Below are positions 1 through 36,329 of a DNA stretch of 36,329 bases, one piece after another. Position 1 is the stretch's first letter. Every line of letters starts with the position of its first letter. A program made the position numbers and the translations under genes. Source of the stretch: a virus. Taxonomy: Duplodnaviria; Caudoviricetes. Below the pieces are notes generated by a model, which had not been told where the DNA came from, did not search any database, and saw only the letters and a program-made list of their open reading frames with translations. Where the stretch lies: the IMG/VR virus record IMGVR_UViG_3300035042_000092, positions 1 to 36,329 of that record. One strand, written 5' to 3'.

Positions 1-101
1 AGCTCGGTCAACGCCTGGCTCATACTGTCGAGTTTTCTCGCCATTGATGCCTGCTGCTCGGCAATTTGTCGTATCATCTGGTCCTGGCTGCGATCTTCCA
101 C
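1..101 (-). CDS. 5' part of a small coiled-coil protein, runs off the window (MEDRSQDQMIRQIAEQQASMARKLDSMSQALTEL...)
   Basis: GTG at 101 preceded by an AGGAG RBS; frame open to the window edge. Confidence 0.45.
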   Translation of the reverse strand, partial: MEDRSQDQMIRQIAEQQASMARKLDSMSQALTE

Positions 102-195
102 GGTTGCTCCTGTTTTGTTGCGTTTTACTATCCGGGGCGCAGGTGGAGAAAGGACCTACGCCCCGGCGTTGCCGGGCGGTAGCGGCTCGGCGTTT

Positions 196-396
196 TTAGT
201 CTTCGGTTTCTTCGTTTTCCTGCTCGTCTTCTTCCTGGTCTGGCTGTGGTTCTTCCGGCTGCACCGGTGGCGCGTAGTTTGTGGCTATTCCGGCGTTGAG
301 CAGGTCGTTTGCTATGTTCTTTTTGCAGTCGATGGTTTCGCCGGGCTTGTGATATTTGCCGCCGTATTTAACGGTTTGATTCAGGGTTACTTTCAT
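196..396 (-). CDS. Small phage protein with acidic tail, directly after the major capsid gene
   Basis: 66-aa ORF, AGGAG RBS, position typical of capsid-adjacent accessory proteins. Confidence 0.65.
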   Translation of the reverse strand: MKVTLNQTVKYGGKYHKPGETIDCKKNIANDLLNAGIATNYAPPVQPEEPQPDQEEDEQENEETED

Positions 397-418
397 GGTT
401 TCTCCTGTGTTTTAGCAA

Positions 419-444
419 GGGCAGGCACAGGGGCCTGCCCCTAC
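419..444 (-). repeat. GTAG-family REP-like palindrome GTAGGGGCAGGCCCCTGTGCCTGCCC
   Basis: GTAG tetranucleotide plus imperfect palindrome; 415-446 is identical to 4945-4976 (32 bp). Confidence 0.75.
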
Positions 445-464
445 GGTTTATGCGTCGCTGCCCA

Positions 465-1610
465 TTACACAACCTTGGCGCTAACGAAGCTGGCGCTGTC
501 GAGCAGGGCGATAAGGGGCGCGGATTGCACCATGACCCACAGGGTTGCAGGGTCTTCAGTAACCCAGGTTTTGGGGAAGCGCGGCACCGCAGCGGTGACG
601 AAGTCTTCAATCGCGCCGTAGAGCTTTTTGTTCTCCGCGCGGGAGCTGCCCATCCAGAGCTTGTCGGTGGGGACAAACTTCTGCTTGACGCCTTCGTCGT
701 CGGTGTAGGTGGCGCCGTAGGTGTAGAGATCGACAAATACGCCGTTGCTGCGGAACTGGCCGAGGTAGGTTACCTGCTCGGGGAGCTGCTGGGGGTTGAT
801 GCGCCCCATCTCGACGGCGCGCATGTCCATCAGGGCCATGAAGTCATCGTTTTTGCGCAGGGCTGTCCATACGCTATCGCCCAGGACGGCTACATCCGGG
901 GTTTTGTCGCACAGGGCGGCGAACTCCTCGAAATCGGCAACGGGGTCGCTGCCTGCGTCGGTCCACAGATCGGTACCGGTGAGGGTGACAATGTTGGCGG
1001 TGGGCATCTGGAAGTCGATGTAGGCATCGACGCCCTCGCCCACTACGTGGATTTTGCCGGTGTTGAGGGCTTCGGCGGCCATGGCTTCCTCGCGCCGGGT
1101 GATGGCGTCGTCCAGGTCGGCGAGCTTGGCTCCCACTTTCTGCTGGGCGCGCTGCTCGGGGCTGAGATCCTGCTGGTAGATGGTCTCGCCGGGGTTGGTG
1201 ATGCGCAGATCAGACGGCTTAAAAGGGAACTTGGGCTTGACATACGCGGGCTTAAAGCTGCGGATCTCGCGCGCCTGGGCGTCCATGACCTTGCCAGCCA
1301 CCACAGGGGATACGATCGGGGCGAGGCGTTCATCTCCGGCAATGATCTCGATATCGACATGCTCGGTATCAAACTGTTGGAAGCCTTTGAAGAATGTGCT
1401 CAGGAGGAACTGAGTGGGCGCTTTGCGCTGGCTCAGGGCCTTGAGCATGGTGCGGGTTTCAAATGCTGAGAGCGTACCTGCCGCCATCAGCATCGGGAAG
1501 GTTCCATCCCCGTTGGGGATAGACTCGGCGAATACCGGCCCTCCGCACAGGAACGCGGCTGCAACGCAGACCAGAGAGAGCAGGCCATAAATAAGCATAG
1601 TTCGTTTCAT
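465..1610 (-). CDS. Major capsid protein, lambda gpE family, with hydrophobic N-terminal extension
   Basis: Motifs FLLSTFF, APIVSP, ITRREE(AM)AAEAL, QSAPL; follows the decoration gene; AAGGAG RBS. Confidence 0.92.
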   Translation of the reverse strand: MKRTMLIYGLLSLVCVAAAFLCGGPVFAESIPNGDGTFPMLMAAGTLSAFETRTMLKALSQRKAPTQFLLSTFFKGFQQFDTEHVDIEIIAGDERLAPIVSPVVAGKVMDAQAREIRSFKPAYVKPKFPFKPSDLRITNPGETIYQQDLSPEQRAQQKVGAKLADLDDAITRREEAMAAEALNTGKIHVVGEGVDAYIDFQMPTANIVTLTGTDLWTDAGSDPVADFEEFAALCDKTPDVAVLGDSVWTALRKNDDFMALMDMRAVEMGRINPQQLPEQVTYLGQFRSNGVFVDLYTYGATYTDDEGVKQKFVPTDKLWMGSSRAENKKLYGAIEDFVTAAVPRFPKTWVTEDPATLWVMVQSAPLIALLDSASFVSAKVV

Positions 1611-1623
1611 CGGTTAAACTCCT

Positions 1624-1977
1624 TTACGCAGAGACGTTGGTTTTAGTGAACAGGCTCAGGTCGCGCAGGGCAGCGCGGTGGGTGGCGATGGTATCGGTGC
1701 CACCAAAGATGAGCGCGTCTTCGTTGAACTCGCCAGAGAGGTACACGGGCGCTTCTACTGCGGCTTCGGATGCGTCTACATCTTCGGCAAGGATGCAGTA
1801 GGGGTTTTCGGTGCCGTCGGTGGCGGCGCTGTCTACGAGGACGCCTTCGCCGTCGGCGGTTTTTTCGCCGAGGACCGCGCCACGGCTGAGGGTTTGGCCG
1901 GAGGCTACGGTGATGCCGCCGGTGGTAAGCGGGAATCCGCCTGCGATCAGGTTATCCGGGGTGTAAATTTCACTCAT
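1624..1977 (-). CDS. Head decoration protein (lambda gpD-like)
   Basis: 117 aa; PDNLIAG...GQTLSRGAVLG...ILAEDVDAS...GEFNEDAL; between protease and capsid genes. Confidence 0.88.
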   Translation of the reverse strand: MSEIYTPDNLIAGGFPLTTGGITVASGQTLSRGAVLGEKTADGEGVLVDSAATDGTENPYCILAEDVDASEAAVEAPVYLSGEFNEDALIFGGTDTIATHRAALRDLSLFTKTNVSA

Positions 1978-1989
1978 TGTTGCCTCCTT

Positions 1990-3054
1990 TTATGCCGCGC
2001 CCATGCCGGCGAGCATGTTGTTTGCGATCTCGTCCTGCTTGGCAGCGCCTGCGTCCTGGTTGCCTGGTTCCGACGCGGGGACGTTGATGCCTGTGCCGTC
2101 GTTGCGCATGTTCTGCAGGTTCTGCTGGCCTTTTTCTTTTTCGGCCTGGAGTACCTTAACGGCGGCTTCGGGGCCGGTGGTCTTGCCATCGGCTTTAAGC
2201 TCTGCGATGAGGTCTTCGTGTCCTGGGATGAGCTGTGCTTCTACATCCTGGATACGTTTGAGTTCGGCGGCTGCAGCTTCAGCTTTGATCTGATCGGCGG
2301 CGGCGGTTACCGCGTCTTTTTCAAGCTGTGCCACCAGTTCTGGGTGCTCGTTTTTCAACTGTTCCAGATCCATGGGGGTTGCTCCTTTGTTGGGGGGTTG
2401 GTTGATGGCGGCAGTTGGTGGCCTGCGGCCTGGTGCATTATTTGCGAGTTTGGTTATTTTTTCGGGCGGATGCTTAAACGCGCTGAGGTCGAAGCCATCG
2501 AGGGCGGCGATCTGGGTTTCGTGCTCGATGGTGTCGGCAAAGCCGAGCTCTACCGCCTCAGTGGCGGTCATCCAGGTTTCGGCGCGCATCAGCTCTTTTA
2601 TTTTTTCGTCCGTCTGGCCGGTCTTGGTGGTGTAGCTGGTGACGATGCTGTGCTGGGCTTTGTCGAGCATATCGGCACAGGCGCGCATGTCGGTGGAGTT
2701 TCCGGCGCAGATGCTCATGGGGTCGTGGATCATCATCATGGCGTTTTTAGGCATGATGACTTCATCCCCGGCCATGGCGACAACCGAGGCGATAGAGGCG
2801 GCGAGGCCGTCGATCATAACGGTGACTTTGGCGGGGTGGCGCTTGAGCACGTTGTGGATCACATTGCCTGCGTACACGCTGCCGCCGGGGCTGTTGATAT
2901 GGACGGTGATAGTGGTGAGGTCCCCCAGGGCGTTGAGTTCGTCAATAAAGCCCTTGGCGGTTACTTCATCTTCATCCCAGGCGTAGTTGACGATTACATC
3001 GAAAATGTAGATGTCGGCGTGTTTGGCCTGATTTTTTATTTCGTACCAGTTCAT
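1990..3054 (-). CDS. ClpP-family prohead protease with C-terminal scaffold region
   Basis: INSPGGSV, GLAASIASVV (catalytic Ser), MMIHDP, ETWMTATEAVELGFAD. Confidence 0.93.
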   Translation of the reverse strand: MNWYEIKNQAKHADIYIFDVIVNYAWDEDEVTAKGFIDELNALGDLTTITVHINSPGGSVYAGNVIHNVLKRHPAKVTVMIDGLAASIASVVAMAGDEVIMPKNAMMMIHDPMSICAGNSTDMRACADMLDKAQHSIVTSYTTKTGQTDEKIKELMRAETWMTATEAVELGFADTIEHETQIAALDGFDLSAFKHPPEKITKLANNAPGRRPPTAAINQPPNKGATPMDLEQLKNEHPELVAQLEKDAVTAAADQIKAEAAAAELKRIQDVEAQLIPGHEDLIAELKADGKTTGPEAAVKVLQAEKEKGQQNLQNMRNDGTGINVPASEPGNQDAGAAKQDEIANNMLAGMGAA

Positions 3055-3057
3055 GGC

Positions 3058-4554
3058 TTATGCTCCTGTTGTTTCCGGCGCGATGGCTTCGGTGAGGTTG
3101 TCGCCTTCGCGCATGCGTTGCTCTTTGACGCGCTGGCGGTGGTTGCGCTCGAAGTTGCCGCCGTTAAGTTGGGCTGTTTCCTGCGCGATGGTGCTGAACC
3201 CTTCATCCACGCGGGTGGCGGCGGCTTTGACTTCGACCAGCTCGTTGATCTGGCCGCGTCCGGGGCCTGTCCACTTGGTGCCGAGGTACGCATGGCGGAT
3301 GGCGGGGTCGGTAAAGTAACCGGGCGCGCTGATGCGCCCTTTTGCCACGGCTTCATCCATGAATAATTCGTACACGGGCTGGCAGAAGTAGTCAGCGAGC
3401 CAGGTGCGACGCTTGGTGAAGTATTTCCACGCTTCGTTGAGGGCGGCGCGGCTGGCGCTGTAGCTGGAGGTAAAGTGCTTGACCAGGAGTTCAAACGGTA
3501 GCTCCAGGCGCACACCGATCTGGCGCATGATGGCGAGGACGAAGGGGTCGAAGTTCTGGTTCGGGCGTCCGGGGTTGGCGGTTTCGATGCTTTCGCCCTG
3601 GGCGAGATCGACCACCATGCCGTTGCCGAGGTTCAAGGGGTTCTTGGTGTCTGCCGGGGCTTGACCGGCGGGGCTGTAGGCACCAGCACCGTTGGCAAAC
3701 GGCCCCTGCCCTGATTCTGATTTTACAAACACGGTAAACATGCTGCTGACCACAGCGGCCATTATTTCGGCCTCGGTGTAGCGGCCCAGCTGTTTGACCA
3801 GCTCGATAATGGGGGCAAGGTACGGCACCCCGCGCGATTGATCGGGGCGCAGGGTGAAAAAGTTTTGTATTACCTGACGACGCCCGGACTGCTTACCGAA
3901 TACATCGACGATATCCCATTCCTGCGCACGGTAGAGGGCGCTGCCGGGGTGGTATTTCATGATGTGGATTTTGCTGGGTGCGCCGTCTGCATCGCGTTCG
4001 ATACCACCGGCAAGGCCGGGGCGGTCGGCGCAGTTGCCCTGATTGCCTACGCGGTCGGCCTCGACTATTTTGAGCTTGAGTTCGTAGGGTGATTCGGGGC
4101 GTTGACGCCAGGGTGTGAGGGTGAAGACGTCGCCGTTTTCGAGGGTGGAGCGGAACACCAGCTCTTGCAAGCCGTAAAAGTTGAGGGTGCGGTTCATGTC
4201 GCAGTGTTTGGCGAACAGGGCGAACTCGCGCTCGGTCCTGGATTCCCAGCGGTCGGCTTCTTCCTGGCTGAGGCGCAGGATGTCGCGGTCGATGGTGGAT
4301 TGCAGGGTAAGCCCGCTGCCCACCACGCTGGTGATGTTGGTTTCTACCGCGCCACCGGCAAGGCCGTTGTTGCGAATCAGGTCGCGCGAGTGCTGGCGCA
4401 GCGTGGGCAGATCGGCAAGGGTGTCGGCGTCGGCGTCGCCGGAGGTTACTTGCCAGTTTGCAAAGGCACGGCGGCCGCGATCCGCGCCGGTATAGGCGTT
4501 GGTTACGCGGGGGTATTGTTTGCCGATGCGGCAGTTGCTGCTGGGGGTAATCAT
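3058..4554 (-). CDS. Portal protein, lambda family
   Basis: LRQHSRDLIRNN, RPDQSRGVP, SYSASRAAL, FCQPVY motifs; 498 aa. Confidence 0.93.
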   Translation of the reverse strand: MITPSSNCRIGKQYPRVTNAYTGADRGRRAFANWQVTSGDADADTLADLPTLRQHSRDLIRNNGLAGGAVETNITSVVGSGLTLQSTIDRDILRLSQEEADRWESRTEREFALFAKHCDMNRTLNFYGLQELVFRSTLENGDVFTLTPWRQRPESPYELKLKIVEADRVGNQGNCADRPGLAGGIERDADGAPSKIHIMKYHPGSALYRAQEWDIVDVFGKQSGRRQVIQNFFTLRPDQSRGVPYLAPIIELVKQLGRYTEAEIMAAVVSSMFTVFVKSESGQGPFANGAGAYSPAGQAPADTKNPLNLGNGMVVDLAQGESIETANPGRPNQNFDPFVLAIMRQIGVRLELPFELLVKHFTSSYSASRAALNEAWKYFTKRRTWLADYFCQPVYELFMDEAVAKGRISAPGYFTDPAIRHAYLGTKWTGPGRGQINELVEVKAAATRVDEGFSTIAQETAQLNGGNFERNHRQRVKEQRMREGDNLTEAIAPETTGA

Positions 4555-4769
4555 AACGGCACCCCATGATGCACACGCGAGCGCCCGGAGAGCTGGGCAA
4601 CTTTTTTCTCCCAGTAGTCGATGCGCTTGGATATTGCAGCGAGATCGGCACGGGTTACCTGGCGCCGGTTGCCACCGCTATCGATGGTGTAGCTTTCGGT
4701 GGCGGCGAGTTCTTCCTGCTCGTGCCAGTAATCAAGCTTGCGCTGTGCTGTGGCTAAATCGAGGGGCAT
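4551..4769 (-). CDS. Head-tail joining protein (gpW-like)
   Basis: SYTID..RQVTRADLAAI motif; directly upstream of portal with ATGA overlap; start taken at MPLDL. Confidence 0.8.
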   Translation of the reverse strand: MPLDLATAQRKLDYWHEQEELAATESYTIDSGGNRRQVTRADLAAISKRIDYWEKKVAQLSGRSRVHHGVPL

Positions 4770-4912
4770 TAAAGGCTCCGCGCGTTGCAAAAAAGAGTTT
4801 TTTTGTAATCGTGCGGCTATTATGCGGGGTATTTTATAGGGGAGAAAGTGGGCAATGGTGTGTATATGTAGGGTTTTGCGGAGAGATTTACGCTAGATGT
4901 GGTGGTTTGGGG

Positions 4913-4950
4913 AGGTTCAAGGGGCAAGGTTTCAGGTTCAAGGGGCAAGG
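4913..4950. repeat. Degenerate 7-nt tandem repeat (NNNNAGG)
   Basis: aggttcaaggggcaaggtttcaggttcaagg; near-identical tract at 8750-8780, related tracts at ~13266-13297 and (reversed) ~15935-15968. Confidence 0.6.
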
Positions 4951-5013
4951 GCAGGCACAGGGGCCTGCCCCTACGGGTGGGGTTGTAGGGTGGGCATTGC
5001 CCACCGGGGTTAT
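4949..5013. repeat. Back-to-back pair of GTAG REP-like palindromes
   Basis: Minus-strand GTAGGGGCAGGCCCCTGTGCCTGCCC (4949-4974) and plus-strand GTAGGGTGGGCATTGCCCACC (4985-5005). Confidence 0.75.
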
Positions 5014-5432
5014 TTGGCGATGTTTGCGCCGCACTTCTCCAGCACCTCGCGGTATTCGGTGACGATCCCGTGGGGCTGCCAGAAGCGGTAAGCGACGTCC
5101 TGGATCGCAATCTTCCCGGCAAGGGTGAGGGCGTCGATCCGTTCTCTGAACTCACGCGCGTCAACGTCCCACTTCTTGTCGAGCCTGTCCATTTCGCCGG
5201 ACTCTATTATGTCGGAGCCGAGGAACAGGGCTTGCCTCCCTTCGAGGACAACGCCGTTAAGCATGTCCATGAGGTAAAGCCATTCTGATTCCTTTAAGGT
5301 GGGCATGGCGTCGGCGATAATCGCTTGCCAGTCCTTGATGATCCCCACGAGGCGCTGGGAGAAGCCGCCGGAATCGGACGCGCCGATGATGGGCATTATT
5401 CCGTCTGGTAGATAGATGGATTTTCTTGGCAT
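5010..5432 (-). CDS. Hypothetical protein with ribbon-helix-helix-like N-terminus; candidate autoregulator
   Basis: MPRKSIYLPD beta-strand start; AAGGAGG RBS; last gene of a promoter-driven insert. Confidence 0.6.
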   Translation of the reverse strand: MPRKSIYLPDGIMPIIGASDSGGFSQRLVGIIKDWQAIIADAMPTLKESEWLYLMDMLNGVVLEGRQALFLGSDIIESGEMDRLDKKWDVDAREFRERIDALTLAGKIAIQDVAYRFWQPHGIVTEYREVLEKCGANIAK

Positions 5433-5488
5433 GTTTCCTCCTTAAAAGTAAGCCCCTCCGGAGAGGGGCGGGTAGGGGTAGGGGGTAG

Positions 5489-5671
5489 CTATTCTTCGAC
5501 CGGACGAATTGTCCAGCCGTTATCCTTTGGAAAAATTATATCAACCGGCTTCCCGGCCTCCCCTTTGCGGGGAGATTGGGTTATTGTAACCCCATCGTCA
5601 GATGAGAAAAACACGAGGCCCAGCGGCCCCGCTGCAACTTCAATAAACGCTTCAAACTTTTCCATGGTCAT
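5489..5671 (-). CDS. Small hypothetical protein
   Basis: 60-aa ORF with AAGGAG RBS. Confidence 0.6.
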   Translation of the reverse strand: MTMEKFEAFIEVAAGPLGLVFFSSDDGVTITQSPRKGEAGKPVDIIFPKDNGWTIRPVEE

Positions 5672-5723
5672 TCTCCTTTCTGTTTATTGCCCCGACCGGA
5701 GCCGGGGCTGTAGTAAGTAGTAA

Positions 5724-6611
5724 TCAGATGGTATGGTCTTCAAGCATGGCATATCCTCGTGCTACTTCCTGCTTGTGCCGCCGCAGTGCGACGGCTACTG
5801 CAAGTCTGACGCGGGGTGCATCGCCGTCGTTCATAAGAGTCATCAAATCGCTGGGCTTGTAGTGTTTTGCCGGGTCAAGGTGGTGCCGTTTGGCGAAGCT
5901 GATGGTTCCGTATTTGCAGTTGCCTGCCTTAATAGAGTCTTTTGCACATACCATACACCCTTCTTTTTCAGCGGTGAGGATAGCTTTTTTGTCGGCGCGT
6001 GCTTTCTTGCGCTCCTCGACTCTGATTTTGTGGTTTTCCCGCGCTTTCCGGGCGAGATCGTGCCCGTCATAATTATTTAGATCATCGCTGTTGACATGGT
6101 AGTCAATGTCGTTGTTGCGATTTGCGACGAGCCTTAGCCCGTTATTATCTACATCCCAGTGATAACCTCTTGGAGCTTTCAGATGGGTTGGGGTGTTCAG
6201 CGCGAAATTCCAGATAATAGTCTGTCCGCTGTTGATGATCAGGGCACTGGACGTAACGATTGGTATATATGTCCAATAGTGGAACGTGCAACGGCTGGAA
6301 TACTCGCCGTTGTCTATTTCGTCGCAACTCAGAGTGTGGCGGGTTTTTATCGGGCGTGGGTCCAGCCAGTTACGCCGTCGTGGGTACTTTTTCTGATTAT
6401 ATTCTTCAGTGTACCGTATGGATTCTGGGCCGAGTGGCACGAGAGTGGACCGGCGCAAGAGCCTTTCAGATACAGGCAGACTCAAGGTGTCCTGGGTTTG
6501 TTTCCAAGAGGCACGCTCTTCGTGGCGTGCCATGGCGCTTTTTATCGTCCCCTGTAATTTCCCTTCTATTTTCAGGACAGACAGCTTTTTCCTCAGTCGG
6601 TTTTTATTCAT
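5724..6611 (-). CDS. Basic hypothetical protein
   Basis: 295-aa ORF with AAGGAGG RBS, lower GC than flanking genes. Confidence 0.75.
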   Translation of the reverse strand: MNKNRLRKKLSVLKIEGKLQGTIKSAMARHEERASWKQTQDTLSLPVSERLLRRSTLVPLGPESIRYTEEYNQKKYPRRRNWLDPRPIKTRHTLSCDEIDNGEYSSRCTFHYWTYIPIVTSSALIINSGQTIIWNFALNTPTHLKAPRGYHWDVDNNGLRLVANRNNDIDYHVNSDDLNNYDGHDLARKARENHKIRVEERKKARADKKAILTAEKEGCMVCAKDSIKAGNCKYGTISFAKRHHLDPAKHYKPSDLMTLMNDGDAPRVRLAVAVALRRHKQEVARGYAMLEDHTI

Positions 6612-6681
6612 AGTATCCTCCTTCCCCCTTTTTCGGGGCTTCAGGTTTCGGGGATCGGCTTATCCGTTCCCCTTTCTTGTG

Positions 6682-6713
6682 TGTAATACTATCATACTGT
6701 ATTACATTGTCAA
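6682..6713 (-). promoter_or_regulatory. Sigma70-type promoter with overlapping operator-like inverted repeat
   Basis: TTGACA (6713-6708), 16 nt, TGn-TAGTAT (6691-6686); TGTAATAC-N9-GTATTACA at 6682-6706. Confidence 0.7.
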
Positions 6714-6751
6714 CAATATACAGCACTTTTTCTTTTTATCATGTCGTTTTT

Positions 6752-6967
6752 TTACCCTTCCCTGGGCAGCCAATCCGGATAATCACCGTTGAAGGATTTT
6801 ATGCCGTCGAAGAAGTCTTTGTAGAATTTATAAATGTCGGTACCGATGTTGATGGTGGTGTTTTCGGTGCGGGGGTTGGTGTTGATGTTGGCGCTGGATT
6901 CGATGGCGAAATCAAATTTATCGCCGGTTCCGGCGTAAATTTTTGAGTGGTTTTTGAATACGCACAC
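6752..6967 (-). pseudogene. C-terminal remnant of a phospholipase-D-fold (HKD-like) protein
   Basis: NHSKIY...IESSANINTNPRTEN; no RBS, 5' end abuts the REP at 6977-7011. Confidence 0.5.
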
Positions 6968-6976
6968 GCGCCCGGA

Positions 6977-7011
6977 GGGGTTGTAGGGTGGGCATTGCCC
7001 ACCGGGGTTAT
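6977..7011 (+). repeat. REP-containing 35-bp direct repeat, copy of 4979-5013
   Basis: ggggttgtagggtgggcattgcccaccggggttat at both positions. Confidence 0.85.
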
Positions 7012-7030
7012 GGGGTGTGGTGGGCGGTGG

Positions 7031-7399
7031 TTATTCGTGTGCCATAAACTCTATTGGCATGCCAATATTACGTGCGATATTTATTTCTGCCTGTACCCCG
7101 ACAGACTCCCGCCAGCCATCCTGCATCAGAACAACCATTTTGCTACACGACTGCAGCATGGTTAGGCAATACCCCTGCCAGAACTCCCAGTCTTTTGGCA
7201 TTTCGCCAGCCATGGCAATCGGATGGGTGTGGCTTATTGGGGAATAGATGTACAAACCTTCCCGCATTAAACTGGCTGCCACGCGGTTAACTTCCAGAAA
7301 TCGGTAATTTCTGATTTCAGCCTCGGCGTGGCTATACGGTGTCGCAAGGTATATCAGTCCACTGCCGGATGTGGTGCATGCTCCTATTTCGTTTTGCAT
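7031..7399 (-). CDS. DUF1937-like / nucleoside deoxyribosyltransferase-fold protein
   Basis: IYLATPYSH, YSPISHTHPI, GWRESVGVQAEI motifs. Confidence 0.75.
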   Translation of the reverse strand: MQNEIGACTTSGSGLIYLATPYSHAEAEIRNYRFLEVNRVAASLMREGLYIYSPISHTHPIAMAGEMPKDWEFWQGYCLTMLQSCSKMVVLMQDGWRESVGVQAEINIARNIGMPIEFMAHE

Positions 7400-7420
7400 A
7401 AAATCTCCATGTTTTTTAGG

Positions 7421-8731
7421 TTATGCGCGCGCTTTGCTGATCTGGTCGAAGGTTTTGCCGGTGGATTGGAGGGTGGCGGTTTTGCCGGTGAAATTTTGCC
7501 AGCGTTGGATGATTACGTCGCAGTATTTTGGGTCAAGCTCGAGGCCGTAGCATATGCGCCCGGTTTTTTCTGCGGCTATGAGCGTGGTGCCGGAGCCAAG
7601 AAAAAGATCAAGTACACCCTGCCCGCGCCTGCTGCTGTTTTTGATGGCGCGTACCACCAGGTCTACTGGCTTCATGGTCGGGTGCAAATCGTTCACTTTT
7701 GTTTTTGATATCTCCCAGATGGATGGCAACTCTATCTCCCAAACGTCACGCTCGTTTTTCTTGCCGTACCAGTTGTGCTCCATGTTCCAGCCATAGAATA
7801 TGGGGTCAAAATCGTCGGCATAACCGGTGATTATTGGTTCGTATAGCGATTTATAGTCTGAGTTTGAAAGGTTTATGTTGTTCTTTTTCCAGACAATCAT
7901 GCTGCGCCAGCGCAAGCCTTGGACATTTATCGCAGAGAGAATTCTGTCGATGCCGAGGCGATAAAAACAGATATACCATGGGCCAGCGCAAAACTCCCTG
8001 ACGGCGAGGCAGATATTGCGAAGAAACTTGTCACCTTCCTCGCGGGAAAGATTATCGTTTTCTATTTTTTTATGCTGTGAGTTCTTGGGGCGCTTTCCTC
8101 CTGTTTTTGATGGCGGCGAGCCGACAAAATCCATGAGATAAGGCGGATCAGTAAAACACATATCTGCTTTGCCCCCCCCCAGGAGCAAATCAAGGTTTTC
8201 GTGGGATAGGCTGTCGCCACACATGATGCGGTGGCCATCACAGCACCAGATGTCGCCGAGGGCGGTAACAACCTCTCCTTCCTCTGGCACTTCCGGCACT
8301 TCGTCTGGATCTGTTTCGCCCAGGGTGTCTGGGATGATCTGCATCAGTTCGCCGACCTCTACATCTGAAAAACCGGTGAGAGCTATTTCAAATTCCTGGT
8401 TGAGCAGCTGCTGGAATTCATGCGCGAGGGTTTCGTTGTCCCAGCTCGAGTTCTCCGCCAGCTTATTATCCGCAATCACATACGCGCGTTTTTGTGCTTC
8501 GCTCAGATGTCCGAGGCGGATGCAGGGGACTTGATCGATGCCGAGTTGCTTGGCGGCCATTACTCTGCCGTGACCTGCTATGATGCCGCCGTCTTTGTCG
8601 ATCAGAACGGGGTTGGTGAAGCCGAACTCCTGGATGCTGTTGGCTACCTGGGTGATTTGTTCGGCGCTGTGGGTGCGGCTGTTGCGCGCGTATGGGGTGA
8701 GGTCGTTGATGGGTATTTGTTCGATTTTCAT
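7421..8731 (-). CDS. ParB-N domain fused to N6A/N4C DNA methyltransferase
   Basis: PYARNSRTHS..IIAGHGR..IADNKL (ParB-like); TDPPY, HPTMKPV, VLDLFLGSGTTLIAA; start at MKIEQI. Confidence 0.92.
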   Translation of the reverse strand: MKIEQIPINDLTPYARNSRTHSAEQITQVANSIQEFGFTNPVLIDKDGGIIAGHGRVMAAKQLGIDQVPCIRLGHLSEAQKRAYVIADNKLAENSSWDNETLAHEFQQLLNQEFEIALTGFSDVEVGELMQIIPDTLGETDPDEVPEVPEEGEVVTALGDIWCCDGHRIMCGDSLSHENLDLLLGGGKADMCFTDPPYLMDFVGSPPSKTGGKRPKNSQHKKIENDNLSREEGDKFLRNICLAVREFCAGPWYICFYRLGIDRILSAINVQGLRWRSMIVWKKNNINLSNSDYKSLYEPIITGYADDFDPIFYGWNMEHNWYGKKNERDVWEIELPSIWEISKTKVNDLHPTMKPVDLVVRAIKNSSRRGQGVLDLFLGSGTTLIAAEKTGRICYGLELDPKYCDVIIQRWQNFTGKTATLQSTGKTFDQISKARA

Positions 8732-8781
8732 GGGGTTTCTCCGGTGGTTAGGTTCAAGGTGCAAGGTTTCAGGTTCAAGGT

Positions 8782-8802
8782 GGTGGGACGTGCCCACCCT
8801 AC
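8782..8802 (-). repeat. GTAG REP-like palindrome GTAGGGTGGGCACGTCCCACC
   Basis: Variant of the 4985/6983 element; its TAG is the stop codon of 8799-9056. Confidence 0.7.
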
Positions 8803-9056
8803 CGCTGCCAGTATTCTTCGGGGATCTCGATATCCTGGGCGTAATCCATGAGGGATTTGGCGGATATTACGTAGCCTTTGCGGCCTGGGTTATCGGAGCG
8901 GGCGGTGAGGTTGCCGTCTTTTACGCAGTTTAGGACTTTGCGCTCGCTGTAGCCGAGGATGGCGGCGGTGGTTTTTACGTCGAAGCTTAAGGCTTCAAGA
9001 ATTACCTGGCGTTTTACTTCGTCGATTTCGGAGAGGGTGATTTTGCGCGGGGTCAT
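8799..9056 (-). CDS. Helix-turn-helix (excisionase/MerR-like) DNA-binding protein
   Basis: FDVKTTAAILGYSERKVLNCVKDGNL; ATGA overlap with terminase. Confidence 0.75.
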   Translation of the reverse strand: MTPRKITLSEIDEVKRQVILEALSFDVKTTAAILGYSERKVLNCVKDGNLTARSDNPGRKGYVISAKSLMDYAQDIEIPEEYWQR

Positions 9057-11014
9057 AGGTTTACTCCTTGGCTGCGTATTGTGCGGGATGGGCGGCGGGT
9101 TTGCTGGTCGTCGGGGTTTATGAGGGCTCCGCCCTGGCGCAGGATCTCGATATGCGCCATGCGGTACGTGGCGCAGTCGTGGTAGTCGTTGCGTCCGGCG
9201 GTTTTGTCGTGCTCCCAGTTGCCGAGGTCGTTGCGGTACTCGGCGCAGAGGTGTTTTGCGTAGTCGGTGAGTTCGTTTTCCGGCTCAATCGTTTTGTTGG
9301 GGTTGTTGAGCTGGTGCTCGGTGTATCCTGAATACAGGTTGAAACTGCCCGGATCGCCGGGGTTTACGTGCATCGCGCTGGCGAGGGCGTCTTTGAAGAA
9401 ATGCACATCCAGAATAATGAGCTGGAGGCCTCCGGGGATGGGCTTGCTGGTGCCGGGCCAGACGTCGATTTTGCTGTATTTGATGGCGGTGTCGCGCCGG
9501 GGCTTGCCTTTTACGGGTCTGAATATCGGGTTCTGGCGGCAGAACTCGTATACTTCTTTTGTGCGGGAGTGCTTGGCGGGCATGCCTGCTTTGCGGCCAC
9601 CGCCGGAGTCGATAAGGGCGGAGCAGATTTTGTATTCTTTGCCATCGGCGCTGTGCCAAGTGCGCGCGGCGAGGTCGAGCAGATCGGCGAAGGTGAGCAG
9701 GTAGCCTTTGCGCACCAGATAGCTTGATACGGTACCGCCGGTGGTTTGGTAGCCTACGGCGGCAACCTCGTAGTAAAAGCCATCCTGCTGGGTATCGACC
9801 TGCAGAATCAGGGCGGCGGTGTCGTTGGGTACGAGGTCGCGCGGGCGCTCGTCGCACAGGAGGAGGACATCGCGCCAGTTTTCGGTTGCGCGTGGGGGGT
9901 CGTAATCTTGTACGCGGTAACCGTTGTAGTAGGCTGTTTTGTGAACGGTGCTGCCGTGCTCGGCGCGCAGCCAGGCGGCGGCGATTTCGGCGAGGGGCAC
10001 ACGCGGGAGGCAGTACGCGCTCATGTGGAAGCCGACGGTGCCGGGGCGCTTGATATCCTGCCCCTGGGTGCAGAGCCAGGTGCCGGATTGATACGCGCTG
10101 TGGCGCTGGTGTTCTTCGAGCAGGGTGCCACACGCGGGGCAGGCGATGCTGCAGCCGGTGATCTCGACCTCGGAGGCGGTGGCGCCGGCGGGGAGATCGA
10201 GGTGGGTTTCGTCTGGGCAGATGGGCGCGTCGCATTCGGGGCAGCGCATGTAGAACTGCCACACCTGCTGGGCTTCGTGCATGCTCATGGTGTAGATGCG
10301 GCGCGCGGCACCTGGGGTGGATGCAAAGACGTTTTTGGTGTTGGTGCGGTTATCGCGCCCACGTTTGCGGATCAGGGTGAGGGCGTCGGTGCCTTCGCGG
10401 GTGGATTTTTCGAACTTGTCGATCTCGTCGCCGATGTTGAGCTTGCCAAAGTATGACGCCATTGATGCGGGCGAGTTGGACCACGCGGGGAACAATCTGG
10501 TGCCGGTGTTGAAGCGGATGGTACCGCGCTTGGTGTCGTCATCGTATTTGCTCAGGTAGCGCGCGAGGCGTCCGGGGCGGCCAAAGCCGTCTTTTGCTTT
10601 GAGGACGGGGATGATCCTCTCGCTCATGGATTTTTTGGCTTCACTCTCCGTGGGCATGAGCCAGAAGATATTGCCGGACTTGCTGCCCTGGTCGAGGGTC
10701 CAGCCCATGGTGTTGAGCAGCACCTGCGTTTTGCCGCCACGCTCGGGCATGCACATATAGACCTCGCGCACGTATGGCAGACTGATGGTGTCCATGATTT
10801 TGGCGAGATGGGGCACCTGCTCGGCTTCCCACGGGCCGGGGTAAGCGTCGATGGCGGTGACGCGGCGGTATTTGGCGGCCCACTGGCTGATGCTGAGTTT
10901 TTCGGGCGTGCGCATCCGGCGGCGCAGGGCGCGGGAGGGTTTGCCGGTGTAGCGCCTGCCGGCCATGTGGGCGTGCGCTGGCAGGGGTTTGACGGTTTGG
11001 GGGATTAGTTGCAT
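9053..11014 (-). CDS. Terminase large subunit, lambda GpA family
   Basis: SISQWAAKYR, ERGGKT (Walker A), GDEIDKF (Walker B), ASTP, CPEC/CPAC, VDTQ, IDSGG, NDYHDC. Confidence 0.92.
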   Translation of the reverse strand: MQLIPQTVKPLPAHAHMAGRRYTGKPSRALRRRMRTPEKLSISQWAAKYRRVTAIDAYPGPWEAEQVPHLAKIMDTISLPYVREVYMCMPERGGKTQVLLNTMGWTLDQGSKSGNIFWLMPTESEAKKSMSERIIPVLKAKDGFGRPGRLARYLSKYDDDTKRGTIRFNTGTRLFPAWSNSPASMASYFGKLNIGDEIDKFEKSTREGTDALTLIRKRGRDNRTNTKNVFASTPGAARRIYTMSMHEAQQVWQFYMRCPECDAPICPDETHLDLPAGATASEVEITGCSIACPACGTLLEEHQRHSAYQSGTWLCTQGQDIKRPGTVGFHMSAYCLPRVPLAEIAAAWLRAEHGSTVHKTAYYNGYRVQDYDPPRATENWRDVLLLCDERPRDLVPNDTAALILQVDTQQDGFYYEVAAVGYQTTGGTVSSYLVRKGYLLTFADLLDLAARTWHSADGKEYKICSALIDSGGGRKAGMPAKHSRTKEVYEFCRQNPIFRPVKGKPRRDTAIKYSKIDVWPGTSKPIPGGLQLIILDVHFFKDALASAMHVNPGDPGSFNLYSGYTEHQLNNPNKTIEPENELTDYAKHLCAEYRNDLGNWEHDKTAGRNDYHDCATYRMAHIEILRQGGALINPDDQQTRRPSRTIRSQGVNL

Positions 11015-11041
11015 GGTTTTCCTCCGGTTTCTCCGGTTATC

Positions 11042-11118
11042 GTAGGGGCGCTGCTTGCTGCGCCCTTTGTTGTTTGGTTGCTATCCCGTGCAATGGGCGC
11101 GGCAAGCAGCGCCCCTAC
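11042..11118. repeat. Inverted pair of GTAG REP-like palindromes (REPIN-like)
   Basis: GTAGGGGCGCTGCTTGCTGCGCCC (11042-11065) and its near reverse complement ending at 11118. Confidence 0.75.
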
Positions 11119-11960
11119 GCGGTTTCGTCCATTTCTTCGGTGTCTTCTTCCGGCTCGCCTTCGATCACCACATCAACCTCGTCGCTGGTGGCGATGGCGT
11201 TGCAGGCGGCATCTATGGTTTGTTCGATGAGGGCTTCGAGTTCTGGTTGGGTCTGGATCTGGCCGCCGGTGGTGTGGATGATTGTTGGTACCTGCTTGAT
11301 GATGTGGGCGGCGATGGTGTCGCGGGTGATGCCTGTCCAGGCGCAGACTTCGGCGTCGGCTTGCTCGCGGGTGATGAGCAGGCCCATCTCTTTTTGTTCT
11401 TCGCGCTCTTTTTTGCGTCGGTTGAGGGCGATGATCTCGGCTTCGTCTTTGGATTTTTTGAGGGCGTTTTCTTCGATGGTGCCTAGGGCGTCGCGCTGGT
11501 GGCGGATGTAGCTTTCGTAGTAGCGCTGGCCGCCTTCGGGGTGGTTCTTCCACGCTTCGAACGCGGCGGTGGTGATGGAGCGATCGGGCGCGAGCTGCAA
11601 GGATCCTTTTTTGGCGTGGTTGGTGAGGGTCTGGCGCGAGGATAGATCCCAGCCTTTGTCCTTCAGGTGGTGGTACATCTCGGTGGAGTTGCGGAACAGG
11701 ATATCTGTGGGGTGGTACGCGGGTCTGGATGTCTGGGGCTCGGGCGCGAGGTACTGCTGTTCCAGGCGCTCGACGAGTTCGGTCAGACCTTCGCGCGCGG
11801 CGTCGTAGTCTTTCTTGCGCGCGGCGGTGCTGTCTTCGTTGTATGCGGTCAGGGTGCGCTGGCGCGCGTTGTAGAAGGCGGTGAGTTCGGCTTTTTCTTC
11901 CTGCGTGCAGTGCTGCTGCAGGTCTTTTACGCGGGTTAGGAGGTCTGGTTTTTTGTTCAT
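11115..11960 (-). CDS. Probable terminase small subunit
   Basis: Directly upstream of GpA terminase; coiled coil then GLLITREQAD, as in Nu1-like C-termini; GGAG RBS before MNKKPD. Confidence 0.6.
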   Translation of the reverse strand: MNKKPDLLTRVKDLQQHCTQEEKAELTAFYNARQRTLTAYNEDSTAARKKDYDAAREGLTELVERLEQQYLAPEPQTSRPAYHPTDILFRNSTEMYHHLKDKGWDLSSRQTLTNHAKKGSLQLAPDRSITTAAFEAWKNHPEGGQRYYESYIRHQRDALGTIEENALKKSKDEAEIIALNRRKKEREEQKEMGLLITREQADAEVCAWTGITRDTIAAHIIKQVPTIIHTTGGQIQTQPELEALIEQTIDAACNAIATSDEVDVVIEGEPEEDTEEMDETA

Positions 11961-11972
11961 ACGGCGCTCCAT

Positions 11973-12018
11973 AAAAAAAGCCCGTAAAGCCAGCGTGAGT
12001 GCTGGTGGTTTACGGGCT
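11973..12018 (-). terminator. Intrinsic terminator/attenuator just upstream of the terS-like gene
   Basis: AGCCCGTAAA...TTTACGGGCT stem followed by T-tract on the minus strand. Confidence 0.7.
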
Positions 12019-12061
12019 CCTTTTCAGGGTTGCCGTGGTTCGGGCTTTATTTGGTTGTGGG

Positions 12062-12208
12062 TTAGTGGTTGGTGATTATTTTGATGTTGCCAATTTTGCC
12101 TTCGGGGCTAAAGCTGAGGGTTACCTCGCCCCGCTTGACATGGACGCGGGCGCGCTTGAAGCCTTGCTCAATAGTGCGCTTTTGTTCTTCTGTGATTTCT
12201 GGTCTCAT
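12062..12208 (-). CDS. 48-aa protein, YezD/DUF2292-like pattern (not in ORF track)
   Basis: MRPEITEEQKRTIEQGFKRARVHVKRGEVTLSFSPEGKIGNIKIITNH; GGAGG RBS, ATGA overlap with upstream gene. Confidence 0.6.
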   Translation of the reverse strand: MRPEITEEQKRTIEQGFKRARVHVKRGEVTLSFSPEGKIGNIKIITNH

Positions 12209-12438
12209 TTTGCCTCCGCGAATATTCTTGATGTTGTTCTCAGCCCATTTTCGTGCGCCATTCGATCCATCGCTTTATGGTAAGCAAGTGTCATTTTTTC
12301 GCTGTATTCTTGTGGGTTAGAAAACCCCTCTTTTTTTACTTGTGCTTCAGCTTCGCGGTGCGCGGGTTCTATCAGCTTGTTTATTGCAATTTCATATTCT
12401 GTCAGCTGCTTTTTTTCTTGCTTGTTTTTATTGTGCAT
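12205..12438 (-). CDS. Hypothetical protein
   Basis: 77-aa ORF, AGGAG RBS. Confidence 0.65.
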   Translation of the reverse strand: MHNKNKQEKKQLTEYEIAINKLIEPAHREAEAQVKKEGFSNPQEYSEKMTLAYHKAMDRMAHENGLRTTSRIFAEAK

Positions 12439-12450
12439 AATATCTCCTAC

Positions 12451-12498
12451 AAAAAAGCGCCCGGATTCCTCGCATTGTTGCTGGGATCTCCGGGCGCT
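12451..12498 (-). terminator. Intrinsic terminator/attenuator
   Basis: AGCGCCCGGA...TCCGGGCGCT stem plus T-tract on the minus strand, directly before the next RBS. Confidence 0.7.
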
Positions 12499-12582
12499 GT
12501 GTTGCGGTGCCGGTGGGCTTGGTTTTGGGTTTTGCGTGGCTTGCGCGGGGGCAGTGGCCGGGGTTGGAGAGGCGAAAGATTT

Positions 12583-12996
12583 TTAGGCCAATCTATCAGC
12601 CAGGGCCTTAATTTTCTCCGCCAGAGCTAATAGCTCCGCTTTGCGATCAGGCCACTCATCGATGCGGGTTTCGCCAGGGCTTGGCCGTCCGTCTTCAACC
12701 CACCACTCGACCTCGGCCTCCAGCGCCTCAAAAAAATTGAATTCGACGAGGATATTTTCTGAATCAAACTGAACAGTGACGAACTTTTCTTTTTCGGTTT
12801 CCATATCCACGGGTTTCAGCAATATCGCTAAATCTCCATCACAGAGGGTGACTATTTTGACCTGTCTGGCGATATTATCGACAGCGGCCTCTACTGCGTC
12901 GGCAATTCCAGCGTTAAGGGCTTTTCCAAGTTCATCGCCAATCCAATCAATATCAGCCAAATTAAGATTTTTCGGGCTTGCGAATCTGTCCTCCAT
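12583..12996 (-). CDS. Acidic hypothetical protein, cargo of attC cassette A
   Basis: 137-aa ORF, GAGGAG RBS; its stop (tta) coincides with the cassette start TTAGGCC. Confidence 0.75.
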   Translation of the reverse strand: MEDRFASPKNLNLADIDWIGDELGKALNAGIADAVEAAVDNIARQVKIVTLCDGDLAILLKPVDMETEKEKFVTVQFDSENILVEFNFFEALEAEVEWWVEDGRPSPGETRIDEWPDRKAELLALAEKIKALADRLA

Positions 12997-13017
12997 TTAT
13001 CTTCTCCTCTAAAAATG

Positions 13018-13087
13018 TCCTAACCAAGCGCTTCACTCGGGCCGGGAACCGCTGCGCGGTCCCGGTCCGGTGAGCTTGTCGTTCGCC
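13018..13087 (+). mobile_element. Integron-type attC recombination site
   Basis: TCCTAAC-CAAGC-GCTTCACTCGG...GC-rich hairpin...CCGGTGAGC-TTGTC-GTTCGCC: R''/L''/L'/R' layout with unpaired bases in the left arm. Confidence 0.78.
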
Positions 13088-13093
13088 TCTGGA

Positions 13094-13792
13094 TTATTCC
13101 GTCCTTAGTATTTCAATTTTCCCGACATCGCCGCTCCCGGTGAAGTTTATGCGCACGTGGCCCTGGCTTTGGAATTTGATGCCGACTTCTTCGAGGGCGC
13201 GTTTTAGTTTGCGTTTTTTTTCGATTGTTTCGGATGGTTGTTTGCTCATTTTTTCTCCGTTAAATGCAGGTTGAGGGTTCAGGTTCAAGGTTTCAGGTGG
13301 CTGCTCCTTCATAAAAACTAGCCAGTGCGTAAGCCCCTTTCGTCCTGATAAGTGCCCGAACAGAGGCGGCTGCGGTGCCAGTTTTATAACTTCGCCAATT
13401 TTCACCTGAGTTTCATTCCATTTGAAAATCAGCGTTCCGCCCGGCTCCAAAACTCGCAGGCACTCGGCAAACCCTCGGCGGATATCTTCTTGCCAAGTGT
13501 CGCTCAGCTTGCCGTACTTAGCGGCCAGCCAGCTTTTAGGCCCGGCTCTGACTAGGTGCGGCGGGTCAAATGCGACCAGCTTAAAGGAGTTGTCTTCATA
13601 AGGCAGCGCGCGAAAATCCATCATCACATCAGGTTCGATTTGCAGCGTCCGAGTGCCATCTTTTTTGCCGTGACTTCGGTCTGTTACAGTGATGGTTTCC
13701 GACCTGCAATCACCAAAAATCACATTCTGATTTTTCCGGTCATGCCACATCATCCGGCTGCCGCAACATGGGTCGAGTATTTTTTCCATCAA
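13094..13792 (-). CDS. Phage SAM-dependent (DPPH-type) methyltransferase fused in frame to a 51-aa YezD-like ORF (13094-13249)
   Basis: ILDPCCGSRMMW, FDPPHL, LIFKWNE, THWLVFMK; internal GGAG RBS and ATG at 13249. Confidence 0.85.
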   Translation of the reverse strand: MMEKILDPCCGSRMMWHDRKNQNVIFGDCRSETITVTDRSHGKKDGTRTLQIEPDVMMDFRALPYEDNSFKLVAFDPPHLVRAGPKSWLAAKYGKLSDTWQEDIRRGFAECLRVLEPGGTLIFKWNETQVKIGEVIKLAPQPPLFGHLSGRKGLTHWLVFMKEQPPETLNLNPQPAFNGEKMSKQPSETIEKKRKLKRALEEVGIKFQSQGHVRINFTGSGDVGKIEILRTE

Positions 13793-13819
13793 TAAACCCT
13801 TTCTATTTTGCTTGATGGG

Positions 13820-14020
13820 TTAGGCGCTCTTCTTGACCGTCCCTCGGTAGAGAGTATGTTTCGCGCCGCATCCACATTTTTTACCGCTTCCCGCCAATGA
13901 CCATTTGTAAGCAGTCGTGACCTCCCCGCAAAACGGGCACTTTATGTCCATCGTGCTACGGCCAAATTCGGCCCGCTCACTAACTATTTCATGTGATCGC
14001 GTTTCTATCATCTCATTCAT
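13820..14020 (-). CDS. Small zinc-ribbon protein
   Basis: CPFC...CGCGAKH. Confidence 0.65.
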   Translation of the reverse strand: MNEMIETRSHEIVSERAEFGRSTMDIKCPFCGEVTTAYKWSLAGSGKKCGCGAKHTLYRGTVKKSA

Positions 14021-14030
14021 CAGTCTTTTC

Positions 14031-14150
14031 CTATGCTGGGTCGAAGGTTTTGCGATCGGCGAACTCCTGCTGTTTGCCTTTGTTCCAGTGTTGGACGGGG
14101 CGGAAGAATCCGACTACGCGGGAGTAGGTTTCGACCGGGGCGGTGCCCAC
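14031..14150 (-). CDS. Stand-alone NrdD C-terminal glycyl-radical peptide (start uncertain; not in ORF track)
   Basis: Translates to VGTAPVETYSRVVGFFRPVQHWNKGKQQEFADRKTFDPA*. Confidence 0.7.
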   Translation of the reverse strand: MGTAPVETYSRVVGFFRPVQHWNKGKQQEFADRKTFDPA

Positions 14151-14159
14151 CCTACCGGG

Positions 14160-14330
14160 CTAATACCTTGGCGGTGGTATTTCTTCACGGGTTAAAAGTA
14201 CGCATACTTCCCCGCCTGGGTGTGATTCAAAATTATGTATTTGGAGAGAGTAGCTGTGACGCCACTGGTTAAGTGTTTTTTGGACGTTTGCTGCTGTGTC
14301 TTGCAAAATTTTATATTCTGCTTTTGCCAT
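14160..14330 (-). CDS. Small hypothetical protein
   Basis: AAGGAG RBS before MAKAEYKIL. Confidence 0.6.
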   Translation of the reverse strand: MAKAEYKILQDTAANVQKTLNQWRHSYSLQIHNFESHPGGEVCVLLTREEIPPPRY

Positions 14331-14346
14331 TATTTTCTCCTTTGTC

Positions 14347-14778
14347 TTACGCCGCTTTCGCCCACCAGGTCGCGAGTTCATCGGCTTTTTTGTAGCATTC
14401 GCTGTATTTCAGCGCGCGGTCGTAGTAGGTCTGCAGGCTGCACATGGAGCGGTGCAGGGCTTCAAACTTTTTCTTGATTCCGGCTACGGTGGTTTCTTCG
14501 ATGATCGCCTCGATGAGCGCGATTAAAAAGCACAGCAGGGTCATGCCGTTGATGCCGTTTTTGGTGATCTCAGCACCGAAGGCGATTATGCGGCGCTTGA
14601 TGCTGCGGGTCTCTTTTGCGGTGGCGTCGGGCAGGTTATCGAGCAGATCCTGGGCGCGGCGCTGGATTACATCGATCTTGCTCTGCACCGTGGCGCTGGG
14701 GTCGCTGCCTACCATGAGCTCGGCTGCGCCGAGGATGGTGCCGAGGACGGCGATGCGGTTTTTGTCTCGTGCGGTCAT
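14347..14778 (-). CDS. Hypothetical helical protein
   Basis: 143-aa ORF, AAGGAGG RBS. Confidence 0.7.
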   Translation of the reverse strand: MTARDKNRIAVLGTILGAAELMVGSDPSATVQSKIDVIQRRAQDLLDNLPDATAKETRSIKRRIIAFGAEITKNGINGMTLLCFLIALIEAIIEETTVAGIKKKFEALHRSMCSLQTYYDRALKYSECYKKADELATWWAKAA

Positions 14779-14787
14779 TTTCCCTCC

Positions 14788-15399
14788 TTATTTAGACTTA
14801 GACATACAGGCAACCGCGTCCAGCCGTTGCCATTCATCGTACAGTTCCGGCGCGTGTACCCGCACCGCCTCGCGCTTTGCCTTGCCTCCCTTCGGACAAC
14901 AGAAACAGGATACGCGGTCTTGCCATTCATACAGCCCGTCCCAGTGGTAGCCAAGCCGCTTGCAGTAAGCCAGGCTGTCCGCCTCGCCCATACCTGCGTC
15001 AATCAGCGGGAACTTGACCGGCCAGCGGCGTTCCTTCATCCACTTGGTTTGAGTCCGCTTCACCTCGTCAGCGGAAAACCCGATGTACTCGGTCTTGTCC
15101 CCCTTGATGTGGCCGATGTACTTCAGGCACGTCCGATGTTTCCTAGCCGTGCACCAGCCTCCGGCAGACTTCGGCCAGCCCCACAGTGCAAGCATTTCCT
15201 CGAAATGGCGGTAGTACCGAACGCGGATTATCCGCAATCCGGTCTTGGCCGTCACAAGGTCGAGGTGCGCCCGCATCTGCGGGAAATCCCACTCCGTCTC
15301 GAAATAGACGACGTGGGACACCGGGACGCCATGCTCAAGCAGTATGTGCAACATGGCGGTGGAGTCTTTGCCACCGCTGAAACTGATAATGTTATTCAT
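14788..15399 (-). CDS. PAPS-reductase-family (PP-loop) protein, cassette cargo
   Basis: ISFSGGKDSTAM, WCT..K, EYIGFSADE..R, FPL, RVSCFCCP. Confidence 0.85.
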   Translation of the reverse strand: MNNIISFSGGKDSTAMLHILLEHGVPVSHVVYFETEWDFPQMRAHLDLVTAKTGLRIIRVRYYRHFEEMLALWGWPKSAGGWCTARKHRTCLKYIGHIKGDKTEYIGFSADEVKRTQTKWMKERRWPVKFPLIDAGMGEADSLAYCKRLGYHWDGLYEWQDRVSCFCCPKGGKAKREAVRVHAPELYDEWQRLDAVACMSKSK

Positions 15400-15524
15400 G
15401 TTCTCTGTCCTCCGATGAAGATGTCAAATCGGGTAGCTGACTTTTGCGCACCTCTGTTTTGCATGTTATCTGTTGCAGTGACAGTCCTTAAGTTAGACCT
15501 CCTATTATCTACTGTTTTTCTCAT
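15396..15524 (-). CDS. 42-aa ORF coupled to the PAPS-reductase-like gene
   Basis: GAGGAG RBS, ATGA overlap at 15396-15399. Confidence 0.45.
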   Translation of the reverse strand: MRKTVDNRRSNLRTVTATDNMQNRGAQKSATRFDIFIGGQRT

Positions 15525-15550
15525 GTAATTCTCCTCTTCTCAGCAGCTCA

Positions 15551-15637
15551 AACTAACAATTAGTTCAAGCGGATGGAATACATCGTCTGCCTTCTAGTGT
15601 TCCGTCCATCAGCCACCGCTTAACATGGTCGTTATGC
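15551..15637 (+). mobile_element. Integron-type attC recombination site (canonical form)
   Basis: AACTAAC-AATTA-GTTCAAGCGGATGG...CCACCGCTTAAC-ATGGTC-GTTATGC; L'' GTTCAAGC vs L' GCTTAAC with the extra C, and an extra A further in. Confidence 0.85.
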
Positions 15638-15880
15638 GTCTTGAATCCAGATTTCTTCGTCATCAACAGACACACTAGACCTAAAACCGCAGTTGGCATC
15701 GACGCACCGCACAGCATCCCCGTCCTGTACATATCCGGCTGGTGCGTCGGTCAACACCTCGACATCGTTTCCGCACCATGGGCATTGCTCAAACTCAAAA
15801 TATTTCCACTCTTTCGATTTGTCGTTTTGACCCGAGCAAAAACAAATCGGGCTGTTTTCTCCACAAACGCAATATCCCAT
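15632..15880 (-). CDS. Cys-rich small protein, cassette cargo
   Basis: 82 aa, CPWC..C...C; GGAGG RBS; stop overlaps the attC R' GTTA. Confidence 0.65.
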   Translation of the reverse strand: MGYCVCGENSPICFCSGQNDKSKEWKYFEFEQCPWCGNDVEVLTDAPAGYVQDGDAVRCVDANCGFRSSVSVDDEEIWIQDA

Positions 15881-15896
15881 TAGACACCTCCATCTC

Positions 15897-15929
15897 GTTT
15901 CACTCGCCGGTTATCGGCAAGCGTTATTT
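15897..15929 (+). mobile_element. Probable right half of a truncated attC site
   Basis: ..CACTCGCCGGTTATCG-GCAAGC-GTTATTT resembles L'-spacer-R'; left arm not found. Confidence 0.5.
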
Positions 15930-16627
15930 TGGGTTTTAACCTTGGACCTGACACCTTGAACCTCAGCCTTCGGCGGCTTGCCGCAGCTGCGGCGCCCTTC
16001 CGGACATGGGCCACGTAAACACCCGGGGCCGCAATCTTCGAACAGGACGGGCTCTGCCTGGCGGCACTGATCCAGCATCTGGTATGCCATGGCGCGGATC
16101 TCCCATTGAGCGCGGTTGCAGCAGCGCAGGGCGAAGAAGTGGTGCAGCTCGCGCGCGTTCATGGTGATAACGAGTTTGGTGGTGGCGGCGTTGGGGAGCA
16201 CGAAGCGGGCGTCCTCGGCGGGGATGCCTTCGGCGATTAGGTTCTTATATGCTGCGAAGGCGTTTAGCGTTGCCTTAGCAAAGAAGTCGCGAGCGTCTTT
16301 GTTCCCCATTACAGTGTCAGGCATAACTGCGGCTGGTGCCTCAATATCTGACTCAACATACCGCTGGCTCTGCTGGCTGTAGCTGGCGACGCGGTGGCGC
16401 ACGAGTTGATGGCTGCAGGCGCGGCTGATGCCATCCACGGCGAAGGTGAAACTTGCATGTTCCAGGATGCTGTCGTGCCCGGATGCAAGCACCCGGCGCA
16501 CGAGGGGGCCGGAGCGATCCGGGTGCATGTCGTAGTCGGTGGGCCAATCAGCGTTGTGGGTAATCCACGCGGCGCGGGCTACGGTGCGGGTCGGGTAGTT
16601 GGTGTGGGTGATAAGTTTGACGTTCAT
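15911..16627 (-). CDS. thyX: FAD-dependent thymidylate synthase
   Basis: GHDSILEH, ISRACSHQLVRHRVASYSQQSQRY, EDARFVLP, MNARELHHFFALR, AQWEIR. Confidence 0.96.
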   Translation of the reverse strand: MNVKLITHTNYPTRTVARAAWITHNADWPTDYDMHPDRSGPLVRRVLASGHDSILEHASFTFAVDGISRACSHQLVRHRVASYSQQSQRYVESDIEAPAAVMPDTVMGNKDARDFFAKATLNAFAAYKNLIAEGIPAEDARFVLPNAATTKLVITMNARELHHFFALRCCNRAQWEIRAMAYQMLDQCRQAEPVLFEDCGPGCLRGPCPEGRRSCGKPPKAEVQGVRSKVKTQNNACR

Positions 16628-16860
16628 TTTATTCCCTCCGGCATTGGCATCCAGGCGCGAAGCTCATGTTCGGCGGCGCGCTCGTTTTCAAAGTAGTGGT
16701 CGTTCCACTCGCCGTGGAAGAGGTTTACACTCACTTGGGCGTAGACCCATTCTTTGTCTACCTCATTCCACATACAACTGACGCCCCAGGGGTAGCCTGT
16801 GAAAAGGGCGAGGATCGGGGTGCCGTCTTTGGGTGCTGTTTCTGGTATTTGCCAGGTCAT
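16624..16860 (-). CDS. DUF551-like phage protein
   Basis: WQIPETAPKDGTPIL...AWMPMPE. Confidence 0.7.
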   Translation of the reverse strand: MTWQIPETAPKDGTPILALFTGYPWGVSCMWNEVDKEWVYAQVSVNLFHGEWNDHYFENERAAEHELRAWMPMPEGIK

Positions 16861-17042
16861 AATACGCTTACCTCCTGGATCTCGACTACTTCTCCCCAGG
16901 TGCGGCAATCGGGGCAGACTACGTTTTTGATGGTGGTCACTCCGCCGGATGTGGGTTTGCTGGTGACGCTGCGGCGCTGGGTGGTGAATATGCTGGTAGT
17001 GCAGCCGGGGTTGGTACATTTGCCGGTTACTGTGTATTTCAT
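16857..17042 (-). CDS. Small zinc-binding protein
   Basis: CTNPGC...CPDC; ATGA overlaps on both sides. Confidence 0.6.
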   Translation of the reverse strand: MKYTVTGKCTNPGCTTSIFTTQRRSVTSKPTSGGVTTIKNVVCPDCRTWGEVVEIQEVSVL

Positions 17043-17836
17043 GCCTGGGCCTCCTTCATACGTTTGATCTCGCGCCGGATGTACCAGAGGGCTTTTTCGA
17101 GATCTTGGATGGGGTCGCCTTTTTGCCCTGCGCGCCAGATGTATTTGATGGCGTTGCCGGTGCAGAAGTTCATGTGCTCGGTTATGTCGATGCACTCGAT
17201 GCCGGAGGGGTGGACGGTGTAGTGGGTCGGGTGGTTTACTGCGTCCGGCTTGGGCTTGGTGCCCTGGTGGGCGGTGCCCACCCTGCTTTGGGCGCGTTCT
17301 CCCTTTTTTTTGTCCAGGTTTTTGCGCAGGTTTTCTTTTGCCTGTTCTACCCGTTGGGTGCCGGCGGTTTTTGCTTTTCTTTTATTGTGGTAGTGCCAGC
17401 GCTGATAGCACTTGCGGCACATGCCGCGTGATTCTATTCTAGTTAAGGCGCCGCATTCGGCGCAGTGTTCTTTTTGGTTGCCGCCGCGGTTGGATGGGTA
17501 GTTTGCATCCAGGGTGCCTTCGCGCTCTTCACGTCGGTAGCACTTAGGGCAGAGCCCGCGCCCATGGTTGTGAGTTTCTGCGCCGCAGCTTTTGCATTTT
17601 ATGAGCTTTTTTGCGCTCTTTTGTGCCGGTTTATGCGCCGGTTGCGGCGTTGGCGGCGGAGTTTTTTTATCGTTCTGCTGATTTTCCATAATCTCCCGGG
17701 CAGTCCTTTCAAAGTCGGGATCTCCGGGCTTGATGATCCGCAGGGGGTTGCGTTTGAGCATCTCTTGCTGGTGGATGTGATCCTGCTCGTTTTCTTTGTG
17801 GGGTATGCCGTAACTTCTTTCCATTTTCGCCTCCAC
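17039..17836 (-). CDS. Zinc-finger repeats plus C-terminal DUF3310-like domain
   Basis: Two CxxC..RG(L/M)CxKCY units; DAVNHPTHY..IECID..FCTGNAIKYIWRA..K..QDLEKALWY. Confidence 0.75.
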   Translation of the reverse strand: MEAKMERSYGIPHKENEQDHIHQQEMLKRNPLRIIKPGDPDFERTAREIMENQQNDKKTPPPTPQPAHKPAQKSAKKLIKCKSCGAETHNHGRGLCPKCYRREEREGTLDANYPSNRGGNQKEHCAECGALTRIESRGMCRKCYQRWHYHNKRKAKTAGTQRVEQAKENLRKNLDKKKGERAQSRVGTAHQGTKPKPDAVNHPTHYTVHPSGIECIDITEHMNFCTGNAIKYIWRAGQKGDPIQDLEKALWYIRREIKRMKEAQA

Positions 17837-17838
17837 AT

Positions 17839-18264
17839 CTAAAATGGGATCTCGTCTGAGGGGTCAAACTCGGGTTGACCCTGCTGTGGGTGTGCCTGGT
17901 CCGGTACCTGGGTGCTGCCCTGGTTAGCTGGCCCATCGCTGGCGCGTCCGAGCATCTGCATTTTGTCTACTACGATTTCGGTGGTGTAGCGCTCGATGCC
18001 GTTTTGGTCTGTCCATTTTCTTGTGGAAAGTTTCCCCTCAACATAGATCTGTTTGCCTTTATGTAGGTACTTCCCGGCTATTTCGGCAAGCTGACGCCAG
18101 AACACCAGGCGCGACCATTCGGTTTTTTCCTGCTTGTTGCCGTCGCGGTCGGTGTATTTCTCGGTGGTGGCGAGGTTTACGGTGGTGACGGCGGTGCCTG
18201 CTGGGGTGTAGCGCAGTTCGGGATCGGCACCACAGTTGCCTACTAAAATCACTTTATTGACCAT
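17839..18264 (-). CDS. ssb: Single-stranded DNA-binding protein
   Basis: [35 protein letters not shown]. Confidence 0.97.
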
Positions 18265-18265
18265 G

Positions 18266-18571
18266 TTATTTTTCCTCCTGATCCATCTGGATGGTTGGCG
18301 TCGGCATCTGGTAATAACCGCGCTCGTCGTTTTTCTTTACTACCTGGTCGATGGCTTCGAGGACGCGCTCGATGCCGTGTTCTTTTTCGAGGATCCGGAC
18401 ATAGGTCTCGATGCTGTGCCAGGTGTCGATTACTTCTTCGATGGTGCGGTGTGCGGGTTCGGCGTTGACGATGCTGTTGCGGATCTCGTCGGCTTCGCTA
18501 AGGATGTGTTGCTGTTGTTCATCCAGGGTGTTGGTTTCGGCGAAGCGTGTTTTTGGGAATAGGTAGATCAT
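18266..18571 (-). CDS. MazG-like nucleotide pyrophosphohydrolase-type protein
   Basis: [21 protein letters not shown]; start at ATGA overlap with primase stop. Confidence 0.55.
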
Positions 18572-19986
18572 TTTGATTGCTCCGTGGTTTGGGTGTCGGG
18601 GCCGTTTTTGTATATAACGCCATCGAATATGTTGGCGGTGGTGGTGATGATGTCGGCTTCTTCGGCTACATCGAGGCCGAATAGCTTGAGGCCGTTTTGA
18701 TTGAGCCAGTGGTTGCGCTGGGCTTCGTCCATCCGGGCGAGGGTTTTTACTTCCTCGCGGGTGACGGTGTTGTAGCCACTCTGGATGGCGAAGGGCTGTT
18801 TTTCTTCCTGGGTATTGACGATGCCGAGGAAGTAGCCGCTTTTGGTGGGTACTATGGCTGGCTCTGGGAGCGGGTCGGTTTCTTTTAGTGGCTCTGGCTC
18901 TGGTGGTGGCGTGAAGTGCCACTGCTGGGGGATACCGGCGGCTATCCATTGCTTGATGTTGATGCCTTGTTGGTAGGCTTCGCCGGGGTCTTTGCCTGCG
19001 GGCACGGGCCAGCGTTGGGCTTGATCGTAGTTTTTTTGCCACCATTGCCATGCGTTTGCGCCGGGGCGGTTGCCGTTTTTATCCTGGGTGTCGAAATCGA
19101 GGCTGACAAGGATCAGTTTTGCTTGCTGGAGGATCCGGGTGCAGCGCTGGTCGGGTTTGGCGGAATCGTTGCCGAGGGCGATTACGCTGGTGAGTTTACC
19201 TGCGTGGTGGTTGATGAGGGCGGCGTCGAGCTGGGCTTCGACTATGGTGACTACCTGGGCGTTGTTATCGTGCAGGGTGGGTGCGGTGCCGCCGCCGGGG
19301 ATTACGTAGTAGCCGAGATCGGCGAGCTGGCCGGTGCGGTCCTGGTTGGGGCGGCGGATGCGGATGCTGTCGACATGCCCATTGATTATGTTGGGGATGA
19401 CGATGCCGCGCGGGATCCAGAGGGCGTCGGGTTTTTTGTTTTGGGTTTTGGGTTCGATGCCCCATTTTTGGCGGCTGCTGAAGGTGAAGGTTTTGGTACC
19501 GGTTTCTATCCAGCCGAGGGTGTTGTGTTTTACGGCGTCGAGATCTAGCCCACGACTTTGCAGGTACTGGAGCTGCTGGGGGTTGTTGAGCAGGTCGGCG
19601 TGGGCTTTTTTTACGAGCTCTTGGGCCTGGTGCTGCCATGCTTGCGCGGGGGTGCGGCATTCGCGCGGTGTTGGTGCGCTGGTGGTGGTGGTTTTGATGT
19701 TGGGCAGGCTGTGGGTGTTGTGGTGATGTTGTTCGAGCTGCTTGCCGGTGCGTTTGGCGGCTTCTTTAAAGGTGAGGCCGTTGTACTCCATGAGGAAGCT
19801 GATGCAATCGCCGCCGAGGTTGCACTGGCGGCACCAGTAGCTGCCCTGCCCTTCGTGCTGCTGGGGCCAGGTATGGAAGCGGTCGGTGCCGCCGCAGCGC
19901 GGGCAGGGGCTGTGGTACTCGCCGCCGTTTATGCTGCTGACGCGCTTGGGGGTGATGCCGTGTTCTTCGAGGAGTTGGAGTATCAT
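18568..19986 (-). CDS. DNA primase (Zn-binding domain plus TOPRIM)
   Basis: EYHSPCPRCGGTDRF, WCRQC..GGDCI, IVEAQLDA, LDFD, GKDPGE. Confidence 0.88.
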   Translation of the reverse strand: MILQLLEEHGITPKRVSSINGGEYHSPCPRCGGTDRFHTWPQQHEGQGSYWCRQCNLGGDCISFLMEYNGLTFKEAAKRTGKQLEQHHHNTHSLPNIKTTTTSAPTPRECRTPAQAWQHQAQELVKKAHADLLNNPQQLQYLQSRGLDLDAVKHNTLGWIETGTKTFTFSSRQKWGIEPKTQNKKPDALWIPRGIVIPNIINGHVDSIRIRRPNQDRTGQLADLGYYVIPGGGTAPTLHDNNAQVVTIVEAQLDAALINHHAGKLTSVIALGNDSAKPDQRCTRILQQAKLILVSLDFDTQDKNGNRPGANAWQWWQKNYDQAQRWPVPAGKDPGEAYQQGINIKQWIAAGIPQQWHFTPPPEPEPLKETDPLPEPAIVPTKSGYFLGIVNTQEEKQPFAIQSGYNTVTREEVKTLARMDEAQRNHWLNQNGLKLFGLDVAEEADIITTTANIFDGVIYKNGPDTQTTEQSK

Positions 19987-19999
19987 ATTTTGGCCTTTG

Positions 20000-20300
20000 T
20001 GCTGTTTGTGCAGTTTGCAAACCAGAAATTCATATCTTCATGCAAACTACATTCAAAACTTCATGGTCTCTTTTTTAGGCTTTCTTCTTTTATTTCAACT
20101 ACTTATCTATTTACCTTTGTATTAATAATGTAAAAATGTAGTTTTATCGGGGAATTAGAGCAAAAAATATAAAAGCCCCTATCCCCCACAGCTCCATCAT
20201 GCCAAAGCAAACTACATAACTGCACGATTGCCGCGTAAGCACCTGAAATCTTTGGGATTAGGGTGTGCAGTTTTTGCGTGTAGTTTTGATGTAGTTATGC
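20000..20300. other. Candidate replication origin with short iterons
   Basis: AT-rich gap between helicase and primase genes with AAACT(A/G/T)CA(T/C)-like motifs in both orientations. Confidence 0.55.
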
Positions 20301-20302
20301 AA

Positions 20303-21901
20303 TTAGGCGTGAAATTCGACGCGTATGCCGTAGAAGCCATTGCCTTGTCCTTTGCGTTTGAATGAAAATTTGCGGCGCAGAGATTCGTTGAAGGTGTTGC
20401 GTCCCCAGGCGCGGTCGCCGTAGCCTTCTTCGATGATCCATTTGGAGAAGTCGGCGTATAGTTCTTTGCCGAGGCTCCATGTTTGTGGGTCGCTGGTGTC
20501 GCAGCGGTCTTTGATCCACTTGAGGAGGATGTCTTCGTCTTCCTGATACTCGCGGGTTTTGTCGATTACGCTGGCTGGTGGTGCGAGGCCGATGTTGTGG
20601 TACTCCATGAGTTTGCGCATGAGTTTGGAGAGGATCAGGGGCGCTTCTTCGTAGAGTTTGCTTTTTAGCTGGGGATCGGCTTTGCATTCGAGCCTGGTTG
20701 GGTCTGGTTTGCGGTCTTTGACGAAGTGGACGGGGAACTCTATGAGTTTGAAGCGCGCCCAGAAGGCTTCGTCGTCGCCGTATACTCGGGGCTTGTCGTT
20801 GGTGAGCAAAAACAGTGTGTGCGTGGGGGTAAATTCGTGGTATTTGCCGGAGTTTAGTGTGCGGGCGCTGATGGTGTCGCCGCCGGTCATGTTTTTGAGG
20901 GCTCCGGCGCTGAAGCGTTGGCGGCGGTCTACTTCTGAGGCCCAGGCTAAGCGGAGGCCGCGTAGCTTTACGAGCTCGGGGCGTGGGCCGCTGCTGTTTT
21001 GGGCGAAGTGGTTTTCCATGACGAGGCTGGCGGGGATGGACCCGGCTAGGGGGCCGAGGATGTAGGCCATTATCTCCATGAGGGTGGATTTGCCGTTGCG
21101 TCCGCGCGAGCCGTAAAGGCAGTAGAAGTCGTGTTCCCAGTCGAGGCCGGTGAGTGCGTAGGCGAATACGCGCATGAGGTAATCGACGCGATCGGGGTGT
21201 CCGGGCTGGATCTGCTCCATGAAGCGGTTGAAGTTTTCTGGCTCGGGTGCGTCGAGCCCTTGGTATGGCACGTTGCAGGTGCGCATGAGGTAGTCGCTCT
21301 GGCGTCCGGGGCGGAGCTTGCCGTTGCGCAGGTCTACTACTCCGTTTGGGCAGCTGAGCAAAAGGGGCTGTTGGTCGATCTCGTTGCCGCCGATGGCCAT
21401 GATCCAGTTGCCGTGGTTGTCTTTTACGTGGCGCGCCATTTTTACGCAGTTGGTGACGCCGCGATCAGAGCGGAGTTTGTCGATGCGCCCGAGGATCTTC
21501 TTGCGCTTGTTTTTCAGATATGAGGCGAGGGCTGTTTCCTCCTGCGCGAGTGCGGCCTTGAGGTCTTCTTCGATGTCCGGCAGAAGGCTGGCGTAGCAGA
21601 GGGCGACTTTTTCGGCGGCGGCGTAGTGTTCCTCCATCTCGTCGAGCTGCCAATGGTGTCCGGTCCAGCACATCCACTGTTCGAATACGTTGTTGTACTT
21701 GAGCTGGTTGTAAAGCAGATGCGAGTACAGAATGCCGTCGCCGCGCTCGTTACCTTCGAGGCATTTTTCGATGATGGCGCGGTCGATGTCTTCCGGAGCT
21801 GGCGGAGCTGCTGGCTGGTCGGCTGAGTCGGTACCCTCCTCCGCAACCCTGGCCGCAACCATCTGCTTCATCTGCTCAATGTCGTTTACCTCTTCAGCCA
21901 T
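20303..21901 (-). CDS. P4/D5-family primase-associated SF3 helicase
   Basis: NGVVDLRNG, GSRGRNGKST (Walker A), LRGLRLAWASE, KNMTGGDTISAR, TNDKP, FWAR. Confidence 0.92.
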   Translation of the reverse strand: MAEEVNDIEQMKQMVAARVAEEGTDSADQPAAPPAPEDIDRAIIEKCLEGNERGDGILYSHLLYNQLKYNNVFEQWMCWTGHHWQLDEMEEHYAAAEKVALCYASLLPDIEEDLKAALAQEETALASYLKNKRKKILGRIDKLRSDRGVTNCVKMARHVKDNHGNWIMAIGGNEIDQQPLLLSCPNGVVDLRNGKLRPGRQSDYLMRTCNVPYQGLDAPEPENFNRFMEQIQPGHPDRVDYLMRVFAYALTGLDWEHDFYCLYGSRGRNGKSTLMEIMAYILGPLAGSIPASLVMENHFAQNSSGPRPELVKLRGLRLAWASEVDRRQRFSAGALKNMTGGDTISARTLNSGKYHEFTPTHTLFLLTNDKPRVYGDDEAFWARFKLIEFPVHFVKDRKPDPTRLECKADPQLKSKLYEEAPLILSKLMRKLMEYHNIGLAPPASVIDKTREYQEDEDILLKWIKDRCDTSDPQTWSLGKELYADFSKWIIEEGYGDRAWGRNTFNESLRRKFSFKRKGQGNGFYGIRVEFHA

Positions 21902-21985
21902 TTAACACCTAACTATCCGAAATCACGCAAACAAATTCCATTTTTCCAAACGAAATTCAATTCTCAAATGGACACAAATATTGGG

Positions 21986-22025
21986 GCTTTGCCGCCCGCT
22001 CTACGCTGTACGCCCAGAAGGACCC
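21986..22025 (-). other. Candidate lambda-like cos site (cosQ plus cosN-like)
   Basis: GGGTCCT, 21 nt, GGGCGGCAAAGC; compare lambda GGGTCCT..GGGCGGCGACCT; terminase is GpA type. Confidence 0.6.
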
Positions 22026-22094
22026 GCGACATTTCGCCGCGAGCCATGAACATTTGAATCTGGAGCGCCTGCAGCACAGAGGGGGTGCGGGGGA

Positions 22095-22280
22095 TCATCT
22101 GTCCGCCCGATACACAGCGTGCTGGACAACAAGCTCCTGATCCATCAGCCGCCGATACTCCTCGGCGGCCTCAGCCTGGCGCTCCTGCTGCCACTCAAGC
22201 GCATCGAGCGCCATGTCGCACAGCATGAATGTAGCTCCGCACCAGACGATTACGCCGATAACAAACTTGATTCCCTTCAT
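22095..22280 (-). CDS. Small membrane-anchored hypothetical protein
   Basis: GGAGGAG RBS; hydrophobic N-terminus MKGIKFVIGVIVW. Confidence 0.55.
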   Translation of the reverse strand: MKGIKFVIGVIVWCGATFMLCDMALDALEWQQERQAEAAEEYRRLMDQELVVQHAVYRADR

Positions 22281-22432
22281 GCTCTCCTCCTCCTCATCGC
22301 TCGCAAGGCACACAGCAGGCCGTGGTAGTAACCGATCAGATAATCTTGGTTGCCCTCTAAACTCCGCAAAAGCTTTCGCTCCTGCCAAGCCAAAACAATC
22401 AAATGCTGCCTTGCAAAACTCTTATCAGCCAT
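22277..22432 (-). CDS. Small hypothetical protein
   Basis: GAGGAGG RBS before MADKSFAR; ATGA overlap downstream. Confidence 0.5.
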   Translation of the reverse strand: MADKSFARQHLIVLAWQERKLLRSLEGNQDYLIGYYHGLLCALRAMRRRRA

Positions 22433-22567
22433 GTTGCCCTCCTCAATCCTCACGCTCAAAAAGCCCCCGGCGGCGCGTAAGGAGGAAACAACCGCCGGGG
22501 CAAGGGTCGCAGGCCCTATGGCTGAGAACGCCGTGCAGACGGGCCGGAGCTGCACAGCGTGGGGGGA

Positions 22568-22870
22568 TCAGTTAGCCGCAGGGCGCCTGTTGCCGTCGCG
22601 CTCCATCAGCTCGCGGTGATTGCACAAAAACCACTCCCATGATTCCTGCGTAACAAAAGTCTTAGCCCCCACCTTCATGGTCCGCAGATACCCGCGCTTC
22701 TTCCAATCCCGGATAGTCCACTCGCTAACGTGACCACCCAGGATCTGCACCAGGTCTTCCGGAAACTTGTACATCACCGGCAGAGCTGCGACTTTCACCA
22801 CACCGCTGCTCATAGCCTGCTGCACCGCCTGGCTCACAATCTGCTGAAGATCATCGCGGGTAATATCCAT
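22568..22870 (-). CDS. Excisionase-like winged-HTH protein
   Basis: VSEWTIRDWKKRGYL..KVGAKTFV; in the Cro/CII operon. Confidence 0.65.
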   Translation of the reverse strand: MDITRDDLQQIVSQAVQQAMSSGVVKVAALPVMYKFPEDLVQILGGHVSEWTIRDWKKRGYLRTMKVGAKTFVTQESWEWFLCNHRELMERDGNRRPAAN

Positions 22871-23346
22871 CACAGTCTCCGATCCATCGGGCACGCATCC
22901 TCAACCGCGTGTAAAAACGCCGCCAAAGCCTCAACCGCCTGCCAGCCCTCGCGCACAACCTCGCTCCGCTCCCGCCGTGTAATCTTCCCATCAGCCAGAG
23001 CATCAGCCGCAACCGCAGCCAACTCCCCGAACTCATGCACACACTCAAGCATCTGCTTCGTCGTGCTATCATTTACCTGCTTGACGTCCGGTATCGGTAT
23101 CAACGCCTGGTTAAAACGCCGCGCCAGATAATGCAGCGGCAACAGCGCATCATCACCAGCACCCTGGATCTGAGCCTCACTAACAACCGCCTCGATCCTG
23201 TCCAGCGGGTTATACGCACCGCTCTGACTAAAATCATTCATCGGCTGCTGCCAGCGATACACCAGCTCCTGCGAACACCGCAGACGTTTAGCGATTGCCT
23301 TCGATCTCTTCCCGATCGCCATGTCCAATGCTTCCCACGATTCCAT
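22870..23346 (-). CDS. Phage regulatory protein, CII-like
   Basis: N-terminal HTH; EFGEL..ALADGKITRRE C-terminal motif; follows cro. Confidence 0.75.
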   Translation of the reverse strand: MESWEALDMAIGKRSKAIAKRLRCSQELVYRWQQPMNDFSQSGAYNPLDRIEAVVSEAQIQGAGDDALLPLHYLARRFNQALIPIPDVKQVNDSTTKQMLECVHEFGELAAVAADALADGKITRRERSEVVREGWQAVEALAAFLHAVEDACPMDRRL

Positions 23347-23395
23347 CAGCCTTCTCCTCTCGCTTTACAAAAATGTGCAAACAAGCAATGTAAAG

Positions 23396-23605
23396 TTACT
23401 GCTTTTTAGGGTACTTTTCAGACATGAAATGGTTAAGCTCGGCGACAGAAGCAAAGGCCCATTTTTCTTTTGGGATGCCCGTTTCAGCCTCAAGCCGACA
23501 AGACAAATCCCTGCTGGGGCGCCATTTGCCTTTAAGTATCGCGCCGAAGTGCTGAGGGGTTATCCCGACCCTCGCTGCTATTTCTTTACGTATTCCATGT
23601 CTCAT
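23396..23605 (-). CDS. Cro-like HTH regulator
   Basis: EIAARVGITPQHFGAILKGKWRPS; divergent from the repressor. Confidence 0.8.
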   Translation of the reverse strand: MRHGIRKEIAARVGITPQHFGAILKGKWRPSRDLSCRLEAETGIPKEKWAFASVAELNHFMSEKYPKKQ

Positions 23606-23702
23606 GGGTACTAGAAGTAAAGCATTGACGGATAACTGTCAATATAAAAATAAAGAAACACATGATTTTTATAGAATTGGCAAGTTATCAAGGGGGTGCT
23701 AT

Positions 23703-24206
23703 ATGGAAGGAATGGCAAACACTGAAGAAAGTTTCATACGCGCATTACAGCGAGAAATAGATGAACAAGGATATGGCGCCCAGAAAAAGCTGGCCGAAAA
23801 GCTGTCTGTTTCGCGCCAGCATCTGAATGACATAATCGGGGGAAGAAAATCAGCAGGCAAAAGACTGCAAGAACGTATTGCTGATGCTTATGGCTTTGAA
23901 TATGAAAATTTCTTGGCACTCGGTCGAATGCTCTTGGAAGGTGTCCCAGAAGAAGAGGTAAAGCTAAAAGCAAGCGTACTCCGCAAGCGCCCAGACACCC
24001 ACAGGGTTGAAAAATCGGTGTACATAGGCGGCACAGGTGGAAATCACACAGTAAGCGAAGGCACTGACAATTCTTTGCTCACCAGCGATGAACGCCGCTT
24101 GCTCGAAACATACCGAAAACTGGACTCAGAAAACAAATATCACGCACTAATCACGCTCATGGAGATGGAAGTCGCACAATTTAAAAACCAAAATAAAGAC
24201 ACTTGA
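23703..24206 (+). CDS. CI-like XRE repressor, no S24 peptidase domain visible
   Basis: QKKLAEKLSVSRQHLNDIIGGRK; C-terminal LTSDERRLLETYRKL. Confidence 0.82.
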   Translation: MEGMANTEESFIRALQREIDEQGYGAQKKLAEKLSVSRQHLNDIIGGRKSAGKRLQERIADAYGFEYENFLALGRMLLEGVPEEEVKLKASVLRKRPDTHRVEKSVYIGGTGGNHTVSEGTDNSLLTSDERRLLETYRKLDSENKYHALITLMEMEVAQFKNQNKDT

Positions 24207-24308
24207 TACACCACCACCACGGTAAAACCTTAAAATAAATACAACAATCTTGTATTGTTTTTAATAACCGCCTAACCTCTCCTTAAAAAACCCACACAGG
24301 AGAGCGCC

Positions 24309-24470
24309 ATGCACAAAACAATACAAATATCGCCCCAGGAATACCGCCTACTACGCTATACACGCAGGCTCAGCAAACCAAACCTGGAGCGCATAACAAA
24401 AATCATTAAAGCAGCACTGATCTGTCAGACACGGCCCTCGCGCCGTGATATTTTTTATCATGTCGATTAG
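24309..24470 (+). CDS. 53-aa protein resembling the repressor C-terminal helix motif
   Basis: AGGAG RBS; ISPQEYRLLRYTRRLS vs LTSDERRLLETYRKLD. Confidence 0.5.
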   Translation: MHKTIQISPQEYRLLRYTRRLSKPNLERITKIIKAALICQTRPSRRDIFYHVD

Positions 24471-24507
24471 TAAATATTCGTTTTAATGTGTAAAGGAAGG
24501 GCAAGAA

Positions 24508-24837
24508 ATGGCAATAATCAAATGCGAGGAATGTGGCGCAAAATACAGCGACAAGGCACCGGGTGGCTGCCCGACATGCGCCAGCATCAAGCAGTCAGAA
24601 AAAGCGCACTCCTACATCTGCAAAAACTGCGGCAGCAAAGTAAGACCCCAAAAAATAACTAAAGGGCACATCATAATAGAAATAGTGCTATGGATCGCAT
24701 TTTTCCCAGCAGGCATAGTATATTCGCTCTGGCGCCACTTCACACGCATCACAGGTTGCCCCAGATGCCAAAGCAAAGAACTCGTCCCGCTTAGGACACC
24801 AGCAGGCAGAACCATAGCCAAAGAATTTAGCGGGTAA
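24508..24837 (+). CDS. Zinc-ribbon membrane protein
   Basis: CEEC/CPTC/CKNC/CPRC and one hydrophobic segment. Confidence 0.7.
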   Translation: MAIIKCEECGAKYSDKAPGGCPTCASIKQSEKAHSYICKNCGSKVRPQKITKGHIIIEIVLWIAFFPAGIVYSLWRHFTRITGCPRCQSKELVPLRTPAGRTIAKEFSG

Positions 24838-24926
24838 CCCATGTCAGGCGGCCCATAAAAACGTAACGGAAAACAAGAGTTGTTGGACGTGCCGTATGGG
24901 TAGGTGTCGAAATACAGGAGGGAAAA

Positions 24927-25370
24927 ATGTTTAAAAAATCTGTTTTAATTGCTTCGATCATTTTGTTTACAGCCTCAATTAGCTGTGCAGCTCCGCGCAC
25001 AGTGTATAAATTCAACACAGACGGCAACAAGTATCTTTATGCTCAAACAGAGGCACAGCACACCGATTACTTCTGGAACGTGCCAGGCAACACATATTTT
25101 TATACTTCAGCCGCGGCAGACCTCGAAGACACAGAGCATAACCGCAACCTCATAATGAAGGCTGTTAAGCCAGCATACATGAACATTTCTGCCAGAATAG
25201 ACTGGAACGGGATAATTCCACACAAGAAGCGTGGATATTGTGTCCCATCCAATAAGCCAGGTGCTGCATTCGGGATAGACTTCATCTCAGACAAAGGATT
25301 CATAAAAAGCTTTGTAGTCGGTACATCTGTGCATTGCAGCTACCTCGAGCAACATAAACCAAGGCAATAA
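24927..25370 (+). CDS. Exported hypothetical protein
   Basis: Signal-peptide-like N-terminus; AGGAGG RBS. Confidence 0.65.
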   Translation: MFKKSVLIASIILFTASISCAAPRTVYKFNTDGNKYLYAQTEAQHTDYFWNVPGNTYFYTSAAADLEDTEHNRNLIMKAVKPAYMNISARIDWNGIIPHKKRGYCVPSNKPGAAFGIDFISDKGFIKSFVVGTSVHCSYLEQHKPRQ

Positions 25371-25373
25371 CCC

Positions 25374-26528
25374 ATGGCATCCATCAGCAAAATAAACGGC
25401 CAATACCGCATCCGGTATTACCTGCACACACCAGACGGGCAAAAGCTCGAACGCAATCGGCGTGCGCATAAAAAAGGGATCGCCAACGAGGTAAAATCCC
25501 TGGCCGATATCCTCGAAAGCCGCACAAAGCGCCAAGAGTACAGCGCCGACGATGTAAAGCTATGGCTGCGCGAAGAAATCATCAGCAAAAAAGATGCCCA
25601 AGCCCTCAACCGGCGCACCAACGCAACCAAAACCCTCGAACAGGCCGCCGACGAATGGCGCAGCACCTGGGGCAACATCTCCACCCAGGAACGCAAAACC
25701 CGCAACGCCCGCATCGAGCGCATCCTGCAGATCCTCGGCGCAGAAACCGAGATCGGGCAGATAACCTACCTCGACGCCGAGCGCCTAAAAAACACCCTAA
25801 GCCAGATGCAGGTCCACACGCATTTAAGCAAGGGCACCAAACCGCTCAAAGCGCGCACGATCAACCGCCACCTTGGCGATCTCCGCGCCATCTTCAAAAT
25901 CCAGCTTGCGCAGCAAGCAATAACCCACTACCCGTTTACCCTGCTCAAAAACCTCAAAATCCCCACGCATGAAGAAATTGAGCCCACGGTCCTCACCATG
26001 GAGCAGATCCAACAAGTAATCAGCGCCGCCGAAAAACAGGACCAAAAAAGCCACCGCCCACCCCTCGGCGGACATCTAACCCTGTACCTGCTCGTGCTCT
26101 TCGGCTGTGGCATCAGACGTAAAGAAGCCATGAACGCCAGGCTCGAAAACATCAACTGGCAAAACCGCACCTTGGAACTCAAAATCACAAAAACAGGCAA
26201 GCCCCGCACAATAGGCCTCGGGACAAAGCTGTACAACCTCCTGCTGCCCAAACGCGGGCAAACCGGCCCCATACTACCACCCTACTCCGCCACCAACATC
26301 AGCGAGGTGATATCGCGCCATTTCGCTAAATGCGGCATCAAGATGCGCCTGCACGACACCCGCCACACCTACGCCACCAGGTTGCTGGATCTCGGCATCA
26401 ACAAACGCCTGGCAGCAACCCGCACTGGACACACAACCGAACAAATGCTAAACCACTACGACCACCCAGAAGCGCCCGAGATCTACGAAGACGATTTCGA
26501 ATTCATGCACGACAAAAAATCAAGTTGA
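25374..26528 (+). CDS. int: Tyrosine integrase
   Basis: GIRRKE (R), TKTG (K), LHDTRH (HxxR), TGH, HY; adjacent to a tRNA-derived att core. Confidence 0.93.
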   Translation: MASISKINGQYRIRYYLHTPDGQKLERNRRAHKKGIANEVKSLADILESRTKRQEYSADDVKLWLREEIISKKDAQALNRRTNATKTLEQAADEWRSTWGNISTQERKTRNARIERILQILGAETEIGQITYLDAERLKNTLSQMQVHTHLSKGTKPLKARTINRHLGDLRAIFKIQLAQQAITHYPFTLLKNLKIPTHEEIEPTVLTMEQIQQVISAAEKQDQKSHRPPLGGHLTLYLLVLFGCGIRRKEAMNARLENINWQNRTLELKITKTGKPRTIGLGTKLYNLLLPKRGQTGPILPPYSATNISEVISRHFAKCGIKMRLHDTRHTYATRLLDLGINKRLAATRTGHTTEQMLNHYDHPEAPEIYEDDFEFMHDKKSS

Positions 26529-26581
26529 CGGTAACCAAATGGTAAGCACCCCGCCAACTTGCCGGAATCGTTAATCTCTGT

Positions 26582-26640
26582 TCGGTCTCAAAAACCGATG
26601 CCCTCCGGGCGTGCGAGTTCGATTCTCGCCTTCGGCACCA
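26582..26640 (+). other. attP core: 3' half of tRNA-Leu(CAA)
   Basis: Anticodon arm tcggt-CTCAAAA-accga, long variable arm, T arm gcgag-TTCGATT-ctcgc, cttcggcACCA; no D arm upstream. Confidence 0.88.
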
Positions 26641-26650
26641 TAAAAAAGAT

Positions 26651-26690
26651 AAGGGATTCCGCGTATTTGACGGAATCCCTTTTTGTTTTT
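26651..26690 (+). terminator. Intrinsic terminator after the tRNA fragment, probably bidirectional
   Basis: AAGGGATTCCG...CGGAATCCCTT followed by T-tract. Confidence 0.85.
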
Positions 26691-26791
26691 GTGGCTGTTG
26701 GGTGTTTTGCTGTGTTTTGCTTTTGTGGGTGTTTTGTGGCTTTTTTGCGTTGAAACTTGGTAAATTTTTGGTAAATGGTTTTCGCGCCTGA

Positions 26792-27385
26792 TTACCCGTA
26801 CTCATTCAGCTCCAGCTGCCTGAAAAATTCCTTGCTCCAGCTTTGCTCTATCTTATCCACCGTGGGTTGCATCGCGTTTGCCTGGTCGAACATGCTGGCG
26901 ATGGTCACTACTTTGCGCTCTTTTATGGGGTAGCGGCTTTTGCCTACACGTTCGAATACTCCAGTGTGTCCGCTGCGCATGCTCTGGATGAAGCTGTTTG
27001 GCTTGTGGGTCTTGCTGCCTCCGCGTAAAACGCTTACATACACCCCCTTTTTTGTGCGGTTGCGCGTCTTGCGGGTTTTGCGCCCTGCTTTGCTGATGGT
27101 GGCGTATGGCGCATATTCTTTGGCACCGAAGTATGTAAGGCTCAAGGGGCGGCTTTTGGCGTTGATGAACGCGGTTATGCTGCCGGAGCGCTGGGCTTTT
27201 ATCGCCGTTACTGCGCGGTTAATGTCCTTTTTTTTGATATTCCATTTGGCGTATATGTGTTTGCTCGCCTCGGTGCGTCCACTCGATACCGCGCGATTCA
27301 GGGCGCGATACGCGGATTTATCTACGATCTTGCTGTCAAACATCCCCAGGGCTTGTTCGTAGCCTTGTAGCTTTATTTCAAACAT
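26792..27385 (-). CDS. Minor tail protein, gpZ-like
   Basis: RALNRAV..RTEA..., SFIQSMRSGHTGVFERVGKSRYPI; GGAGG RBS. Confidence 0.75.
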   Translation of the reverse strand: MFEIKLQGYEQALGMFDSKIVDKSAYRALNRAVSSGRTEASKHIYAKWNIKKKDINRAVTAIKAQRSGSITAFINAKSRPLSLTYFGAKEYAPYATISKAGRKTRKTRNRTKKGVYVSVLRGGSKTHKPNSFIQSMRSGHTGVFERVGKSRYPIKERKVVTIASMFDQANAMQPTVDKIEQSWSKEFFRQLELNEYG

Positions 27386-27397
27386 AGGTACCTCCAT

Positions 27398-27418
27398 GGT
27401 GGGCAGTGCCCACCCTAC
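27398..27418 (-). repeat. GTAG REP-like palindrome GTAGGGTGGGCACTGCCCACC
   Basis: One mismatch to the 4985/6983 element. Confidence 0.75.
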
Positions 27419-27560
27419 ACCTCAAACTCATACACGGGCAGATCCGGGGCCTCGCCCTGGATCTGGTTTCCCTGGATGTATGCCTTGCTGTTTACCGCCA
27501 CCGCCTGGCCGCGGGCGGTTGCCTTCGCTCGCTTTGGCACCCGTTAAAAGCATGTTCATC

Positions 27561-28607
27561 CTACCTTAAACGCGTCCTGCCCAATAATTTTCTCCGCAAG
27601 TTAAACGTATCGGCATGCCGTGCATGCCCCTCCCACGATGCGATCACAGCTTCAATGTTTTCGGGTGCAGGCTTTCCGGCTGCCTGCTTTCTTTGCATTC
27701 TGCGCAGCTTGCGCTTCATGCGGCGCACGCTGTCTTTCCTGAGCTTCCGGTGAGTGGGCCAGATGCGGTAGCCGAGAAAATCGAGGGGCCTGCCGCCGCC
27801 AATGGAGACGGGATAGACCTGCGTCTTTTCGTTAGTGCGCAAGGAGAGCTTGTCCCAGAGGAAGCCCTCAATGGTTTTTCGCCGGGCGTGAAGGTGGGAC
27901 TTGTCGTGGTGAATGACGCAGAAATCGTCCATGTATCTCAGATATCGGGGCTCTCGCAACTCGTGCTTGGCGAACTGGTCGAGGTCGTGCAGGTAGATAT
28001 TGGCGAAGAGCTGGCTCGTCAGGTTGCCGATGGGGACGCCTCGCGGAAACGGGTCGCCAGGGTCGGCCGTGCTGTCGATGATCTCGTTGAGAAGCCACAG
28101 GGTGTCGGCGCAGGCGATGCGGCGGCGAAGCTGCCCCTTGAGGATCGGGTGGGCGATGTTGGGAAAGTATTTGGCGATATCGGCCTTGAGCACGTAGACG
28201 CAGCCGTGCTCGCGCTTGACCTCGCGCATGAAGGCCTGCGCGCGGTCGGCTCCGGCGTGCGCCCCCTTGCCCGGACGGCAGGCGTAGGTGTCGCGGATGA
28301 ATCGCCGCTCCCAGATCGGCTCGATGGCTCCGACCAGGGCGTGCTGCACGATGCGGTCTTTTAGCGGCAGGGCGGCGACGATGCGCTCCTTGGGCTCGAA
28401 GATGCGAAAGGTGCGGTACGGGCCGGTGCGGTAGCTCTTCCAGATCAGACTGTTCTGGATCTCGATCAGGTTCTCCTCCAGGTTGCGCTCAAAAGCGAGC
28501 ACATCGCCCTGCATGCGCCGCCCCTTGATGACGCGCAGCCACGCCTGGTAGAGCGACTCGAAGGTGATGATCGATGAAAAGATGTCGGTGTAGGTCTTGG
28601 CCATCAT
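27561..28607 (-). CDS. DGR reverse transcriptase
   Basis: EPKER, DRIVQHAL, KADIAKYF, GVPIGNLTSQLFANIYL (DGR-type IG..SQ), RYMDDF, DFLGY; no maturase or endonuclease domain. Confidence 0.96.
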   Translation of the reverse strand: MMAKTYTDIFSSIITFESLYQAWLRVIKGRRMQGDVLAFERNLEENLIEIQNSLIWKSYRTGPYRTFRIFEPKERIVAALPLKDRIVQHALVGAIEPIWERRFIRDTYACRPGKGAHAGADRAQAFMREVKREHGCVYVLKADIAKYFPNIAHPILKGQLRRRIACADTLWLLNEIIDSTADPGDPFPRGVPIGNLTSQLFANIYLHDLDQFAKHELREPRYLRYMDDFCVIHHDKSHLHARRKTIEGFLWDKLSLRTNEKTQVYPVSIGGGRPLDFLGYRIWPTHRKLRKDSVRRMKRKLRRMQRKQAAGKPAPENIEAVIASWEGHARHADTFNLRRKLLGRTRLR

Positions 28608-28770
28608 GAGCCTTGCGGTAAAAGGCGGCCGGGGCGAAGGGTCTCCCCCTGGGATACTGTCTCGCCCCGGCCTGTTCATGTTTTTCGGCGCTTGGCCGAG
28701 GGGTCACGGGTCCTTTCGAAAGTGCACTGGACGTCGCCCCTTAAGGCGCCGACTTCTGGCTGTCTTCGAG

Positions 28771-28887
28771 AGCGGGGCGGAACCCGATGTTCGTGTTCAC
28801 GTTCGAACGCTCATTGTTCAAGTTCAGGGCGAAAGACCCGGCATTCGCACCATTGTTCCAGTTGCCGCCACGGATCGGCAGACGCTC
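28771..28887 (-). repeat. DGR template repeat (TR)
   Basis: 117 nt aligning ungapped to 29326-29442 with 11 mismatches, 10 at TR adenines; 10 AAY codons. Confidence 0.96.
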
Positions 28888-29242
28888 ACGCCTCATGTTT
28901 ACCCGCGCCCCTGTTGGTACTCTTGAACCAACCTCCCACCATGCGGCCGACTTCGTCGAGCTGCCGGCTCCAGACCTCGTACTTCTTGAACGGGAGATAT
29001 TCAAGCTGCATCGCCACCCGAATCTGCGAACGCAGCAGATCGAGCTCAGCATCCAGGTCCTGCATAGTGGTCTTCTTGTGGTAGCGGCGATTGCAAATGA
29101 TGATCAGGCGCAACAGGCTCCACATGCTCTGACGGATCTCCTGCGAAAGCACGTGGCGCTCGGCCTTGGGAAACTGCCGCAGCGCCCCGTACCCGTAGGC
29201 GATCATGTCTTCGCACTTGCGCCTGATCTTCAACTCGTCCAC
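28886..29242 (-). CDS. avd: DGR accessory variability determinant (four-helix bundle)
   Basis: QFPKAERHVLSQEIR, KKTTMQDLDAELDLLR, EVGRMVGGW; between target and TR. Confidence 0.93.
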   Translation of the reverse strand: MDELKIRRKCEDMIAYGYGALRQFPKAERHVLSQEIRQSMWSLLRLIIICNRRYHKKTTMQDLDAELDLLRSQIRVAMQLEYLPFKKYEVWSRQLDEVGRMVGGWFKSTNRGAGKHEA

Positions 29243-29272
29243 GACCACAAAACCTTTCAAGGAAAAGGGCAA

Positions 29273-29290
29273 GACGGGCTATCGCCCGCC
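29273..29290 (-). promoter_or_regulatory. DGR target-recognition hairpin downstream of VR/IMH
   Basis: GGCGGGC-GATA-GCCCGTC, GC-rich stem with GRNA loop, ~24 nt after the target stop. Confidence 0.7.
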
Positions 29291-29313
29291 CCACCAGAAC
29301 ACAGAGAACAGAA

Positions 29314-30399
29314 TTACAGAACGAAAGCGGGGCGGAACCCGATGTCCGTGTACACGAGCGAACGCACATTGCTCAAGTACAGGGCGAAAGACCCGGCATT
29401 CGCACCATTGCCCCAGTTGCCGCCACGGCGCGGCAGACGCTCCCCGGCGTTGCGCATATACACCGTGCCGCGATTCATGTCAGTGGCATGCGGGTGCAAG
29501 CCGAGCTGCTGGAGGATCGCGGGGATCGTCACGCCGTTTGCTGCGGTCAGGCTTTTGTACCAGACACCTGCCGAGGTCGATCCATCGCTTTGGCTGGTGA
29601 CAGCGGTTGCCAGTTGAGGGGCGCCGGTACCATTAGCCCCGGTGGCGTTCCACTTGAGGGTGTTCGCCGTTCCCGGCGCCACAAGGGAGCCGTCCTGCAA
29701 GATTGCCCGCCAGGCGCTGGAACCGGCGGCGTGACTGATGGTGTTGTCGGCGGCGTTGTTGTCGGCGATGACCTGAATCTCTCCGTCGACGATGCGCAGG
29801 CCGCGCACCCACTCCCAGACGTTGCCGACCAGATCGGCGATGCCGCTCGGCTCGCCGTTGTGCCGCCATGAGGCGGGACCCGCGCCGGCCAGGGTGCGGG
29901 CGGTGCCGCTGGCTTCGCCCGGCGTGCCGGCGTCCTGCCGGGGTGCTGTCTCGAAGGTCGCCAGATAGTCGCGGCCGTAATCGGTGTTGCCGTGGATCGA
30001 GTCCGCACCGAACTGCTTGTGGGTCAGAAGCGCGATCGCCGCCCATTCGGCATTGGTCATCATGTGCCAGCCTGCCCCCTTGGCAGTGCAGTAGCCGTCC
30101 GCTTGGTCGTAATTGACTAAGGTTGTCTGATCTTGGCCGGGCAGCGAGAGCGCCATGCCGTCGTGCACGTTGGCGGGGTACTGGGCAACCCATATTTCCG
30201 CCTTCGTCGTGCCGTTGACCACGAAGGCGGGGTGCGGGGTCGCAGGCCACGCCGGGTCGATCGTATCGAGAGTAAACAGGGGGACTCGGCACATGTGGCT
30301 GGGATAGCCCTTGTCGTCGTACATCACGGTTACCTGACCGCCGGTGGCGGCTTCCACGCTCTGGCGCAGACTGTCCTTAATGCTGATGATGATGCTCAC
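29314..30399 (-). CDS. DGR target protein, FGE-sulfatase/C-type-lectin fold; probable receptor-binding tail protein
   Basis: GWHMMTNAEW, ADLVGNVWEW, RGGNW...IGFRPA; VR at the C-terminus; last gene of tail cluster; GTG start after GGAG. Confidence 0.9.
   Translation of the reverse strand: MSIIISIKDSLRQSVEAATGGQVTVMYDDKGYPSHMCRVPLFTLDTIDPAWPATPHPAFVVNGTTKAEIWVAQYPANVHDGMALSLPGQDQTTLVNYDQADGYCTAKGAGWHMMTNAEWAAIALLTHKQFGADSIHGNTDYGRDYLATFETAPRQDAGTPGEASGTARTLAGAGPASWRHNGEPSGIADLVGNVWEWVRGLRIVDGEIQVIADNNAADNTISHAAGSSAWRAILQDGSLVAPGTANTLKWNATGANGTGAPQLATAVTSQSDGSTSAGVWYKSLTAANGVTIPAILQQLGLHPHATDMNRGTVYMRNAGERLPRRGGNWGNGANAGSFALYLSNVRSLVYTDIGFRPAFVL
29326..29442 (-). repeat. DGR variable repeat (VR)
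   Basis: ERLPRRGGNWGNGANAGSFALYLSNVRSLVYTDIGFRPA vs TR ERLPIRGGNWNNGANAGSFALNLNNERSNVNTNIGFRPA. Confidence 0.96.
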
Positions 30400-30401
30400 G
30401 A

Positions 30402-30746
30402 TTATTCTCCTTCGGTTGCGGTGGTGGGCAACGCCCACAGGTTGAGAGTCACGAGATCGGTTTTCAGGGGGTCGAGCCGGCGCTCAATGACGGGAGACCC
30501 GTCCTCGCCGCTCTCCCCGGTTTCTGTATCGGTGTAGGTCGCCGGCGGAATCACGATGTTGGCCACGTACCATCCCGCCCCTCGGCCCTCGACGACGCTG
30601 CCGTCGCCGGAGAGAGAGAGATCGATGGCGGTGGCGACATCCGCCTGCCGGGCGGCCAGGTCGATGGCGCAGTTGCCCACGGTCAGGATGGCGCCCTCCA
30701 GGGCGACCGTCGCATGGCGCCCTTCTGTCATGATGATCTTTTGCAT
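30402..30746 (-). CDS. Tail-associated hypothetical protein
   Basis: 114 aa, AGGAGG RBS, between tail fibre and DGR target. Confidence 0.7.
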   Translation of the reverse strand: MQKIIMTEGRHATVALEGAILTVGNCAIDLAARQADVATAIDLSLSGDGSVVEGRGAGWYVANIVIPPATYTDTETGESGEDGSPVIERRLDPLKTDLVTLNLWALPTTATEGE

Positions 30747-30758
30747 GGTCGATCCTCC

Positions 30759-31637
30759 TTAATTTGCCGGGTTGAGCAGCGTCCAACGTACCATCACGTT
30801 GTCGGCGCTGCCTCTGATGCGGATCTTGAAGCCGTTCTGTTGCCGGTCGACGACCTCCAGCTCGCCCACGGCCCCGATGTAGGTTGCCGACTCCACCATC
30901 AGCTCCACTGCGTAATCGGGAGCGTTGAGCTGGGGGGCGGGAAGGGGCACGTAAACGTCTTGGACGGTGTTGATCGTCCAGCCGTTCCAGGGCTGCAGCG
31001 TGCGACGATCCGTCAGCGTGACGGCGCTCAGGTTGTTTGCTGTGTCTCCTGCCGGCACGGTCAGCTGGTACAAGAGCAGTGCCGCGTCGGGGACGGCCGT
31101 ATCCACATCGACCCGGTACGCCCCGCTCTCCAGCGTCAGGTACGCGTAATAGACCACGTCGGAGGTGCCGGGGTTGGTTGGGACCGTCACGTGGTAGTCA
31201 TCGTCGGGGATAAAGCGCATGCCGCCGTCGATCCATGCCCGGCTTACGCCGCTGCCCACGGTGCCGCTGGCCGACAGGTGCAGCGCCCTGATGTCCGCCT
31301 TGCTCAGTACGCACCCCGAGACGACCCATTTGTTTTTGAGCACCACCGTCCCCTGGGCCAGGGAGCGGTGCTGGAGGTTTTCTATCGCCTGGGCATTGAC
31401 GCCCGAGATCGACAGAGCCTGGGAGATGGCGGCCACGATGGCGTTTTGCGCCTCGTCGTCGATCCCCTCGGCCAGCGCCTGTAGCTCTTCGACCTTGTCT
31501 TTCAGATACCGCGTGCGATTGCCGAGCTGCTTGCCCTGCACGTTGCTGATGCCGTTGGGTCCGCCCACCACCGGATCGGTCGTTTCGATCTGGTAGACAC
31601 CGGCTACCCACTCGCTGGCTTCGCTCAAATTTGCCAT
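30759..31637 (-). CDS. Tail fibre protein (proximal)
   Basis: MANLSE..W..GVYQIETTDPVVGGPNGISN.Q..QLGNRTRYLK N-terminus typical of myovirus fibres. Confidence 0.8.
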   Translation of the reverse strand: MANLSEASEWVAGVYQIETTDPVVGGPNGISNVQGKQLGNRTRYLKDKVEELQALAEGIDDEAQNAIVAAISQALSISGVNAQAIENLQHRSLAQGTVVLKNKWVVSGCVLSKADIRALHLSASGTVGSGVSRAWIDGGMRFIPDDDYHVTVPTNPGTSDVVYYAYLTLESGAYRVDVDTAVPDAALLLYQLTVPAGDTANNLSAVTLTDRRTLQPWNGWTINTVQDVYVPLPAPQLNAPDYAVELMVESATYIGAVGELEVVDRQQNGFKIRIRGSADNVMVRWTLLNPAN

Positions 31638-31648
31638 GATTTAACTCC

Positions 31649-32089
31649 TTAAAATGTAATGGTCCACGTCCCCGAGAGGCTGATATCCGACTCTTTTTCG
31701 ATCGCCCCGCGCACCTTGCGCGAGAAAAGCGACCCATCCGAACACACGAGCCCGAATTCCCGTATCGCCTTGCCGTTGGCCTCGCTCGTGGCCAGACTCC
31801 AACTAAATTCGACCTGCCCTGGCGCGGGATAGGTGCGCCCCGAAAGGTTTTTGACATACGCGCCCGTCAAGGCGGCGTCGTCCGGGCTTGGCCCGTCGCC
31901 GCTCGTACCGAAGCCGATCTGCGCCACGGTTTTGCCAGCGCCGTCGCCGCCGATGAGCTGCGCCAGCGCCGCCCGCGCCCCGCTGACGATGAGGTTTTCA
32001 TCGCTCCACTGATCCACCAGGTGCCCCCGGCGAAAGACCTGAACGGTCAGCCGGCCCTGGGGGAGGGGCAGGTTTTCTTGTAAATCCAT
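31649..32089 (-). CDS. Baseplate/tail-fibre attachment protein
   Basis: NLIV.., IGFGTSG, EANGKAIREFGL, LFSRK..IEK. Confidence 0.7.
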   Translation of the reverse strand: MDLQENLPLPQGRLTVQVFRRGHLVDQWSDENLIVSGARAALAQLIGGDGAGKTVAQIGFGTSGDGPSPDDAALTGAYVKNLSGRTYPAPGQVEFSWSLATSEANGKAIREFGLVCSDGSLFSRKVRGAIEKESDISLSGTWTITF

Positions 32090-32100
32090 ATCGTTGCTCC

Positions 32101-33093
32101 TTATGCTGTGAGGGATTCAACAGACGTCGCCGCATGGTGGCGCGCGCCGTCGTAGCCGTGTCTGCCGTTGTGCCGCACCTGTCGGGTGAGGCGGATCGCC
32201 AAGGCGTCTCGCGGGGAGGTCCCATCTGCGCCATAGTGCCCGGCGGCGTCAAAGACGGCCCGCCCGTCGTGCGCCGGGGCGTCAAGGGCATAGCGGTCGC
32301 AGGCGCTAACGGGGATGGCGTCGAGATCCAGGCCGCTGCGCTCGTTGTCGTGCCGCGCCCCTGTGGTCTCCCACCTGCTGTACTTGCTCAGGCCGCTGTA
32401 GGCCTGCTCCGAGCTGTAGCGCCACGCCCCGTCGTGCCGTATCGGGTCATGCCCCTCGATCAGCTGCGCCCCGTCGTGCCGGATCTGCCCACCGTAGGTC
32501 AGGCCGAAGTGAGCCTCCTCCGTCAGCACAGGGGATACCTCCGTCGCGGCGGCCTCCTGAGGTTTGATCTCATCGCCGACCGAAACCCCGTAGCTCAGCT
32601 CGCGCAGATGACGGCTGACCGGTTTGGACATATCGATCAGTCGTGACAGCCTCTCCCGGTCGGCACCCGAGAGGCCTTTGCCTTCGCCCAGATCGGCGTG
32701 CACGTCGAAGAGCGCCCAGCGGCTGCCGCCGAAGTAGGTCTCCACTCCGTCATGCAGCTGGCTGCCGTCGTGCGTCAGCCGGGGCAGCCCCTCCTGGATC
32801 GTCGCCTCGGCGAAGCCGACCGAGCGCAACGCCTCGCGCACGGCCCACACCGTCCCCTTGCGGCGGTGGATGGCGACGCTCTCGGCAATGGCGCGGCGCT
32901 TGACCGCCTCGCTCCATGCGCTATCCCACACGTCCACTGAGAGAGCCCAGGCCAACCAGGGCAGCAGGGTAGCGGGGCAGTTCTGCTGATCCCAGAGTCC
33001 GCCCACCGGAACGGGGATGTCGGTGGCGCGGGCGGTAGCTTCACCAAGCGCTCTTTCGGCCGCCGTGGCGCTGGGGGGCAGCAAATTACTCAT
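32101..33093 (-). CDS. P2 gpI-like tail protein with C-terminal (R/T)HDG-repeat extension
   Basis: LLPPSAT, CPATLLPWLAWALSVD.WD, HRRKGT. Confidence 0.88.
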   Translation of the reverse strand: MSNLLPPSATAAERALGEATARATDIPVPVGGLWDQQNCPATLLPWLAWALSVDVWDSAWSEAVKRRAIAESVAIHRRKGTVWAVREALRSVGFAEATIQEGLPRLTHDGSQLHDGVETYFGGSRWALFDVHADLGEGKGLSGADRERLSRLIDMSKPVSRHLRELSYGVSVGDEIKPQEAAATEVSPVLTEEAHFGLTYGGQIRHDGAQLIEGHDPIRHDGAWRYSSEQAYSGLSKYSRWETTGARHDNERSGLDLDAIPVSACDRYALDAPAHDGRAVFDAAGHYGADGTSPRDALAIRLTRQVRHNGRHGYDGARHHAATSVESLTA

Positions 33094-33973
33094 CGCGCCC
33101 CTCCATGGTGATGCTCAAAGATTGGCACCAGGGGGCCTGATGATCTTCGATCGGCAGGTCCTGGGTCGGGGAGACGAGCCGCACCTTCTGCACTCCGGGC
33201 TGATGCAGCGCGGCATAGAGGCCGGAGGTGGTAACATCCCGCCCCAATCGGTGCTGTCGTTCGATATAGTCTTTGACGGCCCCCTCGGCTTGAGCGAGCA
33301 CAACGCTTTCATCTGGGCCGAAATAAAGGGTTAGCGCCGCCTCCACGACAAAGGACACGATCTCGGCCGCCTGCACCGTGACCCCGTCGCACAGGGGGCG
33401 CACCATCTCGTCAGAGAGCGCCTCCGATACGTCTTGCAGCAGTTGCGCCGAGGGAGTTCCGTCGGTATCGGTCGAGAGGATCGTCACCACCACCTCGCCA
33501 GGCGAAGGGCTTGAGACCGAGGCGTCTTTCACTTCTGCCGAAGCCGATGTGGCGTGCCAGGCGTAGGCGCCCGCGCTGCCCGCGCTCGTCCACCCCTCGG
33601 GGGCGCTCTGGACCCTGGCCCGCAGTAACGCGTCGCTCTCGTATGACGGCGGCACAGGCGGGGCCGCATCCGGATCACCGGGGTCGATGACCAGCCTCTC
33701 GATGCCATAGAGCGCGGCAAGGTGGTCCAGGTCGCTGCCGGCGGCATAGGCCAGCATCACCGAGCGGGCCGCATCGTTGACCCGCTGCCGCAGCAGCAAC
33801 TCGCGGTAGGCGGCCACCTCCAGGATCTTGTAGGCCGGGTCAGACTCGAGCAGGGCGTCGAACTCAGAATCCCTCTGGCGCAAATCGGACACCATGGCGG
33901 CCAGTATTTCTTCGAAATCAAGCGTCTCCACCACGTCGGGCGCAGGCAAAAGGCTCAGGTCGATCACACTCAT
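33086..33973 (-). CDS. P2 gpJ-like baseplate protein
   Basis: IDLSLLPAPDVVETLDFE, AYRELLLRQRVN, SAGSAGAY, VRPLCD. Confidence 0.93.
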   Translation of the reverse strand: MSVIDLSLLPAPDVVETLDFEEILAAMVSDLRQRDSEFDALLESDPAYKILEVAAYRELLLRQRVNDAARSVMLAYAAGSDLDHLAALYGIERLVIDPGDPDAAPPVPPSYESDALLRARVQSAPEGWTSAGSAGAYAWHATSASAEVKDASVSSPSPGEVVVTILSTDTDGTPSAQLLQDVSEALSDEMVRPLCDGVTVQAAEIVSFVVEAALTLYFGPDESVVLAQAEGAVKDYIERQHRLGRDVTTSGLYAALHQPGVQKVRLVSPTQDLPIEDHQAPWCQSLSITMEGRDE

Positions 33974-34305
33974 ACGACAATGTCCTCCAGAGTCACAGGT
34001 TCGCCGCTGGGTCGATAGCGGCCGGTCAGGGTCAGGCTGATTTTTCCGCTCTCAATGGTGTCCGCCTGCACGCTCTCCACGAGCAGGCGCGGCTCCCATT
34101 TTTTTATTGCTTCGGCGGTGGCGGCGTAAATGTCTACCAGCAGCGCCGGGCTGGTGGGGTGGTCTACCAGCTCAAACAGGCGGCTGCCGTAATCGCGCCG
34201 CATCACGCGTGAGCCCAGGGGTGTAGTTAAAATATCCTCTATGCTCTGGCGCAGATGGTCTTTATCTTCCAGGCTTTTGCCTGTTGTCCTGTCCATGCCT
34301 CTCAT
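33970..34305 (-). CDS. P2 gpW / gp25-like baseplate wedge protein
   Basis: HLRQSIEDILTTPLGSRVMRRDYGS, WEPR. Confidence 0.93.
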   Translation of the reverse strand: MRGMDRTTGKSLEDKDHLRQSIEDILTTPLGSRVMRRDYGSRLFELVDHPTSPALLVDIYAATAEAIKKWEPRLLVESVQADTIESGKISLTLTGRYRPSGEPVTLEDIVV

Positions 34306-35292
34306 CTACTGCCCTCCCTTGGGTATCTCGGCTTCAAGGTCACATGTGTATCCGCCTTTTTCTATCCGATGCGTAACCCTGGTCACGCTCCAGCTTCCGT
34401 CAACTCCGGAGCGCACCCCGGAAAGTTTCAGCGGGCTTTCGGCCACAAAAGTGGGGTTGCCGGGGCAGGTGGCGCGCAAGGTAGAAACGCCGCGCGTAAA
34501 GGCGTCAAGCTGGGCCTGGGCGGCGCTGGTGGCTGTAGCTTCGTCGGGGTAAAGGCGGCGGATGGTGTAGGTCGGATCCCCTTCGCCTACGGTAACGCTC
34601 TGCTCTGTTGCTGTGTCCGGATCGTGCCAGCGCCCGATAACTGCAAGATACTTTCCGCGCTCGGCAATAGTCACGCTCAAGCGGCTGAGGTCGCCACCGA
34701 AAAGGTTGATGGCTGGCAGCTCTTTACCGCTAGCGCTCTTTGCTTCGCCCGGCGGCACAAATAGCAACATACCCCCGGCGGGCTTGGCGATTGCACCGCG
34801 CTCACGCGCGAGGCGGGTGAGGAAGTGCAGATCCGATTCATCCAGCTGGTCCAGATGTTTTATCTGTTCCGTTGCCAGCGCCTGTGCCACCTTGGGTGTG
34901 TAACCGTGTTCGGCGGCAATTGTGGAAACTATGTCGCTTACGCTTACATCTTCCCAGGGGCGGGTGCGTGGGCGCTTAAGCCCCTGGCGCAGATCGGCCG
35001 CGCGTGATCTGATCCTCAAGGTTTGCGGGTTTGATGACAGGGATATTTCATCCACAACGTAGCGCCCCATTGTAAGCACGCCGCTTTCCTTGTAGCCCAT
35101 GCCGATCTCGAGTTCTGCGCCGGTGCGCGGCAGGGCGATTACTCCATCGCGGTCGTCCAGGGTTATTTCGGCGCTGTCGCTGTCGGTGCCTGCCTCATCC
35201 GTAACGCTGAGCGACACAAAGCGCGCGCGGATCGCGGCGGTTATGTCGGCAGAATCAGCAAGTATGCGGAAGTCTGGTGTCATCAGTCCCAC
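34306..35292 (-). CDS. P2 gpD-like tail/baseplate hub protein
   Basis: LSVTDEAG..SD, DQLDESDLHFLTRLA, W.VTRVTH. Confidence 0.9.
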   Translation of the reverse strand: MGLMTPDFRILADSADITAAIRARFVSLSVTDEAGTDSDSAEITLDDRDGVIALPRTGAELEIGMGYKESGVLTMGRYVVDEISLSSNPQTLRIRSRAADLRQGLKRPRTRPWEDVSVSDIVSTIAAEHGYTPKVAQALATEQIKHLDQLDESDLHFLTRLARERGAIAKPAGGMLLFVPPGEAKSASGKELPAINLFGGDLSRLSVTIAERGKYLAVIGRWHDPDTATEQSVTVGEGDPTYTIRRLYPDEATATSAAQAQLDAFTRGVSTLRATCPGNPTFVAESPLKLSGVRSGVDGSWSVTRVTHRIEKGGYTCDLEAEIPKGGQ

Positions 35293-35489
35293 AGCCTCAC
35301 AACGGTTTCGGCCTGCGCTTCGGGCAGCTCAGGCAGTTTTATGGATACCCCGGCGGTATATATGGGGCCTTTGCTCGCAAGGGAGGGATTAGCCTCCAGC
35401 ACGGCCTCAACCGCGCCGGATGTGCGCCCGTAGTGCTTGTGGCATATGTAATCCAGGGTGTCGCCGTCTTTTGTGCGATACGTCAGCAT
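35283..35489 (-). CDS. P2 gpX-like tail protein
   Basis: GDTLDYIC..HYG..VEAVLEANP..VRLWD. Confidence 0.92.
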   Translation of the reverse strand: MLTYRTKDGDTLDYICHKHYGRTSGAVEAVLEANPSLASKGPIYTAGVSIKLPELPEAQAETVVRLWD

Positions 35490-35882
35490 TTACAGATCCT
35501 CCCCGTAATTAGAAAGCGCGAGGCGGAACTCCATTTTGCGCGGATCCCCATTTGCGAAAAACACCGTCCGTGTTTCTTCGATCCGCTCTATGCACCACAA
35601 CCCCCATATCTTGCCACGTCCGTCTACCAGCTGCTGCGGCTTGCCCTGGGCGGCAATGGCACGCATACTCTCAACCTGCTCCAGTCCGCCGGAATAGTGC
35701 GGATATATAACCCCGGAGAGGGATATGGTCTCCGTGCCGACGCCGACAAATTGCAGCGCCGGTCTGCGCCCGATGCGCTCCTGCGCAGGCCAGCGGTAAG
35801 CGGTTGTGCGCATCAGCTGCTGATACGCGGCGGCATCAATGGAAAACCTGTATGGACCCAGGGCCATCATAATCTCAGTCAT
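35490..35882 (-). CDS. P2 gpU-like tail protein
   Basis: MMALGPYRFS..AYQ..RW..R..LQFVG..I.LSGVIYP. Confidence 0.9.
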   Translation of the reverse strand: MTEIMMALGPYRFSIDAAAYQQLMRTTAYRWPAQERIGRRPALQFVGVGTETISLSGVIYPHYSGGLEQVESMRAIAAQGKPQQLVDGRGKIWGLWCIERIEETRTVFFANGDPRKMEFRLALSNYGEDL

Positions 35883-36329
35883 AGAGCCGTCCCCGCCTTC
35901 TGGCCTGCGCCTGGCGTTCGCGTTCCTCGAGGGCCCTTGATACCTCGCGTGCCACGGCGCGTTCATCCATGCCGGGCGCCGCATTGATGGTGATCGGCGC
36001 GTTGATGGTGATCGCGGTACCGTGCTCGACCATCTCACTGCCGCTGTGTGCGGGCTGCATCATCGGCTGCACCTTGGCGCTGCCCTGCATCTCAGGCATC
36101 CGCACCGGCTGGACAACAGGCTGCACCTTGGCGCTGCCCTGCATCTCGGGCATCCGCACCGGCTGGACAACAGGCTGCACCTTGGCGCTGCCCTGCATCT
36201 CAGGCATCCGCACCGGCTGGACAACAGGCTGCACCTTGGCGCTGCCCTGCATCTCAGGCATCCGCACCGGCTGGACAACAGGCTGCACCTTGGCGCTGCC
36301 CTGCATCTCAGGCATCCGCACCGGCTGGA
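35875..36329 (-). CDS. 3' end of tail tape measure protein (partial)
   Basis: ITINAPITINAAPGMD..VAREV..RRRGRLYD C-terminus directly upstream of gpU. Confidence 0.8.
   Translation of the reverse strand, partial: QPVRMPEMQGSAKVQPVVQPVRMPEMQGSAKVQPVVQPVRMPEMQGSAKVQPVVQPVRMPEMQGSAKVQPVVQPVRMPEMQGSAKVQPMMQPAHSGSEMVEHGTAITINAPITINAAPGMDERAVAREVSRALEERERQAQARRRGRLYD
36067..36329. repeat. 54-bp in-frame tandem repeat, at least 4.9 copies
   Basis: Units start at 36067, 36121, 36175, 36229, 36283; encodes MPEMQGSAKVQPVVQPVR. Confidence 0.95.

What the first reader, a model, noticed from the sequence alone, without database searches (positions are those of the whole stretch)
12568..13090. Cassette A (12583-13081) splits a perfect hairpin exactly at the attC crossover point
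Seen: deleting 12583-13081 (499 bp, from TTAGGCC to the G of the R' GTT) joins AGAGGCGAAA-GATT-TTTCGCCTCT, a 10-bp perfect stem with a 4-nt loop that resembles a REP hairpin. The cassette start TTAGGCCA matches the complement of its own R'' (TGTCCTAAC gives GTTAGGACA) with one mismatch, as expected of a circular cassette. The base before the crossover is T, not G. Inference: a single-gene cassette integrated into a folded, non-canonical target.
Basis: partly seen in the sequence, partly recalled or inferred. Interest (0 to 1): 0.8.

Follow-up and report, generated by a model that had tools for sequence, protein, structure and literature searches.

The report
Backwards integron cassette splits phage REP
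A 499-base gene cassette in this phage sits inside a small bacterial hairpin repeat and splits it at the cassette's own swap point, so it was likely pasted in once by a host integron enzyme at a site that breaks that enzyme's usual first-base rule.

Summary
Observation confirmed. Removing 12583-13081 gives a 10-bp perfect stem; 2 of 20,000 random deletions did as well. The cuts fall at the attC crossover, within a 2-nt TT overlap. The joined hairpin belongs to a real multi-copy GTAG-type REP family. One independent sample shows the same left flank running into an intact REP of this family; its right flank was not seen. The base before the crossover is T in 205 of 209 family copies, so the target was probably T|TT, not the G|WT of known attG sites. 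The phage has no IntI. The 137-aa orphan gene lies on the attC bottom strand, opposite to bacterial cassettes, as at a second attC here and in a sister phage. Not shown: that the target was folded, an exact empty junction, a circle, or a second split REP (0 of 401 genomes, 0 of 10 viral hits). Known attG targets are double-stranded. Verdict: a real lone cassette (SALIN-like) at an off-rule site, probably a rare one-off; a new variant of a known kind.

The parts
12566..12582 (+). Left half of a GTAG-type REP hairpin (decayed head, arm 12568-12577, loop 12578-12581, T at -1 of the crossover)
   Evidence: 15 of 17 to the family consensus (the 18-nt core was the search key, so only the flanks are unbiased); intact homologue behind the same flank in run X8
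12583..13081 (+). 499-bp gene cassette, written on the attC top strand, from the TTAGGCCA core to the G of the crossover
   Evidence: GC 0.50 against 0.57 for the genome
12583..12996 (-). 137-aa orphan ORF on the attC bottom strand; its TAA stop is the first three bases of the cassette
   Evidence: 5 distant homologues and one at 80%; no Pfam, PHROG, NCBIfam or PDB fold match
13004..13009 (-). Predicted ribosome-binding site GAGGAG, 7 nt before the ATG
   Evidence: sequence
13017..13088 (+). attC site, top strand +: R'' AAC 13022-13024, 5-nt spacer, L'' 13030-13037 with one extra base, L' 13069-13075, 5-nt spacer, G|TT at 13081|13082
   Evidence: bulged bases lie on the arm opposite AAC on the - strand, which marks it as the bottom strand by the rule in PMC5027507
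13082..13092 (+). Right half of the REP hairpin (arm 13082-13090), now serving as a poor R' box (4 of 8)
13094..13249 (-). Small conserved phage gene upstream on the gene strand; in relatives it is followed by another REP type or other repeats
12205..12438 (-). 77-aa ORF downstream on the gene strand
   Evidence: no family
15550..15638 (+). Second attC in the same accessory region, same backwards polarity; crossover 15631|15632
   Evidence: weak fold (z -1.5 and -2.3) but homology with sister phage G002 starts within 3 nt of this crossover

Best explanation
A 499-bp attC cassette with a backwards gene sits inside a split REP hairpin in a temperate phage, and it was likely inserted once, as a circle, by a host integron integrase acting in trans at a T|TT site. 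Shown: the split, the attC, the REP family, the gene orientation, the lack of IntI in the phage. Inferred: IntI bound the folded bottom (-) strand of the circle's attC, cut at AA|C, exchanged one strand with the phage at AA|A in the REP, and replication resolved the junction. The first bases differ (G against T), so the event would be rare. The target most likely acted as an ordinary attG-like duplex; I put a folded target at about one in three. The event would survive because a REP is a dispensable spacer between genes, and because the backwards cassette puts its gene, with its own ribosome-binding site, in line with the phage's leftward operon. The product is predicted to be locked in: left junction T|TT, right R box down from 7 of 8 to 4 of 8.
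For: 10-bp stem on removal, null 2 of 20,000. The 18-nt joined core is absent intact from the window but matches 73 viral stretches; a 24-nt version matches 124 listed of about 790 estimated genome stretches; 11-42 copies per strand in 5 of 5 genomes picked for holding it, control 0. Run X8: a 148-bp contig lies on 12490-12562 and goes on into an intact REP of this family with T before TT. T at that place in 68 of 72 viral and 137 of 137 genome copies. Circle R box 7 of 8. Sister phage G002 is 100% identical to 15629-15815 but carries another attC and gene left of that crossover, a 256-bp cassette at G|TT with an exact R'' match: attC crossovers mark module swaps in this phage group. Phage integrase scores 39 bits against a 265 cut-off for IntI; IntI is in 36 of 101 Desulfobacterota genomes (host not proven). 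G1-to-T1 sites are still cleaved in vitro (PMC2811028). Soil run X4 holds the cassette and both junctions on one contig with different outer flanks.
Against: A first-base mismatch lowers IntI1 recombination 1,000-10,000-fold (PMC2811028), and genomic insertions follow GWT. A canonical G|AT lies 4 nt away in the loop and was not used (sequence). No exact or gapped empty junction in viral or metagenome contigs; no joint skipping the cassette in 8 of 24 listed runs laid. X8 shows only the left flank. The cassette was never seen in an integron or another context. The top strand folds slightly better than the bottom (-21.9 against -20.5), and the first extra base is A on the bottom strand rather than the usual G.
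Confidence: 0.65

Rival explanations
1. The target was a rare G-bearing variant of the REP; IntI inserted at a canonical G|TT and the G later changed to T.
For: Fits the GWT rule. 4 of 72 viral copies have G there; sister REP types ending GTTCGCCCCTAC exist. The window's REP halves carry other decay. A rough product of variant frequency and one later mutation is of the same order as the mismatch penalty.
Against: 0 of 137 genome copies have G; the intact REP in X8 has T; no run laid listed a difference at 12582 (the table was cut).
Confidence: 0.15
2. Another enzyme or break repair joined a cassette circle to the REP through the shared TT, for example an IS110-type recombinase (REP targeting and a 2-nt core are recalled; papers seen only as listings) or repair after a cut at the hairpin.
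For: 2-nt TT overlap at both ends; explains the missing G.
Against: The insert ends fall within 2 nt of the attC crossover, 3 of 499 positions on the circle; the insert encodes no transposase.
Confidence: 0.12
3. The hairpin is a chance join and the gene is an ordinary phage module next to a stray attC.
For: The region is a mosaic with many module borders; exact empty site not found.
Against: Null 2 of 20,000; the join rebuilds a known multi-copy repeat; intact copy behind the same flank.
Confidence: 0.03

Closest known systems
SALIN formed by attC x attG insertion (Loot et al., bioRxiv 10.1101/2022.09.11.507474; parts 1, 3-6 of 6 read)
   Same: Lone cassette with one attC, no integrase nearby, inserted outside an integron at the attC crossover, expressible from a resident promoter.
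   Different: Target is T|TT, not G|WT, and lacks the CRGM motif; target is a REP palindrome; gene is on the bottom strand; lies in a phage, next to a second attC 2.5 kb away.
CALINs and attC sites in phage genomes (Qi et al. 2023, PMC9892861; parts 2-4 of 7 and part 1 of 2 of the supplement read)
   Same: attC sites in phages without IntI, beside DNA methyltransferase genes; 5 of 6 tested were recombined by IntI1.
   Different: In their phage TJE1 genes lie on the top strand; P12002L attC1 is backwards like this one; the parts read mention only 'divergent directions'.
GTAG-type REP repeats (PMC3733652, passages read)
   Same: GTAG head plus short GC-rich stem and small loop, intergenic, multi-copy; REPs are known IS targets.
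   Different: Here the REP is the target of an attC cassette; none of my literature searches returned such a case.
Canonical integron cassette (PMC5027507, PMC4889954; passages read)
   Same: R''-L''-L'-R' fold, AAC/GTT core, extra bases on one arm, cassette start complementary to R''.
   Different: Gene antisense to the top strand with its stop in the R' core; no attI, Pc or intI.

Membership tests
attC site / integron gene cassette | R'' AAC, 5-nt spacer, L'' with extra base, L', spacer, R' GTT, folding into one hairpin | tested here: met
   spacer before GTT is 5 nt, extra base A on the bottom strand
attC site / integron gene cassette | Cassette start complementary to its own R'' | tested here: met
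   7 of 8
attC site / integron gene cassette | Gene on the top strand, ending at R'' (typical, not obligatory) | tested here: not met
   ORF on the bottom strand, stop in the R' core
attC site / integron gene cassette | Recombined by IntI on the bottom strand | not testable with these tools
   needs an attC x attI assay
SALIN | attC-linked gene with no intI nearby | tested here: met
   only tyrosine recombinase found among 32 ORFs scanned is far below the IntI cut-off
SALIN | Single attC, no other att site nearby | tested here: not met
   second attC at 15550-15638; by clustering rules the pair may count as a small CALIN, though cassette A is bounded by REP halves and so arrived alone
attG target | G|WT at the crossover | tested here: not met
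   T|TT
attG target | CRGM at +6 to +9 (hotspots) | tested here: not met
   positions read CTCT (sequence; motif)
attG target | Recombines as double-stranded DNA | not testable with these tools
   needs strand-delivery assay
GTAG-type REP | GTAG head plus short palindrome | tested here: met
   family consensus from 72 viral copies has the GTAG head; the window copy has a decayed GGAG head
GTAG-type REP | Many intergenic copies per genome | tested here: met
   11-42 per strand in 5 of 5 selected genomes, control 0; intergenic position of those copies not checked
Complete integron | intI, attI and Pc | tested here: not met
   no IntI; attI and Pc not searched

The most novel reading that the evidence does not exclude
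Folded REP hairpins serve as a third class of integron acceptor: IntI cuts one base from the loop, where fraying lifts the first-base rule, so the REPs that space phage accessory genes act as safe one-way landing pads for backwards attC cassettes that phages trade with a host integrase.
Probability: 0.2. Interest if true: 0.75.

Novelty: new variant of a known kind. Interest (0 to 1): 0.45.

Why it matters
It is a natural off-target cassette insertion whose target can be rebuilt base by base, and the target breaks the one rule (shared first base, G|WT) that experiments found strict. That gives a ready substrate to test whether environmental integrases or folded targets relax the rule. It also shows how a phage without IntI can gain a gene without harm: a backwards cassette lands between genes and joins the operon. 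If it is a one-off, as my searches suggest, it widens the known range of secondary sites but adds no new system.

Tried and rejected
Exact empty junction: 0 in viral contigs; gapped form 0 in metagenome contigs. Joint skipping the cassette: none in 8 runs laid of 24 listed; all were contigs, which show presence only. Sister phages G001 and G002 replace the whole region and hold no empty site; G003 shares only the methylase. No viral or genome REP locus matched the window flanks; 0 of 401 Desulfobacterota genomes matched 11100-13300. Cassette elsewhere: none in viral, metagenome or genome scans, phages or plasmids, or 401 genomes. REP as hotspot: left-junction motif 0 of 401 genomes; 10 viral hits, none with a right half in the 371-2,505 nt held; right-junction motif 38 matches in 31 of 301 genomes, 20 examined, none an attC. 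How common backwards attC sites are: my model R1 found only training-set sites, the weak L006 site and one further TJE1 site, and rang in 1 of 50 viral records, the training record, so I give no frequency; my scripted scans missed known sites. Protein function: no family, model pLDDT 63, pTM 0.42, no PDB match, Atlas best 0.75. Terminator reading: no T-run after the rebuilt hairpin (sequence); promoter and terminator scans at chance level. A 14 of 17 left-half match at 22385 is not a REP. Top-strand recombination of a normal cassette was rejected: the extra bases mark + as the top strand.

Full report
Setting. The window is a whole single-contig virus record: lambda-type head, P2-type tail, a phage integrase and a diversity-generating retroelement. 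Best sequence holders are oil-field metagenomes. The finding lies in a leftward accessory region right of the terminase genes. That region is a mosaic among relatives and is spaced by GTAG-type hairpins. The host is unknown; Desulfobacterota is a guess from the habitat and from where the repeat occurs, and no prophage relative was found in 401 such genomes.

Observation. All stated features are there. Removing 12583-13081 gives a 10-bp stem; 2 of 20,000 random deletions reach that. The ends share TT, so the crossover is fixed to within 2 nt. The attC at 13017-13088 folds well and has the R''-L''-L'-R' layout on the + strand. Its bulged bases lie opposite AAC on the - strand, which is the bottom strand by the rule in PMC5027507. 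In circular form the R box pairs 7 of 8; as integrated, 4 of 8. The 137-aa ORF is on the bottom strand with its stop in the first three cassette bases.

The target. The joined core is not intact anywhere in the window but is a real repeat: 73 viral stretches, 124 listed genome stretches of about 790 estimated, 11-42 copies per strand in 5 of 5 genomes chosen for holding it, none for the reversed control. Its consensus has a GTAG head. The base before the crossover is T in 68 of 72 viral and 137 of 137 genome copies. In run X8 a 148-bp contig follows 12490-12562 and continues into an intact member of the family, again with T. This is the nearest thing to an empty site. It differs from the window copy at several bases, and only 30 loose letters were shown, so the link to the right flank is unproven. 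Other variants put different repeats at the same border. The exact junction was not found, nor a joint in 8 of 24 runs. Soil run X4 carries the cassette with both junctions on one contig between different outer flanks, and X6 on overlapping contigs, so the filled form is not an assembly error and has moved as a module.

Are these attC sites used? A second attC lies at 15550-15638 with the same polarity. Sister phage G002 is identical to 15629-15815 and differs left of that crossover, where it has its own attC and a 256-bp cassette that starts at G|TT with an exact R'' match. Without it, G002 reads as an ordinary stop codon, C, ribosome site. An unrelated phage (L006) has two strong and two weak backwards attC sites between its genes. 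Of the published phage sites, both tested in TJE1 are normal and P12002L attC1 is backwards. Earlier notes of this scan report backwards phage cassettes many times and one other lone cassette splitting a REP-like element; these are unchecked leads.

Mechanism. The phage integrase is not an IntI, while 36 of 101 Desulfobacterota genomes have one. I infer a host IntI acting in trans on a circular cassette, one strand exchange at AA|C against AA|A, and resolution by replication. Against this, a first-base mismatch costs 1,000-10,000-fold with IntI1, genomic targets follow GWT and are double-stranded, and a G|AT four bases away was passed over. T1 sites are still cleaved in vitro, so a rare event is possible. 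Selection can explain what survived: the REP is dispensable, and the backwards gene with its ribosome site joins the leftward operon. The T|TT left end and weak right R box predict that it is trapped. Whether the target was folded cannot be read from sequence. It has no L box, and I found no second split copy, which argues against a hotspot; those searches covered one REP type only.

Cargo. Six homologues at 28-80%, no family or fold. Most likely a phage accessory protein expressed with its neighbours; no function can be assigned.

Literature. Eight searches returned no paper on a cassette inserted in a REP or on backwards phage cassettes as a class; subscription journals are mostly not covered. 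Seen: Loot preprint, parts 1 and 3-6 of 6, supplements closed; PMC2811028, abstract and sections 13 and 18; PMC9892861, parts 2-4 of 7 and part 1 of 2 of the supplement; passages of PMC3733652, PMC8266576, PMC10127599, PMC4889954, PMC5027507, PMC12901181.

Verdict. It works like a SALIN formed by off-target IntI insertion. It is not a member of the attG class (G|WT and CRGM not met). New variant of a known kind, interest 0.45.

Noticed in passing
window 15550-15638 and 14788-15631: Second backwards attC; homology with G002 begins at its crossover. The module to its left (PAPS-reductase-like gene 14788-15399) starts where homology with G001 ends (14787), at C|TT; whether that is a cassette end is open.
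   Followed up: partly
G002:C1:22160-22415 (L083 about 3330-3595): 256-bp backwards cassette at a canonical G|TT; its 72-aa gene starts inside the attC; removal leaves stop codon, C, ribosome site. Suggests backwards cassettes land at TAA|C gene ends without harm.
   Followed up: partly
L006 2311-3928: Up to four backwards attC sites between small phage genes, two strong (z about -4) and two weak; one holds a ribosome site and ATG in its loop, in frame ahead of a methylase.
   Followed up: partly
window 27561-30438: Diversity-generating retroelement: reverse transcriptase 27561-28679, 121-nt repeats 28767-28887 and 29322-29442 (90%), target ORF 29314-30438 with a weak FGE-sulfatase match.
   Followed up: no
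window 415-446, 4945-5005, 6982-7003, 8778-8802, 11041-11119, 17262-17284, 27394-27419: At least three GTAG-type REP families space the phage genes, and more occur in G001 and G002; none of the 32 ORFs scanned matched a REP transposase family.
   Followed up: partly
window 13094-13792: The methylase ORF reads through into the next 51-aa gene; relative L001 stops after 164 aa, so the 232-aa ORF is likely two genes joined by a lost stop.
   Followed up: partly
window 4908-4943, 8731-8780, 13269-13304, 15935-15971: A family of AGGTTCAAGG/AGGTTTCAGG short repeats marks module borders here and in relatives.
   Followed up: no
window 12676-12974: Run X6 has a 53-bp contig (depth 4) skipping 297 bases inside the cassette ORF at a 7-nt overlap; may be an artefact.
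   Followed up: no
window 35999-36329: Five to six tandem 54-nt units (about 95% alike) at the contig end, in or near a tail gene.
   Followed up: no
L307 1461-1520: Third attC in phage TJE1 found by model R1, normal orientation.
   Followed up: no
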